A stretch of DNA of 63,613 bases, the filler included, from Candidatus Woesearchaeota archaeon (lineage in GTDB: Archaea > Nanobdellota > Nanobdellia > Woesearchaeales > BM511), in the NCBI GenBank assembly GCA_023266675.1. It is 4 parts of 4 records of this genome, joined end to end, with 100 filler letters (N's around TTAATTAATTAA, not from the genome) between each part and the next. Parts side by side here need not be neighbours in the genome. Positions count along the whole stretch, not along the records: positions 1 to 20,465 come from JAHFPP010000019.1; 3 more parts are not named here. One strand, 5' to 3'. Made by a program: the position numbers and the translations under genes. Below, piece by piece: positions 1 to 63,613 of this stretch (position 1 is the stretch's first letter; the number at the start of each line of letters is the position of its first letter). The notes under the pieces were generated by a model. The model worked only from the letters and a program-made list of their open reading frames with translations, was not told the DNA's origin and made no database searches.

Positions 1-392
1 TAATACATTTTTATGTCAGTATTATTCCTGTTTTGGGTAATTAGGGATTTGTCAATCCTAAATTTGATAACTATATCTCTTATTGAGTCATCTGATATGC
101 CGAATTTCCCAATTGTTATGTATTGAAAGGCATTGTCAATTTTGGGAATTGATACCGGATTTGTTTTTTGTGACTCAATTATTAGTTTGGCATTATTAAG
201 TTCAATATTGGTTTCAAAATTTATTTGCGTTATGGATGTTTCAATGCTTGATAGAAAAAAAATGTGCTCACCCGCAGGTTCATTTGACCACAGTTTAGTT
301 GAACGAGAAATTGGATTGTCTAAAGAATATACTAAAGATGACACTAGAGCAGTGATTACTATAAATAGTAAAAGCTTCCACCTCTCTTTCAT
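1..392 (-). CDS. Secreted protein, possibly PGF-pre-PGF-like (3' end runs off the window)
   Basis: Read by hand from ATG at 392: MKERWKLLLFIVITALVSSLVYSLDNPISRSTKLW...AFQYITIGKFGISDDSIRDIVIKFRIDKS; signal peptide, open to window edge; not in the ORF track. Confidence 0.6.
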   Translation of the reverse strand, partial: MKERWKLLLFIVITALVSSLVYSLDNPISRSTKLWSNEPAGEHIFFLSSIETSITQINFETNIELNNAKLIIESQKTNPVSIPKIDNAFQYITIGKFGISDDSIRDIVIKFRIDKSLITQNRNNTDIKMY

Positions 393-436
393 AAATGTTA
401 AGTTGTATTCATATTATTTAAAAGTTGCTATAATCT

Positions 437-597
437 GGCTTTGTAGAAATGTTATATTTGCCGTAAATTTTACGAGCGATGTAATCAATTTTAGAAGTAA
501 TTGTGGATAGGGATGTTCCTTACGGGAGGGAATGCAATAAGAGAACACATCAAAAGAGCGAGTTTTACGCAAAAAATGAAAACATTTCTACAAAGCA
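437..597. mobile_element. MITE (non-autonomous IS derivative)
   Basis: 16-bp perfect TIR GCTTTGTAGAAATGTT (438-453) / AACATTTCTACAAAGC (581-596), flanked by 8-bp direct repeat TATAATCT (429-436, 598-605). Confidence 0.7.
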
Positions 598-831
598 TAT
601 AATCTATTTTTTGAAGAATTAGTCATGTGCAATAAGCATATCTGAATCGTTACATATTATGGTTTCAATAAAGATGCTGCTAATTAATAATGGAGAAACC
701 AAGTTAATTTTGTTATCCTTAGTATAGATTAAGATGATTATTTCATATTTTTAATCACATTATGGCAATATTTATAAAGGAATTCCTATTAATTGAGTGT
801 ATAATTAGAGATAATAGACAATGGGGCATTA

Positions 832-2190
832 ATGGCTATACAATATATTCAGCAAATAATCACAAATATAATCCTGTTTTATGAACAATTAGGAACTATT
901 GTTTATAATTATTTCATAAACTATTCACGATTAATATTGGATGTGATACACCTTGTTTTTTATAGAGGTTTCTATGTTTTGCTTGTCTTTACAATATTTT
1001 TAACAACATTGTTTTTGTTAATTGCCCTGTATGTGTTCTTTAAAAAAAAGGAAAAAGAAGGAAAAAGCGATAACAAAGAATTCCCGTTTATAACAGTGCA
1101 GATACCAACGTATAATGAGATTGCTGCATTAAACTGTGCAGAAAGATGCTTAAGATTTGATTATCCAAAGGACAAGTACCAGATAATTATTGGAGATGAC
1201 AGTTCAGATAAGGATGTGTCAGAAAAAATAGATAGCTTCGCATTAAGATATAAAGAGAATGTGATTGTTACAAGAAGAGGTTCAAATGTAGGATTTAAGC
1301 CTGGAAATTTAAATTATATGCTAAAATTCACAAAAGGCGAATATATAGTTATATTTGATTCTGATTTTTTACCTAATGAAAATTTTTTAAGGGAAATAAT
1401 CATTCCTTTTTTAAAAAATAAAGACGTTGCTGCAGTTCAGGCAAGGTGGATAATTAAGAATTTTTCACAGAATATGTATTCAGTTGTTGGTGGTATAATC
1501 CCTATGTTATCACACCAATTGGCGCTTCCTTTCCTAAAATATTTTAAAAGCAACGGATTTATTGCCGGTTCAGCTGAAGCTATAAGAAAAAAAGATCTGA
1601 TAGAACTTGGCGGCTGGCAGGAAGGGTCGCTGACAGAGGATATAGATTATTCATTAAGACTAACAGCTGCAAATAAGAAGATTGTATATCTGGAAAATCT
1701 GCATTGTGAATGTGAAGCGCCATTTACGCTAAAAGACGTTTCAAGACAGCAAATGAGATGGGCATATGGAGTTATTAAAGCATTTAAAAAACATTTAAAT
1801 TCAATAGTTTTCAATAATAATGTTTCATTTAAAACCTCATTGAATGCTTATCTTCTGGTTTTAGGATATGCTGTAACTTTACTGTTTTTTTCATTATCTG
1901 TTTTCGGTGTATTTTCAATAATAAGTGCAAAGCCAGAACCAATTCTGTGGGGGAAATTATTTTTTGAGATGGGAAGAAACTTTTTATGGACATCAGGATT
2001 TCTTATTTCAAGTGTTATAACCATTTCTTTATCAAAAAACATTAAAGAGATTCCAAGGACCGTGTTTGCTTCACTAACTGTAGGGTTGGTTGTTATTTTT
2101 AAGGTAACTCTTGGAATATTCAAAGCATTATTTAACAGGCCAATGAATTGGTATATGCTTGAGAAGAACGGAAATAAAACAGACGTATGA
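832..2190 (+). CDS. Processive GT2 glycosyltransferase (cellulose synthase-like)
   Basis: QIPTYNE, DDS, DSD, TED, QQMRW motifs; TM helices. Confidence 0.9.
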   Translation: MAIQYIQQIITNIILFYEQLGTIVYNYFINYSRLILDVIHLVFYRGFYVLLVFTIFLTTLFLLIALYVFFKKKEKEGKSDNKEFPFITVQIPTYNEIAALNCAERCLRFDYPKDKYQIIIGDDSSDKDVSEKIDSFALRYKENVIVTRRGSNVGFKPGNLNYMLKFTKGEYIVIFDSDFLPNENFLREIIIPFLKNKDVAAVQARWIIKNFSQNMYSVVGGIIPMLSHQLALPFLKYFKSNGFIAGSAEAIRKKDLIELGGWQEGSLTEDIDYSLRLTAANKKIVYLENLHCECEAPFTLKDVSRQQMRWAYGVIKAFKKHLNSIVFNNNVSFKTSLNAYLLVLGYAVTLLFFSLSVFGVFSIISAKPEPILWGKLFFEMGRNFLWTSGFLISSVITISLSKNIKEIPRTVFASLTVGLVVIFKVTLGIFKALFNRPMNWYMLEKNGNKTDV

Positions 2191-2501
2191 TTTTAATGGC
2201 GAAACATGAAAATAAGAACAAGATAGCTGAAAAGAAGGATAAGTTTGATGCAAAGTTATCATTTATATTAAGTCTTGGGTTTGTTATACCTTTGTTTAAT
2301 ATTGGGCTGTGCATTGTTTCTCTGGTTCTTGCAATAAACTCGATAAGATATATGCGCAAATACCCGGAAAAGTATGAAGGTCTTGGTTATGCAATAACTG
2401 CTATAGTAATTAGCCTGTCTACGCTGATTTTATCCATAATCTTTATTATAATATACATATATAGAAAAATGACTTGTGACATGATTCCAAAGATAATTTA
2501 A
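2187..2501 (+). CDS. Small membrane protein (DUF4190-like)
   Basis: Two TM segments with G-G-AI-A pattern. Confidence 0.6.
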   Translation: MILMAKHENKNKIAEKKDKFDAKLSFILSLGFVIPLFNIGLCIVSLVLAINSIRYMRKYPEKYEGLGYAITAIVISLSTLILSIIFIIIYIYRKMTCDMIPKII

Positions 2502-2509
2502 TCCTAAAA

Positions 2510-3787
2510 CTATTTCTTAAAATACTTTTTTTCAAAGATAATGTAGTCTATAACTCCGATAATGACTATAAGATTAATGAGGATTGTGTATGGGAAGTAG
2601 AATATAAGCGCTAATAATTTTTTGAGGTTCATTTTTTCCCCGAATAGATAAATGGAATATATGATGATGAATACTGATATTATTCCTGCAAGGACCCCAA
2701 AAAGGCTCACAAATGATATTCCCCAAACAGGAACCATATAAAGGACTTTAATTGCCCCAAATATGCTAAACCAATTAAATGTATACATGAAGATATTAAA
2801 AAAAGAGTCATTATTGAAAGGAAGCCAGTAAAAGAACTGATAGGCGATTAATGGAAGTGAGAGGACGGCATAAATGCTCCACCATATCTGATTTATGAAG
2901 AGATAATTTATTGAAAAATTTGTTTTTACTGAAAATTTTGTTCTATGCTTTTTTAAGACCTGTAGTACCCCTACATACCATCTTAATCTTTGTTTTATAT
3001 AACCAAGTATTGTTAAAGGGACAGTTGTATAAGCGTATGCGTCTGAGACATTTAGAGAGTTGAATCCTTCACCGTATATTTCAAGCGAGATATCAATATC
3101 TTCGCTTTGTGTGTCTTTTTTAAACCCGCCAATTTTGTTTAATACATCTTTTCTGTAACATGAAAAGGCGCCAAGAAACCAGCTGACATTTGAGAAAACA
3201 TCAGAAAAGCTTTTTCTTATAATATTTATATAAGGATATTCAACATCTTGAAAAGCGCCAAGTATGCCTTTTTTGTTTTTAACAAGACATGATCCTGTTG
3301 TTGCGCCAATTGAATTATTGTAGAACGGGGCTATTATTTTTGAGATGGAATCATTTTTTAGTACAGTATCTGCATCGACAAGCAAGATATAGTCATGTTT
3401 TGATATTTTTAGGCCAAGATTAAGGCTTGCAGATTTACCTTTGTGATTTCCATTTATTACAATCAGTTCTTCATGTTTTTTTTTAAGATTTTTTAGAAGT
3501 TTTGAAGTATCGTCTGTACTGCCATCATCAATTACTATTACTTCATATTTTGATTTTGGGTAAGATGATGAGAAAATTGATGTTAAGCAATCTTCAATAT
3601 TCTTCTCTTCATTATATGCAGGAACAAGAATGCTTATGTTTGGTTCGTATTTTTTATACTTCCTTTTTTTGAATAGTCCTATAATTATTATAATTGTCAT
3701 GAACATTATCATTGAAAACATGATAAAGAATGTTATTATGCTTATGTTTAGTATGATGTCTTTCGAATAAAGTTCTATATTAACCAT
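2510..3787 (-). CDS. Processive GT2 glycosyltransferase (PgaC/IcaA-like)
   Basis: PAYNEE, DDGSTD, DAD, SED, QRLRW motifs; C-terminal TMs. Confidence 0.9.
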   Translation of the reverse strand: MVNIELYSKDIILNISIITFFIMFSMIMFMTIIIIIGLFKKRKYKKYEPNISILVPAYNEEKNIEDCLTSIFSSSYPKSKYEVIVIDDGSTDDTSKLLKNLKKKHEELIVINGNHKGKSASLNLGLKISKHDYILLVDADTVLKNDSISKIIAPFYNNSIGATTGSCLVKNKKGILGAFQDVEYPYINIIRKSFSDVFSNVSWFLGAFSCYRKDVLNKIGGFKKDTQSEDIDISLEIYGEGFNSLNVSDAYAYTTVPLTILGYIKQRLRWYVGVLQVLKKHRTKFSVKTNFSINYLFINQIWWSIYAVLSLPLIAYQFFYWLPFNNDSFFNIFMYTFNWFSIFGAIKVLYMVPVWGISFVSLFGVLAGIISVFIIIYSIYLFGEKMNLKKLLALIFYFPYTILINLIVIIGVIDYIIFEKKYFKK

Positions 3788-3963
3788 ATCTTATTAAAAA
3801 TTGTATGTCTCATTTAAACTTTGCTGTTATACCTAGTTATGGTATCATATAAGGTATCATATTAATAATTCTAAAAAGATACATGAAGATTCGTGTTTAA
3901 AATGATTCAAATTAGGCATATACCAAAACATTTATTAAGCAAAATCTTTCTCAAAGGTATATT

Positions 3964-5754
3964 ATGGGTGAACAGACAGTTAATTTAAATAACTTTTCAG
4001 GTACTGATAAGACTGTAAGTAAAGGAGTAAGTAAAGAGGATAATGATAAGAAAGAAGTAAAGCCGATTGCTGCCAAAAACGACACTGTTTCAAAGGCTCA
4101 TGAGATGGCTAAAGGGCAGCGTGATATTTCTGTTGCCGAGTTTTTTGAGAAAAACAGGCATTTACTTGGGTTTGATAATAAGAGAAAAGCTCTTTTGACA
4201 ACTATTAAAGAAGCTGTTGATAACTCACTAGACGCATGCGAAGAAGCAGGAATATTACCTGAAGTTCATGTTGACATTGTTGATATGGGTAATGACAGGT
4301 TCATGATTAAAGTTGAGGATAATGGCCCTGGAATCGTAAAAAAACAGATTCCAAGCATTTTCGCAAAGCTTCTTTACGGCTCAAAGTTTCATTCATTAAA
4401 GCAGTCCAGAGGACAGCAGGGTATTGGTATCTCTGCAGCAGCGCTTTATGGACAGCTTACAACAGGTAAACCAATTAGAATACTTTCTAAGATTGGACCG
4501 ATGGAGCCTGCGCATTACATGGAGCTTCATATTGACACTTCAAAAAATAAGCCAGAGATAATAAAGGAAGAAGTCCGCGACTGGTATAAGGAGCACGGAA
4601 CAAAGCTAGAGCTTGATATTGAAGGAATCTATCAGAAGGGCGGTCAGTCTGTTGATGAGTATATGAAGCAGACAGCAATTGCTAACCCTCACGTGACACT
4701 TGTTTACACTAATCCTAAAGCTGAGCAGATAATTTTTCCAAGAGCAACTGATGAGCTTCCAAAAGAGGCAAAGAACATCAAACCTCACCCTTATGGAATT
4801 GAGCTTGGTATATTGATAAGAATGCTTGCGCAGACTGAAACAAAGACTCTCCAGCAGTTTTTAACAAGTGAATTCTCAAGGGTTTCGCCTAACAACGCAA
4901 AGCAAATATGTGAAGAGGCATCAGTTCTTCCGAATACATCTCCTTCAAAGGTTTCAAGAGAAATGGCTGAAAAGCTTATTGAGGGAATAAAGAAAACAAA
5001 GATTATAGCGCCGTCAACGGACTGCATCTCACCAATTGGCGCAGAACAACTTAAGAAGGGTCTTAAAAAAGAGATTAACGCAGAATTTTATACTGCTGTA
5101 ACACGTTCACCTGAAATTTATCGAGGAAACCCGTTTGTCATTGAAGCAGGAATCGCTTATGGCGGAGACCAAAAAGCTGATGGTTCAATCAATATTTACA
5201 GATATGCTAACAGAGTGCCATTATTATATCAGCAGGGAGCATGCGCTATCACTGATGCTATTCAATCAACCAACTGGAAGCCTTACGGACTTCAGCAATC
5301 AGGAAATTCAACACCACAGGGCCCAATGACTATAACTGTTCATATGGCGTCTGTCTGGGTGCCTTTTACCAGTGAAGCAAAGGAAGCTCTAGCTCATTAT
5401 CCTGAGATAATCAAAGAGATTAAACTAGCTATACAAGAATGCGGCCGAGACCTTGCAAGCTATGTGATGAAGAAAAGAAGAGTAAAAGATGAGTTTAAAA
5501 AACGAAGTTATATTGAAAAATATATCCCTCACGTTGGACAAGCTTTGCAGGAGATGCTAAAGCTTAGTGATATTGAAGAAAAGAGAGTTGAAGGAAACCT
5601 AAAAGAGCTTCTTGAAAAAAGCAGAGGAAAACTTGATGATGTTGACTTTGACCCAGACAAGAATGAAGAGTATGATGAAAATTTTGCTAATATAGGAAAA
5701 GAAGAAACAGAAAAAGAAAGCAATGAAGAAGAGAAAGAAAAGAGTGATGAATAA
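3964..5754 (+). CDS. top6B: DNA topoisomerase VI subunit B
   Basis: GHKL motifs EAVDNSLDA, DNGPGI, SRGQQGIG; RYANRVPLL. Confidence 0.97.
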   Translation: MGEQTVNLNNFSGTDKTVSKGVSKEDNDKKEVKPIAAKNDTVSKAHEMAKGQRDISVAEFFEKNRHLLGFDNKRKALLTTIKEAVDNSLDACEEAGILPEVHVDIVDMGNDRFMIKVEDNGPGIVKKQIPSIFAKLLYGSKFHSLKQSRGQQGIGISAAALYGQLTTGKPIRILSKIGPMEPAHYMELHIDTSKNKPEIIKEEVRDWYKEHGTKLELDIEGIYQKGGQSVDEYMKQTAIANPHVTLVYTNPKAEQIIFPRATDELPKEAKNIKPHPYGIELGILIRMLAQTETKTLQQFLTSEFSRVSPNNAKQICEEASVLPNTSPSKVSREMAEKLIEGIKKTKIIAPSTDCISPIGAEQLKKGLKKEINAEFYTAVTRSPEIYRGNPFVIEAGIAYGGDQKADGSINIYRYANRVPLLYQQGACAITDAIQSTNWKPYGLQQSGNSTPQGPMTITVHMASVWVPFTSEAKEALAHYPEIIKEIKLAIQECGRDLASYVMKKRRVKDEFKKRSYIEKYIPHVGQALQEMLKLSDIEEKRVEGNLKELLEKSRGKLDDVDFDPDKNEEYDENFANIGKEETEKESNEEEKEKSDE

Positions 5755-5756
5755 AG

Positions 5757-6878
5757 ATGCCTAAAGAGAAAGATAAGAAAGAGAAAATTATGATTGAAAA
5801 TGAAGTTACTGATAAAATAAGAAGTAAAGCCAGAGGAGTATTTGATGACATTATCTCTTTAAAGCTTCCTAAGATGGAAATCCCTATTCGAAGCCTTCAA
5901 AACGTTGAGTATAATGAAGACAAGGGACACTTTGTCCAGATGGGTAAGATGAAGGAACGAAATTTAACTGCATCAACAATCAAAACATTTGCGCAGACAC
6001 TTAGAATGATGAATCTTTCACGGGAAATCGTTGGAAACGATGACATCGCTACAAAGAGAGAAGCGTATTACGTCTCCAAGAACTGGGGAGAAGCAAGGTT
6101 TAACGAGCAGCCTGAATCTGACGCTGTTATGGATGATATTGAAGCTATGATGGAAGTTAACCGAGAGCAGATTGGTTTCATCCCTGAAGAGAAGGGAGGC
6201 GAGATTGCCGGCGAATTAATCATTGTTGACAGAGACCCTGAAACTAAAAAAGAGTTAAAGATTGACTGCACAAAGATGGGTTCAGGCGCTTACGCTGCAC
6301 CTAGCTCATGCGAACACTTAAAGTTTGAAACAAAAGCAGATTTTATTTTAGCAATAGAAACAGCAGGTATGTTTCAGCGACTAGTAAAACACAGATACTG
6401 GAAAAAAGCAAACTGCATATTAATCTCAATGGGAGGAGTCCCAACACGAGCTTGCAGAAGATTTATAAGACGCCTTAGTGACGAGAAGAAACTTCCTGTT
6501 TACGCATTCACAGATGGAGACTTTTACGGATTCATGAATATTTATAGGACTCTAAAAGTTGGTTCAGGAAACGCTTCGCATATTAATGAATTTTTTTGTG
6601 TTCCAGAAGCAAAGTTTATTGGCGTAACCCCTCAGGACATAATTGATTATAATCTTCCTACGCATCCGCTTAAAGAAGTTGACATTAAAAGAGGAAAAGA
6701 CGCAATTAAAAACGACCCTTTCGTTCATGCGCATAAAGAATGGCAAAAAGCAATTGAACTGCAATTAAAACTTGGCAAAAGGGCAGAGCAGCAGGCGTTC
6801 GCAGCTTATGACTTGAACTATGTTATGGATAAATATTTGCCTGATAAACTCAAAGACAGAAAGACATGGCTTCCTTAA
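5757..6878 (+). CDS. top6A: DNA topoisomerase VI subunit A
   Basis: Spo11-like TKREAYY, AIETAGMF, TDGD toprim motifs; follows top6B. Confidence 0.97.
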   Translation: MPKEKDKKEKIMIENEVTDKIRSKARGVFDDIISLKLPKMEIPIRSLQNVEYNEDKGHFVQMGKMKERNLTASTIKTFAQTLRMMNLSREIVGNDDIATKREAYYVSKNWGEARFNEQPESDAVMDDIEAMMEVNREQIGFIPEEKGGEIAGELIIVDRDPETKKELKIDCTKMGSGAYAAPSSCEHLKFETKADFILAIETAGMFQRLVKHRYWKKANCILISMGGVPTRACRRFIRRLSDEKKLPVYAFTDGDFYGFMNIYRTLKVGSGNASHINEFFCVPEAKFIGVTPQDIIDYNLPTHPLKEVDIKRGKDAIKNDPFVHAHKEWQKAIELQLKLGKRAEQQAFAAYDLNYVMDKYLPDKLKDRKTWLP

Positions 6879-7678
6879 TCTAGCGGACTTTTTATATTCT
6901 CAAATCTTCTTGTGTCCATATTTATGTATGCTTTTCTTGTTGTCTCAATATTTGAATGTCCTAAAAGCGCTGATATATCATGTAGAGGAACGCCGTTATT
7001 TAGAAGGTGAGTTGCGTAGCTTGCGCGAAGCATATGAGGATAAACATTTTTTTCTACACCTGCCTTTTTTGCTGCATTTATGATTATTAATTCTGCCGTC
7101 CTTATTGATATGTGTTTTCCTTTGTTATAGGATGATTCAAAGAGATAATCAGATACCTGATAATCTGAATAATCATTCAAAAACCTGTCTGAGAGTTTGA
7201 CAAACCTGTCTTTTTTTCCTTTTCCCTGCCGAATTATTGCTCCATTTTCTTTTTCTAAAATATCCTCTTTTCTTATCCTGACTGCTTCGCCGACTCGCAG
7301 GCCTGCAGAGTATATTAACTCAATCAAAAGCCGATGCTTAGAATTGGTAGTAACTTCAATCATCTTTATTATTTCTTCTCGCTTAAGTGTTTTTACGATC
7401 TTTTTTGGAAGACGCGATCGTGAAAAGTCTTTCATGATGTTTCTTTTCATTATTTTCCTGTAATATTTTGTAAGCGCGCTTATCGCAAGCCTTATTGTTG
7501 TTGGCTTTGCAGAATTCATATTAAGATGCAGAAGATATTTTCTCACATCTTCATTTGTCACCTGATGTGGCTTTTTTTTAGCAAACTCCAAGAATTTTTT
7601 GTTGTGATAAACATATGCATCAATTGATTTTTTACTGTCATTTTCTAAAATCATCTCTTCTCTTAACACTTCAAACAT
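6875..7678 (-). CDS. Tyrosine recombinase, integron-integrase-like
   Basis: Likely ATG 7678 after GGTGA RBS; SAM-like N-domain; catalytic R (GLRVGE), K (GKGKK), HMLR, LGH, Y; ends IKSPLD; adjoins a cassette array. Confidence 0.9.
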   Translation of the reverse strand: MFEVLREEMILENDSKKSIDAYVYHNKKFLEFAKKKPHQVTNEDVRKYLLHLNMNSAKPTTIRLAISALTKYYRKIMKRNIMKDFSRSRLPKKIVKTLKREEIIKMIEVTTNSKHRLLIELIYSAGLRVGEAVRIRKEDILEKENGAIIRQGKGKKDRFVKLSDRFLNDYSDYQVSDYLFESSYNKGKHISIRTAELIIINAAKKAGVEKNVYPHMLRASYATHLLNNGVPLHDISALLGHSNIETTRKAYINMDTRRFENIKSPLD

Positions 7679-7703
7679 TTTGTTTTCACCTTTTTTAAAT
7701 AGC

Positions 7704-7818
7704 GCTGCGGCCGGGATTTTCACCCAGGCAACAAGTATTGCGAGTAATTTGAACCCAGATACCCTTGTCGGGCAGTGGCGTATCAAACCACCGCGCTACC
7801 AGGTTACGCTACCGCAGC
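7704..7818 (-). tRNA. tRNA-like element (GAU/Ile anticodon) with 47-nt variable region
   Basis: Acceptor GCTGCGG/CCGCAGC, D-arm GCGT-AACCTGGTA-GCGC, anticodon arm GTGGT-TTGATAC-GCCAC, T-arm CTGGG-TGAAAAT-CCCGG; atypical T-loop and insert. Confidence 0.6.
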
Positions 7819-7904
7819 ATAATAATGAAAATATAATTTTCAAACTTTACTTTTCGGCAAAGTATCGACATAAGTTTTATATATTTGATAACACTAATAT
7901 GTAT

Positions 7905-7942
7905 TGGCGTATCAAACCATTGCATTACCGGTTATGTTACCG
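7905..7942 (-). repeat. Degenerate copy of the 5' half of the tRNA-like element
   Basis: TGGCGTATCAAACCA identical at 7776-7790 and 7905-7919; similarity continues through the D-arm. Confidence 0.65.
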
Positions 7943-8194
7943 GCTTTTTCTTTTTTTAATTCTGAAGAATCCATTTATATATCTCACGCGAGCATGTCCA
8001 GTGTCCAGTGAAGCACTTTGTCGTCGATAACTAGCTGTCCAGTGGATTAACATTTCTTCTGTTCTTATTCATTTTAGCCTCAAATTTCAAAGACTTTTGC
8101 AAAAAGCGTTCATTGTTTGTTCTGATTGAGAATCATAAACCAACATGAGCCCTTTGCAAAGTATGAGTTATAGAAAAAATTTGAGGTTATAAAA

Positions 8195-8413
8195 ATGAAT
8201 AAAGAAAAGATAAAAGGATTAATATCAATGTATGACATGTTATTTGACGACTATTCAAGGCAGATGCTTTGGGTATGCAATAAAGAGTTCTCACAAAGAA
8301 AAAAACGCGCTATATCGGCAGATATCACAGTAAGAATGTTCTTTAAGCTTCTCTATGCACACACCTACCTTATGGAAGAGGCGGAAGAAACAAAAACCCC
8401 AAAAGAAGTTTAG
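8195..8413 (+). CDS. Hypothetical 72-aa protein
   Basis: GAGGT RBS and ATG; no recognisable family. Confidence 0.5.
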   Translation: MNKEKIKGLISMYDMLFDDYSRQMLWVCNKEFSQRKKRAISADITVRMFFKLLYAHTYLMEEAEETKTPKEV

Positions 8414-8485
8414 GGCAGTTTTTATTTATAAAACTTGCGCACGCAGTAATTCACGACAAACATCAAAAACCTTCGTCTAATAGAT

Positions 8486-8492
8486 GTTAAGT
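8486..8492 (+). other. First crossover core site GTTAAGT (attI-like or half attC)
   Basis: Preceded by CTTCG...GA-TGTT like the right arms of downstream sites, but no matching left arm seen. Confidence 0.55.
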
Positions 8493-8513
8493 TCAATATT
8501 ACTCGGGGGCGAT

Positions 8514-8762
8514 TTAGAATTCACCACGAAATGTTGGTCCATGACATTTGGGGCATTTTACATCTCTATGTATATCTGCAGCGATGTTACAAAAAGGACA
8601 ATATCTTCCATCATCTTTTGTTAAATCTCCCAAAGATTCTCTAAGTTCTGATAACTTTGCGCAATCTTCTAATATCTGTTCTTTTGTACGATTTTTATCT
8701 CCAACATTTATTACCTCAAACCATGTAACACCATATGCAACGATTTCGTTTTGATTATTCAT
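8514..8762 (-). CDS. Cassette 1 gene: small Zn-ribbon protein
   Basis: CPFC...CPKC; TTTATATA box upstream. Confidence 0.75.
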   Translation of the reverse strand: MNNQNEIVAYGVTWFEVINVGDKNRTKEQILEDCAKLSELRESLGDLTKDDGRYCPFCNIAADIHRDVKCPKCHGPTFRGEF

Positions 8763-8870
8763 GAATTATAGAATGATTAAATATTATATAAAAAGATTAC
8801 TATTCTGCCCCCTGCGTCATACTCTGCGTCGCCTTCGGCTCCTTGTCTCGCCCACTTTGTAGGCTCAAGA

Positions 8871-8990
8871 ATATAACACGAATTTAGCGGTTCACTTCGG
8901 CTCGCCACTTTGAAGCTTCGCCTCCGTTCTCCCAAATCCTTTAATGTTGCTTCGCAACTTAAATGACATCGCTAAATTCGTATGTTTCTC
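8871..8990 (+). repeat. attC-like site 1
   Basis: AACA-CGAATTTAGCG ... CGCTAAATTCG-TA-TGTT; CCCAAAT at 8931. Confidence 0.8.
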
Positions 8991-9268
8991 AAAATTTTTC
9001 GTCTCCTTTACAGCTTCGCAAAAATTATTTTATTCCGCCACCTTCGTTAAATCTACCGACGAGAAGACAAACTAAGAAATTCCTTGCACTTCTTATAACA
9101 ATGATTTAACGGCTCGCTACGCTCAACCTAAATTTTTTCTTATCAACACGGAAATCAGGGGTAAACTTAATAAAGTACTATTTTTGAACATAACCTTTAT
9201 ATACCAGTATTACATTCCCATAATAAGGGAATAGTGGAGTACTATACCTTATACAAATTATAAGCAAG

Positions 9269-10033
9269 GTGAATGATATGGATGGCTCTGTAATGCTCAA
9301 CAAACTGGATGAATTTATGTCTACACAGGTTAGAAAGGATGTGCTTAAATGTTATGTTATAAAAGATTCTTCCCAATCAGATGTAGTCACCTGCCTAGAT
9401 AAAATGAAACCCCAATATGGTTCAACTTCTACTGTAGATAGAATTACTTCCAGCTTAAATTATATAGGTATAATTGACAAAGAAGATATAAAAGAAAATA
9501 AGCAATATTACCGCGTTAATTGGCATATTTGGATACAAGAAACATTAAAATCACTTGGATTAAAAAATGTTTCTGAAGAAAAGGTTGCAGAGATTGAGAA
9601 ATTAGTTTCAGACAAAAAAATGATTGCCTTCTATTTTGCATTAACTTCTGAAGACGTATTAAAAACTATATGGCAGGAAAAACTGGATAAGGTTACCCTT
9701 AAAGAGCTTAAAAAAGAAGGGATACAACCGGAGATATTTTTGAATTATATGATTAAACAGGGACCTGGCATCAGTCACTTACCATTTTTCTTCATTTTAT
9801 CAGGGAATCCAATGGCAAAATTATGGGCTAAGGATATGAAAGATACCAAAAAAACTAAAGAAAAATCGTTTATTAAAGCTTTAAATGATGCTATTTTGAA
9901 AGATCCTGCAAAAGAAGTCCTTGAAAAATTCGATGACAAAGTCCTGAAAGAGATAATTGATAATATGAGAAAAATAGAGGAGGCAACAAAAAAACTATTT
10001 ATTGAACAGCTAAAAGAACAAATGAAATCATAA
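9269..10033 (+). CDS. Cassette 2 gene: hypothetical protein, possible N-terminal winged helix
   Basis: Long ORF; TVDRITSSLNYIGII...YYRVN resembles wHTH. Confidence 0.65.
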   Translation: MNDMDGSVMLNKLDEFMSTQVRKDVLKCYVIKDSSQSDVVTCLDKMKPQYGSTSTVDRITSSLNYIGIIDKEDIKENKQYYRVNWHIWIQETLKSLGLKNVSEEKVAEIEKLVSDKKMIAFYFALTSEDVLKTIWQEKLDKVTLKELKKEGIQPEIFLNYMIKQGPGISHLPFFFILSGNPMAKLWAKDMKDTKKTKEKSFIKALNDAILKDPAKEVLEKFDDKVLKEIIDNMRKIEEATKKLFIEQLKEQMKS

Positions 10034-10159
10034 TTAAGTACTTAGCACGGAACAATTCCCATAAGAAGAACTGCCCCGCGTAAGCGTGTTACAACTTTTC
10101 TTTTTATTAGGGAGTATTTAAACTTTTTTGTTCTGCGCTAGTAACTTTAAAAAAATAAG

Positions 10160-10747
10160 GTGAAAGCAATGGAAAAACAAAAAATACAAGAAGTATTTTC
10201 CGAGCAGATAAAGCCGCAACTCGGAAGGATACATAAAGAAGAAAAATATCTGAATATAGTGTGGCAGTTAGCTGAAAATGCTTCAGCTAATGATGGAAAA
10301 GGATTGAGAGAAGCGCAACTCACAGATGAAGTAAAACCTGCGTCACAAGCTTTGAATCGGCTTGCAGATAAAGGATTTGTTGAAATTACTCTTCCTGTTG
10401 GAAACGGAACCTTACTTATTGACCCTATAAACAATAAAAGAGAACTTTTCAAAAAGCAGGAGATGATTGAAAGATATTTTACGAAGTTTAGACTGCATCT
10501 CGATAGTAGTCAAGAAGTACAACAAATAGCTATGGAAGTGCTACATCTTAATTCCGAACGCGAATTAAACCGATGGGCAGAGTCACTTGAAGAGCAAGAT
10601 AACTTTGAGCGATATAACCTTGTCGTTTTCAAATTACTTGAAAGAGGAATTGAAGTCGGAAAGCAATTTTATGGTCCAATGCACTGGCGGAAGATGAGTA
10701 AATTTTACAACATTTCTGAAAAGACAAAAACAATTCTTGAGGGATGA
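10160..10747 (+). CDS. Cassette 2 gene: hypothetical protein, possible winged helix
   Basis: SQALNRLADKGFVEI. Confidence 0.65.
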   Translation: MKAMEKQKIQEVFSEQIKPQLGRIHKEEKYLNIVWQLAENASANDGKGLREAQLTDEVKPASQALNRLADKGFVEITLPVGNGTLLIDPINNKRELFKKQEMIERYFTKFRLHLDSSQEVQQIAMEVLHLNSERELNRWAESLEEQDNFERYNLVVFKLLERGIEVGKQFYGPMHWRKMSKFYNISEKTKTILEG

Positions 10748-10938
10748 ACATGACAAAATTTATCTCACGAAGAAATACAAATGTCGATTTTAGCTTTATT
10801 GCAAAAAATCCTGCAACAATCTTAATTGCAGGAGGCGTTCTTTTTTTGTTGATTGGCAAAGAATTATGGGGAGTATTACTCATTATATTAGGAGTAGTGC
10901 TTCACTTAATATGGTTAAAAGGAAAAGGGAGGATATAA
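10744..10938 (+). CDS. Cassette 2 gene: small 2-TM membrane protein
   Basis: Hydrophobic hairpin; ATGA overlap with upstream gene. Confidence 0.65.
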   Translation: MNMTKFISRRNTNVDFSFIAKNPATILIAGGVLFLLIGKELWGVLLIILGVVLHLIWLKGKGRI

Positions 10939-10939
10939 A

Positions 10940-11263
10940 ATGTTAAGCCTAATAGACACATGGATAAAAGCGACGGTTGAACATAGAATACTGAATATTG
11001 AGTATTTTAGCCACACAAAACAAGAGTATACTAAAAGAGATATTGAACCTGATTTTATAGGACCTTCCAGAGATGGAAGAAATAATGGAATATGGGCTAC
11101 ATTTTGTCATCTAAGAAACGAAGGCCCAAGATGTTTTCAACCACATTCTGTAAAGCATTTTTCCATTACTGAAAAAAGCTTTTCTCCTTCACCATTAGGA
11201 AGATGGAAAGAACTGTTGCCATTGTATGAACAAAAAGGACTTAAAGAAAAAGAGTTTGGGTGA
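10940..11263 (+). CDS. Cassette 2 gene: stand-alone WYL-domain protein
   Basis: LNIEY...TKRDIEP...ATFCHLRNEGPRCF matches the WYL pattern. Confidence 0.7.
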   Translation: MLSLIDTWIKATVEHRILNIEYFSHTKQEYTKRDIEPDFIGPSRDGRNNGIWATFCHLRNEGPRCFQPHSVKHFSITEKSFSPSPLGRWKELLPLYEQKGLKEKEFG

Positions 11264-11269
11264 ATTAAA

Positions 11270-11974
11270 ATGAAACTCAAACCCCTCTTTTTATGCTTCT
11301 TGTTAATGAGCACAGTATTGTTTAGTGCATGTACACAACAACAAATTACAGATACAACTGGACAAGTAATTGCATCCGGAAAGAAAATGCTTGATGACAC
11401 CAAGAATTTCGTGTCTAACGAAAGTGCAAGAGATGAAACAAAGATAAGTATGGCTAGTGGAATTGCCGAGTTTGCGACTAACTCCAATATAAAAAAAATA
11501 GAAAAAATTGAAACTTATCAACAATATATTGCAATGGCAGATAACTTAAATTTCGTAATTGATGTTATCAATAAAAAAACAGATGCGAACATAAAACAAA
11601 TATCCAAAGGAGTAGAGGACTGGAACAAATTTAATATGGAAGCTACGCGTTACGCACCTCTTTTTGAAAACTATAATAGTTTAGTGGACAGTTGTTACGC
11701 ATTTGATAAAAACAATGAAAAATCTGCTAACCTAGTATTAATAAAGTCAAGCAGCTTTACTGCAGAAGCGTTATTAATTTTAGGAACTGCATTTTATAAA
11801 ACTGCATTTTTTGCCACAGGGAAAATTGCTGAAGCCACAGGGATAACAAAACTGGCATCCGTATGTGATTCCTGTGTATCTTCAGCTATGAGTGCAGGCC
11901 ATTGGACTATACGTAATGGAATGATTGAAAAAACCACTGAATTTGCTGAAAATATTACATTAGCAAATACTTGA
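11270..11974 (+). CDS. Cassette 2 gene: lipoprotein
   Basis: Signal peptide with FSAC lipobox. Confidence 0.7.
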   Translation: MKLKPLFLCFLLMSTVLFSACTQQQITDTTGQVIASGKKMLDDTKNFVSNESARDETKISMASGIAEFATNSNIKKIEKIETYQQYIAMADNLNFVIDVINKKTDANIKQISKGVEDWNKFNMEATRYAPLFENYNSLVDSCYAFDKNNEKSANLVLIKSSSFTAEALLILGTAFYKTAFFATGKIAEATGITKLASVCDSCVSSAMSAGHWTIRNGMIEKTTEFAENITLANT

Positions 11975-12111
11975 ATTATTATAACTACCCCTGATTTCCT
12001 ATACAATGCTTCGCATGATATTTTTTATGGTTGATAAGAAAAAACTACGGCGGCGGAATAATTTTTGGAGACGAAAAACTCAAGCCCTCGCCACTTACGT
12101 AGCTTCGGGTC

Positions 12112-12250
12112 GAGAAACAAGCGTTAAGCGGTTCGTTTCGCTTGTCCACTTCGTAGCCTTCGCTTCACTCACCCAAATTTGATTTCAACTCTGAATTGCG
12201 GTGTACCTCAATTCGAGGAAATCAAACTTCGCTTAACGCTGATGTTAAAT
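12112..12250 (+). repeat. attC-like site 2
   Basis: AACA-AGCGTTAAGCG ... CGCTTAACGCT-GA-TGTT; CCCAAAT at 12172. Confidence 0.85.
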
Positions 12251-12266
12251 ACAATAAATGCATTTC

Positions 12267-12599
12267 CTATTTACGTGGCTTGGCAACATCAAAAGATCCC
12301 ATAATCTGCTCACGAGTTTTTTCCCATGTCCCATATTTTCTGAGAATTAGATGTGCACATTCTTTTGTAAATATAATATATGCATAAATATCTGATTTTA
12401 CAAATCCGTCTGGGGAATCACTCGAATCAATCACTAAATAATAGTCCATTAAATCGTTATATTTATGGAATTTACGACCAGAATCTTCAAGTGCAAAAAT
12501 TCGGTATAGCTCATTAGCAGTCTGGATTTCAGCTTTAAATTTAAACCAAATAGAATCTTCACTAGAACTAATTCCTTTAATCAATGGTTTTGATGTCAT
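12267..12599 (-). CDS. Cassette 3 gene: hypothetical protein
   Basis: 110-aa ORF filling the cassette. Confidence 0.7.
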   Translation of the reverse strand: MTSKPLIKGISSSEDSIWFKFKAEIQTANELYRIFALEDSGRKFHKYNDLMDYYLVIDSSDSPDGFVKSDIYAYIIFTKECAHLILRKYGTWEKTREQIMGSFDVAKPRK

Positions 12600-12719
12600 A
12601 ATAAGCCAAGTAAATGTTTTAATTTATGTATTTTACGGAAATGCATTTACTTCTCCGCTCCTCGACTGCGGTCTGTGGTGCTCGACCACGTTGCACTCTC
12701 AGCCTGCGGGCTTCGGGGT

Positions 12720-12830
12720 ATTTAACAGCGATTACACGGCTCACTCCTTGCAGTCGTTCGACCCAAATTCCTCGCCTATCTTATAACTGAAATTTTGTGC
12801 GAGGAACTTCGTGTAATCGCGATGTTATGT
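12720..12830 (+). repeat. attC-like site 3
   Basis: AACA-GCGATTACACG ... CGTGTAATCGC-GA-TGTT; CCCAAAT at 12762. Confidence 0.85.
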
Positions 12831-12899
12831 GCAATATTACTCAGGGACAAATAAAATAATTTAGTAAACCTTTTATAGAAACTAATCTAAGTATAGATA

Positions 12900-13322
12900 A
12901 TGGAGAAGACAATCATGGGAATATTTTCTGATGGATGGTGGATATTCTCTCAAGGATTAGATGGATTGATTTATTTTTGGTATGTAACATTAATATTAGT
13001 TCTCATGCTTTGTCTTTCAATTTATTTGATGTATAGAAAAAAAATAAAATTTCCTAAAAAGAGATTATACTTTTTGTTATATCCACTTTTTTTACCAGTT
13101 ATCATTTCTTTATTAGGTTCGATATTTTATGATACTCAATATGCTGGTATTGGGTATTTACCTGTTTTTTTATTTTTTTCAGATTTTATTTATTCAGCTA
13201 TTCTAATATACAAATTCAAGGATTATAGATTATTTCTATTTTCATTTTTTGGTTTACTTATTTGGTTAACTTTCTGGGTTCTTTTTGTTGCTGGAATGTC
13301 AATTGCTAATGATTGGATGTAA
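12900..13322 (+). CDS. Cassette 4 gene: 4-TM membrane protein
   Basis: Hydrophobic ORF ending GMSIANDWM. Confidence 0.75.
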   Translation: MEKTIMGIFSDGWWIFSQGLDGLIYFWYVTLILVLMLCLSIYLMYRKKIKFPKKRLYFLLYPLFLPVIISLLGSIFYDTQYAGIGYLPVFLFFSDFIYSAILIYKFKDYRLFLFSFFGLLIWLTFWVLFVAGMSIANDWM

Positions 13323-13376
13323 TTTTATTTGTCCCTTGCGTCATACTACCCTCGCTCACGTTGTAAGCTTCGGTGC

Positions 13377-13517
13377 ACATAACAGCGATTAACTGGTTCG
13401 GCACTTCGTGGTTCCCACTCTAAAGGTCTCCGCCCACGAAATGCCTCTCCCAAATTGCGAACACTATTTGATAACTAAACTTTTGGTTCGCAACTCCAGT
13501 TAATCGCGTTGTTATAC
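13377..13517 (+). repeat. attC-like site 4 (end of array)
   Basis: AACA-GCGATTAACTGG ... CCAGTTAATCGC-GT-TGTT; CCCAAAT at 13449. Confidence 0.85.
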
Positions 13518-13585
13518 GAAGTAATTGTAACCGCTCATTCTCAACACGCAAAATATAAAAACCCCTTCTTTGATAATAGAGTATT

Positions 13586-14668
13586 ATGAAGATTTATCAG
13601 AAAGTTGATATGAATAAGATTAAGCGTCATCATCTTGAAGTTCTTAAGAGTTTGCAGTACAAAAGCGGTTTATTCGCAGCGTCAAAGAAAAGCGTATCAA
13701 CCGGCTACGATAAAGCGTGGCTTAGAGACAACTTCTATGAGTGCCTGGCGTTTGAGACAGTTGGTGATTATGACACTGTGAAAAAGACTTATAGGGCGAT
13801 TCTTGACATTTTTTTAAAGCATGAGGAAAAGATTGACTGGGCGATTAAGCAAAAGCCTGATGCTGATTGGAAATACATCCACCCGAGGTATAATCCGGAC
13901 ACTTTTGAGGAATTCTGGGAAGAGTGGGGTTTTAAGCAGCATGACTGCATCGGCGCAATTCTTTTTAAGATAGGTGAGCTTGAAGTTGACAGGAAGATAA
14001 AGATATTAAAAAATGAGAAAGATTACAGGATTGTGCAAAAATTAGTTGATTATCTTTCAAGCATTGAATACTGGCACGACCCAGACTCAGGGATGTGGGA
14101 GGAGAACCAGGAAATACACGCGTCATCAGTTGGCGCCTGTGTTGCAGGACTTCAAAAGGTTTCACAGATAAGAAAGATAAATGTGAATCCTGAACTTGTC
14201 GTTAAAGGTTTTGGTGTTTTGTTAAACATTCTTCCAAGAGAGTCTGAGAAGAAATTTGTTGACTTGGCATTATTGTCACTTATTTATCCTTATGATATTG
14301 TCAACAAAGAGCAGAGAAATGATATTTTAAAAAACGTTGAATACCACCTTGAGAAGAACATGGGAGTTATAAGGTATAAGAATGACCATTATTACAATAA
14401 AAATCCTGACGGGCATTCTGAGGAAGCTGAGTGGACAATGGGTCTGTCATGGCTTGCAATAATCTATGAAAAGCTTGGAAAACAGAATATGGCCAAACAC
14501 TACATTGAAAAGACATTAAATACAATAACTGACACTGGTGAAATCCCTGAGATCTATTATTCAAACACGAAAAAACCAAACCCAAACACTCCGCTTGGAT
14601 GGGCTGAAAGCCTTTTCATAGTTGCTTTGCACAAGTTCCAAAATGAGTTTTCTGAAAAAGTGAAATAA
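13586..14668 (+). CDS. Glycoside hydrolase family 15 protein (glucoamylase-like)
   Basis: AWLRD, DSGMWEE, GVIRY, PLGWA motifs. Confidence 0.85.
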   Translation: MKIYQKVDMNKIKRHHLEVLKSLQYKSGLFAASKKSVSTGYDKAWLRDNFYECLAFETVGDYDTVKKTYRAILDIFLKHEEKIDWAIKQKPDADWKYIHPRYNPDTFEEFWEEWGFKQHDCIGAILFKIGELEVDRKIKILKNEKDYRIVQKLVDYLSSIEYWHDPDSGMWEENQEIHASSVGACVAGLQKVSQIRKINVNPELVVKGFGVLLNILPRESEKKFVDLALLSLIYPYDIVNKEQRNDILKNVEYHLEKNMGVIRYKNDHYYNKNPDGHSEEAEWTMGLSWLAIIYEKLGKQNMAKHYIEKTLNTITDTGEIPEIYYSNTKKPNPNTPLGWAESLFIVALHKFQNEFSEKVK

Positions 14669-14724
14669 CCTTTTATTTAGAGTATAAACACATCTTTTTT
14701 AAATAAATAATAATTCTTGTAGTT

Positions 14725-16086
14725 ATGAAGAATATTTTGCTTGTTTACCCTCCTTTTTGCACGCCTGCAAGCCCGCCTTACTCGCTTGCTAACCTGTATG
14801 CATTCTTAAAAAAGAATCTTGATGATAAATACGCTGTTGATGTTTTGGATTTAAACGTATTATTCCATAAACTAAAATTCCCAAAATTCCAAGAGTATTA
14901 CAAAAGTATAAACAAAGATATGGATTTTGAAGAGTACAACTCTAAAACAAAAGAGTTTCAGGGATTAACTAAAGATGTTTATGCAAAAAATAACAAGCTC
15001 GTTGTTAATGGCGAAAATCCTGAACTTTTCAAAGAATTAGTTGATAAGATTAAAGAAATGAAGCCCGACATTGTTGCAATAAGCGTTGTCTACTCAAGCC
15101 AGGTTTTCTACACGTATTCAATTATTAAGGAACTAAAAAAGCACGGAATAAAAACAGTTATCGGCGGTCCGGCAGTGAATCCAAAAATAATTGATGCATG
15201 CGACGCACACTTGAAGAATGAGATGGAGCTTATAGGATTCATAAATGGCAAAAAACATGATGAATTAGATTTTGACTACTACCCATTGTATGATAAATTT
15301 AAGTTAGATGATTATTTTGTAGGCTCGCCAGTTATACCTATTAGAACCTGCACATCATGCTACTACAAGAAATGCGCATTTTGCTCGCATCACCAAAACA
15401 GTTTGTATTTTGAGTTCACGCTGGACAGGATAAAAGACAGCATCGTCAATTCAGGGAAAAAGCATATTTTTATTGTTGATGACATGATTCATAAGAAGAG
15501 GCTGCTTGAAATTGCCGACGCATTGAAGCCATTAAATGTTTTTTGGCAGTGCCAGCTAAAGCCGACAATAGACCTTGATTATAAAACTCTTAAGATATTG
15601 CATGATTCAGGTTTAAGAATAGTTGTCTGGGGTGTTGAATCCGCATGCGACAGGGTTCTTGGGTTGATAGAGAAAGGCACAAACAGTAAAGACATAGAGA
15701 AAGTACTTGAAGGCTCAAAGAAAGCAGGCATAAAAAACGGCGTTTACATAATGGCAGGATTCCCCGGCGAGACAAAAGAAGAGTTTATTGAGACAATTGA
15801 TTTTTTAAAAACAAACTCCGCAAACATAGACCTAGTATCAGTATCTATATTTGGACTTCAAAAAGGCACGCCGATTTACAATAATCCTGAGAAATTTGGA
15901 ATAAAGATTATCGAGCAGAAAAGAACAATTCTTGAGCCAAAGATAAGTTACACACTAAAATCCGGGCTAACGCAGGAAGAAGCCTCTGGCATGAAAAAGA
16001 AGTACAAAAAAACTTTGGAAAAATTAAACAAGTATCCAAAAGAAATGAATTTCTTTCGTGAGCATATGCTTTCACTGGAAGAATAA
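14725..16086 (+). CDS. B12-binding radical SAM protein
   Basis: CYYKKCAFC, GVES, GFPGET; N-terminal cobalamin-binding-like domain. Confidence 0.85.
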   Translation: MKNILLVYPPFCTPASPPYSLANLYAFLKKNLDDKYAVDVLDLNVLFHKLKFPKFQEYYKSINKDMDFEEYNSKTKEFQGLTKDVYAKNNKLVVNGENPELFKELVDKIKEMKPDIVAISVVYSSQVFYTYSIIKELKKHGIKTVIGGPAVNPKIIDACDAHLKNEMELIGFINGKKHDELDFDYYPLYDKFKLDDYFVGSPVIPIRTCTSCYYKKCAFCSHHQNSLYFEFTLDRIKDSIVNSGKKHIFIVDDMIHKKRLLEIADALKPLNVFWQCQLKPTIDLDYKTLKILHDSGLRIVVWGVESACDRVLGLIEKGTNSKDIEKVLEGSKKAGIKNGVYIMAGFPGETKEEFIETIDFLKTNSANIDLVSVSIFGLQKGTPIYNNPEKFGIKIIEQKRTILEPKISYTLKSGLTQEEASGMKKKYKKTLEKLNKYPKEMNFFREHMLSLEE

Positions 16087-16102
16087 TAAAAAATTAATTT
16101 TT

Positions 16103-16234
16103 TTATTTCGGATTCGCTTTCGCGTAAATCTTCTGGCAGTCTTCGCAATAGTAAGACCTTGATACTTCGCTTGTAACAAAAAATTTCTTTTTGCATGTTC
16201 TGCAGTATTTTATAATTTTATAAAGTTTAGCCAT
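16103..16234 (-). CDS. 43-aa zinc-finger microprotein
   Basis: MAKLYKIIKYCRTCKKKFFVTSEVSRSYYCEDCQKIYAKANPK; GGTGA RBS; below ORF-track cutoff. Confidence 0.65.
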   Translation of the reverse strand: MAKLYKIIKYCRTCKKKFFVTSEVSRSYYCEDCQKIYAKANPK

Positions 16235-16459
16235 TTTAAAATTCACCCACTAGTTTTATGTAAAATTAATTAAATGATTCAGAAAGTATGACAGAGCATA
16301 AAAGATGTTGTTTCAAGCTTTCAGATATTGAATAATGAAAGAGTGTTTATAAAGATAGAGGTAACCAGCAATATGACTGCTGATTAGAAATATTTTATAA
16401 GTTAATTTTAATTTCATAAGGACAACATATTAAAATATAACCAGATTAAATCATGTAAA

Positions 16460-16792
16460 ATGCCACTACTGCAATACCACTTAATTGCTGATGTACTTCT
16501 GATTTTTTTAATTTATATGTTTGATAAGGAAGTACAAAAGAATAAAAAATTATTCTTAAATGTATCAGCTGCTGTTATTCTCTCAAATTTGATTGACGTT
16601 GACCATTTACTGGCAACACCAATTTATGACTCACTGCGATGCAGCATTAATTTTCACCCGCTTCACAGCTGGTATTTTATGCCGTTATGGATAATTGGTG
16701 TGTTTAATAAAAACAAGTACATCAAATATTTTTGCAGTGGAGTGTTGCTACATTTATTGCTTGATTGGATTCAATGTTTATATTTTATGTGA
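16460..16792 (+). CDS. DUF6122-like membrane protein
   Basis: [25 protein letters not shown] signature. Confidence 0.7.
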   Translation: [110 protein letters not shown]

Positions 16793-16837
16793 TTGAAAAG
16801 AGGTATATTTATAAATAATAAAAAATAGGAAATAGTT

Positions 16838-17095
16838 ATGGATGATTCAACAACACTTCCAATAATATTTTTTATTGCTGCAACAATACAAGTGTATATT
16901 TCTATAAAAGCATTAACAAATAAAGCTTATATCTCGAACTATGTTAAGAAAAGCCATAAAGCGTGGGTGTGGAGAAAAATGTTTGGTGAAGAAAAGACGA
17001 TTATATTAATTAAAAGAGTATTCGCACCATTAGGAATAATTATGGCAATAGGATATGTTATATTGGGCATCTTATTTTTCTTTAAATATATTTAA
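16838..17095 (+). CDS. Small membrane protein
   Basis: Two TM segments. Confidence 0.6.
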   Translation: MDDSTTLPIIFFIAATIQVYISIKALTNKAYISNYVKKSHKAWVWRKMFGEEKTIILIKRVFAPLGIIMAIGYVILGILFFFKYI

Positions 17096-17117
17096 AATTA
17101 AGAAAATATTAAAGTGT

Positions 17118-18848
17118 TTACAGATAATAAAGCTTGTTCTCTGCTTTTTGCTCTCTGTCTTTTTGGCTTTCAGGCTTGTTTGCTCGCGGCCTGTTTGACT
17201 CTGGGTCACGCCTAAAAGTCATGTTGAGGTCTTTAAGGAATTTATTCATGCCGTCCTGCATGCTCATTGGTTCATTTGCAACCCCTTTAACTGCAGGTAT
17301 TCCGTCAAAAACCATGATTTTCTCAGAGAAATAATCAATGAAAAGCAAATCGTGGTCAACTATTATTGCCGCTTTTTCAAGCATAAACATAAAATCCTTT
17401 ATCACTTTTGAGACTAGAAGCCTTTGCTCAACATCAAGATAAGCTGATGGCTCGTCAAGCAGGAATATGTCAGCGTCCTCACTAAGGCATTTTACAATTT
17501 CAACTCGCTGATGTTCACCGCCTGATAATTCATCCAGATTCTTGTCAAGCAATGGCTCAATATTTAATGGATTAATAAGCTGTGACTTGTATTTTCCTAT
17601 TGCATTCTTTAGATAAAGTATCACAGGCTCGTCACTTTTATTAAGATACTGCGGTTTATAAGATATTTTTACAGGAATTTTTCCGTATGTTAACTCTTTT
17701 ACAAAAGTTGTTTTTCCTATTCCATTTTCGCCAAGAACGCCGATGACTTCATTTTTGAATATTTTGCCTTTGACAGCATTTAATGTAAAACTCCCTTGGG
17801 TTTTTTCAAAGTCATCCCAGCTAGTTAAAACAACATGCCGTTTAAGCTGTATTGGAGGCTTTGAGTCAAATTTAATCTCGTTATCCCTAAATCGCATGTT
17901 TTCTTCCCTCAAGTATCCTGAGAGGTAAGTGTTTATCCCAACCCTTGCGGTTTTTGGGAGTGAAACTATGCCGTAAACTGTTTCACGCCCATACATGAGG
18001 TGAACTAGATCAGTCATGTAATCAAGGATTATAAGATCGTGCTCAATGACAAGCACGCTTGTGTTTTCGTCCGCAAGTTTTCGTATGAATTTTGAAACTT
18101 TAATCCTCTGCTTTATATCAAGGTATGATGTCGGCTCGTCAAACATGTAAAGGTTTGCTTTTTTTAGAACAGTTGCAGCTATTGCAACCCTTTGTAATTC
18201 GCCACCAGAAATGCTTTCTATGTTTGACTCAAGTATCCGCTCTATTTCAAGCTCTTTGCAGATTTCCAAGAGCTGATTTTTTTCGTCAACTTTTTTTAGA
18301 AGGTCAATGACTTTTCCGTTGAAGCTTTTAGGTATAGAATCAACTTCCTGAGGCTTGTATGATATCTTTATTTTTCCGTCCCGAAGTTTTTCAAAAAAGC
18401 TCTGCGCTTCAGAACCCTTGAATCTGTCAATAAGGTCGCTGTAGCTTGCCTCTTTTCCAATCTGTCCAAGATTAGGCTTAAGAATACCTGCAATAATTTT
18501 TAGCGCTGTAGACTTCCCAATACCATTTCTGCCAACTATGCCTACAACTTTTCCAAACATTGGAGTAGGTAGTGAGAATAATTCAAATCCGTTTACGCCG
18601 TGCCTGTGAATTGGCTCGGCATTTAATTCCTCTGGAAGATTGATTATCTGAATGCATTTTGTCGGACATTTCTTGACGCAGATACCGCAGCCTATGCAAA
18701 GGTTTTCAACTATCTCAGCCTTGTTGTTAGCGCCTGTCTTTACGCATTCAATACCCTGCCTGTTGACTGGGCACACTTTTTCGCATAAAAGCTCGCAACC
18801 TTTGCCGTTAATGCATTTTGCTTTTTCAATAACTGCTATTCTTGACAT
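17118..18848 (-). CDS. rli: Ribosome recycling ATPase ABCE1/RLI
   Basis: N-terminal Fe-S Cys motifs, two ABC domains (GRNGIGKST, GENGIGKTT); start MSRIAV at 18848. Confidence 0.95.
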   Translation of the reverse strand: MSRIAVIEKAKCINGKGCELLCEKVCPVNRQGIECVKTGANNKAEIVENLCIGCGICVKKCPTKCIQIINLPEELNAEPIHRHGVNGFELFSLPTPMFGKVVGIVGRNGIGKSTALKIIAGILKPNLGQIGKEASYSDLIDRFKGSEAQSFFEKLRDGKIKISYKPQEVDSIPKSFNGKVIDLLKKVDEKNQLLEICKELEIERILESNIESISGGELQRVAIAATVLKKANLYMFDEPTSYLDIKQRIKVSKFIRKLADENTSVLVIEHDLIILDYMTDLVHLMYGRETVYGIVSLPKTARVGINTYLSGYLREENMRFRDNEIKFDSKPPIQLKRHVVLTSWDDFEKTQGSFTLNAVKGKIFKNEVIGVLGENGIGKTTFVKELTYGKIPVKISYKPQYLNKSDEPVILYLKNAIGKYKSQLINPLNIEPLLDKNLDELSGGEHQRVEIVKCLSEDADIFLLDEPSAYLDVEQRLLVSKVIKDFMFMLEKAAIIVDHDLLFIDYFSEKIMVFDGIPAVKGVANEPMSMQDGMNKFLKDLNMTFRRDPESNRPRANKPESQKDREQKAENKLYYL

Positions 18849-18969
18849 AATGCTTAAGAAAATATCAGAGTTTAAAAGGTTTATTCTATAAACGTGAGAA
18901 TTATGCGGAAATTGAGAATATAACAAGCTTTAAAAATAATAATTTTTAATACCCAAGTAAGGTGAGACA

Positions 18970-19224
18970 ATGGCTATTTTAAAGACAGATGCGAAAGAAA
19001 TTACGCTTAATGACGGCGCAGCAGTTATTGATGCTGCAGAGGAGCTTGGTGTGCCTTTTGGATGCAGGCAGGGAATATGCGGTGCATGCAAGACAGAAGT
19101 AGTTGAAGGTATGGAAAATCTTGGCGAGAAAAATGCAGAAGAAAATGACATGGCGCTTGAACCAAACGAAAGACTAATGTGTCAATGCAAGATAGTAAAA
19201 GGCACTGTTAAGATTAAAGTTTAA
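18970..19224 (+). CDS. 2Fe-2S ferredoxin
   Basis: CRQGICGAC...RLMCQC. Confidence 0.9.
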   Translation: MAILKTDAKEITLNDGAAVIDAAEELGVPFGCRQGICGACKTEVVEGMENLGEKNAEENDMALEPNERLMCQCKIVKGTVKIKV

Positions 19225-19227
19225 TAT

Positions 19228-20465
19228 TTACTTTTTATCCTCTTGTTTTCCTGGTTTTACAGGAATTTCCCATTTATCAAATTTTATCCTATCCTCGTTA
19301 ATGCCAATTTCTGACAATATTTTTCTGATAGATGTCATCATGCTTGGTGAGCCACAGATGTAGTATACATATTCACTTGGACGCTTTACATATTTAAGTA
19401 TCATTTCTTTTGTAATATATCCTTTTTCTCCTCGCCATGAGTCATCATACTTTCCAAGAGTGTTCATAATATATATGTTATCATGGCTTAGATAATCAAG
19501 TTCTTCCCTAAATATTATGTCTTCATATTTGAAATTTCCATTAAGCAGTATCACATTATTCTTCATACCTTTTTCGTTTATAAAGCGAAGAATACTGATA
19601 AAGGGTGTTATGCCTGAGCCTCCTGAGAGAAATACCATGTTTTCTTTACGGCTTTCGTCAAAATTAAATATGTCGCCAAGTGGACCTTTTATTTTCAATG
19701 AGTCACCTTGTTTTAATGTGAATAACTCTGTTGTGAAGCTTCCGGTTTTTTTTATTGTAAGCTTTAAATCCTGCTCAAGTGGCGAACTACTAAGTGTTAT
19801 TGGAATGCTGTTTTTTTTGTCAATAACACGGCCATCATTAAACTGAAGCATGACATACTGTCCTGCAAAGTATTTGAATCCTTCTGGCCTTTCAAGGACA
19901 AAAGTTTTGACGTCATGAGTTTCATCATGTACTCTTTTTATTGAGCATGAAAATTTGTTTGATAAAGTATTTTTGATGACTGCAGTGTTGAGTTGAGGTG
20001 TTTCAATTAACCCAAGTTCAACATGTTTTTGGTGAATTTGTTCTGCAAAATTTCTAACATCATTATAGTGGTCTTCTTTTATCAGGCCTTTTACAAGCAG
20101 AGATTCAATGTATTCTGAGTGGAAATTGTTGGTGCTTTGGGCAATTTTATCTTTAACCTGACTTCCCCACTCATATGAACCTATATATCCAATAATTCTT
20201 GTTTTTGGATGAAGAGCGTTTAAAAAGCCGATTGCGGATGAAACCCGCGGATGCATTCCTCCAAGAAATGAAGGCGAACCAATAATTAAAGTTGATGCAT
20301 CAACTAATTCCATTGCTATTCGCCCAGTGTCTGCGTCAATAAGGTTGTATTCCTGTACTTTGAAGCCTTTTTCTATAAGGCATGAGATTAAGTATTCAAC
20401 AAGTCTTTTTGTGCTTCCATGCATGGAGATATATGCGATTACAACTTTTGGACTTACTTTCTTTG
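19228..20465 (-). CDS. FprA-type flavodoxin domain fused to FNR-like FAD/NAD(P) oxidoreductase (5' truncated by contig end)
   Basis: YISMHGST/GSYEWG flavodoxin, then AGQY, GPLG, GGSGITPF, YICGS. Confidence 0.8.
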
Positions 20466-20565
20466 NNNNNNNNNNNNNNNNNNNNNNNNNNNNNNNNNNN
20501 NNNNNNNNNTTAATTAATTAANNNNNNNNNNNNNNNNNNNNNNNNNNNNNNNNNNNNNNNNNNNN
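20466..20565. other. Artificial contig linker
   Basis: N-run with TTAATTAATTAA (stops in six frames). Confidence 0.97.
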
Positions 20566-20694
20566 ATAAAATTTTCTTGCTCAAAAAATTTATAATCTTT
20601 AAGAGCCATAGTGACTATATAACTTACTATAGTTTATAAATTTTTTGTTTTTTTAAGCATTAACTTATTAAATTCTATTATTTTTTTTTAACTT

Positions 20695-21075
20695 ATGCAG
20701 CCAACAATTAAAATCCCGTCTGACGTTGTTGAGGAGATTATAGAGTTCTCTAGGGAAGTTTATCCTAATGAGTTCTTGGCATTTTTGGAAGGGAAGGTAA
20801 AGACTGACGGAGTTGTCATCAAAAACCTTGCATATTATCCTCATGAAGCTTCAGAGAACAGCGTTACCACTATATATCATATGGGAACGCACACTACAGA
20901 TTTTATTGGAACAGTTCATTCTCATCCTAATGGAGATAACCGTCCTTCAAAACAGGATTTAAGAACGTTCAACCACGACGGAGTTGTGCATTTCATTATC
21001 AACAATCCTTTTAGAAAAGAAAGTTTGAGATGTTTTGGCAATGATGGTAAAGAACTTGAATTTGAAATTGTTTAA
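20695..21075 (+). CDS. JAMM/MPN (Mov34) metalloprotease
   Basis: E...HSHPNGDNRPSKQD. Confidence 0.9.
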   Translation: MQPTIKIPSDVVEEIIEFSREVYPNEFLAFLEGKVKTDGVVIKNLAYYPHEASENSVTTIYHMGTHTTDFIGTVHSHPNGDNRPSKQDLRTFNHDGVVHFIINNPFRKESLRCFGNDGKELEFEIV

Positions 21076-21190
21076 CATTTTTTAGTGAAGACCATTCAAC
21101 GTTTTTGGTTGAATAGGCTGAGTTTTGATTAACCTTTTTTTAAAATGTTATTGGGAAAGAACTTGAATTTGAAATTGTTTAACATTTTTT
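21049..21190 (+). repeat. REP-like hairpin element flanked by a 35-bp direct repeat
   Basis: AAAGAACTTGAATTTGAAATTGTTTAACATTTTTT at 21049-21083 and 21156-21190. Confidence 0.75.
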
Positions 21191-21198
21191 TTAAAAGG

Positions 21199-21501
21199 TT
21201 ATATGAGTTCATTTAATTCATCCTGTCTGTAAATTTCTAAAAATCTTACTTTATCTGTTTGATTTGGTTTTGGCATTTTGTAGCCGAATTTTGAGGTTTC
21301 TCGTCCTATATCAAGGCCTTCTCCTCTTAGATCAAGCACGTAATCAAGTAAAATGGAAGTGTCTGATATATCATCAGGCCTAAACTGTTTCTTATATGCT
21401 TCCCCGGGTTTAAACGTTTGCAAAAGCCTAACTGCAGATGAAATAGACATCTCAGCTTCTATGCTCTCTGAAATGTCATCACTCAATTCGCGAAACTCCA
21501 T
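21199..21501 (-). CDS. Hypothetical protein
   Basis: 100-aa ORF. Confidence 0.55.
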   Translation of the reverse strand: MEFRELSDDISESIEAEMSISSAVRLLQTFKPGEAYKKQFRPDDISDTSILLDYVLDLRGEGLDIGRETSKFGYKMPKPNQTDKVRFLEIYRQDELNELI

Positions 21502-21584
21502 TTTTTCAGGAAGAATATGTTTCTATTTATATTTTTTTAAAATTAACCTAACATTTTTATAAAACCTATTTCATTTCTTTTATT

Positions 21585-22472
21585 ATGGTTGAATTATTCG
21601 CTTTTTTAATTGTGCTTTTCGCGCTGTTAATCGGCTCCTACACAGATATCAAGGTGAGAGAGGTTCCTGATTGGCTTAGTTTTTTTCTAATAGCCGCAGG
21701 ATTTGGAATTGGCATAATCAAGTCAGTTATTGATTTGAGTTTCTCGCCATTAATCAGCTCGTCAATTGGGTTTGGAATCGCGTTTGGAATTTCGCTATTA
21801 ATGTTTTACACAGGGCAGTGGGGTGGAGGGGATGCTAAGATTCTCATGGGAGTTGGCGCAGTAATTGGAGTAACTTTTGATTTTCAAAACATCATTCCAT
21901 CACTGCTCACGAATTTTTTCCTTTCATTCATATTCAACACAATAATAGTCGGCGCTTTTTACGGGCTACTCTGGGGTATTGGTCTGGGGATAGTGAATCG
22001 AAAAAAACTTTTCTTGGAAATTGAACAAATATTCTTTTCTGAGAAGATAAAAAAATTGAGATACTTCACTGCAATAGCTTGTGCTATTCTTGTAATTGTG
22101 ATATTCTCGCTTCCATTTAGGGCAGTCAGGTTTTCGCTAATTACTCTTGTATTAATCATATTCTCAACTTTGTATCTTTGGATTTATGTCAAGGCTGTTG
22201 AAAAAGTCTGCATGGTAAAAAAAGTAACGCCTAGTGAATTAACAGAAGGCGACTGGATAATTGAAGACATCATAATCAATAAAAAATTTATTGCAGGAAA
22301 AAAAGATTTGGGCGTTTCAAAAGAGCAGATAAAAGAGTTAACTTCTTTTTTTAAAGAGGGAAAAATAAAACATGTAACAATAAAAACAGGCATTCCCTTT
22401 ATCCCAAGTTTTTTGATTAGTCTTCTAATCACTTATTTTGCTGGCAATATATTCTTATTGTTTGTCCATTAA
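21585..22472 (+). CDS. Prepilin/class III signal peptidase (A24; PibD/FlaK-like)
   Basis: SYTD-REVPD, GGGDAK, C-terminal PFIP; multi-TM. Confidence 0.9.
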   Translation: MVELFAFLIVLFALLIGSYTDIKVREVPDWLSFFLIAAGFGIGIIKSVIDLSFSPLISSSIGFGIAFGISLLMFYTGQWGGGDAKILMGVGAVIGVTFDFQNIIPSLLTNFFLSFIFNTIIVGAFYGLLWGIGLGIVNRKKLFLEIEQIFFSEKIKKLRYFTAIACAILVIVIFSLPFRAVRFSLITLVLIIFSTLYLWIYVKAVEKVCMVKKVTPSELTEGDWIIEDIIINKKFIAGKKDLGVSKEQIKELTSFFKEGKIKHVTIKTGIPFIPSFLISLLITYFAGNIFLLFVH

Positions 22473-22478
22473 TAATTA

Positions 22479-22518
22479 ATGAAAGACAAAAATCACACAT
22501 ATTTGTTTTGTCTTTCAT
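22479..22518. terminator. 13-bp stem hairpin after the peptidase
   Basis: ATGAAAGACAAAA / TTTTGTCTTTCAT. Confidence 0.45.
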
Positions 22519-22653
22519 AAACTTATTTAACGAAGTTCTAATATGCGATACTAATGTCGCTAACTAAATAACCGAAACGTATTTATAGGTGTTATATCAG
22601 ATTAGACTTATTAGATTACTAAATCAACTTATCAATTAGAGGTGCGCATTCAA

Positions 22654-23187
22654 ATGTTTAAGTATTTTAACAAAAAGGGTATTTCTCCTATAATCGCTAC
22701 AGTGCTTCTAGTTGTGATTACAATTGCAATCGGTGCCACAACCATGGCTTTTATACGAAGCTTAACAGATACAAATTTTGAGACAGCAAAAGAACAGACT
22801 GCAAAAATTGCATGCGGCAGTCAGATACAGTTTGAGATTCCTATTGTAAGCAAAAAATACAAGATTTGCTATTACAATGATACGGGGACAATAAACTTGC
22901 TTTTGCATAATACTGGCTCAGTTGATATCAAGGGATTCTCGCTTACAACTATATTGACAAATGGTTCAGTATACACAACCGATTTTACAGGGGATTCAAA
23001 TATAATAGTCAAGAATGAATATAAGACATACAATCTCACGCCATCACCAACAGTTGATTATACAACGACTTCAGTCAGTCAGTGGAGAGTTGAACCTGAG
23101 ATTCAGGGAGACCCAGGTAAGGAATTGACTGTATGTACTGACTCAGCTATTGTAAGGGATGACGTTCAGATAGCTGTTTGTGACTAA
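22654..23187 (+). CDS. Archaeal type IV pilin
   Basis: KKG/ISPIIATVLLVV class III signal; GAGGTG RBS favours ATG 22654. Confidence 0.9.
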   Translation: MFKYFNKKGISPIIATVLLVVITIAIGATTMAFIRSLTDTNFETAKEQTAKIACGSQIQFEIPIVSKKYKICYYNDTGTINLLLHNTGSVDIKGFSLTTILTNGSVYTTDFTGDSNIIVKNEYKTYNLTPSPTVDYTTTSVSQWRVEPEIQGDPGKELTVCTDSAIVRDDVQIAVCD

Positions 23188-23216
23188 ATTTTTTTATAAA
23201 TTTCTTTTTATAAGAA

Positions 23217-23747
23217 TTAGGGCATTCTGTGAAACTGTTTAACCATATAATCATCTTTGTCATTTTCAACAAGCTTTTCTACATGAGTGATTTTTTTTGG
23301 TTCATCAAAATCTCCAAGAATTGCTTTCTCAACATATGTTTTCAGGAAATGATGCGTGTTTTCAAGTTTTAAATTGTCAGCTTTTACTGGTGGCCATTCC
23401 ATATTTATACCGTCAGTGTCAGTCCGCGGGATTATATTTACTATGAAATGCGCAAATTTCTGTCCTGCTTCAGGTCCATTGTTAATAAGTATATTTGTAC
23501 CATGAATATTTAGGCTTTCAAAAAGCGCTGTTGAGATATTGTTTGAAATATTAAACATGTTTGAAAATATTTTTTCAGGAACTTCTTCAATTATTCTGAA
23601 ATGCTCTTTTGGTATCAAAAGCGTATGTCCAAGAAACGCTGGAGCTTCATGAAGCATGGCTATCATCTCATCATCTTCATAAACCACTTTAAATGAATCC
23701 TTTTTCATAATCATTTCACATATGTCGCACTGCGGTTTATCAGTCAT
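23217..23747 (-). CDS. HIT-family protein (degenerate triad)
   Basis: CDIC, GHTLLIPKEH, AHFIVNIIPR. Confidence 0.8.
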   Translation of the reverse strand: MTDKPQCDICEMIMKKDSFKVVYEDDEMIAMLHEAPAFLGHTLLIPKEHFRIIEEVPEKIFSNMFNISNNISTALFESLNIHGTNILINNGPEAGQKFAHFIVNIIPRTDTDGINMEWPPVKADNLKLENTHHFLKTYVEKAILGDFDEPKKITHVEKLVENDKDDYMVKQFHRMP

Positions 23748-24673
23748 ATTCTTCCACCAAGAAGCAATCGGGATATGTCATCAAGATTAGATCTTGATGT
23801 ACTTTCATCAGATTTATCTGATGATGTGTTATCAAGGTTTGTGTTTGAATTATTATCTTCTGATATATCTTCATCAGAATTTTTATTGTTATCTACTTCA
23901 TTATTTTGTGATTCTGTATTCTCTTTTTCATTTATCTTCACTTTTTCGCTTTTTCTCTGCTTCTTTCCCCCTCTTGCCATTGGCACCCTTGCAACGTCTC
24001 CATCCGCGTCAATGTAATATAAGTATCCTTTCTCTTTTTTTATTCCTACCCTGGATATCTTTCTAGGATGTGTAAATAGTGGTTTAATTTCCTGGATTTT
24101 TTCTTCTGCAACTTCCATAGGGATTATTTCTTCTTTTCTTTGATAATTAACCTGATGAACTGGTAATGGCGCTTCTTGAATTATTTGTTGAGGTGACGAG
24201 TGAATCTTTTTTCCAGTGATATTTTCAATTTTTTTTATTATAATATTCTTGACTTTATCAAGGTCATCTGCATTGATGGTAGTTGATTGTATATCAAAGA
24301 ACTCCTTCTCGGATTTACGAGGGATTATATGCACCATGAAGTGCGGAGCTTTTTGTCCGGCTACTGCGCCGTTTGCAACAAAAATGCTTGTTGATTTACC
24401 AAGGGTTGAAATTAATAGCGCCTTTGATATTTTTTTTGAAACTATTCCAAGATGCATTATAACCTCTTTTGGAACCTGCGGCATTATCTGATAATGCTCT
24501 TTTGGCAAAAGTATCACATGCCCTTCATTTGCAGGATTTATGTCAAGAATTGCTACGCATATTTTGTCTTCATGAACTTTTTTTGATGGAATCTCATCCT
24601 TTATTATCTTGCAGAATATACAATTTTGTTTTTGTAGCGCCGCAGCCTGTTCTGCTGATTGTGTTTCTGACAT
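23744..24673 (-). CDS. HIT-family protein with C-terminal extension
   Basis: CIFCKI, GHVILLPKEH, PHFMVHIIPR. Confidence 0.85.
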   Translation of the reverse strand: MSETQSAEQAAALQKQNCIFCKIIKDEIPSKKVHEDKICVAILDINPANEGHVILLPKEHYQIMPQVPKEVIMHLGIVSKKISKALLISTLGKSTSIFVANGAVAGQKAPHFMVHIIPRKSEKEFFDIQSTTINADDLDKVKNIIIKKIENITGKKIHSSPQQIIQEAPLPVHQVNYQRKEEIIPMEVAEEKIQEIKPLFTHPRKISRVGIKKEKGYLYYIDADGDVARVPMARGGKKQRKSEKVKINEKENTESQNNEVDNNKNSDEDISEDNNSNTNLDNTSSDKSDESTSRSNLDDISRLLLGGRI

Positions 24674-24762
24674 AATCTTTTCTGTTGCTACTATTCTTTA
24701 AAAAAGTATCGAAAGACAAAACAAAGTATCAGCGTTATTGAAAAGTTAAACGTCTGTGCCAC

Positions 24763-24990
24763 AACCCTTTAAGAAAGCGTTGACGGAAACAAGGTCTATT
24801 CAAACAAGTTTGAATAACCAATATTTTGATTAAACACAAGAAAATGCAAAAAACGCATTTTCTGCGCACAGAAAAGTTTTTTTTCTTGTGCTTTTATAAA
24901 AGTTTAGGCCAGACGGAATCGAGTGAACCAACCTTTTAAAAAAGCTTGAGTAAAACAGTTCGGACTATTTCAAAAAAAGAAATAGTCCTT
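24763..24990. repeat. Cluster of REP-like hairpin elements in both orientations
   Basis: AAGGTCTATTCAAAC-GTTTGAATA...TTTTGATTAAAC at 24791; inverted copy 24930-24990. Confidence 0.7.
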
Positions 24991-25138
24991 AGTATTGCGC
25001 GTCAACCGAGCATAACCGGTTGTTTTAAGCGAGCGAGATGAAGTAGGGTAACTTTTCAATAACATAGAAAGAGAAAACATTGTATCGATACTTTTATATA
25101 TCCACTCAACAGATAATTATTAGCGTGGGTGAATTTAT

Positions 25139-26680
25139 TTGAAAAAGAGCGTTGTAATCTTATTGGCATTGTTGCTTTTAGTTGGGACAGCGTTTGCATC
25201 TAATCAGCTGATTTCTTATCAGGGAAGAGTTGGTCAAAACGGTCAGTCTCTTTTGACAGGAAATGTTACTGTGTATATTTATACGGCGAGTAGCGGTGGA
25301 AGTCTTGTTTGGAGTGATACGTTCACTGATTCAATAAACAAGGGATATTTTGATTTGGTTCTTGGTTCAAATACTCCTCTTAGTCTTACTTTTGGTCGTC
25401 ATTATTTTGTTGACATGGATGTTAATGGTCAAAACATCAATTGGTCTAATGGCGCTGACAGAATAGAGTTTGAGTCAAGCGTCGGTTCAATAACAACTTA
25501 TGTGCAAAACCAGTCAGGCTGGAATAAAACCGGAAGTTATATTTACCTTTTTGACACAAATGACAATGTGGGTATAGGAACAACAACTCCTCTTGTAAAG
25601 CTTCATATCAATTCCACTGATGGCATTGTTATTCCTGTTGGTACAACTTTGCAGCGTTCTATAAATGTTACTGGCATGATTCGCTATAACTCTGAAACCT
25701 CCCAGTTTGAAGGCTATGGTATGACATCATGGGGTTCGCTTGGAGGAGTAATTGACGTTAATCAGGATACAAAGATTACTGCTGAGGATTCTGCCGGCGC
25801 AAATAATGATGAGTTAAAGTTTTTCACAAATGGAAGTGAAAGAATGAGAATTTATTCAAATGGAAACGTTGGAATAGGTCTTTCAAATCCTTTAGCAAAA
25901 CTTGATGTGAATGATTCTATAAGACTTCTTGGAAACACGACTCTTCAGGGTGTCTTAAATCTTTTTTTAAACAAAATAATCAATGTCTCAGACCCGACAA
26001 ATCCACAGGACGTCGCAACAAAAAAATATGTTGATGACAATATAATCTCTTTAAATTCTTCATCTATCTCAGATTTGCAGACATTAAATAATTCATTGAA
26101 TAATAGAATAACATCTGTTCAATCAAACGCTGCAGGATGGATTAATACTTCATCAACAACGTCAACAAGTCTTGATGTTAATGTTGATAGTGGAACTCTC
26201 TTTATCAATTCAACTAGTAACAATGTTGGAATTGGAACAATAAATCCGGGTGTAGTTAATGGTGTTGCAGAAGCAGGTGTCAATTTAATTATTAAGAATA
26301 CTGTAAATTCTGCTCGACTTGGAATAGAAGGTTTAGGTTCAGGAATTCTTGATATAGTTGCAACAGGAGCTTCTGCAAATCAAAAATGGTTTAGTATTCA
26401 ATCAGTTGGTGGTAATCTTATAACCTATTCTGTTAATGATGCAGGAAATGTTGTAGCAACAGCAATGGCAATAAATGCAACTTCAGGTAACGTTGGTATA
26501 GGCACTACATCACCAAACGCAACTTTATCTGTTAACGGACTAATTCAGTTAGTTCCAAGAACATCAGCCACATGCAATTCATCTGTTGAAGGCGCAATGT
26601 TTTATAATAGCTCAAATAAACATTTTTACGGATGCAATGGCGCCGCTTGGATTAAGCTTGATACAACTTACGAAGACTGA
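25139..26680 (+). CDS. Secreted adhesin/tail-fibre-like protein with GNVGIG repeats
   Basis: Signal peptide; four (G/D/N)NVGIG repeats; DPTNPQDVATKKYVD. Confidence 0.75.
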   Translation: MKKSVVILLALLLLVGTAFASNQLISYQGRVGQNGQSLLTGNVTVYIYTASSGGSLVWSDTFTDSINKGYFDLVLGSNTPLSLTFGRHYFVDMDVNGQNINWSNGADRIEFESSVGSITTYVQNQSGWNKTGSYIYLFDTNDNVGIGTTTPLVKLHINSTDGIVIPVGTTLQRSINVTGMIRYNSETSQFEGYGMTSWGSLGGVIDVNQDTKITAEDSAGANNDELKFFTNGSERMRIYSNGNVGIGLSNPLAKLDVNDSIRLLGNTTLQGVLNLFLNKIINVSDPTNPQDVATKKYVDDNIISLNSSSISDLQTLNNSLNNRITSVQSNAAGWINTSSTTSTSLDVNVDSGTLFINSTSNNVGIGTINPGVVNGVAEAGVNLIIKNTVNSARLGIEGLGSGILDIVATGASANQKWFSIQSVGGNLITYSVNDAGNVVATAMAINATSGNVGIGTTSPNATLSVNGLIQLVPRTSATCNSSVEGAMFYNSSNKHFYGCNGAAWIKLDTTYED

Positions 26681-26752
26681 TTTACTGATAATTTAAATAT
26701 ATAATATCTTTCCACATACAAGGGGTTAAGTTAAATAGCTTATTAAATAAAA

Positions 26753-29029
26753 ATGAAATTTATAAAAATACTACTTCCTGTCATAATACTCCTATTTATA
26801 CTCACAACTATCTATGCATGGACTGACAATCAAATAACCAGTAATACATCAATTAAAAAATCCCAGGTTAACGAGTTAAGAGCGGCTATTGATGATGCCA
26901 GACGAGATGTCGGCCTAGCCAACTATTCATGGACTGACCCAGTACTTAATACCTCAAGTTATGTCAGGGTAGCGCATTTTAACGAAACAAGAACCGCAAT
27001 TGAACAGATATATTCACGAGTAGGGGTTGGAATTCCAATTTGGAATGGAATTTTAAATTCTAGCAGTATAATAAGGATAATAGATATTGTTGGTCCGCGA
27101 GATAATCTAACTTTTATTAATAACACAATCACTTCTTATTCATGTTGTGGAAAATACGGAGGCGTTAATACCGGCAGTGCAGGTGCATGTCCCGGAACAG
27201 ATGACTCTGTATGTGGAACAATAGGATGCTCCGGGTGGTATACCTCTTCTGGAAGAACATGTTACCCTAAACAGGATTTTACTTCAAGCAGGTGTGAAGG
27301 GATAAATAATTGCAAGGATGCAAACACTGCAGATTGTGCTACACAGCCAAATGCAGGAGCGCAAATTTCCTGCGGCACGTGTACAGATTTATCAGGATGC
27401 TCAGGTACAACCCCTGGGTCATGTCCTAATATTGGAAGCGGATTAGATACTTATGGTGACTGCTCAGGAGCATATACTTGTGTAGGGCAGGCAATTTACA
27501 AAAACACCTGCAATGGTGCAGGAGCATGTGCCGCGGTTTATACTGGAACTACCTGTGCAGGCACTTGTGACAGTGCATGCAGTCCTGGAAGCGGAAGCTG
27601 TTATGATACTTCTAACGGCGCAGACCCTCTTGGACTTTGCAATGGTTATGATGGTGTTAATAATTATCGATGCAGCGGGAGTAATGTTGAGGCGTATACT
27701 GCTGATTACAGTTGTAGCGGCGCAGGCTGTGCAGAATTCAGCGGGTCATGGTCATTTGACCATAGCTGCGGCGGAGGAACGCCTTATTGTGATAGTGGTT
27801 CATGTGTGGAATGCACGTCTGACGCTCATTGTAATGATGGTAATGCTTGCACTTCAGACACGTGTAGCGGCGGTAGTTGCTCTCATGGTAACATAGCTGA
27901 TGGTACAACTGCAGGAAGTTGTACTGGTGGGGCTTCTTGTTCTGGTCAGCAACCAACCACTTTAAAGTGTAATGGTGCAGGCTCTTGTACTGCACATAAC
28001 AATGGAGCAGCTTGTTCAGGTGATTGTAATAGTGCATGTTCAGGTGGTACTTGTGTTGATACTTCAGGTGGTTCATCCGCTCCGGCATCAATTGTTGGTA
28101 CTCATGGTTGCACAGGGTCAACTAGTTATTCTTGTAACGGTCAGCAAATTGAAGATATGTCTAAATGCAGTTTAGGAGCTGATTGCATGTGGGCTGTCGG
28201 CATTGCATGCAGTGGTATTTGTAATTACTGTCAGAGTGGTGAAGGTTCATGTCATAATGTACCTAACCTAAACTCAGTTCCTGGGTGTACTGATGGTAAT
28301 GGGTGTTCTGGGCAAAATGTTCTTATGAATGCATGTGATGGATCCGGTAATTGTAATGGGAATATTGTTTGGGGAACTTGTGGTGGTGGGGAGAATGATA
28401 GATGCGGTCTTCAAATACCAGGTAATCCTGCATCATCAACGTGTATAAATTATTGTTCAGATGGTATTGATAATGATGGTGATGGATACACTGATGGACA
28501 GGATTCTAATTGTGGTGGATGTCAGCAATGCAGTTCAGGTTCATGTTGTAATACTGCAACTGGATGTTATATATCTGCCGGAACATCTTGTCGAGCTTCT
28601 GCAGGTGCTTGTGATGTAGCAGAAACTTGTTCTGGATCTAGCAGTTCTTGTCCTTCTGATTCATATTTATCTGGTAAACAGAGTTGCGGTCAATGTTATA
28701 CTTGTGATGGAAGTGGAAGCAGTTGTGTAGCTATGGATGGCGTATCTGATGGAGCTTGGTGCGGTGGAAACTGGTGTAATGGTGCAGCAGAAGTAAGAAC
28801 TAATTATTGCAGCAGTGGCTCTTGCACTTCCTATCAATCATCAGATTGTAATGATGGTAATGATTGCACAAATGACGGTTGTAGTTCTGCATCATGTACA
28901 CATTCAAATGTAGCAATATATGGACAAGCTGGAAGTTGCTCTGGTTGTAGTGGTTGCGGCGGAGATGGTTTTTGTTATGATACTACAGGTATACATCCTT
29001 TTTGTGAACATTTTGTGGGATGTTGTTAA
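26753..29029 (+). CDS. Secreted Cys/Gly/Ser-rich surface protein
   Basis: Signal peptide; CNDGNACTSDTC repeats, CSDGIDNDGDGYTD, disintegrin-like CRASAGACDVAETC. Confidence 0.8.
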   Translation: MKFIKILLPVIILLFILTTIYAWTDNQITSNTSIKKSQVNELRAAIDDARRDVGLANYSWTDPVLNTSSYVRVAHFNETRTAIEQIYSRVGVGIPIWNGILNSSSIIRIIDIVGPRDNLTFINNTITSYSCCGKYGGVNTGSAGACPGTDDSVCGTIGCSGWYTSSGRTCYPKQDFTSSRCEGINNCKDANTADCATQPNAGAQISCGTCTDLSGCSGTTPGSCPNIGSGLDTYGDCSGAYTCVGQAIYKNTCNGAGACAAVYTGTTCAGTCDSACSPGSGSCYDTSNGADPLGLCNGYDGVNNYRCSGSNVEAYTADYSCSGAGCAEFSGSWSFDHSCGGGTPYCDSGSCVECTSDAHCNDGNACTSDTCSGGSCSHGNIADGTTAGSCTGGASCSGQQPTTLKCNGAGSCTAHNNGAACSGDCNSACSGGTCVDTSGGSSAPASIVGTHGCTGSTSYSCNGQQIEDMSKCSLGADCMWAVGIACSGICNYCQSGEGSCHNVPNLNSVPGCTDGNGCSGQNVLMNACDGSGNCNGNIVWGTCGGGENDRCGLQIPGNPASSTCINYCSDGIDNDGDGYTDGQDSNCGGCQQCSSGSCCNTATGCYISAGTSCRASAGACDVAETCSGSSSSCPSDSYLSGKQSCGQCYTCDGSGSSCVAMDGVSDGAWCGGNWCNGAAEVRTNYCSSGSCTSYQSSDCNDGNDCTNDGCSSASCTHSNVAIYGQAGSCSGCSGCGGDGFCYDTTGIHPFCEHFVGCC

Positions 29030-29045
29030 AATATAACTGTAATAA

Positions 29046-29846
29046 TCATTTAATACCTGGATATTTATTTGAATTTATGCATCTTTCTCTTAAAATATCT
29101 TCTTGAATCTGATTGCACATATTAGAATCATTCATTTTTTTTGAATTATAATAATAAAAAATATCAAAACAATGATTTCTTGAATTATTATCTATTATAT
29201 TTAAACATTCAGATATATTCAAATTATTTATAACTTTATTCATAATAATGCTGTTAACGCATTGTGACTTATCTTCCTCATTTGTAAATTTATTGCAGTT
29301 AACAATTTTACCTGTTTTAACTATATTATCTATTTCTAGCAGATTAATACATTTATCTCTTGAAACGTTTTTTAAATAATCACATAATTTTAGGTTTAGC
29401 GGATTATTATAATTATATGTTCTAATCATCAGTATTTTGCATTCATCTATTCTACTGCTATTAACTAAGTTATCACATGTTTTAATTTGTATATCAATCT
29501 CTGATATGTTTATTGCAAAAGGAGCATTATCATTTTTACCAATATATTTATGAATATAAAATTCATAAGTTAAAAATGTAAAAACAGTTAAAATTAATAT
29601 GAGGGATATGATTATCTTAAATTTATTTACTGGATTTATTTCTTTAATTTGTTGTTTAGTCTGACTGTTATTTTCTTGTTTTATTTGAGTATTCTCATTT
29701 TTATTTGGTATTTGTTTATTTTCAGTAGTTTTAACTTCTTCCTGTTTAGTTGAAGAGTTTGTTTTCGGAGTTTCAAACTCTTTAAGCGAATCAACTAATT
29801 TCTTGATAGAAGGATGTTTCTTAATGCTCTTTTTTGATTTCATCAT
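29046..29846 (-). CDS. Membrane-anchored protein with Cys-pair repeats
   Basis: Single TM then repeated C-x10-11-C units. Confidence 0.65.
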   Translation of the reverse strand: MMKSKKSIKKHPSIKKLVDSLKEFETPKTNSSTKQEEVKTTENKQIPNKNENTQIKQENNSQTKQQIKEINPVNKFKIIISLILILTVFTFLTYEFYIHKYIGKNDNAPFAINISEIDIQIKTCDNLVNSSRIDECKILMIRTYNYNNPLNLKLCDYLKNVSRDKCINLLEIDNIVKTGKIVNCNKFTNEEDKSQCVNSIIMNKVINNLNISECLNIIDNNSRNHCFDIFYYYNSKKMNDSNMCNQIQEDILRERCINSNKYPGIK

Positions 29847-29974
29847 TAAACTTAAGAAATATGTCTATATAAAATTATCTTTTCAATAAACCTGTTTTCT
29901 ATAGTTGTTTTACTCTGTTTATCATCTATAAAAATCATAACATATATTAAGGGATAAACTCAAGGATGGATTGA

Positions 29975-32926
29975 ATGGGTAAAAAGGAGGAAGGTTTAGT
30001 TTTGTTAGTCTTAATTCTCTCATTAGTTATACCAATCTCAAACGCTTACCAAGGAAATTCATCTTCATATAACGTCGTGATAACTGACTTTGGAGTTGCA
30101 GGGTTTGAAGAGACAACTTCGCCAAATGAAAGCACTGAATTTTTTATGGGGCAAAATCCGGACAGCAATGGAACATCAGACAATTACAATGTAACTCTTG
30201 GTCTTCCAAAACTTTTAGGACCAATAGCATTTAACATCTCTCTATCTCCTAACATGGCAAGAAACAGTTCCATAATAAACTGTACAGGAATTAATGCATT
30301 CTCTGATAGTAAAATTGAGATGCCAAAACACCTTTACAAATTCACCGATGGCGTAAGCGTGATAAACACAGATTGGGATGAATCTGGATTACTCGACTGC
30401 TTATCTGTTGGAGGATGCAGTGAGCCAAACATAACATGCCATTTCAAGGTTGACGACAGCCACATGAATAGCACAGAAATAGTCAAAACAATAATTGTTG
30501 ATACTCACAATCCTATAATAACCTTAATATCTCCTCTAAACGATACAAACTCATACACAAATCAGACATGGACATTTTTATACAACATATCAGACGAACA
30601 CATAGTATTATCATGTAAACTTATAATCAATGACGAGACAGTACAATCCACAAATTTACCTCTGCAAAATACAACTTTAAACTTCACGTATTACCTTACA
30701 AAAGATATTTTTAAATGGAGCGTCAACTGCACAGATGAGGCGGAAAATGAAGGGCGTTCAGAAGACTGGATTTTGAAAACATACAATGAAAGCATGAACA
30801 TAGAAAACATAGGAATCACTGGCTTTGAAAACATTAGCGCAAACTATACAAACTCAAGAGAAGTCATGGTGAAAGTAAATTACTCATTCAACGCAAACAA
30901 TTGCAGGCTAAAAAATGAAAATCTAACATGGAGCAATTGGGATACATGCCAGCCTGCTATGCACTGGTTTTTGTCTGAAGGAGACGGACTCAAAACTGTT
31001 TACATGGAAATAAACCACACAGCAAACATCATCACAAATTTCTCAGACACTATAATCTTGGAATCAAACGCTTCACACCTTGACTTAACTGCGCCATCAA
31101 ACTTCACAGTTTATAATGACGCATTATACACAAATAACAATTACTCACTTCATTTCAGATGGGACGCTGCACGCGACTCAGAAGTTGAATTATTAAATCA
31201 GCAGATAACCTACACCTACACATTAAAGGATTCAAATGGGACATTCATATCAGCTCCACTAAGTACAACAAGCTTAAACATAACGCTAACAAATCTTACA
31301 ATTTATGAAAACCACACATATTCGCTTGTTGTCAACGCAACTAACCCTGCGGGACTTTCAACAATATCGGAGTCAAACGGCACAACAATAGATATAACTG
31401 CACCATCAATGCTATCAATAACAGCACTTCCGGATAATTCTTCATGGACAGCAAACAACACGATATTCTTTAACTGGACAGCATTTGATTCACTCTCAGG
31501 CGTTGCAGGGTACAGCATGATTCTTGACAATATAAATGACACGATAGCAGACAATATTCCTGAAACAGATTACACAAATAATAGGACATACCAGAATAAA
31601 ACTGACGGAAGATATTACTTCCATATAAGAGCTTATGACAATGCAGGAAATTATGGTGAAACTTTAACTTATGGTGAAATAAAAATAGATTCAACACCTC
31701 CAAGCAGACCAGTGCCAACAAACACTGTTGTCCTTGCATCTTCAACCCAGATAATATTTTATTGGACTGCGTCAACAGACAGCTTAAGCGGTGTAATGGT
31801 TTATAACTTGACAATAACTGACAATAACACCGGGGCAACTTACTCCGCAAACTCTACCGAGCCGAATTATACCTTTACATCAGCAACAATAAATGACCAA
31901 TACATAATTTCTGTTACAGCAATTGATTATGCAGGAAACTCCAATTCTTCAGAGACTGAAAGCGTATCTGCGCTTATTATAACAAGCGCAAGACCAGACA
32001 ACAATGTCTTGGTTGCACAATCGCCAATAATAAGCGTACAGACAAACAAGGTTGCAACATGCACGCAGGATTACACAAACAAAAAATTTATTTACACAGA
32101 TTCAAAATACCATGAGACAAAATTAACTGCAGAAAGCGGCTCTCATCCAATAAAAATCACATGCATAGACAAAGACGGATATTCTGCGAGTGTAACAATA
32201 AACTACGTAGTCGAGTTGTCTCCAACAATACTTGCAGGAGACATATCTATTGGCAGCATAAATGATACCTTCATCGGAAAAACAGTCAACGTTCCTTTAA
32301 TGATAAGCGGAATTTCACAGGTTAAAAAGGATGAGTTCAAAGTATACATAGACAATATTGAATTAAACGACTTCACAGTATTAAGCTCAAGCGACTTGGG
32401 TGACTACTCAATTAATTTCATAGCCAATGAAGCAGGAACTTTCACAATAAAAATATTAATCGGTGAAAATGAAAAAACTGAAACGTTCAAAGTTATACCT
32501 CTTAACCTTGCAGTTGAATACACAGGCGCAACTTTGGCATCATCAAAAAGCAATATGATATACTCTGATGTACAGGGAAAAAAAGTAGGCATAGCGTCAG
32601 ATTCAACAGATGTTGGAACGTCAGTAAGCGATGACAAGATAACACTCAATTCAAGTTCTGATGGGAAAACATACCTGTTTTTTACAAACAGCAACCTTAA
32701 CACAAATACAAAAAACAAGGAATTAACCTCAAACTCATTCCAAAAAACAACAAATTCATTCGGATATCCGCAAGACAACACTTACAGATTAAAGGCAAGC
32801 GTCACTTATGACTCATTGACAATGAATGGAATAACTGAGATTTCAAAAGGCACCCATTCACTTTTTGTAAGAAACCTTGGCCAGGATAAAAACAATAAGA
32901 CTGTGATAAGGATAGAAATTGAATAA
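29975..32926 (+). CDS. Large secreted Ig/FN3-repeat protein
   Basis: Signal peptide; DxTxP...A-D-AGN repeats; many N-glycosylation sequons. Confidence 0.8.
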   Translation: MGKKEEGLVLLVLILSLVIPISNAYQGNSSSYNVVITDFGVAGFEETTSPNESTEFFMGQNPDSNGTSDNYNVTLGLPKLLGPIAFNISLSPNMARNSSIINCTGINAFSDSKIEMPKHLYKFTDGVSVINTDWDESGLLDCLSVGGCSEPNITCHFKVDDSHMNSTEIVKTIIVDTHNPIITLISPLNDTNSYTNQTWTFLYNISDEHIVLSCKLIINDETVQSTNLPLQNTTLNFTYYLTKDIFKWSVNCTDEAENEGRSEDWILKTYNESMNIENIGITGFENISANYTNSREVMVKVNYSFNANNCRLKNENLTWSNWDTCQPAMHWFLSEGDGLKTVYMEINHTANIITNFSDTIILESNASHLDLTAPSNFTVYNDALYTNNNYSLHFRWDAARDSEVELLNQQITYTYTLKDSNGTFISAPLSTTSLNITLTNLTIYENHTYSLVVNATNPAGLSTISESNGTTIDITAPSMLSITALPDNSSWTANNTIFFNWTAFDSLSGVAGYSMILDNINDTIADNIPETDYTNNRTYQNKTDGRYYFHIRAYDNAGNYGETLTYGEIKIDSTPPSRPVPTNTVVLASSTQIIFYWTASTDSLSGVMVYNLTITDNNTGATYSANSTEPNYTFTSATINDQYIISVTAIDYAGNSNSSETESVSALIITSARPDNNVLVAQSPIISVQTNKVATCTQDYTNKKFIYTDSKYHETKLTAESGSHPIKITCIDKDGYSASVTINYVVELSPTILAGDISIGSINDTFIGKTVNVPLMISGISQVKKDEFKVYIDNIELNDFTVLSSSDLGDYSINFIANEAGTFTIKILIGENEKTETFKVIPLNLAVEYTGATLASSKSNMIYSDVQGKKVGIASDSTDVGTSVSDDKITLNSSSDGKTYLFFTNSNLNTNTKNKELTSNSFQKTTNSFGYPQDNTYRLKASVTYDSLTMNGITEISKGTHSLFVRNLGQDKNNKTVIRIEIE

Positions 32927-33052
32927 TCAACTAATACCAACACAAGAATTAATATCAAAACCAGACTTAATACCGAAACTAATTTAATATAATCAACTTT
33001 AATAAAAATCAGAAAAGAGTAAATAATTTTAAGAATAAAAAAGAGGAGAAAG

Positions 33053-35368
33053 ATGAAGAACACTAATTTCAATGAGTTTTCAAAATTTCCATTACTCTTT
33101 ATCTCTTTAGCATTATCGCTTACTATGCTCCCTACTGCATTCTCTGAAAACATTCAGATTAAAAACGTTGGCCAAATAGGTTTTAGCAGCACAAATCAGG
33201 AATTTACATCAATAAGAACTGTAATACTTGAAGTTAATTTTACAGAGAATTCTTCGTGCAGATTCAGCAATGACAACGTAACATTTGGACAGTTTGAACT
33301 TTGCGATTACCAAACATACTGGCTTTTAAGCGACGGTCCGGGTATGAAGACTGTTTACCTGGATATAAACCTTACAAATAATTCAAGATACTTGCTTTCT
33401 GACACAATATTCTACAATTATACAGGAGCAGGCCTAGACACAACGCCGCCTACAAGTGTAGTAATATTAAATGATGAGTTCTCAAATAATAACTCCTCAA
33501 TAGCATTTTCATGGAGTGATTCAATTGATGCAGAGTCCGAACTTTTAAGAATACCGATAATCTATTCCTACAGAATATTAATCAATGGTTCTGCAATAAT
33601 ACCTTGGACAAATAACGGAATAAATAAAGAGGTCGTCTATGATTTGGCATCAAACAACATAAGCCTAAACAATAACGACAATATCACACTACTTGTCAAC
33701 GCAACAAACTCAGCATCTTTAACGTCTCAAAACTCATCATCAATAATAATTGACCTTGTATCGCCAACAGGCGTGTCAGTAAGTTCAGATTTAAATCAAA
33801 CAAGCTGGCACAACCATAACTCTGTATTTTTTAATTGGTCAGCATCTGACACATTGTCAGGAATTGGAGGATACAGTTACACATTCTCAACAGATACATC
33901 AATTATGCCGGACGATGTCATTGAAGCCGATGACAGCAACAACTTTCAAAATCATGCGAATAAGACATTCACCTCACTTACAACAGGAGAATACGCTTTT
34001 AAGATAAAACCAAAAGACAACGCAGGCAATTTTGGAAACATCACCTCTTACACAGTTCTTATTGACACAACATCACCTTCAAAACCAACCATAATCTCCT
34101 CTGAAAAAATTTATGGAGCAAACACAATCAATGTTGTATGGAGCGAAAGCTATGATGAAAACTCAGGCGTAAATAATTATGTAATAGAATTATGGAATAA
34201 TTCATACTTTAATGAAACACTCATTGGAAATTATACAACGCAGGATTCCAACGCATCAAATCACGTATTTGGCGCAATTCCAGAGAATGACGGAACATAT
34301 TATGCACGAGTAAAAGCGATTGATGCAGCAGGAAATCCAAGCATATGGTCAAACCAGGAATCGAACTATGACATAACTCCGCCGTCGCTTACAATAATAA
34401 AACCAGACACACTGGTTGATACTGGAAGCTTTCCAATCATTGCTTTAACAACAAATGAGAAAGCAAAGTGCTATTACTCAAATCAGTCAGGCGGATTTTC
34501 AGAATTTCAATTTACAGACAGACTATATCATGAGACAAAACCAAATGACGGTCAAACAACATATACAATAAACTGCACTGACGAATCAGGAAACTTTGCA
34601 GATTCACAGATAAGTTTTGGATATGATTCAAACACGGTTGCAGGCGTGTCAATAACCCCAAATCCAGAAGGATATTCAGGACAAATAGTCACAATCAAAG
34701 CAGATATACTTCCGGCGAAAGGGGAGCTTCAAAAAAATAGGTTTAAACTTTTAATAAATGGAACAGAATCAGACTTTGCTGTTTTTGACAACGGAAAAGG
34801 AAAATATAACCTTAGTTTTGTTGCACCAAAAAGCGTAGGAGCATATTCACTTGAAGTTATTTCAGACAGCGCATCTTCTCAAACAACACTCACAGTAAAT
34901 CCATTGACCCTGACCGCTACATATTCAGACACGTTTAGTTCATACACTAACAGCAACATGATAACATATTATGACACATCAGGAATGCAGATAGGATTAA
35001 CATCTGATTCATCAGACGTAAGCTTAAACACAAATAACAACCTTCTTGAGATATCTTCACTATATGATGGAAAAATATATTTTTTTGCAACAACAAAGAT
35101 TCAAAACATAAACTCAAAAAACCAGATGTTAAGGGAAAAAACTTTCCTATCACAAAAGAGGGCATCATTTGGCTACACTCAAAGCGCATACAATGACATA
35201 AAAGTGACATTGAATTATCCAACTATTCTGATTAGCGGAAGTGAGACACTCAGCGTTGGCGAATATAATCTTGTTATAAAAAGAATAAGCAATTCAGAAA
35301 AAAAAGAGGTAATGGTAACAACAAAAGCCTCAAATTACAATAAGAAAGGAGTAGTCCAATATGATTAA
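33053..35368 (+). CDS. Large secreted Ig/FN3-repeat protein (paralog of upstream gene)
   Basis: Shares W-LS-G-G-KTVY, DNAGN and YHETK motifs with 29975-32926. Confidence 0.8.
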   Translation: MKNTNFNEFSKFPLLFISLALSLTMLPTAFSENIQIKNVGQIGFSSTNQEFTSIRTVILEVNFTENSSCRFSNDNVTFGQFELCDYQTYWLLSDGPGMKTVYLDINLTNNSRYLLSDTIFYNYTGAGLDTTPPTSVVILNDEFSNNNSSIAFSWSDSIDAESELLRIPIIYSYRILINGSAIIPWTNNGINKEVVYDLASNNISLNNNDNITLLVNATNSASLTSQNSSSIIIDLVSPTGVSVSSDLNQTSWHNHNSVFFNWSASDTLSGIGGYSYTFSTDTSIMPDDVIEADDSNNFQNHANKTFTSLTTGEYAFKIKPKDNAGNFGNITSYTVLIDTTSPSKPTIISSEKIYGANTINVVWSESYDENSGVNNYVIELWNNSYFNETLIGNYTTQDSNASNHVFGAIPENDGTYYARVKAIDAAGNPSIWSNQESNYDITPPSLTIIKPDTLVDTGSFPIIALTTNEKAKCYYSNQSGGFSEFQFTDRLYHETKPNDGQTTYTINCTDESGNFADSQISFGYDSNTVAGVSITPNPEGYSGQIVTIKADILPAKGELQKNRFKLLINGTESDFAVFDNGKGKYNLSFVAPKSVGAYSLEVISDSASSQTTLTVNPLTLTATYSDTFSSYTNSNMITYYDTSGMQIGLTSDSSDVSLNTNNNLLEISSLYDGKIYFFATTKIQNINSKNQMLREKTFLSQKRASFGYTQSAYNDIKVTLNYPTILISGSETLSVGEYNLVIKRISNSEKKEVMVTTKASNYNKKGVVQYD

Positions 35369-35858
35369 TTCAATCAAAAGCATATTTCAAAAAAACAAGA
35401 AGGCGCAATTTTACCTGTTTGTAGCCGTAGTATTGTGCATAATATCATACGGATTATTCTCATCATCAAGCAGCTTGAAAAAAGTTGACAGTAATGAAGG
35501 GATTATCTCATCAAATTACCTTTTTGAGGCAAAAACTGTTGTCAACAATGCGCTTTATAAAAAAACTGACCCATCTGTTGAATTAAATGAATTTACTTCA
35601 ACATTCATAAACTATGCAAAAACAAAGAACATAAACCTCCAGATTGCATATCTATTAAAAGTCAACAATTCCACGAAAGTGGTTAATTATTTAAAAGATG
35701 AACTTAATGTCACAACTTACAATAGAACATTAAAAAAATATGAAACCTTAACAATTTCACAAGTAAACATTATTACTTTAAAATACGAAGGAATGGATTA
35801 CACATATACCTTCACAAATGATACAGTTGAACTAAAAGCGCTTATTATAACTAACTAA
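35361..35858 (+). CDS. Pilin-like protein (class III signal)
   Basis: KKA/QFYLFVAVV. Confidence 0.7.
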   Translation: MINSIKSIFQKNKKAQFYLFVAVVLCIISYGLFSSSSSLKKVDSNEGIISSNYLFEAKTVVNNALYKKTDPSVELNEFTSTFINYAKTKNINLQIAYLLKVNNSTKVVNYLKDELNVTTYNRTLKKYETLTISQVNIITLKYEGMDYTYTFTNDTVELKALIITN

Positions 35859-35874
35859 CTATATTAACACTAAA

Positions 35875-36357
35875 ATGAAAAAAACAAATAATCCAAGCAG
35901 GATGCTTAAAGGTAAAAAAGCCATTGAAGCATACATCGGGTGGATATTTTTAATAGGATTTAGCATTGTAGTTTCAACCTTCATGTATTCATGGATAAAT
36001 TCGCAAGTCCAAAATTCAGTTCAGGGAATAGAGCAAAGAGCCGACACATCTGAATGCGACTCGGTCGGACTGACCTTAAACGCCATATGCCAGGATACGC
36101 AAACTTTAAATATGAATATTACAAATATTAAGCTATTAACAATAAGTGGGATGAATTTCAGATTTTTTGACCTTTATGACAATCAGGACAGCAGGTCAAT
36201 AAACATAACAATAAGTCCTGTAGATACAAAAAAGATTAATATAATAAAACAGGGAACATTAAAACAAGTTGAGATAATTCCGATAATAAAACAGAATAAT
36301 AAGATAATAACATGCAGAAAAAGCATGATAACATCAGAAAACATAAATATTTGTTAA
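35875..36357 (+). CDS. Pilin-like protein
   Basis: KKA/IEAYIGWIFLIG. Confidence 0.75.
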   Translation: MKKTNNPSRMLKGKKAIEAYIGWIFLIGFSIVVSTFMYSWINSQVQNSVQGIEQRADTSECDSVGLTLNAICQDTQTLNMNITNIKLLTISGMNFRFFDLYDNQDSRSINITISPVDTKKINIIKQGTLKQVEIIPIIKQNNKIITCRKSMITSENINIC

Positions 36358-36392
36358 ACTAACTTAAATAATCAATAAAAAGAGGTGTGTAA

Positions 36393-36914
36393 GTGATATT
36401 TAGTAGTAAAGGAGGAGTTTCCCCTATAATAGCTACGGTCTTATTAATAGCGTTTGCAGTTGCCCTTGGCGCAGTTGTTATGAATTGGGGCAAAGGATTT
36501 GTTGAAACAACAGCAAAAGACGCCCAGGACCGGTCAAGTCTTGATATGGCATGTCAGCAGAATATAGAACTAAGTGTCAAGGAAATCAGCAATACTCCAA
36601 AAATTTGCTATAACAACACTGCAACTCCCGCATATATAGAGGCAATACTTGAGAATTCAGGAACAGATGATATAACTGGAATGCAGTTTGTAATATTTGA
36701 TTCATCAGATAACATGAATATTTCTCAAAACTCAAGTGTATCAATAGTTGCCGGCGGCGTGTCAAATAAACTTCACATTGAACATAATCTGGGAGCAGGT
36801 GTAATCCAACAGATAAAATTCATCCCAATGGTCAAGCCAAGAGGTTCATCAATATCACAGTTATGCTCTAAAAACGGACTAGTAATTGATGATATCTCAG
36901 AATGCTCAAACTGA
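36393..36914 (+). CDS. Archaeal type IV pilin
   Basis: KGG/VSPIIATVLLIAFAVALG; GAGGTG RBS. Confidence 0.9.
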   Translation: MIFSSKGGVSPIIATVLLIAFAVALGAVVMNWGKGFVETTAKDAQDRSSLDMACQQNIELSVKEISNTPKICYNNTATPAYIEAILENSGTDDITGMQFVIFDSSDNMNISQNSSVSIVAGGVSNKLHIEHNLGAGVIQQIKFIPMVKPRGSSISQLCSKNGLVIDDISECSN

Positions 36915-36994
36915 CAAACTAACAGTTTAATGTGATAAAATGCTAAAAAAAGTTTTTCCTTTTTAGTATATTAAGAACAGGAGGCTTTAAATAA

Positions 36995-37414
36995 ATGCAG
37001 GACGAAAGGAAAGAAGGAATAAAAGTAAAAATATTTTTGGCAGCATTTCTCATCTTCATATGCATAATCTTGGTTGTATACACTTACAGTTTCATAAATT
37101 TAAATAATGCATACATCAAAGAGGAGTCTAAAACCTCAAATAACTGCCTTAATCTTAATTTTGACGTACTCAAAATAACAAATTCAAAAAATAATATAAT
37201 ACTTACAATAAGAAACAACCCCTTAAGCACATATGAAATTACACAAATGAATTTAAAATTAGAGAATAATACCATTACAAAAGAGATAAAAATTGCGCCA
37301 TCAAAAATAAACGAAGTATTATTTGAAAATGCGCCAGTAGATAAAGATAACATTTTCATATATCCTAATAATTGTGAAATATTCGGCAAACTAGTATATC
37401 TGCAGAAAATATAG
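36995..37414 (+). CDS. Membrane-anchored pilus-associated protein
   Basis: N-terminal TM; lies within the pilin operon. Confidence 0.55.
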   Translation: MQDERKEGIKVKIFLAAFLIFICIILVVYTYSFINLNNAYIKEESKTSNNCLNLNFDVLKITNSKNNIILTIRNNPLSTYEITQMNLKLENNTITKEIKIAPSKINEVLFENAPVDKDNIFIYPNNCEIFGKLVYLQKI

Positions 37415-37444
37415 GAAATGCAATAAAACAGCACAACATAAAAA

Positions 37445-38176
37445 ATGAAAAGATTAAACAATAAAAAAGGAGACATATGGATATCAGCGATTCTTTACAT
37501 ACTAATAATCTCGCTAGCAATAGTTCTTGTAATAAATGTTGGCGCTCCAATAATAGATAAAATGAAAGACAGCCAAAGTCTTTCAAAATCAAAGGAGACT
37601 ATGCTTACAATTGACAAAACAATAAATGAAGTTGCAAATGAAGGCGAAGGCTCACAAAGAATACTACCAATCACCATAAAAGATGGGAGGATTGTCATAG
37701 CAAACAATGAAATATCATGGGAACTTAACACTAAAACACAGGTTCTTGATGAACGCTCAGATATCCAGTTTGGAAATATGAAAGTAAGCTCTAACGCAAA
37801 CGTGGAAACAACAGATACAGATACAGATTATGTCATGCAGACAAGCATTAATGGAGATATATTCAATGTCAGCATAAAAAAGATAGGAAGCGAATCAAGC
37901 TTTTCAGACATAAACACAACAAACCTGATCGATTCAGTCTATTATAAAGGAGAAAAACTTGGAGGATCATTCAACTTCCTTGTAAATGGCGATGCGACGT
38001 CAGCAACTGGCAACGGATACACAAAAATTGACCCTGAAGGCAATAACACAGGAGTTGGACGCGCAAAAGTAACAGCGCATATAAACAGTACATCATATGA
38101 ATATGACCTTGAAATAACACTCGAAAGCTTTGCAGACTTTTTATCAGTAGAGCTAAAAAACGTGGTGGCAAAGTAA
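37445..38176 (+). CDS. Pilin-like protein
   Basis: KKG/DIWISAILYILI. Confidence 0.75.
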   Translation: MKRLNNKKGDIWISAILYILIISLAIVLVINVGAPIIDKMKDSQSLSKSKETMLTIDKTINEVANEGEGSQRILPITIKDGRIVIANNEISWELNTKTQVLDERSDIQFGNMKVSSNANVETTDTDTDYVMQTSINGDIFNVSIKKIGSESSFSDINTTNLIDSVYYKGEKLGGSFNFLVNGDATSATGNGYTKIDPEGNNTGVGRAKVTAHINSTSYEYDLEITLESFADFLSVELKNVVAK

Positions 38177-38251
38177 TCCAATAACTTACCACATAAGTAT
38201 TAAAAAACATACTTAAAAAATAAAAAATATCATATTTCAAAATGAGAAAAC

Positions 38252-39805
38252 ATGGCAGAAAAAAAACCTTTATTCCAAATCGATACAAGACCAAGAGTAA
38301 TCACGCTTCCGGACATAAAAGACAGAACATCAATTAACATAAGATACCCGCTAATACCTCCTTACGCATATGCGCATATATTCTGGAATGAAATCACTGG
38401 AGAACTATTATACAATCTTGAAGAGCCGGTTCTTGACGAAACAGAAAAAGAAGTTCTGCATCTACTAATGCTTGGACTTGAGGAAATGATAAACATAAGC
38501 TATGTTAACGCATCAAAAAAAGGAGCGCTAATACAGTATCTTGAAAAAAATGTCCAGTCAATACTTCTTGAACTTGGAACAAAAGTATCAGAAACAACCT
38601 ATCTAAAACTCATGTATTACATCTACAGGGATTCGATAGGATTAAACAAGATTGAACCGCTTCTCCATGACTATTTCATAGAGGACATAGAATGCAACGG
38701 AAAAACATTTCCACTCTACATTGTTCACCGAAAATATGAGAATTTAAAAACGAATATTATATACGCAGATAACAATGAGCTCATGGATTTTGTTGAAAAA
38801 CTTGCACAGAAAAGCAACAGATACATCTCTTACGCAAAACCACTTCTTGATGGTACCTTGCCAGACGGCTCAAGAGTCAACGCAACATACACTGAGGACA
38901 TAACAACAAGAGGCCCTACTTTTACAATAAGAAAATTCACACAAGACCCATGGACTCCAACGCACCTTATCAATTTCAACACATCAACACCAGAAATATT
39001 TGCATACCTGTGGATTGCGATAGAACACAAACTTAACATGATGATAATTGGAGAGACTGCAAGCGGAAAAACTACTTTTCTAAACAGCATAATGCATTTC
39101 ATACCGCCAGAAGCAAGAGTGTGCTCCATTGAAGATACAAGAGAACTTAATCTTGCGCATGACAACTGGCTCCCCTCAGTCACACGAGTAGGTATGGGCA
39201 TGCCAAATCAGGACGGAACAGAATACGGAGAAATAACGCTCTTTGACTTGCTTCGCGAGTCATTCAGGCAGAATCCTGATTATGTAATAGTTGGTGAGAT
39301 AAGAGGCAAAGAAGCTTATGTGCTTTTTCAAGGCATGGCATCAGGACATCCTTCCTTTGGAACTTTTCACGCTGGAAGTGTAGAAACATTGACACGGCGA
39401 CTTCAGACACCACCAATAAGCCTTCCAGCATCACTTGTTGAGTCACTTAACATTGTTTGCGTTGCAAGTCACATAAAGGAGAAAGACAGAAACATAAGAA
39501 GAATAAGGGAAGTATGCGAGATACAGCAGGTTGGCGCCGAAGGGCAGGTAAAATACAAAAAACTCTTTGAGTGGGATGCACAAAAAGATATGATTATACG
39601 AAACGGCGCATCAGTGCTGTTTGAAAAAATAGCCAAAGCATCAGGCCTAAGCGTGGATTATCTTGAAACAGAATTAAAAAAAAGAGCAGAACTTTTGAAA
39701 ACTCTTGAAGAGAGAAAAATCTTTGATTTTAAACTAATAAACAAGATAATAAATGACTATTATCAAAATCCATCAAAAGTCATGGCCGAATATAACATCA
39801 AATAA
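38252..39805 (+). CDS. Type II/IV secretion (pilus assembly) ATPase, FlaI/TadA family
   Basis: GETASGKTT, SIEDTRE, RQNPDYVIVGEIRG. Confidence 0.93.
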   Translation: MAEKKPLFQIDTRPRVITLPDIKDRTSINIRYPLIPPYAYAHIFWNEITGELLYNLEEPVLDETEKEVLHLLMLGLEEMINISYVNASKKGALIQYLEKNVQSILLELGTKVSETTYLKLMYYIYRDSIGLNKIEPLLHDYFIEDIECNGKTFPLYIVHRKYENLKTNIIYADNNELMDFVEKLAQKSNRYISYAKPLLDGTLPDGSRVNATYTEDITTRGPTFTIRKFTQDPWTPTHLINFNTSTPEIFAYLWIAIEHKLNMMIIGETASGKTTFLNSIMHFIPPEARVCSIEDTRELNLAHDNWLPSVTRVGMGMPNQDGTEYGEITLFDLLRESFRQNPDYVIVGEIRGKEAYVLFQGMASGHPSFGTFHAGSVETLTRRLQTPPISLPASLVESLNIVCVASHIKEKDRNIRRIREVCEIQQVGAEGQVKYKKLFEWDAQKDMIIRNGASVLFEKIAKASGLSVDYLETELKKRAELLKTLEERKIFDFKLINKIINDYYQNPSKVMAEYNIK

Positions 39806-39871
39806 TAATCAATACCTTACTAAATCAAAATCATAATTCCCGCTGTTAGCAAGTAAAAAGAAGAGGTAACT

Positions 39872-40075
39872 TTGAGCACCGAAAAAATAAGAGAGGAACT
39901 TGAAAAAATAAAAACACTGTCTTCGCTCCAGAAGAATCTTCTAAAAATTGAAAGTGCAAGCAGCGAAAAAGAACTTGAAGTGATAAAGACTAAACTTGTA
40001 ATAACGCGTGAAGAGATGCTGAAATCCACGTATTCAATAAACAAAATTTTAAAACAGCTTGAAGAAAAGGTCTGA
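39872..40075 (+). CDS. Small coiled-coil hypothetical protein
   Basis: GAGGT RBS, TTG start. Confidence 0.5.
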   Translation: MSTEKIREELEKIKTLSSLQKNLLKIESASSEKELEVIKTKLVITREEMLKSTYSINKILKQLEEKV

Positions 40076-40079
40076 CAAC

Positions 40080-40393
40080 ATGCATGAAGACCTAAAAACA
40101 TATATCGATGAAACAGAGCTGATATTAAAAGAAATTGACAGGTACAAAACTTTTAAAAAAGAACTCCTTTCTGACTTAAAGAGACTTAACAAGGAATATG
40201 ATTCTGAATTGATTGATTATAAAACATACCTAAAATTAAAGGAAAAACTCTTTAGCGGCAAAACAAAGGAAGAAAACATAGAATACTATAACTCATACAT
40301 TCTTTCACTTGTAAAAAAAATTGAATACATAAATACGCAGATATTCTCGTTAATCTACAACTATGTACCTGAGAATTCCATCAAGCTGCAAGC
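40080..40393 (+). CDS. Hypothetical protein, 3' truncated (possibly N-terminus of a TadC-like platform protein)
   Basis: Open to the gap; position after the pilus ATPase. Confidence 0.45.
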
Positions 40394-40493
40394 NNNNNNN
40401 NNNNNNNNNNNNNNNNNNNNNNNNNNNNNNNNNNNNNTTAATTAATTAANNNNNNNNNNNNNNNNNNNNNNNNNNNNNNNNNNNNNNNNNNNN
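40394..40493. other. Artificial contig linker
   Basis: N-run with TTAATTAATTAA. Confidence 0.97.
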
Positions 40494-41010
40494 AATAATT
40501 GATTTTCATATCTCCAAACCTTTCAGAATGAGTGAATGTGAAGCCTACTTTTTTCCATTCATACAATTTTTCTTTTGAGTATTCCCCTGTCTTCTTATAT
40601 GGAAAAACTGATACAGGTGATATCAAGACAATTGAATCTACATGTTTATTCTTTGATGCAACCTGAAGCGTTACAATTCCTCCAAGCGAGTTTCCTATCA
40701 GAAAAATACGGTAGGTATACCTAGAGATTAATTTTATGCATGATTTTAAGTCATCAATATACTGTGATATTGTTGTATCCTCAAATTTTCCGTCGCTTTC
40801 CCCGCGTCCTGAGAAGTCAAAAGCAAATAATCCAACTCCTTTCTCTGTAAGAACTTTGCTCAATGCTACTACTTTTGAGGTTTCCTTTGTGCTTCGATAA
40901 CCATGGCAATATATTGCTATCGGGAAATCAGCATTTTTTTTTGGAGCATAAAGAACTCCTATAAGTTTTTGTCCTCTGGAGTTATTAAACCATAATTTTC
41001 CTTTTCTCAT
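40494..41010 (-). CDS. Alpha/beta hydrolase (3' truncated)
   Basis: HGY, FDFSGRGES, GNSLGG nucleophile elbow. Confidence 0.85.
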
Positions 41011-42119
41011 TTGTCTTCAATTTCAATTGTTATCTTTGATTCTTTCTCGTTGATGTCTTTTACGACTTTGTGGTCTTTTAGTTTCTCTTTGATTTCCTTC
41101 CATGAGTGCTTTTTGCGCGCTTTTTTTAGCGTGTCAATAACCTCTTTGATAAGCGTGTAGTTCTCATAAATAATTTCGCCGCTGCGCTTGTTTTCATTGT
41201 ATCCTTTCTCAAATGTTTCAGCCTGTTTTTGCTGCATCCTTATTATATCTTTGACTTTACCAATCTTTTTCTCGTGCTTTGAAGTCTCTTCTTTTTTCTT
41301 TCCAGAAATTACGCTTGGCGTGACAACATAATCTATTGCAGAGTTAAAACTTTCAAATGTTTTATTCTCTTTTCCAGTCGCATAAGTTGAAAAAGGGAAT
41401 ATCTCCTCTTTGTCAGTCACGATAGCTTCAATCTTTTTCTTAACTATTGATTTTAGCACATCATGAAGCTTTCTTATTTCGCTTTCAGTTAACTTTTTCT
41501 TCCCTTTGTCTATCTCTGCCTCACTGCATATCTGTTCAGCGTATATCCCGCCGATTCCTAGGTCCATTGCAAGCATTTTCACTATCGATTCTTTGTCAGA
41601 CTCGTCAACGGCTTTTTTCAAATCATCTTCACTCATGTCAATTATGCTGTACTCTTTTGTCGGAAAATCGTATTTTACGCCGCCGCGAACAGTTCTTTTT
41701 GTCATCACTTTTGTTTCAAGCGCAGACATTATTGTGTAATCATCTTTGCAGAGAATTATGTTGCCTTTTGAGAAAAGTTCAATAATCATCCTGTATTTTT
41801 CTTCTTTTGATTCAAACTCTATCTCTACTATTCTTTCAAAGCCAACTTGCCTGATGTTTTTTACTCTTGTATTTTCTAGATATTTTCGTAAAAACATGCA
41901 AAATCCGCCTGGTGTCTGCGGGAAATCAGGTTTTTTTGAAGCAAGGTAGAAATATTTTGGTGCAATTACACTCACCATCTGTTTTCCGTGAGACGTTACA
42001 TGAAACTGCAAAACCATGTTTTTTCCTTCCTGGTATATCTTGTCAACTTTGCCGCCAACTAGAAATGAAAGCTCAGAAATTATGTAGTGCAAATCAAGCG
42101 ATGATGTATCTGTTTTCAT
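41007..42119 (-). CDS. NFACT/Rqc2 (NEMF/FbpA-like) N-terminal protein
   Basis: FCMFLRKYL, IRQVGFERIV, ELFSKGNIIL. Confidence 0.85.
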   Translation of the reverse strand: MKTDTSSLDLHYIISELSFLVGGKVDKIYQEGKNMVLQFHVTSHGKQMVSVIAPKYFYLASKKPDFPQTPGGFCMFLRKYLENTRVKNIRQVGFERIVEIEFESKEEKYRMIIELFSKGNIILCKDDYTIMSALETKVMTKRTVRGGVKYDFPTKEYSIIDMSEDDLKKAVDESDKESIVKMLAMDLGIGGIYAEQICSEAEIDKGKKKLTESEIRKLHDVLKSIVKKKIEAIVTDKEEIFPFSTYATGKENKTFESFNSAIDYVVTPSVISGKKKEETSKHEKKIGKVKDIIRMQQKQAETFEKGYNENKRSGEIIYENYTLIKEVIDTLKKARKKHSWKEIKEKLKDHKVVKDINEKESKITIEIEDK

Positions 42120-42167
42120 AAATCTAATGATAGCACAGTATTCTATAAAAATGTTTGCTCAAGAAAC

Positions 42168-42557
42168 TTATATAGCATAAGTTAGTAATATTTTTAGATA
42201 ATCAATATTTTCTTTGTCTTTCAATGTCGCCTTTAACCCTTTAATGCTTGGGTCCTTATTTTTGCTTATATCGCTGTTTATTGTTGATAGAACATAATCT
42301 TTAATGATTTTCAATCCGACATATAATTCCTGTCTTACTATATCATTTAAATCTGAGGTATTTTCTGTTGTGAAACCAGAGTAGGGGTTAACATTTTTTG
42401 ATTGTTCAAGAGATGCATTCATGTGTCTTACATATGTTCCAATATTTTCAAATTGTGGTCTTCCTCTAGGTTCTATAGTACTGGACATTTCTTCTAATCT
42501 TTTCCCAGCCTCAACCAATTCGTCTATGAAGTCGTTTATAGAATATGTGCTCATCAT
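42168..42557 (-). CDS. Hypothetical protein
   Basis: 129-aa ORF with TATA upstream. Confidence 0.55.
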   Translation of the reverse strand: MMSTYSINDFIDELVEAGKRLEEMSSTIEPRGRPQFENIGTYVRHMNASLEQSKNVNPYSGFTTENTSDLNDIVRQELYVGLKIIKDYVLSTINSDISKNKDPSIKGLKATLKDKENIDYLKILLTYAI

Positions 42558-42610
42558 GTATCAATATAGACTTTATAATTTTTATATATAAATCTTTCTA
42601 TAGTTTACCA

Positions 42611-44164
42611 TTAATTAGTAGTGTAACAGACTACCTTATTTCTTCCGGTTTCCTTAGCCTTATATAATGCCTTATCTGCAAAATTTTTAAGATTAGACGC
42701 TATTTCTTTAGCCAATCCTGATTTTGGATCTGCTTTTCCGGTGTTTTCAGGATAACTTGCAACACCAATACTTACACAAAAATTATCAAATCTTGGGTCA
42801 TTAGACACGTGAGTATGTGTTTTTTTTACCTCATTCATTACTTCAACAGAATCTTCATATACCTTCTTCCTTATTCTTTCTGCTGTTATTTTTGCATCAT
42901 TTATTGAAGTATCCGTAAGAACAACCAAGAACTCTTCACCACCCCATCTTCCTATAACCTCATTTTTTCTCAGACTGTCCTTTACTATTTTTGCAAATGA
43001 TTTTAGCACAATATCACCCGTATGATGTCCAAACGTGTCATTGTACGACTTAAATTTGTCAATGTCAATCATTAGAACACTTATATATCCCTCATTTCTT
43101 ATTGCTCTGTTTGTCTCATTTTCAAGAAATTCCTCAATTTGTCTTTTATTTGATATGTTGGTTAGGAAATCAACTGACGCTAACCTTTCAAGATTTTTAA
43201 TATCTGATGTTTTACCCCTCTCAGCGTTTGTTCTTGAAACATTAAGTCTATGCAGAAATTTCAAAACTTTCTTATTCTTTGGAAAGCCGTACCTAAAAAG
43301 CTCAACTAGCCTATTATAATAATCACTGTACTCTTCTGGTTTTGAAAAAGTCTGTACATCTCTTTTTATAGCGTTGATAATTTTCTCAGATTTACCATAA
43401 CTAACTATTCTTTTCCAGAATGTATCACCCCAGTATTCGGAAAATAGCTTTTCAGATAACTCTCTTGAACGATATGTTTTTTGAAATAACAGTTCAAATG
43501 GTTCATGTATTGTTTTTTTCTCATATTTTAGCAGCGCATCAATCTGTTCAACATAACTTAACATTTTTTCATTCCATTCTCTAATCAAACTTTCATAATT
43601 GGAAACATGCATCATAGAATCATTCTTCGCATAATCCTTTATATCCAATATAGTTCTAATCTCATCTTCAATATTTTTCTTCTGCTCTGTATAACCTAGT
43701 CTGAATATGGCAATTCTTTTTTTGAATTGCATTATTGCCGATTCTGTTTCATTGTCTATCATAACCTGCTCTTTTATTTTCTTTAGAAGTTCTGATGGAA
43801 ATTCCTTCTCTTTGAATCTTAGTATGTTATGATAAACCCTTGTTTCATACGCAACATCGTCCCTTAATATCTTTTCTTCATTCTCACTTATCTGTTCAGC
43901 AGGCAGCAATGTGATTGTATTTAAATCAAATGAAATAAAAGCTCTTTGAAGCATTTTTAATATATCTTCACATAATATAATTATCCTATCTTCCTTCTTT
44001 CCATCACTCCATCTGTTGTTTATCTCAGAAAGAAGCATTCTTACCTTTATTTTGTGGTCATAAAGAACTTTCATCCGTAGTTCAAAGCTTGCAAGAATAT
44101 TCTTTTCTTTCTCTTCAAGATTATCAATTACGTCAAAAATGTGCCCTAGCTCTTTAACATCCAT
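42611..44164 (-). CDS. GGDEF-domain diguanylate cyclase
   Basis: DFLT, DIDKFKSYNDTFGHHTGD, RWGGEEF, SIGVA, ADKALYKAK-GRN. Confidence 0.92.
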   Translation of the reverse strand: MDVKELGHIFDVIDNLEEKEKNILASFELRMKVLYDHKIKVRMLLSEINNRWSDGKKEDRIIILCEDILKMLQRAFISFDLNTITLLPAEQISENEEKILRDDVAYETRVYHNILRFKEKEFPSELLKKIKEQVMIDNETESAIMQFKKRIAIFRLGYTEQKKNIEDEIRTILDIKDYAKNDSMMHVSNYESLIREWNEKMLSYVEQIDALLKYEKKTIHEPFELLFQKTYRSRELSEKLFSEYWGDTFWKRIVSYGKSEKIINAIKRDVQTFSKPEEYSDYYNRLVELFRYGFPKNKKVLKFLHRLNVSRTNAERGKTSDIKNLERLASVDFLTNISNKRQIEEFLENETNRAIRNEGYISVLMIDIDKFKSYNDTFGHHTGDIVLKSFAKIVKDSLRKNEVIGRWGGEEFLVVLTDTSINDAKITAERIRKKVYEDSVEVMNEVKKTHTHVSNDPRFDNFCVSIGVASYPENTGKADPKSGLAKEIASNLKNFADKALYKAKETGRNKVVCYTTN

Positions 44165-44293
44165 TAATTAGACATATTATCTCCACTATATAAACTTTTT
44201 TTTAAAACATAGCTTCAATTCAGCTTAAAGTCAACCCAAAGCATATATATACGCTTGATATAACAAACATTATCATCAATTGGAGGAAATAAT

Positions 44294-45639
44294 ATGAGCT
44301 TAAAAAAAACTATTCAGATTTTGTCAATTTTAATCTTAGTATTTACTTTAGTATTATCCGGATGCACAAAAGTGCCAGGGAAATTAGAACAAAAACAAAC
44401 AACATTTAGCCAAAATACGTTTGACCCTAAACTTAATATTGAAGCAAAAAGCTTCGCGAGTGATGCAGAGTTTCAGAGTTTTGTAAAGCAAAACCAGATT
44501 GAATCTGGCGGATACAATGGTGGCATATTAATGAGGACATTAAGCTCTGCGGCACCAGCCATGGCGGAAAAAGCAGCAGATTCTTCATCGGGTTCTGGAG
44601 TGTCACAAAACAGCTATTCACAGACAAACAATCAAGTTGCTTCAGTTGACGAGGCTGATATAATAAAGACTGACGGAGAATACATTTATACAATAAGCCA
44701 GAACACGCTTTTCATAGCAAAAGCGTACCCGGGAATCGAGTCAAAAATCGTTTCAACAATAAAATTTAATTCTACTCCACAGGGGATTTTTCTAAAGGAT
44801 GGAAAACTTACAGTATTTGGAAACTTTTATGACACAGCATATTTTAAAAAAATGAATTTTATTCCACGTAGCGGAATGACCTTTTTTGATATTTATGATA
44901 TTTCAGACAAAGAAAAACCTGTGCTTGTCAAGGATTACAAGTTTGAAGGAAATTATTTTCAGGCAAGAATGACAGGGGACTATGTGTACTTTGTAATAAC
45001 ATCAGGACTTGAAAAAAGAACTGATTACCCAACACCTTTAATTTTTGATGGAGACGTCAAAAGCTCAATGTCTGCAAAAAACATTTTCTATTATCCAATG
45101 CCATACATTTATCCTGAGCTTGTAACTGTTCACGCAGTAAACATGGCAGCAACTGACGCAGCAATCAATTCAAAAAGCGTAGTTGTTGAAAGTGCATCCA
45201 ATATGTACATGTCAGAAAAGAATATCTTCATAACAAATACTGAGTACATAAATGAATGGGAAATCAGGCAGAAAATAACAATGGATTTTATGATAGACAA
45301 ACTGTCAGATTCTGACAAAACACTTGTAGAAAAAATAAAGAACGTAGATAATGATGTACTTTCAAAGTCTGAAAAAGATTCAAAAATAATGCAAGTAATC
45401 TATGAATCGATAAGCTATATGACACAGGATGAACAGGATAAAATAAATGAGGAAATTGATAATCGGACTGCAGATAAGATGCAGGAATACGAGTACATGG
45501 AGTATACAGTTATTAACAAACTCTCAGTTGAGAATGGAATCGTTGATGTAAGTGCTCAGGGAAAAGTGCCTGGTCACGTAATAAACCAGTTCTCGCTTGA
45601 CGAAAACAATGACGTGTTAAGGATAGCAACAACAATAAG
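44294..45639 (+). CDS. Secreted beta-propeller domain lipoprotein (3' truncated)
   Basis: LSGC lipobox; TNNQVASVDEADIIKTDG, NQFSLDE, LRIATT. Confidence 0.85.
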
Positions 45640-45739
45640 NNNNNNNNNNNNNNNNNNNNNNNNNNNNNNNNNNNNNNNNNNNNTTAATTAATTAANNNNN
45701 NNNNNNNNNNNNNNNNNNNNNNNNNNNNNNNNNNNNNNN
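45640..45739. other. Artificial contig linker
   Basis: N-run with TTAATTAATTAA. Confidence 0.97.
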
Positions 45740-46057
45740 TTTCATCTCTGTCTTGAAGTTTATCACCACATATGTTTTCCACTTTATGGAATTAAGCTTC
45801 TTAGAATAACAAATTATGTAAAAATGGACAGGTATAAATTAAAATACCTAAGTCTTTTTGATAGAGTGAACTGCAATTACTGCGGTTACGCAAACGGTGT
45901 TATGCATTATGCAAAGGATATAGCCGCGGAGACTGAGAAATACTGGTGCGGGATTAAGCATCAGGATTCAAAAGGATATGTAAGGCCTGAGCACCACAAA
46001 AATTTTGTTGATTATGGTGATGAAAAAGCATTACATAAAAAATATAGTCACAAATGA
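45740..46057 (+). CDS. Conserved hypothetical protein (5' truncated)
   Basis: NCNYCGYANG...EKYWCGIKH. Confidence 0.6.
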   Translation, partial: FHLCLEVYHHICFPLYGIKLLRITNYVKMDRYKLKYLSLFDRVNCNYCGYANGVMHYAKDIAAETEKYWCGIKHQDSKGYVRPEHHKNFVDYGDEKALHKKYSHK

Positions 46058-46110
46058 AACTTATTATTCTTTTATATTCTAACAACAACAGATTTTAGAT
46101 ATACTCACTT

Positions 46111-47721
46111 TCATTCAAAATTTTCAGGATACTCAAAAGGCACGTCTATTATTACTGCTCCTTTTGTCTTTAATGCCTGCTTTATTGTTTCATCAAGCGC
46201 TGACGCATCTTCAAGTCTTACTCCTTTTGCCCCGAAGCTTTCTGCAAGCTTTACAAAATCAGGATTAATCAGGTCAAGCCCAAACTCTGTTAATCCCTGC
46301 TGTTTTTGCTTTATCTTAATCATACCGTATGAACTGTTGTTTACAACTATAACCACAATATTAATTCCAAGTCTCACTGTGGTTTCAAGATCGCCAAGGT
46401 TCATAATCAAGCCACCGTCACCAGTGATTACGACAGTTTTGCTTTCAGGGTTAAGATATTTTGCTATTGTTCCTGATGCAAGGCCTGCACCCATTGTTGC
46501 AAATGTATTGTCAAGCAGCAGTGTGTTTGGATGATAAACATGATAATTTCTTGCAAACCATATTTTGTACCATCCATTGTCAAGTGCTACAATGTCATTT
46601 TCATCAAGCGAGTTTCGAAGAGTATTTATCAATAGCTGAGGTGTTGTGAGTTTGCTGTTTATTTTTTTTAAATTGTATCCTTTTATTTTCTCTTTTGATT
46701 TTAAGGCAGTTTCATACATTAAGTCATGATTCCACTTAGCATTTATCTTCGCTTTGCAAAGGCGCCAGAAAAGATTTCCTATATCTCCAATTATCTCCAT
46801 GTCAGGATGGTATACTTCGTCTGTTTTGGACTCATAGTAATTTATGTGTATAAGTTTTGTTTTGTTATCTTGGCTATGTATAAAATTTGTAGGCTTTTCA
46901 AGTGTGTCATGACCAACTGCAAGTATCAGGTCAGCCTGATCGATTACTTTATGGACGTCATCACCGCTGCTAAGCGCCGCTGTCCCCACATATTGCGGCA
47001 GTCTTTCGTCAACAACTCCCTTTCCCATCTGTGATTCAAAGAAGGGTATATTATATTGTTTGACAAACTCTGTAAGGTACTTTGAAATTCGTTTTCTGTT
47101 TGCACCAGCGCCTATTAGTACAATTGGTGTTTTGGATTTCTCAAGCGCATCAACAAGTTTTGAAAATGCTTTATCCTCTACAACAGGTCTTCTAATATCC
47201 TCCTGTATAATTGGTACTTCATCCACTTCCTCTCTTGCAATGTCTTCTGGGAGCTCTAGATGCACAGCACCAGGTCTTTCTGATATAGCAGTCTTAAACG
47301 CCTGGCGTATATGCGCAGGAATTCTGCTAGCGCTTTGAATCTGTCTTGCGCTTTTTGTTAAAGGCTTCATCATTGAAACAATGTCTATTATCTGAAACTC
47401 TCCCTGCTTTGATTTTTTTATTGGTTTTTGCCCTGTGATAAGTATTACGGGCAGACCATTAAGCTGCGCGTATCCAACTCCTGTCACTAGGTTTGTTGCA
47501 CCAGGCCCAAGTGTGCTTATTGCTATTCCTGGTTTTCCCGTGAAACGCCCGTAGTTTGCAGCCATGAACACTGCTGTCTGTTCGTTACGTGTAAGAATTA
47601 GTTTTATCTCAGATTTTCTAAGAGATTCAAGAAGATCAAGATTTTCTTCGCCAGGTATTCCAAAAATATATCTGACACCTTCAGTTTCAAGACATTTGAC
47701 AAATAAATCTGATGCTTTCAT
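46111..47721 (-). CDS. Acetolactate synthase large subunit-like ThDP enzyme
   Basis: FGIPGEEN, TLGPGATN, GDGG...NN ThDP motif. Confidence 0.9.
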   Translation of the reverse strand: MKASDLFVKCLETEGVRYIFGIPGEENLDLLESLRKSEIKLILTRNEQTAVFMAANYGRFTGKPGIAISTLGPGATNLVTGVGYAQLNGLPVILITGQKPIKKSKQGEFQIIDIVSMMKPLTKSARQIQSASRIPAHIRQAFKTAISERPGAVHLELPEDIAREEVDEVPIIQEDIRRPVVEDKAFSKLVDALEKSKTPIVLIGAGANRKRISKYLTEFVKQYNIPFFESQMGKGVVDERLPQYVGTAALSSGDDVHKVIDQADLILAVGHDTLEKPTNFIHSQDNKTKLIHINYYESKTDEVYHPDMEIIGDIGNLFWRLCKAKINAKWNHDLMYETALKSKEKIKGYNLKKINSKLTTPQLLINTLRNSLDENDIVALDNGWYKIWFARNYHVYHPNTLLLDNTFATMGAGLASGTIAKYLNPESKTVVITGDGGLIMNLGDLETTVRLGINIVVIVVNNSSYGMIKIKQKQQGLTEFGLDLINPDFVKLAESFGAKGVRLEDASALDETIKQALKTKGAVIIDVPFEYPENFE

Positions 47722-47749
47722 TCTTGTTCCATTTTTTATTTTTTATCTT

Positions 47750-49114
47750 CTATTTATATACACTTATCTGTTTGATATTCATGAATTCCTTTATTCCTAT
47801 ATGAGAGAGTTCCCGTCCGTAGCCTGACATCTTTATTCCGCCAAGCGGGAGCAGTGGGTGTGATGCAGAGATATGGTTGATAAAAACTCCGCCGCATTCA
47901 AGTTTTCTTGCCAACTCTTCTCCTTTACTTAAATTATTGGTCCATATGGTTGCGCTAAGTCCGAATATTGATTTATTTGCAACTCTTACTGCTTCATCGT
48001 CATCTTTTACAATAATAATAGGCACAACTGGTCCAAAAACTTCCTCATTTATAATACTCATATCTTTTGTTGTCTGTGATATGACAGTTGGTTTATAGTA
48101 GCACCCTTCATTTCCAAATCTTTCGCCGCCAGTCAATATCTTTGCTCCTTTGCTTTTTGCATCTTTGACAAATTCTTCCATATCATTTAATGAGTCTAAA
48201 TCAACAACAGGACCAATATCAGTTTTTGGGTCCATTGGGTCTCCTTGTTTTAACTGAGTTACAAGTTCAGCGTATCTTTTTGAGAATTTTTCTGCAATGC
48301 TTTCATTAACAATTATTCTTTTTGCGCCAACGCATACCTGACCGCAGTTTCCCATTCGTCCCATAACGGCGCCTATTGCTGCCTTCTCAATATCTGCATC
48401 TTCAAGAATAATAAATGGGTCTGAACCGCCAAGCTCAAGCACTGACTTTTTTATGTTTTTTGCAGCGCGTGACGCAACTTTGGCGCCAGAGGAAACACTT
48501 CCGGTCAAAGAGACCCCCTGCACAAACTCTGAATCTATCAGCAAATCGCTTGTATCATGGTCTATAATGAGTGTTTTAAAAACATTTTCTGGAAATCCTG
48601 ATTTCCTGAATGCTTCTTCTACAAGAATTGCTGAGCCTGTAACGTTTTTTGCATGCTTTAATATAATCGTATTTCCTGCAAACAAAGGAAGAAGCGCTAC
48701 TTTGAATGGCTGCCAGAAAGGATAATTCCAAGGCATTATAAGGTAAATTGTGCCAAGCGGCTCGTAGGTTATTATGTGCTTTTCTCCGCCGGCATTCACA
48801 AGCTCTTCATCAAGCCACTTCTCACCGTGCTCTGCCAAAGTCTCAGCAAGGACTGCGCATTTCTCAACTTCTAAAAGTGATTCACGTATTATTTTTCCCA
48901 TCTCGCATGTTATCATCTCTGCATATCGCTTTTTGTTGTCTCTTAATATTTTTGCAAGCTGAATAAATAATTTTTTTCTTTCAAAGAATTTCGTTTTTCT
49001 CCAACTGAAACTTTCATTAAAAACTTTTTCTGCAGATGAAAGCGCCTCATCAGAACTCATAACGCTGTATTCTGTCAAAATTTTTCCTGTTGCCGGATTT
49101 TTTGTAGTTATCAT
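47750..49114 (-). CDS. NAD(P)-dependent aldehyde dehydrogenase (SSADH-like)
   Basis: PWNYP, LELGGSDP, GQVC, EEVFGP; start MITTKNPATG. Confidence 0.9.
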   Translation of the reverse strand: MITTKNPATGKILTEYSVMSSDEALSSAEKVFNESFSWRKTKFFERKKLFIQLAKILRDNKKRYAEMITCEMGKIIRESLLEVEKCAVLAETLAEHGEKWLDEELVNAGGEKHIITYEPLGTIYLIMPWNYPFWQPFKVALLPLFAGNTIILKHAKNVTGSAILVEEAFRKSGFPENVFKTLIIDHDTSDLLIDSEFVQGVSLTGSVSSGAKVASRAAKNIKKSVLELGGSDPFIILEDADIEKAAIGAVMGRMGNCGQVCVGAKRIIVNESIAEKFSKRYAELVTQLKQGDPMDPKTDIGPVVDLDSLNDMEEFVKDAKSKGAKILTGGERFGNEGCYYKPTVISQTTKDMSIINEEVFGPVVPIIIVKDDDEAVRVANKSIFGLSATIWTNNLSKGEELARKLECGGVFINHISASHPLLPLGGIKMSGYGRELSHIGIKEFMNIKQISVYK

Positions 49115-49234
49115 TTTAAAAATTATTAATGTTATTTTCTGAAATCTAATCATCTTTATGATATAAATAAATTATGTTTATCCCTTTAATAAAACTTATG
49201 ATTGTTCATCTAGAAAAAATATAAAAAAATAATT

Positions 49235-49435
49235 TTATTCTTCATCATTAAATTTTATTCTTGAGTGTGCTCCATCGCAAAATGGCTTTTTTGCCGATTT
49301 CCCGCATCTGCACAGGTAATAAGTTTCTGAAGCTTTGACACCTGAAACTCCTTCAAGAGGAATTCCTCCGTTTACTACTAATGGTCCATTTTTTACAACT
49401 GTTATCTTCGCGACTGTTTCATTATGTTTGTCCAT
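49235..49435 (-). CDS. CDGSH iron-sulfur domain protein
   Basis: LCRCGKSAKKPFCDGAH. Confidence 0.9.
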   Translation of the reverse strand: MDKHNETVAKITVVKNGPLVVNGGIPLEGVSGVKASETYYLCRCGKSAKKPFCDGAHSRIKFNDEE

Positions 49436-49570
49436 TTTTTCACCTTATCATCTATATTTTAATTAAATTTTTATCTTATTATTCTAAAAGATATATGTCA
49501 CTATTGTTTATTAAGTTATCTCTCTTTAAACATATGATATCTGTTTAAAATATTAAAAAAATAAAATAAA

Positions 49571-50185
49571 TTAAAAGTTATGTGCAAGTTCCTTTATCTT
49601 TGGCAGAAGGTCATTTACTTTGGTGTCTGCACCAGGCATTGCACTTCCTTCAATTACAAGGCTTTTCTGGTCTTTGATTCCTATGAATCCAAATACGTTT
49701 TCAAGGTATTTTATCTGCATCTCCATCTTTGACATTGGGCCGTCATATCCCATGCCGCCGCGTGCTCCAAAGAAAATTATCTTTTTTCCTTTAACAAGCC
49801 CTTCAACTCCGTCTTTAGTGTATGCAAAAGTTCGTCCAGGTATTATTATCATATCAATGTATGCCTTTAATACTGCTGGTATGCTGAAATTCCACATAGG
49901 AGCTACAAGAACTATCTTGTCTGCACTCATGAACTGGTCTACTAGCGCGTTTCTTTCTTTGCTTTTAGCAGCTTCTTCTTTATTTAGGTCTTTTCCGCCT
50001 TTGATGTAAACTGCAGAATGATCATCCATATCATAAAACCTTATTTTATGTGTGTTTAAATCAAGAGTTTCAACAGTGTCCTTTGGATTCTTTTTTTTAT
50101 ATTCGTCAACAAAAGAGTTTCCAAGCTTTAAGCTAAAACTTCCGCTGTAATTTAATCCTGATATAATAAATAAAACTTTTTTCAT
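49571..50185 (-). CDS. azoR: FMN-dependent NADH-azoreductase
   Basis: PMWNFSIPAVLKAYID, GRTFAYT-G-EGL. Confidence 0.85.
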   Translation of the reverse strand: MKKVLFIISGLNYSGSFSLKLGNSFVDEYKKKNPKDTVETLDLNTHKIRFYDMDDHSAVYIKGGKDLNKEEAAKSKERNALVDQFMSADKIVLVAPMWNFSIPAVLKAYIDMIIIPGRTFAYTKDGVEGLVKGKKIIFFGARGGMGYDGPMSKMEMQIKYLENVFGFIGIKDQKSLVIEGSAMPGADTKVNDLLPKIKELAHNF

Positions 50186-50256
50186 AGTATCACCTAATCT
50201 GGGAGATTTGTCCACTATTTTTAAAGATGCTCTTTAATAAGTATTAATCTTCTTTT

Positions 50257-50598
50257 CTAACTCTTTCTGCTTCTTTTTGCTTTTGGGTTAAATTCAAGGC
50301 AAAGGTTTATCCAGTGCTCTAAATCCTTATCTAGGTCAACTGCGAAAGCTTCAACAAAAAAGAATCCTATCATGGGTTTTCCTGTTATATTCAATTCGCT
50401 ACAACCTTTGATTTTAAGGGATTTCTCATGAAGATTTGGGTTGATTCTTGCAAGAAGTCGGTCCTTTGAGACGCACATGCAAAGTTTATCGTCAACCATA
50501 AAGCAAAGGCCGCCCATCATTCGCTTCTTCTCAAATGAGATGTTGCTGTCTTTTAGAAATATTTCAATTCTCTCAGCCAGATATTCGTCGTATGCCAT
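50257..50598 (-). CDS. TfoX/Sxy N-terminal family protein
   Basis: MAYDE-LAERI, KRMMGGLCFMV. Confidence 0.8.
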   Translation of the reverse strand: MAYDEYLAERIEIFLKDSNISFEKKRMMGGLCFMVDDKLCMCVSKDRLLARINPNLHEKSLKIKGCSELNITGKPMIGFFFVEAFAVDLDKDLEHWINLCLEFNPKAKRSRKS

Positions 50599-50715
50599 TT
50601 TATAAAATCAAATATTGGAAAGTTTTAAATTAACTTGTTTTAAATTCATAATATTTTAACAATAAACATAAATAACATATAATCTTATCCTTATAATTAT
50701 TAATTTGGTGAAAAG

Positions 50716-50901
50716 ATGAAATGCGCCTTATGCAAAAAAACAATATCAAACTATAACGCTGATTTTAACAATCTGAAAATTAATGAAATAGATTCTGCAG
50801 ACTTTTGTCAGGAGTGTATTGACAAATTTATAAAGTGGCAACAAAACTTATTTGTTCGCCTTTTTCCAACAAAAACTTTGAAAAAGATATATAAAAAATA
50901 A
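50716..50901 (+). CDS. Small zinc-binding protein
   Basis: CALC...CQEC; GGTGA RBS. Confidence 0.6.
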   Translation: MKCALCKKTISNYNADFNNLKINEIDSADFCQECIDKFIKWQQNLFVRLFPTKTLKKIYKK

Positions 50902-50992
50902 ACAAGTTAATCTAAAAAAATTCTGTAATCCAAATTAATATAGTGCTTTTTTTTAAATACATTTAAAAATAACACAAAATTATTGTTTTATT

Positions 50993-51607
50993 ATGAAACT
51001 AATTATAATATTCGCAATGCTTTTGATATTTATCGGAGGCTGCTCAAAAGTGCAGGAATCTCAATTAGAGCCAACACCAAATGCAAGCAATAATATTTCA
51101 GGAACTCTGGCGTTAATACTTAGTGAAAAAGAAATTTCTCAGCTTGGAATGACAAGCGAAATTAATGAACAAGACCTTGTGCAGCTTGGACTGAATAACG
51201 GAACCAATTGCAGGACAGACGAAGATTATACCAACGTTGTTGATTCATCACGCGGAGCATATACTCTTTGTGTTTACAACATTAAAAGTTTGAATAATAC
51301 TCAGCTAATTATTGAATTGACAAAATTTACAAATTACGAAGCCCTAAATGGCTCATATGGGTATTCATCATCACACCTGTTTGGGGCAAAGGGACTAATA
51401 AGCGAGAATGATTTTGGAGACCAGAGCAGATTCCATGTAAGCGATCCATCTGATTACGGCGGAGAGTTCAATAAACCAAATGAATACTATTACAATCTTT
51501 ATTTCACAAAAGAATTATATCTTATCCATATCACCTCTGGTAAAGATAAGGAAGCAAAAGACTATATTTTAAAAATTGGGCGAAAGATTCTCTCAAAATT
51601 TGAATAA
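50993..51607 (+). CDS. Lipoprotein
   Basis: IGGC lipobox. Confidence 0.65.
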   Translation: MKLIIIFAMLLIFIGGCSKVQESQLEPTPNASNNISGTLALILSEKEISQLGMTSEINEQDLVQLGLNNGTNCRTDEDYTNVVDSSRGAYTLCVYNIKSLNNTQLIIELTKFTNYEALNGSYGYSSSHLFGAKGLISENDFGDQSRFHVSDPSDYGGEFNKPNEYYYNLYFTKELYLIHITSGKDKEAKDYILKIGRKILSKFE

Positions 51608-51725
51608 AATAATATATTCAAATAATTAAATAGCTAATTACGCCATCATTTATTTTAACAAACAACTGGTTAGTTATCTTATGTTTTAACACAAAAATTA
51701 TAAATTAAATCTATTTATTCTATTT

Positions 51726-52316
51726 ATGAATCATATCAAAACGTTTTCATCAATTATCTTATTATTTATTGTTATATCTATAAGTGCATGTACAAATCAA
51801 AATAATGATTCTGAGATAAATGCTAAAAAAACTATTATTGATGAAATAAACCGATTAAATTCTTTAAATTCAAATGAATCTATTAAAACAGGAGATTTCC
51901 TAAAACTAGAAGGGTTGCTTTCAAAAGATGAGAATGCTTTAGATGAGATAAATGAAATAAAAGTAATGGTAAAATATGAAGAGTATTATCATGTATATCA
52001 CGGACTCGGTTTTCTTACTGATTACATAAAATCAGGAAAAAAGACTTTATGTCCGGGGCATTCGCTTTCCCATTATTATGTATTCATAAGGCATAATGAG
52101 ACAGATTTAGCAAATGACAATTTTAAAGAAGCAAAAGATGTTTTTCAAAAGTGGATACCTTTGGCAAAAGCTTATGCTGCTAATAATAAAATTCTTAATT
52201 TTGACAATTCAGTTTTAAGAATACAAAATGATATAAACAATATTTATTCTGGAAATATTACAGGAAGTGACGAAGAGATAGAGTGGCTTTCTTCAGACGG
52301 GAGCATATGTGTTTAA
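51726..52316 (+). CDS. Lipoprotein
   Basis: ISAC lipobox. Confidence 0.65.
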   Translation: MNHIKTFSSIILLFIVISISACTNQNNDSEINAKKTIIDEINRLNSLNSNESIKTGDFLKLEGLLSKDENALDEINEIKVMVKYEEYYHVYHGLGFLTDYIKSGKKTLCPGHSLSHYYVFIRHNETDLANDNFKEAKDVFQKWIPLAKAYAANNKILNFDNSVLRIQNDINNIYSGNITGSDEEIEWLSSDGSICV

Positions 52317-52427
52317 AAATTAATAAATCATAATACTCATTATTTATACCGCTAGTATCCCATGACTACATTTTATTACAAACGTGTATAAACTGAAATT
52401 TCTAAAAGCTGAAGAATTGAATATTTA

Positions 52428-52859
52428 TCAATAAACTTTTTTCTCAACAATTTTTTGAAGCTTATCTAAAACCTGTTCGTTTGAAGGTTTGACTATGTGT
52501 GCAACATTTTTAGCAACTTCTTCGCTGTCAAACTCTTGCAGAAAAGTTACCAATGCGCCATCTTTAATGTCCTCAATTGTTATTGTCGCTGTAAAGTACG
52601 GCTGAACACTGTGACGCATGACAAGTTTACCTGGTTTTTTAATCTCCTGAAATATCATCTCATTTGGATAGTCTTTCCCGTCCGGTCCATGCATTGTAAA
52701 TACCCATTTGCCATTTTCTTTGAATTCGAATGTTCTGGATGTATTTGTGAATCCATCTGGCCCCCACCATTTATTTAAAATTGTGATATTTTCAAATGCT
52801 TTAAAAACCTCTTTAGAAGATGCTTTGATTTTTCTTTGATGTTTAAATGATTTCATCAT
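52428..52859 (-). CDS. SRPBCC/AHSA1 domain protein
   Basis: WWGPDGF, GKWVFTMHGPDG. Confidence 0.85.
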   Translation of the reverse strand: MMKSFKHQRKIKASSKEVFKAFENITILNKWWGPDGFTNTSRTFEFKENGKWVFTMHGPDGKDYPNEMIFQEIKKPGKLVMRHSVQPYFTATITIEDIKDGALVTFLQEFDSEEVAKNVAHIVKPSNEQVLDKLQKIVEKKVY

Positions 52860-53100
52860 CTTATTATACTTAATGTATTCTATAAAAATTTTTCCTTTAA
52901 TAAAATTTTATATCTTTATAATTAAATGAAACTTCATCGACATAATATCTATATATGAACTTTAAGACAATTGCGCGAAATTATCAAAGATTTAGACGAG
53001 TAAATTTTATAGTCGATAGAACTTCTCTATACATTCAAATTACAAAAAATCAAGCATGGTCCTACTAGAATTTAATAAATTCTATCGATGAGATGAGGAA

Positions 53101-53517
53101 TTACTTCTTTGGGAATTTGCTTTCATCCATATAAAATATTTCCCATTGATGTCCATCTAAATCTTCAAAACTTCTTTGATACATATACCCGTAGTCATCT
53201 GGTTTTCTATACTCTCTGCCGCCTGCTTTAATTGCAGTGTTTACTAGTTCATCCACTTTTTTTCTGCTTGTTAACATTAATGCCGTTATTACCTCTGTAT
53301 TCTTCTTTGCATTAACTAACTTCTTATCGGTAAATCTCTGGAAAAACTTCTCTACTAAAAGCATAACACAAAAATCTTTCCCAACAATCATACAAGTAGC
53401 GTTTTTATCAGTAAATTTTGGATTAAATGTAAACTTGAGTTTTGTAAAAAATTTAATGGATTTATTCAAATCCTTGACAGGTAAATTAACAAACATTTTT
53501 TTATCTGATTTTTTCAT
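53101..53517 (-). CDS. VOC/glyoxalase family protein
   Basis: FVNLPVKDL, FEDLDGHQWEI; likely ATG 53517. Confidence 0.85.
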   Translation of the reverse strand: MKKSDKKMFVNLPVKDLNKSIKFFTKLKFTFNPKFTDKNATCMIVGKDFCVMLLVEKFFQRFTDKKLVNAKKNTEVITALMLTSRKKVDELVNTAIKAGGREYRKPDDYGYMYQRSFEDLDGHQWEIFYMDESKFPKK

Positions 53518-53633
53518 TTTTGTCTCCAAACTTATAAAATAAAGGATTAAACCATTAATAAGGTTATTGTTTAAGTTAGAATATTTAAGAATAATTATAT
53601 AATAACTTAATTCTATTATAAAAATAAATAAAT

Positions 53634-54050
53634 TCAATCAACATTAACATATGGATACGTTTCAATGTATTTCTCGTCATTACATCCATAATAAGTTACG
53701 CTTCTTTTGATAAAATCAACATCATAACGAACCACGCCGGCTTGCCATGATGCTGCAAGAAACTCAGGAAACGTGGTCTTGCCTGCTTGGTCATTTCGTA
53801 AAGCTATTATTAAAGACTTAGAGTCAAACTTTGGAATCTCAACAGTTCCTGTAATAAGTGGGGTACCTTGAACCATCACATTACCTTTACTTGTTAAAAA
53901 AAGACTTTGACACGATGGTAAAAACCAGATATTTTTTGTAACACCTGCGCATCTTAAAGTTTCAGCTAGATACGGAAACCCTCCTACTTTTGGTCGCTTA
54001 GCTACACCTTTTCTTTGTGCAAGCTCAAGATTTTTAATCGCTTCACTCAT
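53634..54050 (-). CDS. DUF1398-like protein
   Basis: RPKVGGFPYLAETLR, DQAGKTTFPEF, AGVVRY. Confidence 0.75.
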   Translation of the reverse strand: MSEAIKNLELAQRKGVAKRPKVGGFPYLAETLRCAGVTKNIWFLPSCQSLFLTSKGNVMVQGTPLITGTVEIPKFDSKSLIIALRNDQAGKTTFPEFLAASWQAGVVRYDVDFIKRSVTYYGCNDEKYIETYPYVNVD

Positions 54051-54354
54051 GTATTAATTTAAATCACAAACCCTTTTTATTCTTTATGTTTTATAGAACA
54101 CTTTTCTAATTTCTCTAAATCTAAAACAAACATGTTAAACTTCTTAATTTATGAAAAAATATAAGAAAATTAATCAATTAGCTCTAATTTAAGGACATAA
54201 ATATAAAGTAGCCCCGCTCGGACGATAGCTGTTTTGTGTCCAGTGCCCTAATTTAACAAATTTTTATTGCACTTTTCTGATATCAGGAAAACAAATCTAA
54301 TATATAAAAATTACTTAAATGAATTAAAGAATTCCATTTCGTCAGAAATTATGT

Positions 54355-54501
54355 TTATTTTGTTTTTCTTCTTTTTTGGATGATTTTTGTAAAGTCTTTT
54401 TCAGTTATTCCTTTTTTCTTAAGTCTTGCTGTAGCTTCTTCTGCGATGCTATCAAGATTTGAAAAAAGCTTCTTTTTTGATGATATTCTTGTTGTTTTCA
54501 T
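54355..54501 (-). CDS. 48-aa protein resembling the antitoxin C-terminus
   Basis: MKTTRISSKKKLFSNLDSIAEEATARLKKKGITEKDFTKIIQKRRKTK; starts 2 nt after the toxin stop. Confidence 0.55.
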   Translation of the reverse strand: MKTTRISSKKKLFSNLDSIAEEATARLKKKGITEKDFTKIIQKRRKTK

Positions 54502-54503
54502 TT

Positions 54504-54917
54504 TTAATCTATTAATTTTAAAAATTCTTCAGGTTTCAATATCTTTATTCCTTCAAATTCTTTAATTTTGAGTAGATGCTTGTCATTTGATACAATATAA
54601 TCTGCTCTTCCTTCTTTTGCACATTCAAGTATCATATCGTCGTTAGGGTCGTCTTTAACAATTTGAAGTTTTACCTTTGGTTCAACAAATGACGCTATCG
54701 CTGTAATCTTTTCAACTGTCCTATTCATTTCCAAATTTTTGTTTTTAATCTTTTGTTGAATCTCGGGATAATTCAACACTTTTACAAATTCATCCATAAT
54801 ATTTTTAGATAAAACAAGATTAACTTCTTTTTTCTCTGCTTTCTCAATTATCTTGTCTGATGCTCCGTTCCAAAATGTAGCAGAAACCAAAATATTTGTG
54901 TCAACAGTGAGTTTCAT
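54504..54917 (-). CDS. PIN-domain toxin (VapC-like)
   Basis: VDTNILVSA, DDPNDD, IVSNDKHLL. Confidence 0.9.
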   Translation of the reverse strand: MKLTVDTNILVSATFWNGASDKIIEKAEKKEVNLVLSKNIMDEFVKVLNYPEIQQKIKNKNLEMNRTVEKITAIASFVEPKVKLQIVKDDPNDDMILECAKEGRADYIVSNDKHLLKIKEFEGIKILKPEEFLKLID

Positions 54918-55174
54918 TTTCTTTCTTTTCGCATTTGATGAATCATATCGGGAATATCTGATTCTTTTAGTCCGCTTTTCTTTACTGCTTCTTTTAATGG
55001 TTTTGTTATTTCTGCAAAAGTTTGCATATTAACTCTTTTAATTAAAAGTGAATCATCTGACATTACAAATAATACTTTGCTTCCTTCTTTTAGTCCCATA
55101 CCCTCTCTGATATCTGTTGGTATGACAATTTGACCTCTTGAACTCATAGTTCCCATTTCAATTAATTCTGACAT
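54914..55174 (-). CDS. AbrB/MazE/SpoVT antitoxin
   Basis: SSRGQIVIPTDIRE-GLKEG; overlaps the toxin start. Confidence 0.9.
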   Translation of the reverse strand: MSELIEMGTMSSRGQIVIPTDIREGMGLKEGSKVLFVMSDDSLLIKRVNMQTFAEITKPLKEAVKKSGLKESDIPDMIHQMRKERK

Positions 55175-55368
55175 ATTAATACCTCCAATAGCTATATCTT
55201 ATTAGTAAGTTGAATCTTATTTATAAACTTTTGTTTACAAACCTATTTTTTATGAAATTACTCTTAATTTATAAAAAAAGTAATAGCCCTAATTTGATTA
55301 GATTTGGTTTTTATTGAAAAAATTGTGTTTTTATCGTCGACAAAAGTTTTAGCCAATTTTAGAAAATA

Positions 55369-55480
55369 TAGCCCCGCTCGGATTTGAACCGAGGTCCTCG
55401 GATGTCTTTAATGGTTTATCATTTCTGACGAACCTGTTATTACCAAAGTCCGAGATGATTGGCCGCTACACTACGGGGCT
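55369..55480 (-). tRNA. tRNA-Gln(UUG) with 39-nt intron at 37/38 (55404-55442)
   Basis: AGCCCCGTAGTGTAGCGGCCAATCATCTCGGACTTTGG[intron]ATCCGAGGACCTCGGTTCAAATCCGAGCGGGGCTA. Confidence 0.93.
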
Positions 55481-55628
55481 GTGATATATACTCTAAGAAA
55501 AGGCATTCATTTAAATAAATTATGGTTGCTTTTCATCTTCACGTGCCAATGCAGTTTCTTCTCTTAAAATCGATATATTTATAATAACATGATAAACTTC
55601 CTGTCCAAAAGAGGCGGAGGGTGTTAAA

Positions 55629-55931
55629 ATGTACGAAAAAAGTGAAAAAACGTTTAAAATTGCAACAATAGTGCTTGCACTTGTTTTAGTTATTGTTCTA
55701 GGATACGTTGCATATGGTAAGTTTGAATCATACCAGACTAACAAGTTTGATGCTGTGTATAAACAGGGATTAATTGCAGGTGCAACAAATGCGGTCACTC
55801 AGATATTTCTGCTTACTGAGAATTGCGCAGTTGTACCTTTGACTCTGGCAAACAATACACGAAATATTGCGGACGCAGCATGTATACAAAAGGCTATACA
55901 GCAAGGAGCAGCTTCGCAAGCGAAAACTTAA
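55629..55931 (+). CDS. Membrane-anchored hypothetical protein
   Basis: GGAGG RBS, N-terminal TM. Confidence 0.65.
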   Translation: MYEKSEKTFKIATIVLALVLVIVLGYVAYGKFESYQTNKFDAVYKQGLIAGATNAVTQIFLLTENCAVVPLTLANNTRNIADAACIQKAIQQGAASQAKT

Positions 55932-56046
55932 ATTTTATATTTTTTCTTAAATCTTTTTTGTATTTATTTTAACCATTTTCTAGTACACACAAATATGTTC
56001 ATGATTTACCGCAATATATATAAACCATTTATAACACAATTTGGTT

Positions 56047-56544
56047 ATGGAACTTCTGTTCAAGCACAAACAAGTAACAAGTTATATGACTCCCGACGTG
56101 AGAACTCTTGAGGATAAAGAAACTGTTTTTAACGCCGTTGAGACGATGGTTCATTATAACATAAGCTGCATAGTCATAACGAGGGATAAAAAAGCTGTAG
56201 GTATAATCACTGAAAGGGATATCATCCGTCGGGTTATTCTTGAGAACAAGGATTTTAAGAGGGTAAGAATTAGGGAAGTGATGTCAAGCCCGCTTATCTC
56301 AAAGCCTTCAAATACCAGGATTAATGACGTTATTGAGCTTATGAGCAGGTACGCAATAAGGAGGCTTGTAATTGTTGATGATGACACTATAAAAGGTGTT
56401 ATAACACACACAGACATAGTAAGGATGTCAAACAAATACATTGAAATAATTGAAATAGTAAAACTTTATTTTTACGTATTGATAGGTATAGGGATTATTT
56501 CATCAACATACCTACTGCTAAGGCTATGGATTTACAAATGGTAA
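56047..56544 (+). CDS. CBS-pair protein with C-terminal TM
   Basis: VGIITERDI, GVITHTDI. Confidence 0.85.
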   Translation: MELLFKHKQVTSYMTPDVRTLEDKETVFNAVETMVHYNISCIVITRDKKAVGIITERDIIRRVILENKDFKRVRIREVMSSPLISKPSNTRINDVIELMSRYAIRRLVIVDDDTIKGVITHTDIVRMSNKYIEIIEIVKLYFYVLIGIGIISSTYLLLRLWIYKW

Positions 56545-57278
56545 AGTTCATCTTCAAACTGATACTTGAAACATTAAAACCCTTTAGATACAGGGGTTTA
56601 ACTCAGCGTTCAATCATAAAGGCTTTCTTCTTCTTTTTGTATTTGTCACTTATTTACGTGTTAATTATGGGGCTAGTCAATATTCCAAGATACTACTCAA
56701 ACTACAAGGAAATTGGCACAAACGTGTCAAGCATCAACAAGTTTTCAATAAATGTTGACATAGAGACAAACCAGCCTATTGTGGTATCAAAAACACCGTA
56801 TATACTCATAGATACCTCCGCTAATCGTTCGCTTGGCTCAAAAGAGGACTTGCTACTGACAAAAGATACAGCATACAGCAAAATAATGTTTTGGACAAAG
56901 AAAATGGACTACACGCATTATGATGTGCTTTCTAATCTTAACAGTATAAAACGAAACACGTTTTTATTAATGTTAATATTCATACCAACACTTTTAGTGA
57001 TAGCATACCTTATAACGTTGATTAAATATTTCCTGATAATCTTACTCTTTACCATAATTGCAAGCATACTTACAATAATTCGGCGTGCAAGGATAACTGT
57101 GTTTGAAGTATTTAAGTCAGCAACATACGCAATATCTGTTTATTACATAGTGAATATTGCGTGCTCGCTTTTTGGCATAAAATACCTTGGCGTCATAGCG
57201 TACGCGATATTCTTTGTAGCAACATTATTTTTGATGAAAGAGGACACGTCAATAATAGATTCAAGCCTTGGTAAATGA
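56538..57278 (+). CDS. Membrane protein (DUF1189-like)
   Basis: TM, loop, multi-TM topology. Confidence 0.55.
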   Translation: MVKFIFKLILETLKPFRYRGLTQRSIIKAFFFFLYLSLIYVLIMGLVNIPRYYSNYKEIGTNVSSINKFSINVDIETNQPIVVSKTPYILIDTSANRSLGSKEDLLLTKDTAYSKIMFWTKKMDYTHYDVLSNLNSIKRNTFLLMLIFIPTLLVIAYLITLIKYFLIILLFTIIASILTIIRRARITVFEVFKSATYAISVYYIVNIACSLFGIKYLGVIAYAIFFVATLFLMKEDTSIIDSSLGK

Positions 57279-57281
57279 ATA

Positions 57282-57788
57282 ATGTCACGCGAAATCATCT
57301 TGTTATCCAAGCCTCACCAGACTGTTCTTGTGTCATGCAAAGGAACTTTTGACATGATGGGAAAGTCTAAAAACGTTGACAACCTTATAACAGTTGACTG
57401 GCACATGCCGTCATCAATTGAACCGCCATTGTATCTGATATCTATTGGCAGGAAAAGGTTTTCATTAAATTTAATCAAACAGACAAAGGTCTTCGCTGTC
57501 AACTTCATGCCTCACGGCTTTGAAAAGCAGGTGATGTTCTGCGGAGAGAATTCCGGAATGAAGACCGACAAGTATTCTGAGACTGGGCTTACGCCTTTAG
57601 AATGCGAGTCAATAGACTGCAAGATGGTCAAGGAAGCGTCCGCCGTCATTGAGTGCGAAGTCATTAACGATTTTGAAACAGGAGATCACATAGTCTTTGT
57701 AGGAAAAGTGCTTAAAACTCACAGCTTCAAAGAAGGCAAAAGAATACTGCACATCGGCGGCAACGAGTTCACGACAACGATGAGATAG
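57282..57788 (+). CDS. Flavin reductase family protein
   Basis: SIEPP, FAVNF, GDHIVFVGKV. Confidence 0.85.
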   Translation: MSREIILLSKPHQTVLVSCKGTFDMMGKSKNVDNLITVDWHMPSSIEPPLYLISIGRKRFSLNLIKQTKVFAVNFMPHGFEKQVMFCGENSGMKTDKYSETGLTPLECESIDCKMVKEASAVIECEVINDFETGDHIVFVGKVLKTHSFKEGKRILHIGGNEFTTTMR

Positions 57789-57806
57789 ATATTAACATAT
57801 CCTTAT

Positions 57807-58256
57807 TTATTCCAATCCTCTTTTAAAAATTAATTCGGGAGATAATAAATTAAACGCATTAACCAATCCATTATCTTTAAAATATCTTAATGTTTTATTT
57901 CTTGATTCTTCATTTGGAACCCAAATTCTATTAACAGGATATTCTGTTTCCTTAGAAATAATGGCAACAATATTTCCTTTTGAGAAATATACTTTTTCAT
58001 CAAGGTCAGCTTCTATTATCACAGGCATATGTACAAATTCACCTAATGGTGTTTCCATGCTTTTTTGCCAGGTATATCCCATTAACTTACCCGCTGTTTC
58101 GCACCCATGCAACAATGCATTGATTAATTCATTGGTAGCATATGTGTCTGTCAGAGGATGATTAGGTTGTTTCCATTTTTCATAAAAAAATCTTCCTTCG
58201 TTTTCTGTTAAACAAACTTTAACATTATTAAAAGTAGTGCCAGTATATATCCCCAT
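57807..58256 (-). CDS. Hypothetical protein
   Basis: 149-aa ORF. Confidence 0.55.
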   Translation of the reverse strand: MGIYTGTTFNNVKVCLTENEGRFFYEKWKQPNHPLTDTYATNELINALLHGCETAGKLMGYTWQKSMETPLGEFVHMPVIIEADLDEKVYFSKGNIVAIISKETEYPVNRIWVPNEESRNKTLRYFKDNGLVNAFNLLSPELIFKRGLE

Positions 58257-58404
58257 ATAAAATGGTAAATTTTACGTATATATATTATTATTCCATCCGT
58301 CACATTTATAAATACTCCATAATTTCTTTTGTTTACGAATTGCTGAGGCGCCGCAGTAGCGGTTTGCGAAGGAAAATCGCATAAATGCTTCGGGAGGAAA
58401 AAAA

Positions 58405-58794
58405 ATGGCAGAATTAAAACTTGTTATAGGAAACCCAAAGACAAAGAAGAGTCATCAGAAAGTTCTAAGCGCAGACGCTTCACAGTCACTCATGGGACTA
58501 AAAGTAGGCGAAAAATTCAAAGGAGAATTAATCGACTTGACAGGATACGAATTTGAAATAACCGGCGGTTCAGACTACTGCGGCTTTCCAATGCGTAAAG
58601 ACCTTTCAGGAACATTAAGAAAAAAGATCTTAGCAGTTTCAGGAATAGGAATCACAAAAGGAAGAGATGGTATGAGACAAAGAAAAACTGTTGCAGGAAA
58701 CACAATCTTTGACAAAACAGCCCAGGTAAACGTTAAAATCCTAAAAGAAGGAAAAGTACCACTTGAAGAAAAACCAAGCGAAGCAGCTAAATAA
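58405..58794 (+). CDS. rps6e: 30S ribosomal protein S6e
   Basis: ITGGSD-GFPMR, RKTVAGN. Confidence 0.95.
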   Translation: MAELKLVIGNPKTKKSHQKVLSADASQSLMGLKVGEKFKGELIDLTGYEFEITGGSDYCGFPMRKDLSGTLRKKILAVSGIGITKGRDGMRQRKTVAGNTIFDKTAQVNVKILKEGKVPLEEKPSEAAK

Positions 58795-58825
58795 ATATTG
58801 CATTTTTTAATGAGTGATTAAATAA

Positions 58826-60145
58826 ATGGTAAAAAAAGAAACAAAAAAAAATACAAAGGAAGAACATGTTCATGATACTAAATCTGTAAAGGAATCAATT
58901 GTTCATGCTGCTAAACCTTTAAAGGAAAAACCTTCACAGCCAATGGTAAATATCGGCCTTGTAGGTCACGTTGACCACGGCAAAACAACCTTGACAGAGA
59001 AGCTTTCAGGCAAATGGACAGACACTCATTCTGAAGAAGTTAAGCGTGGAATAACAATAAGACTTGGATACGCTGACGCATCATTCTACAAATGCAAGAA
59101 ATGCGGCAGATACGGCACAAAGCCAAAGTGTAAATGCGAAGAAACAGCAGAAAAAGTTCGAACTGTATCTTTTGTTGACGCTCCAGGCCACGAATCACTT
59201 ATGGCAACAATGCTTTCAGGCGCAACAATAATCGACGGAGCATTACTTCTTGTTGCAGCAAACGAACCATGCCCGCAGCCTCAAACAAAAGAGCACGTGA
59301 TGGCGCTTGAAATTCTTGGACTGAAAAACATCATAATCGTTCAAAACAAAATTGATTTAGTCCCTGAAGATAGGGCTATTCGAAACTATAAGGAAATAAA
59401 AGAGTTTTTAAAAAACACACCTTTCAAAGATGCGCCTATAATACCAATCTCAGCGCAGTACGACGTCAACATAGACAAACTTATTGAAGGAATCGAAGAA
59501 TTCATTCCATCTCCAAACAGAGACCCAAAAAGCGAACCAGTTTTTATAATCGCAAGAAGCTTTGACATCAATAAGCCAGGTACAAAGATAAAAGACATAA
59601 AAGGCGGAGTTCTTGGCGGCGCGCTTAAATCAGGAATACTAAAAGTTGGAGACGAAATAGAAATCCGGCCAGGAAAAGTAACAGAAGAAGCACACAGACT
59701 AAAAGCAAAACCAATTATGACCAAAATTACAGGGATAGTCTCTGGCGGCGCGCACGTTGAAGAAATCGGACCAGGCGGCACGATAGGAATACTTACAACG
59801 CTTGACCCATCAATAGTCAAGTCAGACAAACTCACAGGAAACATCGCAGGACATTTAGGAAAACTTCCTCCTATATGGTATGATATCAAGCTTGAAACAA
59901 ATCTTCTTGAAAGAGTCGTTGGCGCAAAAGAAGACGTAGTTGTCGAACCATTAAAACTTGGAGAATCACTAATGCTCAACGTAAACTCAGAAGCAACTGT
60001 TGGCGTTGTAGTAAAACTCTCAAAAGACTTAATCGACTGCAAATTAAAGCTTCCAATATGCGCAAACAAAGGCGCAAGGGTAACAATCTCAAGACGAGTC
60101 GGAACACGATTCAGACTTATTGGCTACGGAATAATCAAAGCGTAA
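58826..60145 (+). CDS. eif2g: Translation initiation factor aIF2 gamma
   Basis: GHVDHGKTT, RGITIRLGY, DAPGHE, QNKID, RLIGYG. Confidence 0.97.
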   Translation: MVKKETKKNTKEEHVHDTKSVKESIVHAAKPLKEKPSQPMVNIGLVGHVDHGKTTLTEKLSGKWTDTHSEEVKRGITIRLGYADASFYKCKKCGRYGTKPKCKCEETAEKVRTVSFVDAPGHESLMATMLSGATIIDGALLLVAANEPCPQPQTKEHVMALEILGLKNIIIVQNKIDLVPEDRAIRNYKEIKEFLKNTPFKDAPIIPISAQYDVNIDKLIEGIEEFIPSPNRDPKSEPVFIIARSFDINKPGTKIKDIKGGVLGGALKSGILKVGDEIEIRPGKVTEEAHRLKAKPIMTKITGIVSGGAHVEEIGPGGTIGILTTLDPSIVKSDKLTGNIAGHLGKLPPIWYDIKLETNLLERVVGAKEDVVVEPLKLGESLMLNVNSEATVGVVVKLSKDLIDCKLKLPICANKGARVTISRRVGTRFRLIGYGIIKA

Positions 60146-60236
60146 TTCTTTTCTATAAATTATATAAATACTGCAATAATTGTTTATTCTTTTTGTGATA
60201 GATAACTATAAATAATCTGTTATTTCAAGATTGAAT

Positions 60237-60653
60237 ATGGTTGAGAAGTATTATATTGATACATCCATCTGGATGGATTTATATGAAAATAGAAAAGGCT
60301 TTAGAAATGAGCCTTTAGGAGATTATGCTTTGAAGCTTTTATCAATGATAAAATCCAAGGATAATAAACTCATTGTTACAGATCTTTTGATTAGAGAGCT
60401 TGAGATGAATTATTCTATAGCGGAGATTAATGGTATGTTCAAACCATTTGAGAAAATTAAAGAAAAAATAATGACTACTGAAAAACAATTTGATGAAGCT
60501 AAAAAGATAGCTTTAGAGAGAAATGTGCCAAAAGGTGATGCTTTACATGCGATAATTTCAAGAGACCAGAAATCCATATTAATAACACGAGATAAACATT
60601 TTAAACAATTAGAAGATATTTCCAAAAGTTACAAACCTGAAGAGCTTATCTGA
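60237..60653 (+). CDS. PIN-domain protein
   Basis: YIDTSIW, DALHA, ITRDKHF. Confidence 0.85.
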   Translation: MVEKYYIDTSIWMDLYENRKGFRNEPLGDYALKLLSMIKSKDNKLIVTDLLIRELEMNYSIAEINGMFKPFEKIKEKIMTTEKQFDEAKKIALERNVPKGDALHAIISRDQKSILITRDKHFKQLEDISKSYKPEELI

Positions 60654-60692
60654 ATCTTTCTGATATGTCAAAAATAAAATTTTTGAGCATGC

Positions 60693-60977
60693 TCAAGAAC
60701 TGGGTATTATTTCTTTTTTTAAAACAGTTCTTGATAATTCCTCAAACGCTTTCTCTCTTACCAATTCATATTTGGCTTCAGTTGTTTTTTTCTTAGAATT
60801 TCCTTTGAATTTAGAAATATCAATCATTGCCTGCTTTAGCTTTGCTTCCTCTACTTTCTCTCTTAAAGCGTTTCTAATAAATTCTGTCCTATTTTGATAG
60901 CCTTGAGTTTTTACAACTTCATCAATCTCTTTAAGAAAGGAATCATCCATCTTTACAGTTATCATATCAGTTGTCAT
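60693..60977 (-). CDS. CopG/RHH regulator (antitoxin-like)
   Basis: ITVKMDD...NRTEFIRNALR. Confidence 0.8.
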   Translation of the reverse strand: MTTDMITVKMDDSFLKEIDEVVKTQGYQNRTEFIRNALREKVEEAKLKQAMIDISKFKGNSKKKTTEAKYELVREKAFEELSRTVLKKEIIPSS

Positions 60978-61013
60978 ATAGCTAAGGTATATACAATGTA
61001 TATATAAATCTTT

Positions 61014-61562
61014 TTACTTTCTTAGCATAGTTCTAATCAAGTCGGCTTTTGTAAGAATACCAATATAATTGCCTTTGTAAGAGACTAATACTAACGGATA
61101 ATACTTTAATAGGTGTGACGCAGCATCAATATCTGCACTGCACGAAACTATCGGCGGCGCCTCAGACATTATTTCACTTATTTTTAGATTAGGGTCGTTA
61201 GTCTTTATCAAAGAGTCTAAAAGAATGCTTTCTGATATTAATCCAACAACGCTGTTGTTTTCAATAACAGGCGCCTGAGAAATCTCGTACTTTTTCATCT
61301 TCTCAATAGCTGACTTTAACGTGTCATTTGGAGAGAGGCTGATAATGTTTTTCACAATTATGCTTTCAACCTTGATGTTCTTCTTGTTGTTTAACGAGTC
61401 AATAGCACTAAATATCTTCTGCGCTTTTGTATACGCTGGGTCAAGAATGCCAGCCTCAACCTTTGCTATGAGTGACTGCGAAACGCCGGACAATTTTGCT
61501 AACTCTCCCTGCGTCAAGTTAAGCTTTTTTCTTAATGGTTTAATCTCAGATATCTCAAACAT
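61014..61562 (-). CDS. HTH (XRE) + CBS transcriptional regulator
   Basis: LTQGELAKLSGVSQSLIAKVEAG plus CBS pair. Confidence 0.9.
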   Translation of the reverse strand: MFEISEIKPLRKKLNLTQGELAKLSGVSQSLIAKVEAGILDPAYTKAQKIFSAIDSLNNKKNIKVESIIVKNIISLSPNDTLKSAIEKMKKYEISQAPVIENNSVVGLISESILLDSLIKTNDPNLKISEIMSEAPPIVSCSADIDAASHLLKYYPLVLVSYKGNYIGILTKADLIRTMLRK

Positions 61563-61594
61563 ACATAAAGAATAATTTACACTTATTTATATTC

Positions 61595-61991
61595 GTTGTG
61601 GAATAACTCTTTCACCAGTTAACAGCGAAGGTCTATTCAAACAAAAATGTTTGAATAGGCCGTGTTTTGCTCAAGCTTTTCTTAAAATGTTGTAACTTTT
61701 TCGCCAGTTCCGAAGCAATGAAATTGCTAGGAGCCAAAAACTTTGTTTTTGAGCTAACAGCGAAGGTCTATTCAAACAAAAATGTTTGAATATGCCGTGT
61801 TTTGCTCAAGCTTTTCTTAAAAGGTTGTTGGAATAACTCTTTCGCCAGTTCCGAAGCAATGAAATTGCTAGGAGCCAAAAACTTTGTTTTTGAGCTAACA
61901 GCGAGGGTCTATTCAGCGTTTTGCTGAATAGCCCTTGTTTTGATTAAACTTTTTCTAAAAGTTTAGTGGGATAACTCTTTCGCTAGTTAAC
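61595..61991. repeat. Tandem array (~3 x 135-141 bp) of REP-like hairpin units
   Basis: TAACAGCGA(A/G)GGTCTATTCA at 61620, 61755, 61896; intervening sequence also repeated. Confidence 0.85.
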
Positions 61992-62138
61992 AATTATCTT
62001 CTTCAGTTGTTTTTAACCTAACCACTATAGTTATGCTTAATATCTCCAAAACGTCTCAATCATATAGAAAAATATATAAACCATGAATCTAAGAATTAAG
62101 ATATAATACTAATTATCTAAACTTGAGGTGTTAAAAAT

Positions 62139-62693
62139 ATGAAAATATTCACAAATAAAAAAGGGGATTTAAGCCTTTCAGTAAACGCTATAGTCATACT
62201 GGTCATCGCAGTCATATTCTTAGGGCTTGCAATCGGATTCACAACAAAAATGCTTAGAACAAGCAGTGAAAGTCTTCTGCCTGCAATTGAAAATGTAGAT
62301 ATTTCTACACCCGCCGATTCAGAACATCCTATACGAATGGATGGTACTCTATCTATTAAATCAGGTTCGCAGAAACCTTTTGGTATAAGTTTTTATAACA
62401 AAAAATCTACAGATGCATCAGATGCGGTCCCTTATATCCAATGCTCATCAGATGGGACTGATAAATTTGATTCGACAACAACTAAAAAAATTAAGTTTAT
62501 AGCTCTTAAAACAACAGTTGCTCCACACGCATTACAAAATTTTAAGGCGATATTAGATGCAGGAACAACAAGTGGGTCAGCAATGGATACAAAAACTTAT
62601 TTATGTACTCTCATGATAGCTAAATCAACTACGGGTGTTCCAACAGCTGATATTTATGAATCTGTACAAATATCTTTAGAAGTATCAGGATAA
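62139..62693 (+). CDS. Pilin-like protein (class III signal)
   Basis: KKG/DLSLSVNAIVILVIAV. Confidence 0.75.
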   Translation: MKIFTNKKGDLSLSVNAIVILVIAVIFLGLAIGFTTKMLRTSSESLLPAIENVDISTPADSEHPIRMDGTLSIKSGSQKPFGISFYNKKSTDASDAVPYIQCSSDGTDKFDSTTTKKIKFIALKTTVAPHALQNFKAILDAGTTSGSAMDTKTYLCTLMIAKSTTGVPTADIYESVQISLEVSG

Positions 62694-62734
62694 GTTTATA
62701 CCTTATTTTTTAAAATTAATTTAGGTGATTACTC

Positions 62735-62956
62735 ATGAAAAAACGATTAAGTCAAAGCGAAGAATTCGAGATAATGAAACTGGTCTTAGATAAATTTCTC
62801 TGGCTTGGTTTTGGGATAATGGCTTTTGGACTCTATAAAATTATTAGCGGTGGAGTCGACTCACTTGCAAATGGTGTAGCATTCCTTTTTGGAGGAGCTG
62901 CAATACTTGTATTGTTCTTAATAATAATCATAAAAGAATTTGAGTTTATACGATAA
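62735..62956 (+). CDS. Small conserved membrane protein
   Basis: GGTGA RBS; two TMs. Confidence 0.65.
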   Translation: MKKRLSQSEEFEIMKLVLDKFLWLGFGIMAFGLYKIISGGVDSLANGVAFLFGGAAILVLFLIIIIKEFEFIR

Positions 62957-62980
62957 TCTTAATATAAATTAGATGCTAAA

Positions 62981-63556
62981 ATGAACAAAAAAGGAATGGA
63001 ACTTTCTATAAATTTTATAGTCATTCTTATAATAACTTTAATAGTATTTGGTGGATGTTTGTACATAGCTGCAAATCTTTTCAAGAATATAGACAAATTA
63101 AAAGATCAGATGGATAAACAAACCCAAGACCGGTTAGAATCAATGATTACAAGTGGAAATGAAGAAGTTGTAATTGCTTTTAACAAAAAAGAAGTTAAAA
63201 TTGGTGATGCAGCAATCTTTGGAATAGGAGTATTAAATACTTTAGGTAGTCAAGCAGAGTTTAGTATAACCATTCAACCTTCACAAGCTTTTGACATTAA
63301 AGGACAACAATTACCTAATTTTGGTCCATCAGATAAAGGAGGATGGAGATATCTAGCTTCTGACAATATCGGTTCAATAGAAAATCATGATTATAAAACA
63401 AGATCGATAGTTCTTATTACATCAGCTAATCCTGTTCAAGGCGCAACTTATATCTTTGACGGTCAGGTTTATTATAAAACCACACCAACATCTACTCCTA
63501 CTCCATATCCATTAGGGGCATCTTCAGTCAAGAAAATTCGTGTTTCAATAATTTAG
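62981..63556 (+). CDS. Pilin-like protein (class III signal)
   Basis: KKG/MELSINFIVILII. Confidence 0.75.
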   Translation: MNKKGMELSINFIVILIITLIVFGGCLYIAANLFKNIDKLKDQMDKQTQDRLESMITSGNEEVVIAFNKKEVKIGDAAIFGIGVLNTLGSQAEFSITIQPSQAFDIKGQQLPNFGPSDKGGWRYLASDNIGSIENHDYKTRSIVLITSANPVQGATYIFDGQVYYKTTPTSTPTPYPLGASSVKKIRVSII

Positions 63557-63613
63557 AAAGCGCATAAGAGTTCTTCAATAACGTATCTTAGATTCTTTGC
63601 TTTTACAACTGCG

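Follow-up and report, generated by a model that had tools for sequence, protein, structure and literature searches.

A cassette array adjoining a tyrosine recombinase gene in a woesearchaeal genome is probably a chromosomal integron-like platform, whose recombinase belongs to a distinct XerA-derived clade devoid of the additional domain of IntI. The array, four cassettes and four attC-like hairpin sites at positions 8486-13517 of the window (the whole stretch of DNA that was analysed, 63,613 nucleotides with filler), begins with a solitary attI-like half-site (8486) and extends away from the recombinase gene, which is intact, encodes 268 aa and lies on the minus strand (6875-7681). In integrons too, the recombinase gene diverges from an adjoining attI and cassette array. 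What is observed here is the anatomy of the sites, the covariation within their stems, the signature at the cassette boundaries, the repeated genomic linkage between sites and recombinase and the separate clade formed by the latter. The preliminary description of this DNA had proposed an integron-like platform driven by a non-IntI tyrosine recombinase, a view now supported by the failure of the enzyme against the integron integrase model TIGR02249, its position in the tree, the linked family of sites and the differing cassettes. No published report of such a XerA-type cassette system was found in the literature searched. The host, Candidatus Woesearchaeota, is a small groundwater archaeon with a genome of 1.22 Mb (95.9% complete).

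The product of the 6875-7681 gene, a XerA-like tyrosine recombinase and putative cassette integrase, was characterized by family models (PF00589, NF040815 and TIGR02249), PDB alignments and a tree. It has a tyrosine recombinase fold (PF00589, 112 bits) and all the catalytic columns (R, K, H, R, H and Y), which are invariant in the clade alignment, and its description as intact is borne out. The additional domain defines integron integrases in searches, and reads the extrahelical bases of attC. When the enzyme is aligned to the structure of IntI4 (2a3v), its residues 166-182 face residues 172-233 of the chain, a deficit of about 45 residues that agrees with the earlier remark that the stretch between KDRFV and KHIS is short and the I2 insertion apparently absent. 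The columns found only in IntI1 are empty in 39/39 archaeal rows. Whether this is a canonical IntI was a question raised at the outset and it is answered by TIGR02249, which the enzyme fails with 152.7 bits for a cut-off of 265, the match breaking into two pieces that leave out the additional domain. Among structures and families, the best match is instead archaeal XerA (4a8e, 5hxy), with which the protein is colinear end to end in the 4a8e alignment. However, its score of 186.2 bits against NF040815, the XerA equivalog, is below the curated cut-off of 220.

The pairing of sites and recombinase recurs widely. Within the order, 11 of 41 genomes, all of different genera, carry the site family on the same contig as a homologous recombinase, immediately upstream of its gene and in divergent orientation (G000, G002, G005, G008, G009, G011, G018, G020, G021, G031 and G032). 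The same linkage was seen in 11 of the 28 site-bearing genomes of a class sample, the other 17 having sites and recombinase on separate contigs where linkage is unreadable; the upstream, divergent geometry is found in 21 genomes in total (order and class sample). The covariance-model search for co-occurrence that had been suggested returns the same site family upstream of homologous recombinases in many relatives. For 10 unlinked paralogues, the 10-13 kb of upstream sequence retrieved contained no attC-like site, and neither did 771 kb surrounding 79 other genes of Xer/IntI type. In the tree, all 12 array-linked recombinases, together with 10 whose contig ends just upstream, are split from all 12 unlinked ones (UFBoot 95, SH-aLRT 94). 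The enzyme of the window stands opposite the unlinked, single-copy Xer genes, outside the clade of bona fide XerA enzymes in its order, a placement that the suggested tree was meant to test. Counting against a separate clade, the linked rows form a grade when IntI1 is used as the single outgroup, with a root that is poorly supported. No canonical IntI scored above the TIGR02249 cut-off in the 41 genomes, every match skipping model positions ~181-237.

These findings bear on an alternative that we consider unlikely, in which the recombinase is an ordinary XerA chromosome-dimer resolvase, attI is or doubles as dif, and the cassettes, stacked at dif, are elements that exploit Xer rather than cargo of a dedicated integrase. 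The genome of the window (95.9% complete) has no second Xer-type gene, so its sole enzyme of this type could simply be the dimer resolvase of the cell, and ~15 of the 41 relatives show a linked-clade enzyme only, including G031 (100% completeness, three contigs). Furthermore, attI and the stems of attC are built as arm, 6 bp, arm, the layout that a review gives for dif, i.e. 11-nt arms around a 6-bp spacer (PMC8371274); according to the same review, P. abyssi XerA binds unrelated stem-loop sites weakly. No dif site as such was identified. However, in the six genomes where both enzyme types coexist (G008, G009, G018, G020, G021 and G032), only the divergent paralogue adjoins the array. The XerA cut-off is passed by 11/12 unlinked enzymes (the unlinked paralogues score 216-281 bits) but by 2 of the 13 linked-side enzymes scored (11 with sites, 2 with a contig ending upstream), leaving 11/13 below it. 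Unlike XerA, which serves one dif, the enzyme is genomically linked to numerous hairpin sites as well as mobile cassettes. The cassette-integrase and dimer-resolvase readings are not exclusive because one enzyme could serve both.

The four attC-like sites, all on the plus strand, were found at 8871-8990 (R1 119.1 bits; fold z -2.85 on the top and -2.54 on the bottom strand), 12112-12250 (115.7 bits; -3.76 and -4.03), 12720-12830 (90.1 bits; -2.95 and -4.06) and, for the last of the array, 13377-13517 (114.5 bits; -5.20 and -5.37). As single-stranded DNA, each folds with AACA/TGTT, a 2-nt bulge and an 11-13-bp stem (z -2.5 to -5.4 versus shuffles). The central spacer is paired, and the bulge occupies the top-strand GTT arm, equivalent to the AAC arm when the bottom strand is read, a layout close to a dif-type core (arm, 6 bp plus 2-nt bulge, arm). 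Searched against the whole 1.22-Mb genome, a covariance model built from these four sites recovers them and nothing else. In an alignment of 46 sites, 94.6% of the alignment cells pair and 116 show changes on both sides, compared with 33 after shuffling and 9-16 after sliding of the partners. The interior of the top strand is pyrimidine-rich in 41/41 sites and the bottom strand folds better in 38/41; canonical attC display the same skew, with a purine-rich bottom strand (PMC5027507). The claim of a novel site type holds in part. It stands for the paired spacer and the 2-nt bulge on the opposite arm, since in canonical attC, according to the descriptions and examples consulted (PMC5027507 and the nine attCs of PMC9668308, Data S9), the spacer is left unpaired and the extrahelical bases protrude from the top-strand AAC arm. 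It does not stand for the AAC/GTT boxes, for an L box of the TTAAT type or for the way the GTT-side arm is spaced, all of which are common to canonical attC, themselves imperfect palindromes. The sites also differ from those of integrons in being long (81-180 bp, median 104 bp). A scan of the window with Rfam, whose families do not include the IntegronFinder attC model, matched only a tRNA.

The GTT triplets reported at 8486, 8984, 12244, 12824 and 13511 were all verified, and so was the boundary signature described with them: the bases that follow each GTT are complementary to the AAC-ending box one site further on rather than to that of their own site, at all units, the first one imperfectly. 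GTTTCTC (8984) thus complements GAGAAAC (12112-12118), GTTAAATAC (12244) complements GTATTTAAC (12718-12726) and GTTATGTGCA (12824) complements TGCACATAAC (13374-13383), while GTTAAGTTC (8486) complements GAATATAAC (8869-8877) at 7/9 positions; the GTT box of the fourth site (GTTATAC) has no downstream partner. Integrons share this feature, where crossover at GTT makes the opening bases of each cassette complementary to the AAC box that it carries. In the window and nine related loci (24 adjacent site pairs, 34 sites), the outer bases of the GTT box match the next AAC box 4/4 in 19/24 pairs, whereas boxes of the same site do so in 2/34 sites; random re-pairing of the same boxes gave a mean of 2.26/24 and a maximum of 8 (2000 shuffles). 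The five pairs that break the rule are all >0.8 kb apart, four of them >1.1 kb, and undetected sites may therefore lie between them.

The attI-like insertion site (8466-8497, plus strand) reads L box TCTAAT, 4 nt, GTT (8486), AAGT and TCAAT, and has no partner AAC arm. It matches a consensus from nine loci (a TTAAT-type L box, 4 bp, GTT, then a right arm TTA..T.CAAT) that is the same as the attC arm on the GTT side once the 2-nt bulge is removed. Its GTT box is the reverse complement of the AAC box of the first attC at 7/7 positions in seven of the nine loci and at 6/7 in one. The junction in the window itself is imperfect (5/7), which counts against the proposed reading. The distance from attI to the start of the recombinase gene is ~130-200 bp in 7/9 loci, 804 bp in the window and 969 bp in G002. 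The contigs of three relatives end 20-70 bp past an attI-like motif, which fits population-level variation of cassettes. No recombination product, be it a circle junction or an excision, was seen: contigs from the two public runs that hold DNA of the window, one of which is probably its source sample, are colinear with it and contain no cassette-skipping joint, contigs being unable to reveal rare circles.

From this anatomy we infer that recombination takes place at the array, that the neighbouring enzyme catalyses it, that the substrate is single-stranded and that the bottom strand is the reactive one. In the model we propose, an excised cassette would be a circle, the attC of which would fold as a single strand by pairing of the AAC box with the GTT box and of the two L-box halves with each other. 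The folded stem would copy the core of attI (arm, 6 bp, arm), i.e. the 11-6-11 layout of Xer/dif sites with two unpaired spacer bases in addition. One strand would then be exchanged, the crossover falling at G^TT (bottom-strand AA^C) and the partners being either a folded attC and attI or two attC, and replication would complete the exchange, as for integrons and the Xer-dependent phage CTX. There would be a parallel with CTX phage and other XerCD-exploiting elements, in that a Xer-type enzyme lacking an I2-like domain would act on a folded single strand mimicking a duplex core; the CTX-type mechanism, as set out in the discussion of PMC4792948, involves exchange of one strand and resolution of the junction by replication. 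However, the recombinase here is a dedicated paralogue beside the insertion site, and the elements are promoter-poor gene cassettes in arrays rather than phages.

It is quite improbable, in our view, that cassettes move without a folded single strand, by ordinary recombination of duplex DNA at the GTT-side cores of adjacent sites, as dif-flanked modules do on some bacterial plasmids. Each duplex site does contain two inverted dif-like cores and attI is a plain duplex core. Nevertheless, covariation of their three L-proximal base pairs makes the spacers differ from site to site, which disfavours a complete two-strand exchange. Moreover, this scheme leaves unexplained both the strand skew and why the AAC box of a cassette should be complementary to the preceding GTT box, as is seen in those 19/24 pairs. 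Finally, although Ghaly et al. report no detectable IntI for most archaeal arrays and ascribe this to fragmented assemblies (PMC9668308), the notion of an attC cluster without an integrase of its own, served in trans by a canonical IntI and adjoined by this recombinase by chance, is strongly disfavoured and highly improbable in view of the identical geometry in 21 genomes, the attI junction at a fixed distance from the recombinase gene, the occurrence of canonical IntI in 0/41 genomes and a bulge on the arm opposite that read by canonical IntI.

Archaeal integrons and integrase-less attC clusters have been described (Ghaly et al. 2022; PMC9668308). A broader proposition, on which we are evenly divided, is that a second lineage of cassette integrases, derived from XerA and lacking an I2-like domain, is the resident enzyme of many of these 'integrase-less' archaeal arrays and recombines folded single-stranded sites with a bulged dif-type stem. 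If true, the I2 helix would not be required for integron-type hairpin recombination, capture of cassettes would be possible with a simpler Xer-type enzyme, and the apparent lack of an integrase in most archaeal cassette arrays would be accounted for. Current integron-finding tools would then undercount gene-cassette platforms in ultra-small archaea. The DPANN platforms would be either a living Xer-to-integron intermediate, as speculated by Escudero et al. 2016, or an independent invention of integrons, and would provide a concrete system for how integrons arose from Xer/dif recombination, as well as a new pair of structure-specific recombinase and site for genetic engineering.

Between the start of the recombinase gene and attI lies an intron-bearing tRNA gene (7703-7818, minus strand; Rfam RF00005, 44.9 bits), at which ARAGORN called no tRNA; none was present at the equivalent place in the seven related loci scanned, which makes it peculiar to the genome of the window. 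As regards cargo, relatives differ in their cassettes, and 0/9 ORFs in or beside the array of the window (eight in cassettes, plus ORF72 between the tRNA and attI) had a match in any related locus fetched. As in integrons, the cassette genes are orphans. Cassette 1 (8487-8984) carries attC1 and one 82-aa ORF on the minus strand (8514-8762) with a weak zinc-ribbon match, cassette 2 (8985-12244) carries attC2 and five plus-strand ORFs of 254, 195, 64, 107 and 234 aa, all orphans, the 107-aa one with a weak WYL match, and cassette 3 (12245-12824) carries attC3 and one 110-aa ORF on the minus strand (12267-12599). Cassettes are thus found in both orientations and one holds five genes, both of which are differences from integrons; an ORF on the opposite strand in 2/4 cassettes is unlike most integron cassettes and counts against the analogy. 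Cassette 4 (12825-13511, all four cassettes being given on the plus strand) carries attC4 and one 140-aa ORF (12900-13322), which appears hydrophobic by eye and perhaps encodes a membrane protein.

The contig that carries the array (bases 1-20465 of the window) belongs to a 1.22-Mb genome of 83 contigs that is 95.9% complete, the remainder of the window being other contigs joined via runs of N. The host is an archaeon, as seen from the topoisomerase VI genes (subunits B and A, 3964-6878; subunit A matches its NCBIfam model with an E-value of 2.6e-151 and subunit B was named by eye from its translation), an intron-bearing tRNA gene, the nearest named relatives of the recombinase, which are found in Candidatus Pacearchaeota and Woesearchaeota assemblies, and the presence of the stretch in groundwater metagenome runs. 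The recombinase, a 268-aa tyrosine recombinase encoded on the minus strand (6875-7681) and pointing away from four GTT-bounded units, has the catalytic domain of phage integrases, preceded by a SAM-like domain at the N terminus. Among family models, archaeal XerA matches it best (186.2 bits, under the 220-bit cut-off), and the integron-integrase model gives 152.7 bits for a cut-off of 265, in a match split in two pieces. The protein is colinear with the structure of Pyrococcus abyssi XerA (4a8e, 119 bits), and its match to Vibrio IntI4 (2a3v, 112.7 bits) again comes in two pieces, with ~45 chain residues skipped. In an alignment with a plasmid-record IntI1, the IntI1-specific columns in the region of the additional domain are empty in all 39 archaeal sequences, and none of the 41 genomes of the order reaches the integron-integrase cut-off, every match skipping model positions ~181-237. 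The claim of the preliminary description that this enzyme is not a canonical IntI is thus supported.

The other features listed there are likewise all present, with the recombinase pointing away from GTT sites at 8486, 8984, 12244, 12824 and 13511. The last four GTTs are the closing elements of long imperfect palindromes, attC-like sites (8871-8990, 12112-12250, 12720-12830 and 13377-13517), each of which reads on the plus strand nnnTAAC, A, an 11-12-nt arm, a variable interior, the complementary arm, two unpaired bases and T-GTTAnnn. All four fold in this way as single-stranded DNA, on both strands, beating shuffles (z -2.5 to -5.4). A first crude whole-genome hairpin scan was too loose in AT-rich DNA and was replaced by a covariance model of the four sites, which in the window's own genome finds these four only, and elsewhere finds sites in 15 of 40 relatives (16 of 41 genomes with the window's own). 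The 40 relatives searched each belong to a separate genus of the same order and represent 38 families. On fetched flanks this model yields 46 matches, 42 of them outside the window. In their alignment, which was fitted to the model and hence leans towards structure, 94.6% of stem cells pair and double-sided changes occupy 116 cells (shuffles give 33, and sliding the partners by 1-3 columns gives 9-16); compensatory changes are plain in the raw sequences too. A second model, built from all sites, detects the family in 29 of the 151 genomes of a class-wide sample. It finds zero sites in 771 kb of sequence surrounding 79 other genes of the Xer or IntI type, which are mostly bacterial. These serve as a negative control for the site model and come from a contig scan with the clade alignment, whose generic pattern drew in mostly bacterial Xer/IntI genes. 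Judged by their pairing and distribution, the attC-like sites are evidently a real, conserved family.

The boundaries between units follow a rule of their own, in that a GTT box has a tail complementary to the AAC box one site further on, not to the one in its own site. In 19 of 24 adjacent pairs from ten arrays, the four bases that follow GTT, once reverse-complemented, are identical to the four that precede the next AAC; between the two boxes of one site the same holds in only 2 of 34 cases. When boxes were randomly re-paired in 2000 trials, the mean was 2.26 of 24 and the maximum 8. The five pairs that fail are all separated by over 0.8 kb, and four of them by over 1.1 kb; a site between them may have been missed. 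This is the signature of circular cassettes with a paired AAC/GTT stem inserted serially by crossover at GTT, and the cassette signature first noticed in the window, in which the start of a unit complements the AAC core at its own 3' end, extends to other arrays. The proteins encoded by the cassettes are orphans with only weak matches, such as a WYL fragment (PADLOC, Pfam and NCBIfam), and no window cassette protein recurs in any of the related loci fetched.

Recombinase homologues are found in 35 of the 41 genomes, and full-length copies were labelled before tree building. They were called linked (12 copies, one weak) when a site lies upstream on the same contig in divergent orientation, unlinked (12 copies) when 3-13 kb of upstream sequence holds no site, and 'end' (15 copies) when the contig stops within 2 kb upstream of the gene, and within 700 bp for most. 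A branch of the maximum-likelihood tree with support 95/94 separates all 12 linked and 10 'end' copies from all 12 unlinked copies and a tight group of five 'end' copies. The XerA cut-off is passed by 11 of the 12 unlinked copies and by 2 of 13 enzymes scored from the linked side (11 with sites, two with the contig ending upstream). Where both kinds occur in one genome (G008, G009, G018, G020, G021 and G032), it is the divergent paralogue that the array adjoins. Both the covariance search and the tree, proposed as checks in the preliminary description, thus support it, sites of this family lying upstream of homologous recombinases in many relatives and the linked enzymes being split from unlinked XerA. 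In the class sample, linked geometry on one contig is seen in 11 of 28 site-bearing genomes, the window's own excluded (G031, G071, G099, G102, G122, G126, G141, G143, G148, G159 and G167, cross-matched by hand); the remaining 17 have their sites and recombinase on separate contigs, often at contig ends. Rooting on IntI1 only was abandoned, the root being unstable with one long-branched outgroup, and the tree is taken without any claim on whether linked enzymes are a clade or a grade, or on the ancestral form. A third XerA-like group, with support 100/100 (L084, L085, L023, L080 and L098, from G029, G030, G024, G010 and G039), has contigs that likewise end just upstream of the recombinase gene. 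In G029 (L084) there is an attI-like motif 222 nt upstream of this gene, only 29 nt short of the end of the contig, and the group may represent another lineage linked to cassettes.

Between the recombinase gene and the first full site is a lone half-site (8466-8497, GTT at 8486) that resembles attI. Its GTT and the following four bases match the reverse complement of the first attC's AAC box in full (7/7) at seven of nine loci, with 6/7 at one locus and 5/7 in the window. The half-site is ~130-200 bp from the start codon in seven loci, 969 bp in G002 and 804 bp in the window, owing to an intervening tRNA gene, tRNA-like fragment and 72-aa ORF. Another candidate for attI, at 8185 (GTTATAA, 6/7), was discarded, as it is without the L box and CAAT tail present at 8486. 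If its two bulged bases are left out, the GTT-side arm of attC (aaAaCTtC.cTtAa.cc.gATGTTA..t.cAAT) is colinear with the attI consensus (taaaacT.cGttTAAtag.tGTTa..t.cAAT), attI thus being the duplex counterpart of an attC stem. Its layout, a left arm ending in TTAA, six base pairs and a right arm TTA....CAAT, is the arms-spacer-arms layout of dif sites, which a review of archaeal recombinases (PMC8371274) describes as 11-nt inverted arms around a 6-nt spacer, cleaved at the spacer ends. The array has a lone GTT half-site next to the recombinase and a complete site at its other end, and this sets its polarity, with the presumptive crossover on the GTT side, as in integrons. In three relatives an attI-like motif lies 20-70 bp from a contig end, as would be expected of an assembly if strains differed in their first cassette. 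Most loci have an attI with only an inverted copy of the L box, unlike L087 (G008:C98), in which the attI, ~131 nt upstream of the recombinase start, is a complete mini-hairpin (AAC box, 4 nt, 6-nt arm, 3-nt loop, complementary arm, GTT box). In L066, L067 and L087, an A/T-rich element resembling an archaeal TATA box, with CGCTTTTC after it, is conserved ~50-80 nt ahead of the GTT of attI, and could drive the cassettes or the recombinase gene.

How would such cassettes move? The AAC and GTT boxes of an excised cassette would have to pair, the boundary rule being senseless otherwise, so that the substrate would be a folded form, either single-stranded or extruded. A full two-strand exchange between duplexes is disfavoured because spacers differ between sites. 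The favoured scenario is one in which the neighbouring enzyme would exchange a single strand at G^TT, after which replication would complete the reaction; catalysis, the choice of strand and replication-dependent resolution are what we infer here. On the top strand, 41 of 41 sites have a pyrimidine-rich interior, and fold predictions favour the bottom strand in 38 of 41; this skew, together with the position of the crossover, points to the bottom strand as the probable reactive one. Integrons also work by single-strand exchange followed by replication, as does the Xer-dependent phage CTX, which Escudero et al. (PMC4792948) present as a hairpin mimicking duplex DNA that is handled by a Xer enzyme without an I2-like domain; they speculate that a CTX-like system preceded integrons. 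No other Xer gene was found in the window's genome (95.9% complete), and ~15 relatives likewise have the linked-type enzyme only (a tally over the 41-genome search and the tree), so this enzyme may also resolve chromosome dimers.

Compared with canonical attC, the sites show both likeness and difference. According to Nivina et al. (PMC5027507), canonical attC has its extrahelical bases opposite the AAC triplet on the recombined bottom strand and on the top-strand AAC arm, and an unpaired spacer between the R and L boxes, a rule obeyed by the nine archaeal attCs that Ghaly et al. tested and the attCaadA7 control (Data S9 and S10, PMC9668308). In the window's family, by contrast, the spacer is paired and the sole unpaired bases are on the top-strand GTT arm, i.e. 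the bottom-strand AAC arm. The strand skew is nevertheless that of canonical sites. Both site types have AAC/GTT boxes, an L box of the TTAAT type and, on the GTT-side arm, TTAAT-N6-GTT spacing, features that suggest a possible common origin rather than convergence. Ghaly et al. (2022; PMC9668308) count 539 sites, with nine attC sequences in their supplements. Their paper reports attC arrays in 75 archaeal genomes with only six IntIs, three of them incomplete, and ascribes the excess of integrase-less arrays to fragmented assemblies. Smyshlyaev et al. (2021) found the insertion 'not fully conserved' in an integron-like subgroup and, in the part concerned, made no tie to cassettes (PMC8138268). 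A full-text literature search, whose coverage leaves out most subscription journals, returned no paper tying a XerA-type enzyme to attC-like arrays. The overall reading of the preliminary description, in which recombination itself is presumed, is supported. The finding is a platform of integron type whose recombinase belongs to another lineage and whose sites have a modified architecture, and it is of direct relevance to the requirements of an integron integrase and to the origin of integrons.

The neighbourhood of the platform is not conserved, a radical-SAM-like gene distal to the array excepted. In a synteny comparison, topoisomerase VI subunit A adjoins the recombinase in none of the related loci fetched. 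The radical-SAM-like gene, the sole recurring neighbour, is just past the distal end of the array in the window (14725-16086) and in G027 (L077 8250-9473, G027:C37), with 34% identity, which hints that the far flank of the platform is conserved across families.

Two metagenome runs of one study, one of which probably represents the source sample, hold the stretch, and a third run of the same sample holds next to none. The contigs of both runs are colinear with the window and contain neither a joint bridging GTT sites nor, within this one study, an excision product or array variant of the window's organism, rare circles being beyond what assembled contigs can reveal. One short contig joins 7731 to 7925, and there is extra depth at 7906-8339; both were dropped as signs of cassette activity, because the depth, and perhaps also the joint, is due to a short dispersed repeat of 30-59 nt (7954-8003 in the window; copies on contigs C13, C31 (two), C66, C34 and C1). 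This repeat contains a doubled GTCCAGTG motif that is also found upstream of the G018 recombinase gene (L070). The window's only tRNA gene (7703-7818, minus strand, intron of ~45 nt) is an Rfam match that ARAGORN misses; it ends 22 nt from the recombinase start codon, its anticodon is GAU-like by eye, and a degenerate copy of the tRNA 5' half lies ~85 nt beyond it (7905-7945, minus strand). No tRNA is found at this place, between recombinase and attI, in seven related loci scanned. In another relative (G009:C2, L064), tRNA genes lie in or beside the cassette array at 9372-9454, 5684-5758 and 2228-2353, one of them adjoining an attC-like site.

The sole other tyrosine recombinase of the window's genome, a 415-aa protein with a cysteine-rich C-terminal tail (G000:C73:1216-2463 of L002, minus strand), shows no link to any site of this attC-like family. 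The best recombinase match on a plasmid (36.5% identity; L104 2986-3843, a Clostridium estertheticum plasmid) is annotated as 'site-specific tyrosine recombinase/integron integrase' and is directly upstream of an IS91-family transposase, so that short Xer-like enzymes of that NCBI family also occur on bacterial mobile DNA.

Follow-up and report, generated by a model that had tools for sequence, protein, structure and literature searches.

An intron-containing class II tRNA gene of a serine-like family carries an isoleucine anticodon in a woesearchaeal genome

A 116-nt element in the genome of a Candidatus Woesearchaeota archaeon (order Woesearchaeales; assembly GCA_023266675.1) is in all probability, at roughly 80%, an intron-containing class II tRNA gene of a serine-like family, unrelated to the recombinase gene that follows it. 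The element lies at 7818..7703 on the minus strand of the window, by which we mean the whole stretch of DNA analyzed here: 63,613 nucleotides joined from parts of four records of the assembly. The family to which it belongs comprises serine-like class II tRNAs from one order of small-genome archaea, with anticodons (GAA, GAU, GAG, CAG, CAA, and others) that nearly all have A35. The intron alone would be ordinary for such archaea; the point of interest is the clash of tRNA identity, which is order-wide, multi-copy, nearly limited to middle-U codons, and tied to a co-varying companion copy upstream of the gene.

Results

When the whole window was searched with the Rfam tRNA model (RF00005), the 7818..7703 locus matched with 44.9 bits (gathering score 29, E 2.4e-06). 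A search with our own model, designated R1, gave 120.5 bits for the same gene, a score that should be read with the origin of the model in mind, as R1 was made from five intron-bearing paralogs and biases the search toward such hits. ARAGORN, run with default settings, called no tRNA in the unspliced gene. In the cmscan alignment, the anticodon arm is followed by a 44-nt insert containing CUGGGUUCAAAU and then by a T arm with a UGAAAAU loop; this alignment picks the wrong T arm. It is because of an intron in the T loop that ARAGORN misses these genes and Rfam misdraws them. The anticodon loop, UUGAUAC, places the anticodon GAU at 7784..7782, and the features of the gene and its surroundings are collected in Table 1.

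Table 1. Features of the tRNA gene and of its immediate surroundings (positions in the window)
Feature	Position	Strand	Remarks
Tyrosine recombinase, XerA-like, 267 aa	6875..7678	-	Neighbor of the tRNA unit, not part of it
Whole tRNA gene	7703..7818	-	116 nt; class II cloverleaf; one intron; last base G73; no encoded CCA
Exon 2	7703..7716	-	U60, T-stem 3' strand CCCGG, acceptor 3' strand CCGCAGC, discriminator G73
Intron, 31 nt	7717..7747	-	tRNA position 59/60; sole bulge-helix-bulge candidate common to all 5 paralogs
Exon 1 (tRNA nt 1-71)	7748..7818	-	Acceptor 5' strand, D arm, anticodon arm, variable arm, T-stem 5' strand, T-loop bases
T-loop bases UUCAAA	7753..7748	-	End of exon 1; bulge-helix-bulge scan
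T-stem 5' strand CUGGG	7758..7754	-	In exon 1
Variable arm, 16 nt	7774..7759	-	Stem of 3-4 bp; class II
5' leader	7819..7865	-	Between promoter motif and tRNA; absent at C34, C66, C33
TATA-box promoter motif TATATAAAACTTATGTCG	7866..7883	-	Genome pattern scan; putative promoter
Companion partial copy	7901..7944	-	Colinear with tRNA nt 1-43
Hairpin CCGGTTATGTTACCGG then CTTTTTCTTTTTTT	7928..7958	+	Terminator-like; on the minus strand, the A-rich tract before the copy
Second promoter-like module, CACTGGACA twice, then CGCGTGAGATATATAAA	7974..8010	-	Predicted to drive a sense transcript beginning at the A-rich tract

The cloverleaf is supported by comparison of five paralogs, in which both sides have changed in a compensatory manner in 10 of the 28 pairs and pairing is kept in 96.4% of cells, a result equalled by none of 500 shuffles; when the 3' partners were slid by 1-3 columns as a control, pairing fell to 38-50% of cells. 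The acceptor stem of the 7818..7703 tRNA has 7 bp and the T stem 5 bp, and the family retains the conserved tertiary bases U8, A14, G18G19, U33, UUCRA, and G53-C61. A shifted register that would give the anticodon UGA or GCU was rejected, as its alternative stems, checked by eye, are unpaired. All of the features described in an earlier note on this DNA are present in the sequence, on the minus strand, and its GAU anticodon was borne out, although several features prove to be something other than supposed. The 115-nt cloverleaf of that note is a cloverleaf of 116 nt, and its giant variable arm comprises a 16-nt class II arm, the 5' strand of the true T stem with its T loop (UUCAAA), and the 31-nt intron. 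Likewise, the second T-arm-like sequence seen there belongs to the true T arm, whereas the atypical TGAAAAT loop is intron. The fold CGACAAG/CUUGUUG, described for the 47-nt variable region, does exist as a 7-bp helix, but only in the 7818..7703 gene; the longest arm-to-intron helix in four paralogs has 4-5 bp and lies elsewhere. As it is unique to this copy, we rejected the helix as a functional element.

The 3' part of the intron, CUGGG-UGAA-AA, is a copy of the T-stem 5' strand, and within it UGAA forms a central helix with the T-loop bases UUCA (positions 54-57). The resulting bulge-helix-bulge has an outer helix of 5 bp, a central helix of 4 bp and two bulges of 3 nt, each with a splice site between AA and U. 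The inner helix has 1 bp in the 7818..7703 gene versus 4 bp in the paralogs on contigs C66 and C31, and the motif is thus of the relaxed form (h-B-H plus loop). Among related matches longer than 100 nt, 38 of 49 have the same bulge-helix-bulge, and the central helix has changed on both sides in relatives, from UUCA:UGAA to UUCG:CGAA. After in silico removal of the intron, ARAGORN calls tRNA-Ile(gat) with 85 nt plus an added CCA; across the set, it recognized three of 38 genes intact and 29 of 38 with the intron removed in silico. The genome also has a class I tRNA, at C73:6270-6409, with a T-loop intron of the same kind. The suggestion that the tRNA contains an intron was therefore right, although the intron does not span the entire 47-nt region but consists of 31 nt inside the T loop; the long arm stays. 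The bulge-helix-bulge motif, for which a search had been proposed, was found at position 59/60 and is shared by the five paralogs. No candidate motif confined to the variable hairpin was seen in any of the five, and the hairpin was accordingly rejected as a second intron.

The genome encodes RNase P RNA and two proteins of the EndA family (PF01974), on C81 and C26, with 99 and 96 bits; two such genes fit a putative endonuclease of the two-subunit type, with a specificity that is likewise predicted. Maturation of the tRNA may be pictured as follows. Transcription would start from the TATA promoter, and RNase P would trim the 47-nt leader. The splicing endonuclease would then excise the 31-nt intron, with its cuts set by the T stem, the UUCA:UGAA helix, and the two 3-nt bulges. 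Exon ligation followed by CCA addition would yield an 85-nt class II tRNA with a 16-nt variable arm.

In its predicted mature form, the tRNA shows the traits of a serine tRNA, namely the long arm, G73, and G30-C40; its anticodon is nonetheless GAU, for the isoleucine codons AUC and AUU. Its anticodon loop ends with A37 C38. Six serine-like paralogs, with the anticodons GAU, GAA, and GAG, are present in the genome beside canonical tRNA-Ile(GAU) on C30, tRNA-Phe(GAA) on C77, and tRNA-Leu(GAG) on C52, all three of which have A73. Whether the genome holds another tRNA-Ile(GAU) had been raised in the earlier note, and the answer is the canonical copy at C30:2107-2201, which has a variable loop of 5 nt and A73 where the 7818..7703 gene has the 16-nt arm and G73. 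The best match of R1 outside the family is tRNA-Ser(UGA) of the same genome, with 52 bits, and no canonical tRNA-Leu appears among the R1 matches in this genome at E<=1. Across the order, we parsed 73 class II tRNAs, 31 with serine anticodons and 42 with others (GAA, 17; GAU, 10; GAG, 5; CAG, 4; CAA, 2; UAG, AAG, AAC, and GCC, one each). A35 is found in 40 of the 42 non-serine members and G73 in 41. The number of copies varies from 1 to 12 per genome, tandem arrays included, with 4-12 copies in genomes of about 1 Mb. By BLAST, relatives have isoleucine-like matches in 43 of 61 genomes and phenylalanine-like matches in 22 of 61.

A35 is the base read by class Ia synthetases, and seryl-tRNA synthetase (SerRS) is not known to recognize the anticodon; the A35 bias hints that some enzyme recognizes the anticodon. 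The class Ia reading of base 35 is shown in part in PMC9976931. According to the same source, G73 and G30-C40 rank among the strong identity elements of SerRS in bacteria and archaea, and G73 is an antideterminant for the leucyl-tRNA synthetase (LeuRS) of H. volcanii. The genome has one SerRS gene, at C1:38141-39388; a search of it for a dedicated enzyme found neither a second SerRS nor a LeuRS of the archaeal type, its LeuRS (C52:8323-11493) being bacterial-type (915 bits). Judged by the published identity rules, the tRNA would be loaded with serine irrespective of its anticodon, an outcome to which we give somewhat less than an even chance; loading with isoleucine or leucine, or the lack of any role in translation, may together share the remainder. 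Serine loading would place serine at very common isoleucine and phenylalanine codons. In yeast, the accumulation of engineered tRNA-Ser(GAA) or tRNA-Ser(GAU) is lethal (PMC6125640), which argues that tRNAs of this family are unserylated, are not used by the ribosome, or are tightly controlled.

A different account holds that this gene specifies a genuine tRNA-Ile and the paralogs genuine tRNA-Phe and tRNA-Leu; all would have class II bodies in this lineage and act as extra acceptors, with synthetases that would recognize the anticodon and tolerate G73 and the long arm. Multiple copies would then serve the AUY and UUY codons, which are very common in this AT-rich genome; harmless decoding would account for the order-wide conservation, A37 is suited to reading codons that start with A, and both the near-uniform A35 and the retention of a multi-copy family in such small genomes agree with a use of the anticodon. 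Yet canonical class I tRNA-Ile and tRNA-Phe with A73 are already present in this genome and in many relatives, and a serine-like body would have to be accepted by three different enzymes. Moreover, archaeal tRNA-Phe requires A73 and G20 as listed in PMC9976931, and the family has neither, while its GAA members have A37 instead of the G37 of canonical tRNA-Phe. We regard a role as extra acceptor as unlikely.

The putative promoter motif of the gene occurs at five places in the genome, all of them family loci. It is placed 47 nt before the 7818..7703 tRNA instead of 7 nt; at C34, C66, and C33, the distance from the first T of the motif to the start of the tRNA is 25 nt. The stretch containing the leader is 94% identical over 67 nt to that of the paralog on C31 (blastn within the genome), and expression of the 7818..7703 copy could differ from that of others, given the 47-nt leader here and at C31 versus the tight spacing elsewhere. 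Searches of wider collections for the motif returned 62 metagenome and 29 genome loci, chance matches in unrelated organisms, none of which has a tRNA of the family type downstream. Contigs of the single metatranscriptome from the source sample, compared with the locus alongside three DNA runs, gave no RNA coverage, a result with no bearing on whether the gene is expressed.

Upstream of the promoter lies the companion, a partial copy of the tRNA in which the two parts have diverged unevenly. The acceptor and D part is approximately 64% identical and is reshaped into a perfect hairpin, CCGGU-AACAUA-ACCGG, whereas the 5' strand, loop, and 3' strand of the anticodon arm are identical at 15 of 15 positions; this exact 15-mer (7919..7905 versus 7790..7776) recurs with a spacing of 129. 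The degenerate 5'-half copy reported earlier about 130 bp upstream is therefore present, but it is not a product of decay, as it recurs at five paralogs. Indeed, a companion precedes the promoter in all five paralogs for which upstream sequence is available, with the same build at C31, C66, C34, and C33, and anticodon base 36 of the copy matches that of its own tRNA at each of five loci. In relatives, companions accompany mostly non-serine members. In a first set, whose anticodon labels were assigned by hand and whose related genomes are non-independent samples, the match to a gene's own upstream region scored at least 11 for 14/22 non-serine and 5/34 serine-anticodon genes (controls, 3/22 and 3/34); in a second set, matches were found for 13/23 and 1/11, respectively. 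Different genera share the A-rich tract, the hairpin, and the spacing from the TATA box. The companion is thus a conserved element that co-varies with the anticodon region of its own tRNA.

Our preferred, though tentative, reading of the companion is that it would specify a short antisense RNA, transcribed divergently, which would pair with the tRNA of its own locus. A scan for terminator-like sites found one, at 7928..7958 on the plus strand, versus a shuffle mean of 0.3, and this site resembles a terminator at which an antisense transcript of the copy would stop. Against the antisense reading, the CACTGGACA/TATA module upstream suggests that the copy would be transcribed in the sense direction. 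Genes of this genome are commonly preceded by the CACTGGACA...TATA motif, with an identical module before a protein gene on C13, and contigs from the DNA assembly of the source sample break at the module, which fits a repeat. Other roles for the copy fared worse. It was rejected as the 5' half of a split tRNA, since its first bases, GCCGGUA, and the acceptor 3' strand CCGCAGC are mismatched at positions 3 and 5, and no complementary leader or trailer was found for it (reverse-complement scores of 6-9). Complementarity of the copy to the tRNA or to the intron was likewise rejected, with reverse-complement scores of 6-9 that equal the control level. Among Rfam families, it matched CRISPR-DR62 alone, below threshold (22 bits versus a cut-off of 45).

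We also considered that the family might be a selfish or decaying repeat, composed of fast-duplicating tRNA-Ser pseudogenes, in which the half copies and the exon duplicate within the intron are functionless leftovers of target-site events or recombination. The widely varying copy number and the tandem arrays would suit such an origin, as would acceptor and D stems that are more diverse than those of the serine tRNAs. Similarly, the promoter-leader segment is 94% identical at two loci where the tRNAs themselves are more divergent, the upstream copies span differing parts of the tRNA in different genomes, and other tRNA genes of relatives have repeated pieces of their 3' ends downstream. However, compensatory changes keep the stems of the family, and its tertiary bases are kept. 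Nor would decay explain divergence so uneven within one copy (about 64% identity in the 5' part versus 100% in the anticodon part), the agreement of base 36 with the own tRNA at 5/5 loci, or the recurrence across genera of the A-rich tract, the hairpin, and the TATA distance. This explanation is accordingly improbable in our view.

The neighboring recombinase has Pfam matches to Phage_integrase (112 bits) and to a SAM-like N domain; its best NCBIfam match is XerA (NF040815), with 186 bits, below the cut-off of 220, over 5-261 of 263 positions. The genome has no other full-length copy, and the gene overlaps the end (stop) of the topoisomerase VI A gene. From the end of the tRNA at 7703 to the recombinase ATG at 7678, the gap is 24 nt by count (26 nt in the earlier note), on the same strand. 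Because no T run follows the tRNA, transcription of the tRNA may continue into the recombinase gene here. The arrangement is not conserved: among relatives, searches up to 1.5 kb from homologous recombinase genes recovered a tRNA at 0/20 loci with the Rfam model and 0/23 with our own, several of these loci being cut by contig ends, and the paralog loci on C78, C31, C34, and C66 lie among housekeeping genes, without a recombinase. No direct repeats of the tRNA bound an element here; the best distant repeat of its 3' end, at 16636-16659, is 75% identical over 24 nt, 8.9 kb away, and on the wrong side. The genes at 8195-13322 have no Pfam match above the curated cut-off.

The earlier note had offered the tRNA as the scar of an attachment site or as a tRNA-mimic leader of the integrase mRNA, and the short same-strand gap with no T run, together with the unmatched genes at 8195-13322, would agree with either; both are nonetheless highly improbable, given a sole recombinase whose best match is XerA, an overlap with topoisomerase VI A that leaves no space for the end of an element, the absence of bounding repeats and the weak, misplaced distant one, the lack of a recombinase at the other paralog loci, an upstream half copy that is present at all five paralogs with upstream sequence, and the relatives' recombinase loci, at 0/20 and 0/23 of which a tRNA was found, against a conserved leader. 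Thus, the recombinase adjoins the tRNA by chance. A normal tRNA-Ile conserved independently of the integrase had been named as one outcome that would undo these proposals; the tRNA is indeed conserved independently, but it is not a normal tRNA-Ile.

Discussion

In the literature searched, we found no report from Archaea of class II tRNAs bearing the anticodon of a class I amino acid, and in the excerpted parts of a 2024 review of mistranslation (PMC11415595), archaea are mentioned only for EF1A. If the tRNAs described here are serylated, an archaeal order has built-in mistranslators, from isoleucine, phenylalanine, and leucine to serine, that need control. If they are unserylated, the identity rules for serine fail in this lineage. 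Either outcome bears on the fidelity of tRNA identity and of the genetic code.

A more far-reaching possibility, which we regard as speculative and rather improbable, is that these are natural "toxic" tRNAs, loaded with serine and reading the most frequent hydrophobic codons (Phe UUY, Ile AUY, and Leu CUN), with each tRNA paired with its own antisense RNA. The antisense RNA would be transcribed divergently from the TATA box of the tRNA and would end at the hairpin and U tract (plus strand, approximately 7901-7958), and would keep the anticodon and variable arms masked. Together, the two would form an RNA-RNA toxin-antitoxin or abortive-infection-like module, in which the T-loop intron might serve as a second safeguard. 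If this were true, loss of the short-lived antisense RNA would lead to proteome-wide mistranslation of isoleucine, phenylalanine, and leucine codons as serine.

Several known systems share parts of this design. Non-canonical introns of archaea (Thermoproteales, ARMAN, and other DPANN) are likewise short introns outside position 37/38, excised by protein enzymes at relaxed bulge-helix-bulge motifs in which an exon-intron helix and 3-nt bulges define the cuts, and introns at position 59/60 are known from Thermoproteales. Such non-canonical introns are cut by two-subunit EndA (PMC5829648; PMC4033280). The introns described here differ in that they lie inside the T loop, where UUCA itself forms the central helix, hold a copy of the T-stem 5' strand, and are of a type that is near-universal in one tRNA class of the order.

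With regard to identity, the closest counterparts are the bacterial allo-tRNAs (Mukai et al. 2017, via PMC7609411), which also have a long arm, G73, and many non-serine anticodons, including those for isoleucine, leucine, and phenylalanine, and some of which have been linked to mobile elements or to toxin-antitoxin ideas (PMC7609411). The allo-tRNAs are bacterial and have acceptor/T stems of 8/4 or 9/3 bp, whereas the present family is archaeal and 7/5, and it differs further in its T-loop intron, its companion copy, and its near-restriction to anticodons with A35. The nev-tRNAs of nematodes are likewise class II tRNAs with class I anticodons, for example Ile(UAU), that exist beside canonical tRNAs; they are eukaryotic, of leucine identity, charged with leucine in vitro and expressed at low levels, unlike the G73-bearing, serine-type tRNAs found here (PMC3333845; PMC4033280). 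Within the genome itself, tRNA-Ser(UGA) at C12:1205-1288 shares with the 7818..7703 tRNA the D loop AAUCUGGUA, the design of the variable arm, the T loop UUCAAAU, and G73; the latter departs from it in having GAU, A37 C38 rather than A/G37 A38, the T-loop intron, and the upstream companion. Finally, the engineered yeast tRNA-Ser(GAA) and tRNA-Ser(GAU) combine the same serine body with a phenylalanine or isoleucine anticodon (PMC6125640); those tRNAs are man-made, whereas the combination found here is natural and conserved.

A class II tRNA with a T-loop intron

The cloverleaf with anticodon GAU that the earlier note had placed upstream of an integrase gene, on the same strand, was borne out by a 44.9-bit match to the Rfam tRNA model; ARAGORN with default settings found no tRNA in the whole window. 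In the cmscan alignment the acceptor stem, D arm and anticodon arm (loop UUGAUAC) are normal and are followed by a 44-nt insert, which contains CUGGGUUCAAAU, and by a T arm with the loop UGAAAAU. Both the insert and this loop had been noticed before. The loop looked atypical because the Rfam alignment and the first reading alike had paired the T-stem copy of an intron, to whose region the UGAA belongs, with the 3' strand of the T stem.

A blastn search of the region against the genome revealed four more genes of the same build, on contigs C78 (cut by the contig end), C31, C34 and C66, and a sixth paralog on C33 carries an extra insert. In all paralogs, a perfect 5' strand of the T stem and the T loop UUCAAAU are followed by about 30 nt, the 3' end of which repeats the T-stem 5' strand and adds UGAA-A-N, after which exon 2 resumes with U60 and the 3' strand. 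The search for a bulge-helix-bulge motif that had been proposed was run over every position pair in five paralogs and gave one candidate common to all, with A59 as the last base of exon 1, a central helix of UUCA (54-57) and UGAA, the 5-bp T stem as outer helix, and the bulges AA/U and AN/U. The inner helix has 4 bp in the C66 and C31 genes and only 1 bp in the window gene, which thus has a relaxed form of the motif.

When the window gene was spliced in silico, ARAGORN recognized an 85-nt tRNA with anticodon GAT. The same motif is present in 38 of the 49 related matches longer than 100 nt; ARAGORN accepted 3 of these 38 before intron removal and 29 after, and the remaining nine contain further introns. 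Some related matches change both sides of the central helix, with T loop UUCG facing CGAA, and an intron of this kind also interrupts a class I tRNA of the window genome (C73:6270-6409). The T-loop intron adds a member to the known class of archaeal non-canonical tRNA introns. Such introns are cut only by the two-subunit and epsilon-2 types of EndA, according to excerpts of PMC5829648 and PMC4033280; the window genome has two EndA-family genes, and the subunit type is one that we infer.

Splicing leaves a stretch of 16 nt between the anticodon and T stems (13-16 nt in the paralogs), which forms a small CCC/GGG hairpin, and the U directly before the T stem pairs with A15 in the usual manner. 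The all-pairs scan found no bulge-helix-bulge candidate confined to the variable hairpin in any of the five paralogs. The window gene is a class II tRNA: the suggestion of an intron-containing tRNA holds for the T loop, but the variable arm is retained. A CGACAAG/CUUGUUG helix reported earlier does join the variable arm to the intron, but in this copy only.

In a complete relative genome (G019, one contig of 1.3 Mb), the Rfam tRNA model finds only 14 tRNA genes, a count so low that interruptions must hide most tRNA genes of the order from standard models.

Features of the tRNA locus, and parts of the module upstream of the family genes in order
Feature	Position	Strand	Description
tRNA gene	7818..7703	(-)	Rfam tRNA model
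Intron	tRNA nt 72-102 = 7747..7717	(-)	bulge-helix-bulge scan
Partial upstream copy	7944..7901	(-)	44 nt, colinear with tRNA nt 1-43
Recombinase ATG	7678		24 nt past the last tRNA base
Module part 1			promoter-like CACTGGACA...TATATAAA; motif common before genes of the window genome
Module part 2			spacer of about 25 nt
Module part 3			A-rich tract
Module part 4			perfect 5-6 bp hairpin from the acceptor/D part
Module part 5			exact or near-exact copy of own tRNA's anticodon-stem 5' strand and loop
Module part 6			spacer of 15-20 nt
Module part 7			family-specific TATA motif, then tRNA

A serine-type body with non-serine anticodons

The family resembles tRNA-Ser in its D loop, arm design and G73 discriminator. 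For the covariance model of the five paralogs, the best non-family match in the genome is tRNA-Ser(UGA); the canonical tRNA-Leu there is not matched. The paralogs' anticodons are GAU (C57, the window gene's contig, and C34), GAA (C31, C66, C33) and GAG (C78). They coexist with a canonical set, all with A73: a class I tRNA-Ile(GAU) with a 37/38 intron on C30, which answers the earlier question of a second such gene, a class I tRNA-Phe(GAA) on C77 and a typical tRNA-Leu(GAG) on C52.

Among relatives of the same order, 73 of 116 distinct model matches were parsed, and these fall into two classes, 31 with serine anticodons and 42 with others (GAA 17, GAU 10, GAG 5, CAG 4, CAA 2, and UAG, AAG, AAC and GCC one each). 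G73 is present in 41 of the 42, and the anticodon loop of most non-serine members ends in A37 C38, as against A38 in serine tRNAs. Of 151 genomes sampled from the phylum, 38 have strong matches (E<=1e-12), 35 of these in the same order, and one genome has 12 members, partly in tandem. By BLAST, 43 of 61 relatives have canonical tRNA-Ile-like genes and 22 of 61 have tRNA-Phe-like 5' halves, family-bearing genomes included.

Excerpts of PMC9976931 describe G73 and G30-C40 as strong elements for the SerRS of Bacteria and Archaea, G73 as a block to the LeuRS of H. volcanii, and A73 and G20 as necessary in archaeal tRNA-Phe; under these rules, serylation of the family would be expected. We tentatively favor charging with serine, at a probability of about 45%. 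In yeast, engineered tRNA-Ser with a GAA or GAU anticodon is lethal on accumulation (PMC6125640, in part). Charging with the cognate amino acid or with leucine seems somewhat less likely, and a lack of any use in translation slightly less likely again. The genome encodes a single SerRS, and its LeuRS is of bacterial type; neither settles the identity.

Members in three relatives (L204, 922-1038; L223; L156) have C33 in place of the near-universal U33, in loops CCGAAAC and CCGAGAA. Some natural mistranslating tRNAs also lack U33, according to part of PMC11415595.

A conserved companion copy upstream

The half copy noted about 130 bp upstream exists, sharing an exact 15-mer with the tRNA at a distance of 129 nt, but it is not decayed. 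Its identity is uneven, about 64% over nt 1-27 and 15/15 over nt 29-43, and the same upstream module stands at all five paralogs that have upstream sequence, where base 36 of the anticodon always equals that of the partner tRNA. Relatives of other genera share the layout, with a copy that often spans the anticodon and variable arms. In a first set, a match score of at least 11 to the gene's own upstream region was found for 14 of 22 non-serine and 5 of 34 serine genes, several of the five being T-arm matches to a neighboring tRNA; upstream regions of other loci, used as controls, gave 3/22 and 3/34. Anticodons were labeled by hand in this set, which excluded L030, both L014 matches, C78 (no upstream sequence), the class I tRNA-Asp L169 and the A73 tRNA-Leu L173. 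A second set gave 13/23 and 1/11, after removal of 16 rows for which ARAGORN made no three-letter call and of one whose upstream sequence was too short; both sets are descriptive and not tests, the genomes being related and non-independent. From this recurrence, base-36 matching, shared layout and set counts, the copy is a conserved companion of this tRNA class.

The copy is identical, not complementary, to the tRNA, so pairing between the two would require antisense transcription. An antisense RNA that pairs with its own tRNA is a possible, still tentative function. On the plus strand the copy is directly followed by a hairpin and T run, the one terminator-like site in 7600-8100 (shuffle mean 0.3); its end lies 15-23 nt from a symmetric TATA box, the right spacing for a divergent start; tandem arrays have no separate promoter before the copy; and the A-rich tract beside it otherwise has no explanation on offer. 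The hypothetical RNA would pair most strongly with its own tRNA: the energies are -50 to -64 kcal/mol there, -16 to -49 with other family members and -16 to -33 with the canonical tRNAs of the genome, a preference that restates the sequence identity. Against such an RNA, the upstream module is an oriented promoter, found also before a protein gene on C13; transcription from it would run in the sense direction from the A tract. That the copy is a non-functional duplication relic is almost as likely as the antisense reading. A role as sense leader or decoy is somewhat less likely.

Across the genome, many unrelated genes have the motif CACTGGACA, often doubled, 12-20 nt ahead of their TATA boxes; in the window it occurs at 7993-8010 on the minus strand. 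The motif is likely to be a widely used promoter-upstream or factor-binding element. The promoter-leader segments at 7819-7885 and C31:6565-6631 are 94% identical and their tRNAs only about 80% alike, which suggests recent copying of the segment between the two loci. In a relative (L175, genome G048), a unit of about 58 nt starting with the tRNA's own 5' end (GCCAACGTGGCA...) forms about three tandem repeats 170 nt upstream of tRNA-Ser(GGA). At the relatives' loci L026, L032 and L029, the last 14-16 nt of intron-less tRNA-Ser genes recur two or three times downstream of the gene (+82 to +291), about 100 nt apart; these could be stacked attachment-site leftovers or something else.

The recombinase and the genome setting

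The neighboring 267-aa protein is a tyrosine recombinase whose best NCBIfam match is archaeal XerA (186 bits, full length, below the 220 cut-off). The genome has no other full-length copy; at its stop the gene overlaps the end of that for topoisomerase VI A, and homologs occur in 33 of 41 genomes searched. The adjacency to the tRNA is as first described, at a spacing of 24 rather than 26 nt. An association did not extend to relatives: no tRNA was found within 1.5 kb of the recombinase at 20 loci (Rfam, gathering score) or 23 loci (family model, E<=0.1), a partial view in that several loci end at contig breaks near the gene start. Four further paralog loci (C78, C31, C34, C66) have housekeeping flanks, such as AspRS and GluRS. 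The tRNA-"integrase" link is a chance neighborhood.

Many XerA-like homologs in relatives have a contig end at most a few hundred bases away on the 5' side, which points to repeated or variable DNA as a frequent upstream neighbor of this gene. Beside the tRNA unit, a run of ORFs without Pfam matches over the curated cut-off (8195-13322) could be mobile or lineage-specific DNA.

The genome (1.22 Mb, 83 contigs, 95.9% complete; GC about 30-40% over the window, which consists of contig C57 up to 20465 and, beyond it, of other contigs joined through N runs) is that of an archaeon, given its topoisomerase VI A and B, ABCE1-type protein, tRNA splicing endonuclease genes and archaeal RNase P RNA. It is probably one of the small-genome DPANN archaea, judging by gene content and the size of the genome. 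Window DNA was matched in a groundwater metagenome run. The AspRS (L001:343-2106, C78) has a GAD insertion domain, which is typical of bacterial AspRS, and the LeuRS (L225:324-3494, C52) matches a bacterial model at 915 bits and archaeal models in its C-terminal part.

Comparison with known systems

Full-text searches of the openly available main texts of papers found no description of such tRNAs in Archaea. As far as the cited excerpts go, a body of serine type that carries an anticodon for Ile, Phe or Leu has parallels in bacterial allo-tRNAs (PMC7609411) and nematode nev-tRNAs (PMC3333845, PMC4033280). The window family differs from both in its domain of life, 7/5 arm arrangement, near-restriction to A35, T-loop intron and companion copy.

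Follow-up and report, generated by a model that had tools for sequence, protein, structure and literature searches.

The two short motifs that open and close cassettes 1 and 4 of a gene array in a Candidatus Woesearchaeota archaeon probably represent the conserved part, next to the site, of a terminal inverted repeat (the outer helix, P0) that belongs to the recombination site of each cassette. The same reading, equally probable, places the array in an integron-like system of Xer-type cassettes in Woesearchaeota-like DPANN archaea. Frame and site together are a module common to cassettes with unrelated cargo. We base this on the anatomy of the array, the complementarity of cognate cassette ends, the distribution of the frame, its modular sharing and a strand asymmetry of the sites, as found in a stretch of 63,613 nt (the window) and in related genomes.

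An integron-like array beside a Xer-like recombinase

The array consists of a Xer-like tyrosine recombinase gene, an attI-like site and four cassettes with attC-like hairpin sites of 103-133 nt; cassettes, frames and sites are all given on the plus strand. As in integrons, the recombinase gene (6875..7660, minus strand; Pfam Phage_integrase, 4.7e-32) adjoins the array and is divergent from it, and the attI-like site (8478..8493, TAATAGATGTTAAGTT) holds the putative crossover between G 8486 and TT. With bounds placed from the cores, cassette 1 (8487..8984) ends at the G of its own site and carries a minus-strand ORF at 8514-8762. Its left frame (8494..8510) is CAATATTACTC plus the private extension GGGGGC, and its right frame (8807..8823) is GCCCCC, a bulged T and GCGTCATACT, followed by a module of CTTCG-capped hairpins (8824..8874) that runs up to attC-like site 1 (8875..8986, AACA ... 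TGTT, 112 nt; z -3.1 on the bottom and -3.6 on the top strand). Cassette 2 (8985..12244) has five plus-strand ORFs, arms at 8995-9006 and 12067-12078, more modular inverted repeats inward of these arms, to 9163 and 11986, and attC-like site 2 at 12116..12246 (131 nt; bottom-strand z -4.1). Cassette 3 (12245..12824), with a minus-strand ORF at 12267-12599 and arms at 12255-12267 and 12637-12649, carries attC-like site 3 (12724..12826, 103 nt; bottom-strand z -4.4). Cassette 4 (12825..13511), whose ORF (12900-13322) lies on the plus strand, is framed by CAATATTACTC with the private extension AGGGACAAATAAAAT on the left (12832..12857) and by ATTTTATTTGTCCCT, a bulged T and GCGTCATACT on the right (13322..13347), and carries the last site of the array, attC-like site 4 (13381..13513, 133 nt; bottom-strand z -6.5). 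A GH15-like gene lies beyond site 4, from 13586.

The IntI-specific domain near patch III reads folded attC sites in bacteria. Unlike integron integrases, the window recombinase lacks this domain: query residues 201-217 face residues 172-233 of VchIntIA/IntI4 (2a3v), and in the alignment gap 16 query residues stand opposite 61 of IntI4. The protein scored 185.6 bits against NCBIfam XerA (NF040815, cut-off 220) and 151.9 bits, in two stretches, against the integron integrase family TIGR02249 (cut-off 265), and the closest solved structure was a Pyrococcus Xer-type recombinase (4a8e, E 3.3e-33). Homologues stand beside arrays, divergent from them, in six other genomes (L055, L061, L056, L049, L024 and L062) and in a Patescibacteria record, and sequences similar to the attI-like site were found between recombinase and first cassette in four other genomes. 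A second, higher-scoring XerA is encoded elsewhere in three of five related genomes. A protein search of genome contigs with the recombinase gave two loci only. The same kind of search with the cassette 1 protein gave just two short zinc-ribbon matches, in bacteria, and close relatives of the cassette 4 protein were absent from metagenome contigs. Whole array DNA gave only short, chance-level matches in four genomes of the family. Between 6500 and 14500 the sole Rfam match was a tRNA, and ARAGORN reported no tRNA in that span.

A motif pair frames unrelated genes

The left motif, CAATATTACTC(G/A)GGG, occurs exactly at 8494-8508 and 12832-12846, and the right motif, CCC(C/T)TGCGTCATACT, exactly at 8809-8823 and 13333-13347, all on the plus strand, in agreement with a sequence-only reading of this DNA which had held that cassettes 1 and 4 open and close with this pair. 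With up to two mismatches, nothing beyond the four copies was found in the whole window; shuffled sequence would give 0.17 (left) and 0.13 (right) matches at this tolerance, and two or more were reached in 0/100 and 1/100 shuffles, respectively. Elsewhere in the 1.22-Mb genome neither motif had an exact copy, and two mismatches added one left match, on another contig, and no right match. Both left motifs start 8 nt past the G (8486 and 12824) that opens a GTTA core. The claim that the same three mismatches are kept between the arms of both cassettes also held (AATATTACTC versus AGTATGACGC), and the right arm has one additional base that the earlier reading did not mention, a bulged T preceding GCGTCATACT. 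The framed genes were, as described there, oppositely oriented and unrelated: the minus-strand ORF of cassette 1 encodes 82 aa with two CxxC pairs and a weak A2L_zn_ribbon match (E 0.0018, under the Pfam cut-off), the plus-strand ORF of cassette 4 encodes a hydrophobic protein of 140 aa that matches no family, and mutual blastp gave no match.

Putative crossover position and strand asymmetry

The sites share the format AACA plus 11 bp paired to 11 bp plus NN plus TGTT, and a 2-nt bulge separates their two stems; where pairs were scored, in three of the sites, 15 of 15 were present. All four correspond to the imperfect palindromes (RYYYAAC ... GTTRRRY) that separate integron cassettes, and they fold into hairpins (DNA folding z -3.1 to -6.5). 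MAFFT aligned neither site 1 nor the interiors of the four sites correctly; therefore, patterns and our own detectors were used instead of a covariance model, and these home-made site and arm detectors follow rules taken from the window itself. When cassette starts were compared with the bases before AAC, the mean complementarity was 7.6 nt for cognate and 4.5 nt for non-cognate ends, with 7, 9 and 10 nt in cassettes 2-4 and 4 nt in cassette 1. This cognate complementarity points to a crossover at G|TT.

The bottom strand folds more stably in four of four window sites. Across 29 sites (6279 nt), CTTCG occurred 71 times on the top strand versus 2 for its complement, and the other loop words behaved alike (GCTTCGC 17/0, CTTGCAG 15/1); all three words are strand-symmetric across the genome. 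In all four cassettes, the CAAT/ACT junction would be A.C for the top strand but T.G for the bottom one.

Cassette arms are predicted to form an outer helix when joined to the site

Each of the four window cassettes has its own inverted repeat, with the left arm beginning ~10 nt past the G|TT crossover (cassette position 10-11) and the right arm 38-77 nt upstream of the cassette's own site. When the cassette start was joined to its own site in silico, the arms became an outer helix, and the bottom-strand energies of the four cassettes were -29.3, -46.5, -46.7 and -52.9 kcal/mol, compared with -24.9, -35.2, -34.2 and -36.1 kcal/mol in the array context. Of 29 putative cassettes of relatives, 21 had a cognate inverted-repeat score beyond the non-cognate 95th percentile; eight failed, six of them with low start/end complementarity too, which suggests that the detector may have missed sites. 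A register-fixed 12-nt arm was found in 18/29 cognate versus 25/812 non-cognate pairs. An arm followed by CT marked 76 units, while an arm without CT gave 63 matches, the same number as the reversed-arm control.

In all, 93 framed units were found in relatives. The perfect run of the general family had a median of 13 bp (IQR 10-14) and showed no correlation with unit length (rho 0.05), and a need for longer clamps around longer cargo was rejected on this ground. The GC fraction of P0 was 0.63 in the inner 4 bp and 0.26 in the remainder. By its run length, its independence of unit length and its GC-rich inner 4 bp, P0 looks designed. Arm pairing has been retained, as judged from compensatory changes: an A-T pair became G-C between L050 cassettes 6 and 8, and C changed to T in both arms between L099 and L140, which carry the same cargo. 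The conserved 11-nt arms by themselves pair weakly (-1.5 kcal/mol top, -2.4 bottom), and they may be recognised as sequence and not as a helix.

One frame family is reused around diverse cargo

The motif pair represents one widespread frame family. A search of genomes for both motifs around diverse genes, as proposed in the earlier reading, gave 68 pooled pairs around 55 distinct cargo clusters in both orientations, with the bulge retained in 68/68 pairs and C at the three mismatch positions in 65/68. This near-invariance fits the claim that the conserved mismatches are functional. The left motif stood at the right distance from GTT at 56 sites, in 45/401 genomes of the order, compared with 11 control sites; a separate scan, with one genome per species, gave at least 121 stretches. 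No cross matches were found among 17 cargo proteins of the order sample. In the general family, both ends were common to 11 of 14 same-arm pairs, and in 10 of these 11 the cargo proteins had no similarity (E 1e-6). An apparent case of the same private arms around different cargo, L133 versus L176, was rejected, as the two hold homologous small membrane genes with an internal indel.

The cargo is rich in toxin-antitoxin, restriction and small genes without known function, as in integrons. Over the 93 units, the longest ORF was on the plus strand in 42 and on the minus strand in 48, and three had no ORF of 40 aa; in the frame family alone, the 55 cargo clusters divided into 40 plus, 10 minus and five without. 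Unlike in integrons, the ORFs of the units are not mostly co-oriented with the array. The search for empty frames returned nearly empty ones, L067 with a cargo span of 60 nt and L057 cassette 24 of 231 nt.

A model for the frame and its alternatives

In the mechanism that we propose, insertion would linearise the cassette at G|TT within its site; therefore, the site sequence that lies 3' of the crossover (TTNNNNN-CAAT-arm) would become the cassette start, and the remaining part (arm-ACT, two small hairpins and the AACA...TGTT site) would become its end. Split by the crossover, the site would thus frame the cargo whatever the gene or its direction. In the excised cassette, most likely single-stranded bottom-strand DNA, the paired arms would form the closed base of several hairpins, ~200-300 nt in all. 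In the frame family to which cassettes 1 and 4 belong, the first 10 bp of this helix are imperfect but conserved, with a one-base bulge and three fixed mismatches, and the cassette's private, perfect helix comes next. The arms lie 0.3-3 kb apart in the array, so the helix would require an excised or extensively single-stranded cassette. From the sequences, we infer that the helix forms in vivo in such a molecule and may be used by the recombinase. Assembled contigs of one study contained no joints, circle junction or alternative arrangement, which is uninformative either way.

The frame is probably part of the recombination site, reused around differing cargo, and loading into an empty chassis is plausible. 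The sequence-only reading had a pre-existing chassis receive cargo in either orientation. Its observation of a shared frame around unrelated cargo in both orientations stands; the chassis as a separate entity is not supported, the frame being probably the outer part of the cassette's site. Every cassette also has its own perfectly complementary extension. An account with the same frame identity and another origin of the sharing is that empty self-complementary cassettes came first and then took up cargo, in either orientation, at the tip (apex) of their outer hairpin, and that shared frames reflect repeated loading of one chassis lineage; we regard this as possible but less than probable. The many cargos of one frame family speak for it, as do the same-arm pairs with unrelated cargo, three of the ten in opposite orientation, the nearly empty units and homologous ParE-type gene pairs that are oppositely oriented in different frames. 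However, neither a scar of insertion nor an enzyme or intermediate is known, the extensions of the empty units are short (5 bp) and these units could have arisen by deletion, the L133/L176 pair shows no swap of cargo, and private extensions vary within one family, so a single chassis would be insufficient without later change. Descent with later cargo replacement fits equally well. More specifically, an empty, self-complementary cassette would be formed beforehand and genes loaded at its apex, either way round, while the invariant mismatched internal loop beside the site would be what the loading or recombination machinery recognises; this fuller version is doubtful. Rather unlikely is that the conserved 11-nt arms are sequence-specific protein-binding half-sites (TATTAC / TATGAC) read on double-stranded DNA, with only the private extension pairing: sequence conservation of both arms, including the non-pairing bases, and the weak duplex energy agree with it, but the same positions form a variable, perfectly paired helix in the general family, the mismatches are of a type (T.G and A.G) that only the bottom strand tolerates, and no candidate binding protein is known.

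Cargo flanked by inverted repeats beside a tyrosine recombinase, with ORFs divided almost evenly between strands, could result from an inversion switch that flips the cargo; this is very improbable, since no minus-strand match occurred in seven multi-member cargo clusters (a small sample, from assemblies only), promoter-like AT-rich boxes sit within the frame, and, with private arms in every cassette, a single recombinase could not recognise all of them. That the arms pair in the transcript, where their stem would enclose the mRNA and serve its processing or stabilisation, is harder still to believe. The many CTTCGG words would give UUCG loops in top-strand RNA, but only 23 of the 71 CTTCG words are CTTCGG and all 71 fit a C-GAA-G loop, a stable DNA loop, on the bottom strand; moreover, cargo lies on either strand, cassette 1 has a likely promoter inside the right arm, and Rfam contains no matching family. 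We give least credence to a MITE-like independent element that landed beside the cores. Its terminal inverted repeats would bound the cargo as seen here, but every cassette has its arms at a fixed offset from G|TT, conserved site sequence (CAA left, CT right) and not a target duplication flanks them, and the motifs recur nowhere else in the genome, all in contrast to MITEs and other TIR transposons.

Relation to known cassette systems

The array resembles integrons in its divergent tyrosine recombinase, its one-directional arrangement with an attI-like site, and cassettes that end in imperfect palindromes (...AAC / GTT...) with a putative G|TT crossover and a better-folding bottom strand. It differs in its sites, which have two additional upstream hairpins and an outer private helix of ~13 bp that would span the crossover, and in its mixed gene orientation. 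Archaeal integrons and CALINs were described by Ghaly et al. 2022 (PMC9668308), who state that arrays are 'generally in the same orientation'; terminal inverted repeats are not described in the portions of that paper considered here, and arrays of this kind may appear as CALINs in its supplements (figs S1-S2, data S1-S4). Our literature search found no published description of such cassette frames. These data suggest that an overlooked Xer-like recombinase may serve many of the attC clusters in archaea that lack an integrase of their own.

The joining of an arbitrary gene to a recombination site is, to our knowledge, a long-standing open question of integron cassette origin. Vibrio cholerae repeats (VCR), a highly similar site module of the chromosomal superintegron, are attached to hundreds of unrelated genes; their conservation lies 3' of the gene and in six bases where the cassette begins. 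The present module raises the same question with its many unrelated genes but, unlike VCR, is conserved and complementary on both sides of the cargo. The group IIC-attC intron model adds a site on one side of the gene and gives no reason to expect matching sequence on both. Our array has no intron and no reverse transcriptase (Rfam, Pfam), unlike that model, which treats the acquisition of an attC site by a gene (PMC3001079). Here, many genomes, including some that are labelled bacteria, reuse complementary, site-derived sequence with little change around dozens of unrelated genes. Since it is reused on both sides of the cargo, the mechanisms are narrowed to placing a gene inside a site-bearing module or exchanging cargo within one. 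Empty frames, frame families and invariant mismatches are concrete objects for tests, and apex loading, if true, would give the first sequence-level handle on the generation of integron-type cassettes, in a system common to DPANN archaea and CPR bacteria.

The folded single strand of CTX phage is integrated by XerCD. Our array is likewise similar to Xer/dif and Xer-exploiting elements in having a Xer-family enzyme, a plausible folded single-strand substrate and elements stacked at one site; unlike CTX phage, its cassettes are single genes and not phages. The dif site consists of two 11-nt arms with a 6-nt spacer (PMC8371274), in contrast to the site arms 100-190 nt apart observed here (100-130 nt in the window), except in 'minimal' sites of relatives. 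These short AACA...TGTT sites, of ~20 nt, look closer to dif.

A cassette array beside a Xer-type recombinase

The array lies on the contig at 1-20465, the only one bearing it; runs of N joining the several contigs occupy 20466-20565, 40394-40493 and 45640-45739 of the window. Topoisomerase VI B and A genes upstream of the array indicate an archaeal chromosome. They are followed by a tyrosine recombinase gene (6875-7660, minus strand) and then by an intron-bearing tRNA (7703-7818, minus strand; Rfam, 44.9 bits), which was not called by ARAGORN. The long ORF of the recombinase overlaps this tRNA at its own 5′ end. A 25-nt segment of the 5′ part of this tRNA (7776-7800) is repeated 129 nt off, at 7905-7929, with 84% identity, and this piece could be a leftover of an integration event. 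A 72-aa ORF separates the tRNA from the array start, a GTTA core on the plus strand with its G at 8486. The other plus-strand cores, at 8984, 12244, 12824 and 13511, each close one site of 103-133 nt.

The best profile for the recombinase was archaeal XerA (185.6 bits, cut-off 220), and the integron integrase profile scored lower (151.9 bits, cut-off 265). In the alignment, 16 of its residues stand where the solved IntI4 has 61, indicating that the IntI-specific insertion is absent, and a Xer-type enzyme of Pyrococcus can be aligned with the protein from one end to the other. No other XerA-like gene was found in the source genome. A full-text literature search returned no account of terminal inverted repeats in cassettes, nor of a Xer-type integron-like platform. 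The passages of Ghaly et al. 2022 (PMC9668308) used here describe 75 archaeal genomes, mostly with CALINs, six IntIs with an additional domain, and ORFs that are co-oriented in general; archaeal tyrosine recombinases are the subject of a review (PMC8371274), drawn on here in part.

All four window sites share one layout. AACA leads into an 11-bp stem, followed by GGYTC, one hairpin, CTCNCCCAAAT and another hairpin; the other side of the 11-bp stem comes next, and two unpaired bases precede the closing TGTT. When the sites were folded as single-stranded DNA, z-scores of -3.1 to -6.5 were obtained, and in each of the four the bottom strand was the more stable one, by 1.2-2.6 kcal/mol.

The frame is probably the outer part of each cassette's own site

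The sequence-only reading had proposed that cassettes 1 and 4 begin and close with the same arm sequences (left and right motif) around unrelated, oppositely oriented genes, and both points were borne out. The left motif is exact at 8494-8508 and 12832-12846, and the right motif at 8809-8823 and 13333-13347. No further match to either was found in the window at up to two mismatches (shuffle expectation 0.17 for left and 0.13 for right), and a search of the whole 1.22-Mb genome added one 2-mismatch match for the left motif and none for the right. The cassette 1 frame holds a minus-strand ORF (8514-8762; 82 aa, with two CxxC pairs and a weak zinc-ribbon match below the Pfam cut-off), while the cassette 4 frame holds a plus-strand ORF (12900-13322; 140 aa, hydrophobic, with no family).

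Cassettes 1 and 4 are not alone in this: each of the four window cassettes has an inverted repeat of its own. In cassettes 2-4 the left arm begins at position 10-11 of the cassette (that of cassette 1 was missed by the arm scoring and taken from the motif coordinates), the right arm stops 38-77 nt ahead of the AAC in the cassette's own site, and two small CTTCG-rich hairpins lie between the right arm and the site. The bases just past GTT are complementary to those before the cassette's own AAC, the matching stretch measuring 7, 9 and 10 nt for cassettes 2, 3 and 4 and only 4 nt for cassette 1; by the classical argument, this complementarity would place the crossover at G|TT. We then modelled the excised circular form by a script that fused the start of each cassette with the site belonging to it. 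In the joined form the arms make an outer helix, with predicted bottom-strand energies of -29.3, -46.5, -46.7 and -52.9 kcal/mol for cassettes 1-4, compared with -24.9, -35.2, -34.2 and -36.1 kcal/mol predicted for the same strands in the array context. We consider it probable that the frame is the outermost segment of the recombination site, which the crossover divides in two; being part of the site, it would therefore be indifferent to the enclosed gene and its direction.

Cassette 2 (8985-12244) carries five plus-strand ORFs, and on the left its modular terminal inverted repeats extend inward for about 180 nt. Because a half-site (9097-9115) like the 5′ part of an attC-like site lies within this inward stretch, cassette 2 may be a fusion of cassettes.

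Paired arms are general in related genomes

The site pattern AACANNNNTTNNNNGGYTCN{19,49}CCCAAAT gave 99 listed sites in 70 of the 401 genomes of the order (66 of 397 when four unpublished genomes are excluded), compared with one control site. Twenty regions were fetched from multi-hit contigs, and a home-made detector yielded 29 putative cassettes, the window's included. In 21 of them the cognate start-versus-end score lay above the 95th percentile for the non-cognate pairs; six of the eight failing cassettes also had no start/end complementarity, suggesting an undetected site in between. In a register-fixed arm test allowing up to two mismatches, the 12 nt after position 10 recurred as reverse complement before the own site in 18/29 cognate pairs versus 25/812 non-cognate pairs. 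Over all loci covered at this stage, 139 unique arm matches were obtained, 76 followed by CT and 63 without it, the latter being the same number as in the reversed-arm control (63).

The resulting arm rule is G|TTNNNNN-CAA-T-X ... rc(X)-A-CT(C/T). At the arm junction the top strand thus has an A.C mismatch, which on the bottom strand becomes T.G. The perfect helix run had a median of 13 bp (IQR 10-14) and no relation to unit length (rho 0.05), a unit being a framed cassette. The helix carries a GC clamp at its cargo end, the side of the enclosed genes (GC 0.63 in the inner 4 bp versus 0.26 elsewhere). Compensatory double changes were found from A-T to G-C between cassettes 6 and 8 of fetched locus L050, and from C to T in both arms between L099 and L140, which have the same cargo. 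A recurring GC-rich module (GTCCTTCGGACATAT.GTCTCGC...) was seen 40-110 nt past the cassette start in L018, L020 and L028, seemingly in short ORF-free stretches after a site.

Homologues of the recombinase (31-37% identity) stand divergently beside arrays in six other genomes, and attI-like sequences are similar among the genomes with such a homologue beside the array. Three of five genomes with a recombinase-adjoined array have a second, higher-scoring XerA elsewhere. In a Patescibacteria record, a 284-aa recombinase adjoins a framed cassette (G402:C1:65441-66241, with L111), and when this enzyme is matched to the integron-integrase model, positions 179-236 of the model are skipped.

One frame recurs around diverse genes

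Cassettes with the motif pair of cassettes 1 and 4 are here called the frame family, and those with other, perfectly paired arms the general family. The pattern GTTNNNNNCAATATTACTC gave 56 sites in 45 of the 401 genomes of the order (43 of 399 without two unpublished genomes) versus 11 control sites, and GCGTCATACT (at most one mismatch) lay downstream in the same locus for 18 of the 31 distinct left-motif sites in the loci covered; L075 was dropped from these 18 as a probable false pair. A one-genome-per-species scan with GTTATRYGCAATATTACTC returned at least 121 stretches, about 17 being expected by chance by our own estimate. Among the stretches listed, 51 of the 80 loci with DNA had the right motif and a complementary extension within 1.7 kb. 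By depositors' labels, which may be wrong for automatic bins, these comprise 18 Woesearchaeota, seven Nanoarchaeota, Nanobdellota or Pacearchaeota, two Aenigmarchaeota, one Nanohalarchaeota, two "archaeon", ten methanogen-type and 11 bacterial loci, the last including Patescibacteria and a Latescibacterota chromosome of 4.5 Mb. The frame pair is present in Latescibacterota records L107 and L146, and on the Latescibacterota chromosome about 85 kb separate the frame from the closest recombinase match. In the Patescibacteria record L111, frame pair and cargo are both the same as in two Woesearchaeota records.

Pooling the two samples, which may overlap, gave 68 pairs in 55 cargo clusters, so that the motifs do recur as pairs around diverse genes. 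The sites had been chosen by the left motif only, the right motif playing no part in selection; it was exact in 59 of the 68 pairs, and the extra base in the right arm was retained in all 68. Inward of the conserved 11 nt, the extension is peculiar to each cassette: among 17 order-sample pairs it is a perfect run of 5-15 bp in 12, and begins after one mismatch in the others. The three arm mismatches had been claimed to be conserved and functional. Their conservation is clear, with C at all three positions in 65 of the 68 pairs, and would fit a function. The invariant mismatches are tolerated on the bottom strand only, as T.G and two A.G, and could impose strand choice or serve as a recognition loop.

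Unrelated cargo in shared frames

Within the frame family the cargo stands in either orientation, as had been suggested (of the 55 clusters, 40 have their longest ATG-ORF on the plus strand, 10 on the minus strand, and 5 have none). Counted over the 93 units of the two families together, the longest ORF was on the plus strand 42 times and on the minus strand 48 times, 3 units having none. The cargo includes restriction-modification systems, Mrr, GmrSD, ParE/PIN/MazE pairs, a ThsB-like protein, methyltransferases, Nudix and radical SAM proteins; the family search covered 105 of 129 ORFs of at least 50 aa, with the window's eight scanned separately and 16 more omitted irrespective of result. In the general family, 14 unit pairs have common arms (at most one mismatch), and 11 of these share both ends (left 32-63 nt, right 17-141 nt, 71-100% identity). 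In 10 of the 11, the cargo proteins gave no blastp match at E 1e-6. One same-array example sets a radical-SAM/DUF5680 set (minus) against a HaeIII restriction-modification pair with a ThsB-like gene (plus). Conversely, homologous ParE-type pairs (58-66% identity) occur in opposite orientation in different frames.

The sequence-only reading had explained such combinations by genes loaded, in either orientation, into a pre-existing empty cassette. The empty frames it suggested looking for do occur in nearly empty form (L067, span 60 nt; L057, a cassette of 231 nt). We regard such loading as the boldest reading, plausible though less likely than not, and take the frame itself to be probably a segment of the site.

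L133 and L176 were rejected as a cargo swap: they share private arms, but their genes are homologous with an internal indel. Two framed units hold transposase-type cargo (L048, 14026-14862; L066, 8076-8831; DDE_Tnp_1, rve), indicating that insertion sequences too occur inside frames.

The bottom strand as the likely acting form

In a set of 29 composite sites totalling 6279 nt, the top strand has 71 copies of CTTCG and 2 of its complement; the corresponding counts are 17 versus 0 for GCTTCGC and 15 versus 1 for CTTGCAG, whereas genome-wide all three are symmetric between strands. Read on the bottom strand, the loop words are C-GAA-G and T-GCA-A, the GNA loops that make DNA mini-hairpins very stable; CTTCGG, which corresponds to the UUCG loop of RNA, accounts for only 23 of the 71 CTTCG words. 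Taken with the predicted folding energies, the loop words favour a folded bottom DNA strand as the acting form, likewise the form in integrons.

The helix would form only once both cassette ends meet, in an excised circle or a long single strand, which makes it a candidate mark or bridge. It could assist insertion by marking the free cassette or making it more stable; alternatively, it could unite two flanking sites for excision of exactly one cassette.

In some frame-family cassettes (L094, L082, L076, L072, L125, L129 and L161) the terminal sites are "minimal", only about 20 nt long (AACA, 8-10 nt, TGTT) and without inner hairpins, and resemble dif-type double-stranded sites or collapsed hairpins.

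Follow-up and report, generated by a model that had tools for sequence, protein, structure and literature searches.

The I2 domain of integron integrases and the extrahelical bases of their attC sites are held to have co-evolved, enabling single-strand cassette recombination, and the chicken-and-egg problem that follows is stated in the same account (PMC4792948). In the description given in PMC5027507, canonical attC sites have an unpaired central spacer of 5–6 nt on each arm between the R and L boxes, and extrahelical bases close to L'', located across from the arm with the cleaved AAC. Four hairpins next to a Xer-type recombinase gene of Candidatus Woesearchaeota archaeon (GCA_023266675.1) raise the question of whether cassettes can be bounded and moved with neither feature. 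A preliminary description of these hairpins proposed that they share an invariant, non-canonical fold and serve as recombination sites with a different single-stranded DNA recognition code, consistent with loss of the I2 helix.

Here, we analyze this locus in a joined stretch of 63,613 nucleotides of the genome, filler included (the window), together with related sites and recombinases. From these sequences, we consider it likely that the hairpins are cassette recombination sites of an integron-like gene-capture platform run by a dedicated XerA paralogue, not by an integron integrase. We found no paper describing this hairpin-cassette/XerA system.

Four hairpins and the wider site family

All four hairpins consist of AACA, a stem, its complement, an unpaired dinucleotide, and TGTT (Table 1). 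Every item listed in the preliminary description, namely the hairpins and their stems, the dinucleotides TA, GA, GA, and GT, the positions of CCCAAAT, and the sub-hairpins, was confirmed; site 1 can also be drawn with a 12-bp stem and an AT bulge. DNA folding gives a three-way junction with the named sub-hairpins, and z-scores of −2.5 to −5.8 relative to shuffled sequences. The ten copies of CCCAAAT in the window equal chance (mean 10.6), and it is their placement that is non-random, each hairpin having one copy at an equivalent position. When the entire 1.22-Mb genome was scanned, about 20 other AAC...GTT hairpins with stems of at least 9 bp were found, none of which has CCCAAAT or the four-site layout. 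The four sites are the only such elements in the genome and are confined to one 4.6-kb stretch, unlike REP/MITE-type palindromes, whose copies are dispersed through a genome. As had been claimed, the fold departs from canonical attC: it has no central spacer, and the L region of these four sites is free of extrahelical bases.

Table 1. Features of the recombinase–array locus (window coordinates; ↓ marks the presumed crossover point).
Feature	Position (strand)	Details
XerA-family tyrosine recombinase	6875..7678 (−)	267 aa; true start ATG at 7678
tRNA gene	7703..7818 (−)	116 nt, presumably with intron; Rfam RF00005, 44.9 bits; between recombinase gene and array
Three GTCCAGTG repeats	7996..8044 (+)	at 7996, 8003, and 8037; between recombinase and docking site
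Recombinase-proximal junction (attI-like)	8459..8488 (+)	AACATC...GATG↓TT; left arm degenerate; repeat D1/D4
Cassette 1	8487..8984 (+)	ORF 8514–8762 (−), 82 aa, weak zinc-ribbon match
Site 1	8871..8990 (+)	pattern 8875–8986; AAC 8875–8877; stem CGAATTTAGCG; CCCAAAT 8931–8937; bulge TA; GTT 8984–8986; model score 108.6 bits
Cassette 2	8985..12244 (+)	3.3 kb; co-oriented ORFs 9269–10033, 10160–10747, 10744–10938, 10940–11263, 11270–11974
Site 2	12112..12250 (+)	pattern 12116–12246; AAC 12116–12118; stem AGCGTTAAGCG; CCCAAAT 12172–12178; bulge GA; GTT 12244–12246; model score 119.2 bits
Cassette 3	12245..12824 (+)	ORF 12267–12599 (−), 110 aa, no family match
Site 3	12720..12830 (+)	pattern 12724–12826; AAC 12724–12726; stem GCGATTACACG; CCCAAAT 12762–12768; bulge GA; GTT 12824–12826; model score 78.8 bits
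Cassette 4	12825..13511 (+)	ORF 12900–13322 (+), 140 aa, membrane-like, no family match
Site 4 (last of array)	13377..13517 (+)	pattern 13381–13513; AAC 13381–13383; stem GCGATTAACTGG; CCCAAAT 13449–13455; bulge GT; GTT 13511–13513; model score 97.6 bits

A search model built from six sites matches 59 of the 151 genomes of the order (about 40%) and, in a sample of the phylum, 63 of 151 genomes, 11 of these 63 being from other orders. Among 97 distinct sites from about 37 genomes, AACA is found in 90 and TGTT in 88. A bulge beside TGTT, on the 3' arm only, is kept in 70 sites (2 nt in 64, 3 nt in 6), so that the conservation of its position, on which the preliminary description had staked its reading beforehand, extends to the larger set. 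The typical fold is a 4–8-bp helix, then a 0x2 bulge, and then an 8–12-bp helix. To call it invariant was too strong, however: it is kept in most sites, but 27 of the 97 deviate, and 14 have an extra 1-nt bulge on the opposite arm. The motif [CT]CCAAAT (YCCAAAT) is present in 77 of the 97 sites compared to 1.4 expected from shuffles, and a hairpin directly follows it in 80 of 83 cases.

That stems of different sequence nevertheless always pair had been taken as covariation. Indeed, both partners vary in 10 of 11 stem pairs, and 95% of cells in the stem alignment are paired compared to 76% when shuffled and 31–43% when slid, in an alignment that, being fitted to the model, favors pairing. The stem is not free sequence, however, since positions 5–6 are TT in 101–102 of 108 rows, and the site consensus reads ...TAA↓C A N4 TTAA..., with the TT near-invariant. 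The functional unit also extends beyond the hairpin and includes conserved upstream modules and cassette-private inverted repeats; similarity between sites of different genomes runs upstream of the hairpin and ends at GTT+0–20.

The bottom strand is the more stable in 89 of 94 sites, with a mean difference of 1.98 kcal/mol; the bottom-strand advantage reported for attC is 2.12 kcal/mol (PMC5027507). CTTCG occurs 224 times on the top strand and CGAAG 5 times, which makes the bottom strand rich in GAA loops and purines, and attC bottom strands are likewise described as purine-rich with GAA terminal loops (PMC5027507). Archaeal dif has an 11-6-11 architecture (PMC8371274, PMC2958812). Perfect pairing of the 11–12-bp stem is present as proposed, but the stem is better read otherwise, probably as a 4-bp spacer and a second half-site beginning with TT (TTAA...), which would make a dif-like core. 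On this reading, the folded site imitates a Xer core consisting of an arm, a 6/8-nt spacer, and an arm, the spacers in the window being CGAA, AGCG, GCGA, and GCGA. The conserved bulges sit on the arm of the presumed cleaved AAC, opposite to that of the integron extrahelical bases (PMC5027507), so the parallel with strand choice in integrons holds only in part.

The cassette array and its crossover side

The four cassettes form an array upstream of the recombinase gene and in divergent orientation to it, with all sites pointing the same way; cassette boundaries were set by the GTT crossover rule. Crossover at the attI-like junction would occur between 8486 and 8487. At the docking position, five relatives (G151, G027, G098, G144, and G009) have a short, bulge-less hairpin, and in two of them, G151 and G027, the recombinase and docking hairpin are common up to GTT and the sequences differ beyond it. 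At the other end of the array, the sequence past site 4, TTATACG, is similar to that found beyond the docking hairpin in relatives (G027, G184, and G144 compared).

When successive sites are compared, the 4 nt that follow GTT in one can pair in full with the 4 nt that precede AAC in its neighbor in 48 of 59 pairs, and the complementarity spans 6 nt in 35 of the 59. The two flanks of a single site match each other in no more than 18 of 97 cases. The neighbor-flank match is 3.63 of 4, compared to 2.09 of 4 for random pairings. This complementarity is the signature of integron cassettes: the halves of the R box are swapped between neighboring sites, so that a cassette has a whole R box only when its ends join at G↓TT. 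Together with the divergent recombinase gene, the swapped halves support the earlier proposal, in which the hairpins serve an integron-like array as its recombination sites. The ends of cassette 2 additionally have long private inverted repeats, at about 8990–9173 and 11976–12080 (I5, I14, and I21), with a duplex energy of −25.5 kcal/mol.

Four of 25 inspected contig ends fall exactly at TGTTA/TAAC, further evidence on the crossover side. The longest ORF has the same direction as the array in 22 of 51 cassettes and the opposite direction in 26, with no ORF in the other 3, and thus no orientation bias. Cassette content is diverse and mostly unknown, a Pfam match being found for 17 of 50 ORFs, including ParE, Fic, and nucleotidyltransferase. 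No cassette protein is common to arrays of different genomes, with only one weak pair among 61 ORFs, and no joint or cassette-less form was found in the contigs of two runs over the window (depth about 5–6, contigs only); both results count against the cassette reading.

The neighboring recombinase

The recombinase has Pfam matches to Phage_integrase and SAM_4. A longer ORF, extending to 7786, overlaps the tRNA gene, which is not detected by ARAGORN and is given as context only. Against the NCBIfam model XerA_Arch, the protein scores 185.6 bits, under the equivalog cut-off of 220; a context-free relative reaches 259.7 and the array-linked enzyme of G151 227.2. Its score against the IntI family model (TIGR02249) is 151.9 bits, in two pieces and under the curated 265 bits, and is surpassed by the housekeeping XerA of a relative (214.9 bits). 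In an alignment to IntI4 (2a3v), residues 165–181 (about 15) stand opposite IntI residues 172–233 (about 60), which bears out the claim that the IntI-specific additional domain, the I2 helix region around patch III, is missing. The word loss is not upheld, however, because the best score is that of an archaeal XerA and there is no extra likeness to IntI; judged by its sequence, the enzyme looks Xer-derived rather than like an IntI minus a helix. The proposal of a different recognition code with loss of I2 thus stands in its first part, a code departing from canonical attC being supported by the site sequences, and lacks support in its second.

In an unrooted, quick-method tree, the array-linked recombinases, including that of the window, fall outside a short-branched housekeeping group of 13 context-free XerA proteins (SH-aLRT 94), and G151 has one enzyme of each kind. 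Of the 59 site-bearing genomes, 14 have one of the listed homologues on the contig of the sites, no more than 7 kb away and likewise divergent; G184, G151, and G028 show this geometry as well, and in at least 16 genomes the sites have a divergent XerA-type gene as their neighbor. In most site-bearing genomes, sites and recombinase are on different contigs. Only 5 of the best 30 homologues have a model match within 1.5 kb, many homologues being plain XerA.

Only two tyrosine recombinases are present in the window's genome, and neither is an IntI. It has no second bona fide XerA, so the enzyme might act in chromosome resolution as well, or even exclusively. A canonical IntI was found in none of 201 genomes of the order, where no match reaches the cut-off and all skip profile positions at about 182–236. 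The GTCCAGTG motif occurs in four copies in the window, compared to 0.64 expected. Motifs of this type are also found upstream in 12 of 30 recombinase homologues, namely the ones that are accompanied by an array or whose contig is broken, and these repeats are candidate accessory or regulatory binding sites.

Proposed mechanism, alternatives, and relation to known systems

In the mechanism that we propose, the strand complementary to the window's + strand (bottom) would fold into a Xer-type core, with an R arm (about 11 bp) whose last bases are TAA, an L arm starting with TTAA, and a spacer whose length is 6 nt on one strand but 8 nt on the strand that is cleaved, the extra 2 nt being the conserved dinucleotide. 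One recombinase monomer would bind each arm, and that on the R arm would cut 5'-TAA↓C-3', exchanging one strand with the docking site or another folded site. The junction would be resolved by replication, as in integrons and in CTX-phage integration by XerCD. By kinking the spacer one way, the fixed bulge may replace the integron extrahelical bases and the I2 helix; its role would be to pick the strand and the active monomer and to block a second exchange. The conserved YCCAAAT and the hairpin that follows may bind a host factor or steady the three-way junction.

If the sites instead recombined as double-stranded DNA, XerA would perform classical two-strand exchange, with the palindrome a by-product and each unfolded arm a Xer core (TAA-N6-TTAA on the left, TTAA-N8-TTA on the right). 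The left arm does place exactly 6 bp between TAA and TTAA, double-stranded dif is a substrate of XerA-type enzymes (PMC8371274), and the enzyme has no I2-like adaptation. We nevertheless regard this as unlikely: the spacer differences within one array would block branch migration in a two-strand exchange, the covariation of 10 of 11 arm pairs keeps the palindrome, and both the 224 to 5 asymmetry of the loop sequences and the better folding of the bottom strand are difficult to reconcile with sites that act only as duplexes.

Tandem integrated mobile elements that use the host's housekeeping Xer at dif, in the manner of IMEX, would account for a folded site that imitates a Xer core with no extrahelical bases, as reported for CTX phage (PMC4792948), and for the single Xer-type enzyme in the window's genome. 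An IMEX unit is a phage, plasmid, or island with replication or transfer genes, however, whereas the units here measure 0.5–3.3 kb, carry single accessory or unknown genes, and have no replication, packaging, or transfer genes. The array also adjoins the recombinase gene, whereas dif of Thermococcales is described as not beside xerA (PMC2958812), and the array-linked enzymes form a diverged lineage apart from the housekeeping group, with both kinds in G151. Such elements are therefore a very improbable explanation.

Less probable still is a standard integron cassette cluster (CALIN) that depends on a canonical IntI encoded outside the locus or by a different organism, the proximity of XerA being coincidental. 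Archaeal integrons and IntI-less attC clusters were described by Ghaly et al. in 2022, the latter in six genomes each of Woesearchaeales and Pacearchaeales (PMC9668308, data S1), and the AAC/GTT triplets, swapped R box, and bottom-strand skew are integron traits. Against this stand the failure of all 201 genomes of the order to reach the IntI cut-off, the two non-IntI tyrosine recombinases of the genome itself, the recurrent adjacency to a XerA-type gene, and sites that have neither the central spacer nor the extrahelical bases that IntI reads. Repeats with a non-recombination function (transcription terminators, structured RNAs, or REP/MITE-like palindromes) would be intergenic and CTTCG-rich as these are, giving UUCG-type loops as RNA, but we give them almost no credence, because the hairpins are confined to one locus per genome here, keep one orientation whatever the gene direction, match no Rfam family, and have a neighbor-flank complementarity that is meaningless for an RNA or terminator.

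If cassette recombination by a XerA paralogue is correct, the site would be a compact structure-specific recombination target with a different code. Widespread hairpin-bounded cassettes beside a Xer-type enzyme, with neither I2 nor extrahelical bases, would make the chicken-and-egg question testable on real sequences. Standard integron searches, which combine the IntI domain with a canonical attC model, would moreover miss a major gene-exchange platform of DPANN archaea, the 12 genomes with clusters in Ghaly et al. comparing with 59 of 151 for the present model. We see roughly even chances that a Xer-derived gene-capture lineage without I2 or extrahelical bases, and with a bulged, dif-imitating hairpin as its cassette site, is present in sister orders as well as in about two fifths of Woesearchaeales-like DPANN archaea, either as an independent invention of integron-style single-strand cassette recombination or as a survivor of the Xer-like precursor stage that has been postulated for integrons. 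In that event, cassettes bounded by hairpins could have preceded the I2 domain or could do without it.

The locus shares with integrons a recombinase gene divergent from an array of small cassettes; same-oriented imperfect palindromes with conserved AAC...GTT, crossover at G↓TT, and R-box halves swapped between neighbors; a more stable, purine-rich bottom strand with GAA loops; and diverse, mostly unknown cargo with toxin–antitoxin-type genes. It differs in that the recombinase lacks the IntI-specific domain and scores as XerA, a 2-nt bulge on one arm beside the triplet is present instead of the central spacer, the window's sites have no extrahelical bases, the R-box complementarity runs much further through the private inverted repeats, the docking site is a short hairpin in several relatives, and cassette ORFs have no preferred orientation, whereas integron cassette genes are mostly co-oriented (expression from Pc). 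With archaeal XerA/dif (PMC2958812, PMC8371274), it has in common the protein family, length, and catalytic motifs, and two arms around a 6-nt spacer that the folded site reproduces, but the protein is below the XerA equivalog cut-off and outside the housekeeping group, and the sites are many rather than one, adjoin the gene, and bound cassettes. CTX-phage attP(+) integrates by XerCD at dif as a folded single strand, whose stem resembles a duplex Xer core and has no extrahelical bases (PMC4792948). A Xer-family enzyme without I2 and a folded stem imitating the duplex core, as proposed here, are common to both systems, and in both a single strand exchange would need replication to finish; the present system differs in being archaeal, in having a dedicated paralogue beside the array, and in carrying tandem single-gene cassettes rather than a phage genome.

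Architecture and covariation of the sites

The four hairpins of the window have the form that the preliminary description gave them: AACA, a perfect stem of 11-12 bp, its complement, two unpaired bases (the bulge) and TGTT, with CCCAAAT inside each and all of the named inner sub-hairpins recovered on folding. DNA folding gives a three-way junction that is common to both strands of every site (z -2.5 to -5.8 versus dinucleotide shuffles). Over the complete 1.22-Mb assembly, in which positions 1-20465 of the window are contig C57, a scan places all four sites within one 4.6-kb stretch and nowhere else; the same scan returned about 20 further AAC...GTT hairpins, none of which has the motif or the layout of the sites. 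The Rfam library, which holds no attC model, matched a tRNA and none of the sites.

Features of the cassette array and the region before it (arrow, deduced crossover)
Feature	Position (strand)	Remarks
Topoisomerase VI genes	3964-6878	
Tyrosine recombinase gene	6875-7678 (-)	267 aa; upstream of array, opposite strand
tRNA gene	7703-7818 (-)	116 nt; Rfam 44.9 bits; between recombinase gene and array
Docking junction AACATC...GATG↓TT	8459-8488	right half resembles right half of sites
Site 1	8875-8986	CCCAAAT at 8931
Site 2	12116-12246	CCCAAAT at 12172
Site 3	12724-12826	CCCAAAT at 12762
Site 4	13381-13513	CCCAAAT at 13449
Complementary flank pairs of neighbouring sites		TCTC/GAGA, AAAT/ATTT, ATGT/ACAT

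Few sites emerged when the neighbourhoods of 20 recombinases were scanned for strict palindromes, a search limited by its demand for perfect stems and long loops; it was replaced by a covariance model built from the window's four sites and one site each of two relatives. The model matches 59 of 151 genomes of the order (E <= 0.001) and 63 of 151 genomes of a phylum-wide sample (E <= 1e-4), 11 of which belong to other orders within the class. Three unpublished genomes (G132, G112 and G183) are part of these counts, and omitting them makes no material difference; G132 is also the source of one row in the recombinase tree and of one or two sites. The 108 matches in fetched arrays fall into 104 non-overlapping places and yield 97 distinct full-length sites, of which 90 start with AACA and 88 end with TGTT, the preceding dinucleotide being GA in 57 of the 88. 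The motif [CT]CCAAAT is present in 77 of the 97 sites (1.4 expected; 0 on the other strand), and a hairpin lies immediately past it in 80 of 83 cases.

The earlier claim that the differing stems covary holds in this set, which contains 54 distinct 11-nt stems: 10 of the 11 stem pairs change on both sides, in an alignment that was fitted to the model and hence favours pairing. With the same bias, 95% of the cells are paired, versus 76% after shuffling and 31-43% after sliding. The four AACA/TGTT pairs are uninformative on pairing because they hardly vary. Loss of bulge-position conservation among more sites had been named beforehand as a refuting outcome, and the position is retained: a bulge of 2-3 nt is kept in 70 of the 97 sites, on the 3' arm only and beside the triplet (2 nt in 64 sites, 3 nt in 6). 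A further 2-nt bulge, located 10-12 bp deeper on that arm, is present in about 15 sites, and 14 of the 97 carry a single additional base in the other arm; both details vary among sites. The bulge position is not absolute, since it is displaced in G113, the closest relative: its first sites (L035, 8055-8133 and 7400-7483) and docking junction have AAT/ATT replacing AAC/GTT on one side, with the unpaired bases two positions closer to the triplet and an extra base on the other arm.

Two 26-nt 'collapsed' sites in G020 (L089:2515-2540 and 3719-3744; AACAAGGATCCTGATGTT with flanks) retain 4-5 stem pairs, the bulge and the R box (the outer arm part), and their whole interior is absent; they follow the neighbour-flank rule set out below and may be deletion products or minimal sites. 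Public genomes contain an exact 19-nt site core (AACA, stem and GTTC) in 70 stretches (L107-L176), which are labelled mostly as Woesearchaeota, Pacearchaeota and Nanoarchaeota, some as Patescibacteria-group bacteria or Aenigmatarchaeota and, implausibly, some as Methanosarcinales or Gammaproteobacteria. Such a distribution would mean either that one site type has spread across lineages or that sequences were mis-binned.

Cassette borders, side of crossover and folding strand

The 4 nt past the GTT of one site and the 4 nt ahead of the AAC of the next are fully complementary in 48 of 59 consecutive pairs, or in 35 of 59 over 6 nt; the own two flanks of a single site match in only 18 of 97. The mean match is 3.63 of 4 positions, versus 2.09 of 4 for random pairings, and none of 2000 resampled means reaches 2.5. 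Misses occur mostly at long gaps, where a site has probably gone undetected. Neighbour-flank complementarity is a hallmark of integron cassettes: each mobile unit has half an R box at either end, and the box is whole only with the ends joined at the triplet. Beyond their first 6 nt, cassette ends form duplexes with a mean of -13.9 kcal/mol, versus -8.8 kcal/mol for mismatched partners, and in 23 of 45 cassettes the end duplex lies past the 5th percentile of controls.

The median cassette length between sites is 724 bp. Cassettes hold one ORF each, which, among the 51 scored, runs in the same direction in 22 and in the opposite direction in 26, 3 having none; 17 of 50 cassette ORFs have a Pfam match, with diverse functions (families include MntP, TrmB, SurE, methyltransferase, SET, Fic, ParE, nucleotidyltransferase and LemA). 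Blastp among 61 cassette ORFs from 26 loci gave just one weak cross-genome pair, so that no cassette was seen in two contexts. The contigs of two runs of the same study, covering 98% and 20% of the stretch at a depth of about 5-6, contain no joints, circles or cassette-less forms, and are neutral on cassette mobility, neither supporting nor weakening it.

Some cassettes open with TTNNNNNCAATATTACTC(G/A)G and close with TGCGTCATACT 45-75 nt ahead of their site (window 8487-8510 and 8806-8830, 12825-12850 and 13330-13350; cassettes of L035 in G113), with a cassette-private inverted repeat just inside; the motifs are also found in G113, G099 and G120. Other site classes are preceded, at many loci, by a conserved non-coding stretch of 100-250 nt made up of hairpins, for example ACTCTGCGGACGCAGG, CGTTGCACT and GTCCTTCGGAC. 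The repeated unit is thus longer than the AAC...GTT hairpin, and several families of upstream module exist.

Flank complementarity alone fits exchange at the left AAC or at the right GTT and cannot tell them apart, but three observations favour the right GTT as the probable side. In G151 and G027, whose recombinases are nearly identical, a short hairpin without a bulge (AACATCTTTTAAAC...GTTTAAAAGATGTT) and the intergenic region are common up to GTT and different beyond it. Between sites of different genomes, similarity begins 110-270 nt upstream of the hairpin and ends 0-20 nt after GTT+4. Among 25 contig ends near recombinase genes, 4 coincide with TGTTA/TAAC to the base and 1 lies no more than 4 nt away. 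The broader idea that a recombinase near a contig start always marks a broken array was abandoned: of 20 such starts, 2 coincide exactly with TAAC, 9 have a GTCCAGTG-type motif and 11 look unrelated, and the contig-break claim is therefore restricted to the 4 of 25 ends. Cleavage of the + strand at the left arm, with the bulge opposite AAC as in attC, was rejected, since the docking hairpin remains with the recombinase and the similarity of sites follows the upstream DNA.

Tyrosine recombinases share a common cleavage polarity, so exchange at the right arm would imply cleavage of the bottom strand, the complement of the window's + strand, at 5'-TAA↓C-3'. The top strand of the sites contains CTTCG 224 times versus 5 for CGAAG, and GCTTCGC 60 times versus 0, the complement of GCTTCGC being well known as a DNA mini-hairpin of very high stability. 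The bottom strand has GAA loops, is rich in purines and folds better in 89 of 94 sites (mean -23.3 versus -21.4 kcal/mol). For integrons, passages of PMC5027507 describe bottom-strand cleavage likewise, conserved GAA in attC bottom-strand loops and, from Nivina et al., a strand difference of 2.12 kcal/mol over 263 attC sites.

The recombinase and its link to the arrays

The recombinase scores best against archaeal XerA (185.6 bits, below the 220-bit cut-off), and the integron-integrase model matches it in two pieces. It aligns end to end with the P. abyssi XerA structure and places 15 residues opposite 60 residues of V. cholerae IntI4 at the additional domain; alignment with the solved structures extends to the motifs that surround the catalytic Arg, Lys, His-x-x-Arg, His and Tyr. 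The genome (95.9% complete, 83 contigs) has one further tyrosine recombinase only, a distant protein of 415 aa; neither protein exceeds the XerA equivalog cut-off, and the sole Xer-type protein is the array-linked enzyme. The topoisomerase VI genes and the small, AT-rich genome suggest a DPANN archaeon of Woesearchaeota type. Four other genomes (G113, G184, G052 and G136) have one recombinase match each among the matches listed.

The recombinase probably starts at 7678, because the longer annotated ORF (6875-7786) overlaps the tRNA gene with its 5' part. This tRNA gene, which ARAGORN did not find at its position, is presumably intron-bearing. Three GTCCAGTG repeats lie between recombinase and array. 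In the run covering 98% of the stretch, which is the likely source, a 47-nt unitig at 7954-8003 has a depth of 19, versus 5-6 around it, and contigs with other sequence branch off on both sides; other genomes or strains present in the sample seem to have the stretch at the repeats as well. Directly after the third repeat stands AACA-N7-TGTT (8049-8063), followed by a 72-aa ORF (8195-8413) and then the docking junction; in relatives the docking hairpin comes directly after a GTCCAGTG-type motif. The segment 8045-8458, whose flanks break the neighbour-complement rule, may be an insertion into the docking site or a decayed part of it.

In at least 14 of the 59 site-bearing genomes, a lower bound with homologues taken from 150 of 209 places, the sites share a contig with a recombinase homologue that is no more than 7 kb away, located upstream and divergently oriented like that of the window. 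The layout recurs in G028 and, outside the 151-genome sample, in G184 and G151; in G135 and G034 sites and homologue share a contig in a different geometry. Of the 30 closest recombinase homologues, only 5 have a model match within 1.5 kb. In a quick, unrooted tree of 37 proteins, 13 context-free enzymes form one short-branched group (SH-aLRT 94) without any of the 12 array-linked, 2 hairpin-only, 5 broken-contig and 1 motif-only rows, all of which, together with 4 context-free ones, make up the remaining 24. The context-free label needs 3 changes on the tree, versus a shuffled mean of 12.6, and both kinds of enzyme, one of each, are present in G151.

Against XerA, the scores are 259.7 bits for one enzyme of the short-branched group, 227.2 for the array-linked G151 enzyme and 185.6 for the window enzyme; against IntI they are 214.9, 163.4 and 151.9, so the array-linked enzymes are no closer to IntI than plain XerA is. 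None of the 201 genomes searched reaches the IntI cut-off, a result without a positive control because 14 control genomes also stay below it, and every IntI-model match in the 201 skips the additional-domain positions. The preliminary description had proposed a different recognition code consistent with loss of I2, the helix of that domain. A distinct site code matched to an I2-less enzyme is supported; 'loss' does not, given the XerA scores.

Proposed mechanism and relation to dif and integrons

Over 83 sites, the consensus of the unbulged arm reads ...(T)TG-N3-A/T-TAA↓C-A-N4-TTAA-N3-G.... As 101-102 of 108 rows have the invariant TT, the '11-12-bp stem' resolves into four variable pairs and a conserved TTAA-type half-site. 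If the R arm ends in TAA, one strand of the folded site would consist of arm, 6 nt and arm, and the cleaved strand of arm, 8 nt and arm; the extra two bases of the 8-nt spacer are the conserved dinucleotide. The core of one arm could in principle recombine as a duplex, but we regard this main rival as improbable, because the spacers differ within one array, covariation maintains the palindrome and the sites are asymmetric between strands.

We instead propose that the bottom strand folds and that its R and L arms (L being the inner arm part) are each taken by one monomer of the XerA paralogue. The bulge would kink the spacer to one side, leaving the R-arm monomer alone active and the bottom strand alone as substrate. 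A single strand would then be exchanged with the docking site or with another folded site, and the junction would be resolved by replication.

On the sequence evidence, the hairpin array would belong to a widespread variant of the integron principle that has apparently gone undescribed; the literature searched yielded no report of hairpin cassettes linked to a XerA. Archaeal integrons, as presented in parts of PMC9668308, have an IntI with the additional domain and attC sites of canonical fold. Most archaeal cases reported there are IntI-less clusters, ascribed to fragmented assemblies, and its data S1 list six Woesearchaeales and six Pacearchaeales genomes with 2-12 attCs and no IntI. Archaeal and bacterial dif sites are described as two 11-nt arms around a 6-nt spacer, with cleavage at the spacer ends (PMC8371274, PMC2958812). 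The sites resemble dif in that the crossover deduced from the cassette borders lies exactly at such a spacer end. They differ from integron sites in that the bulge lies on the side opposite to that of the extrahelical bases, so the analogy with integron strand choice is not one to one.
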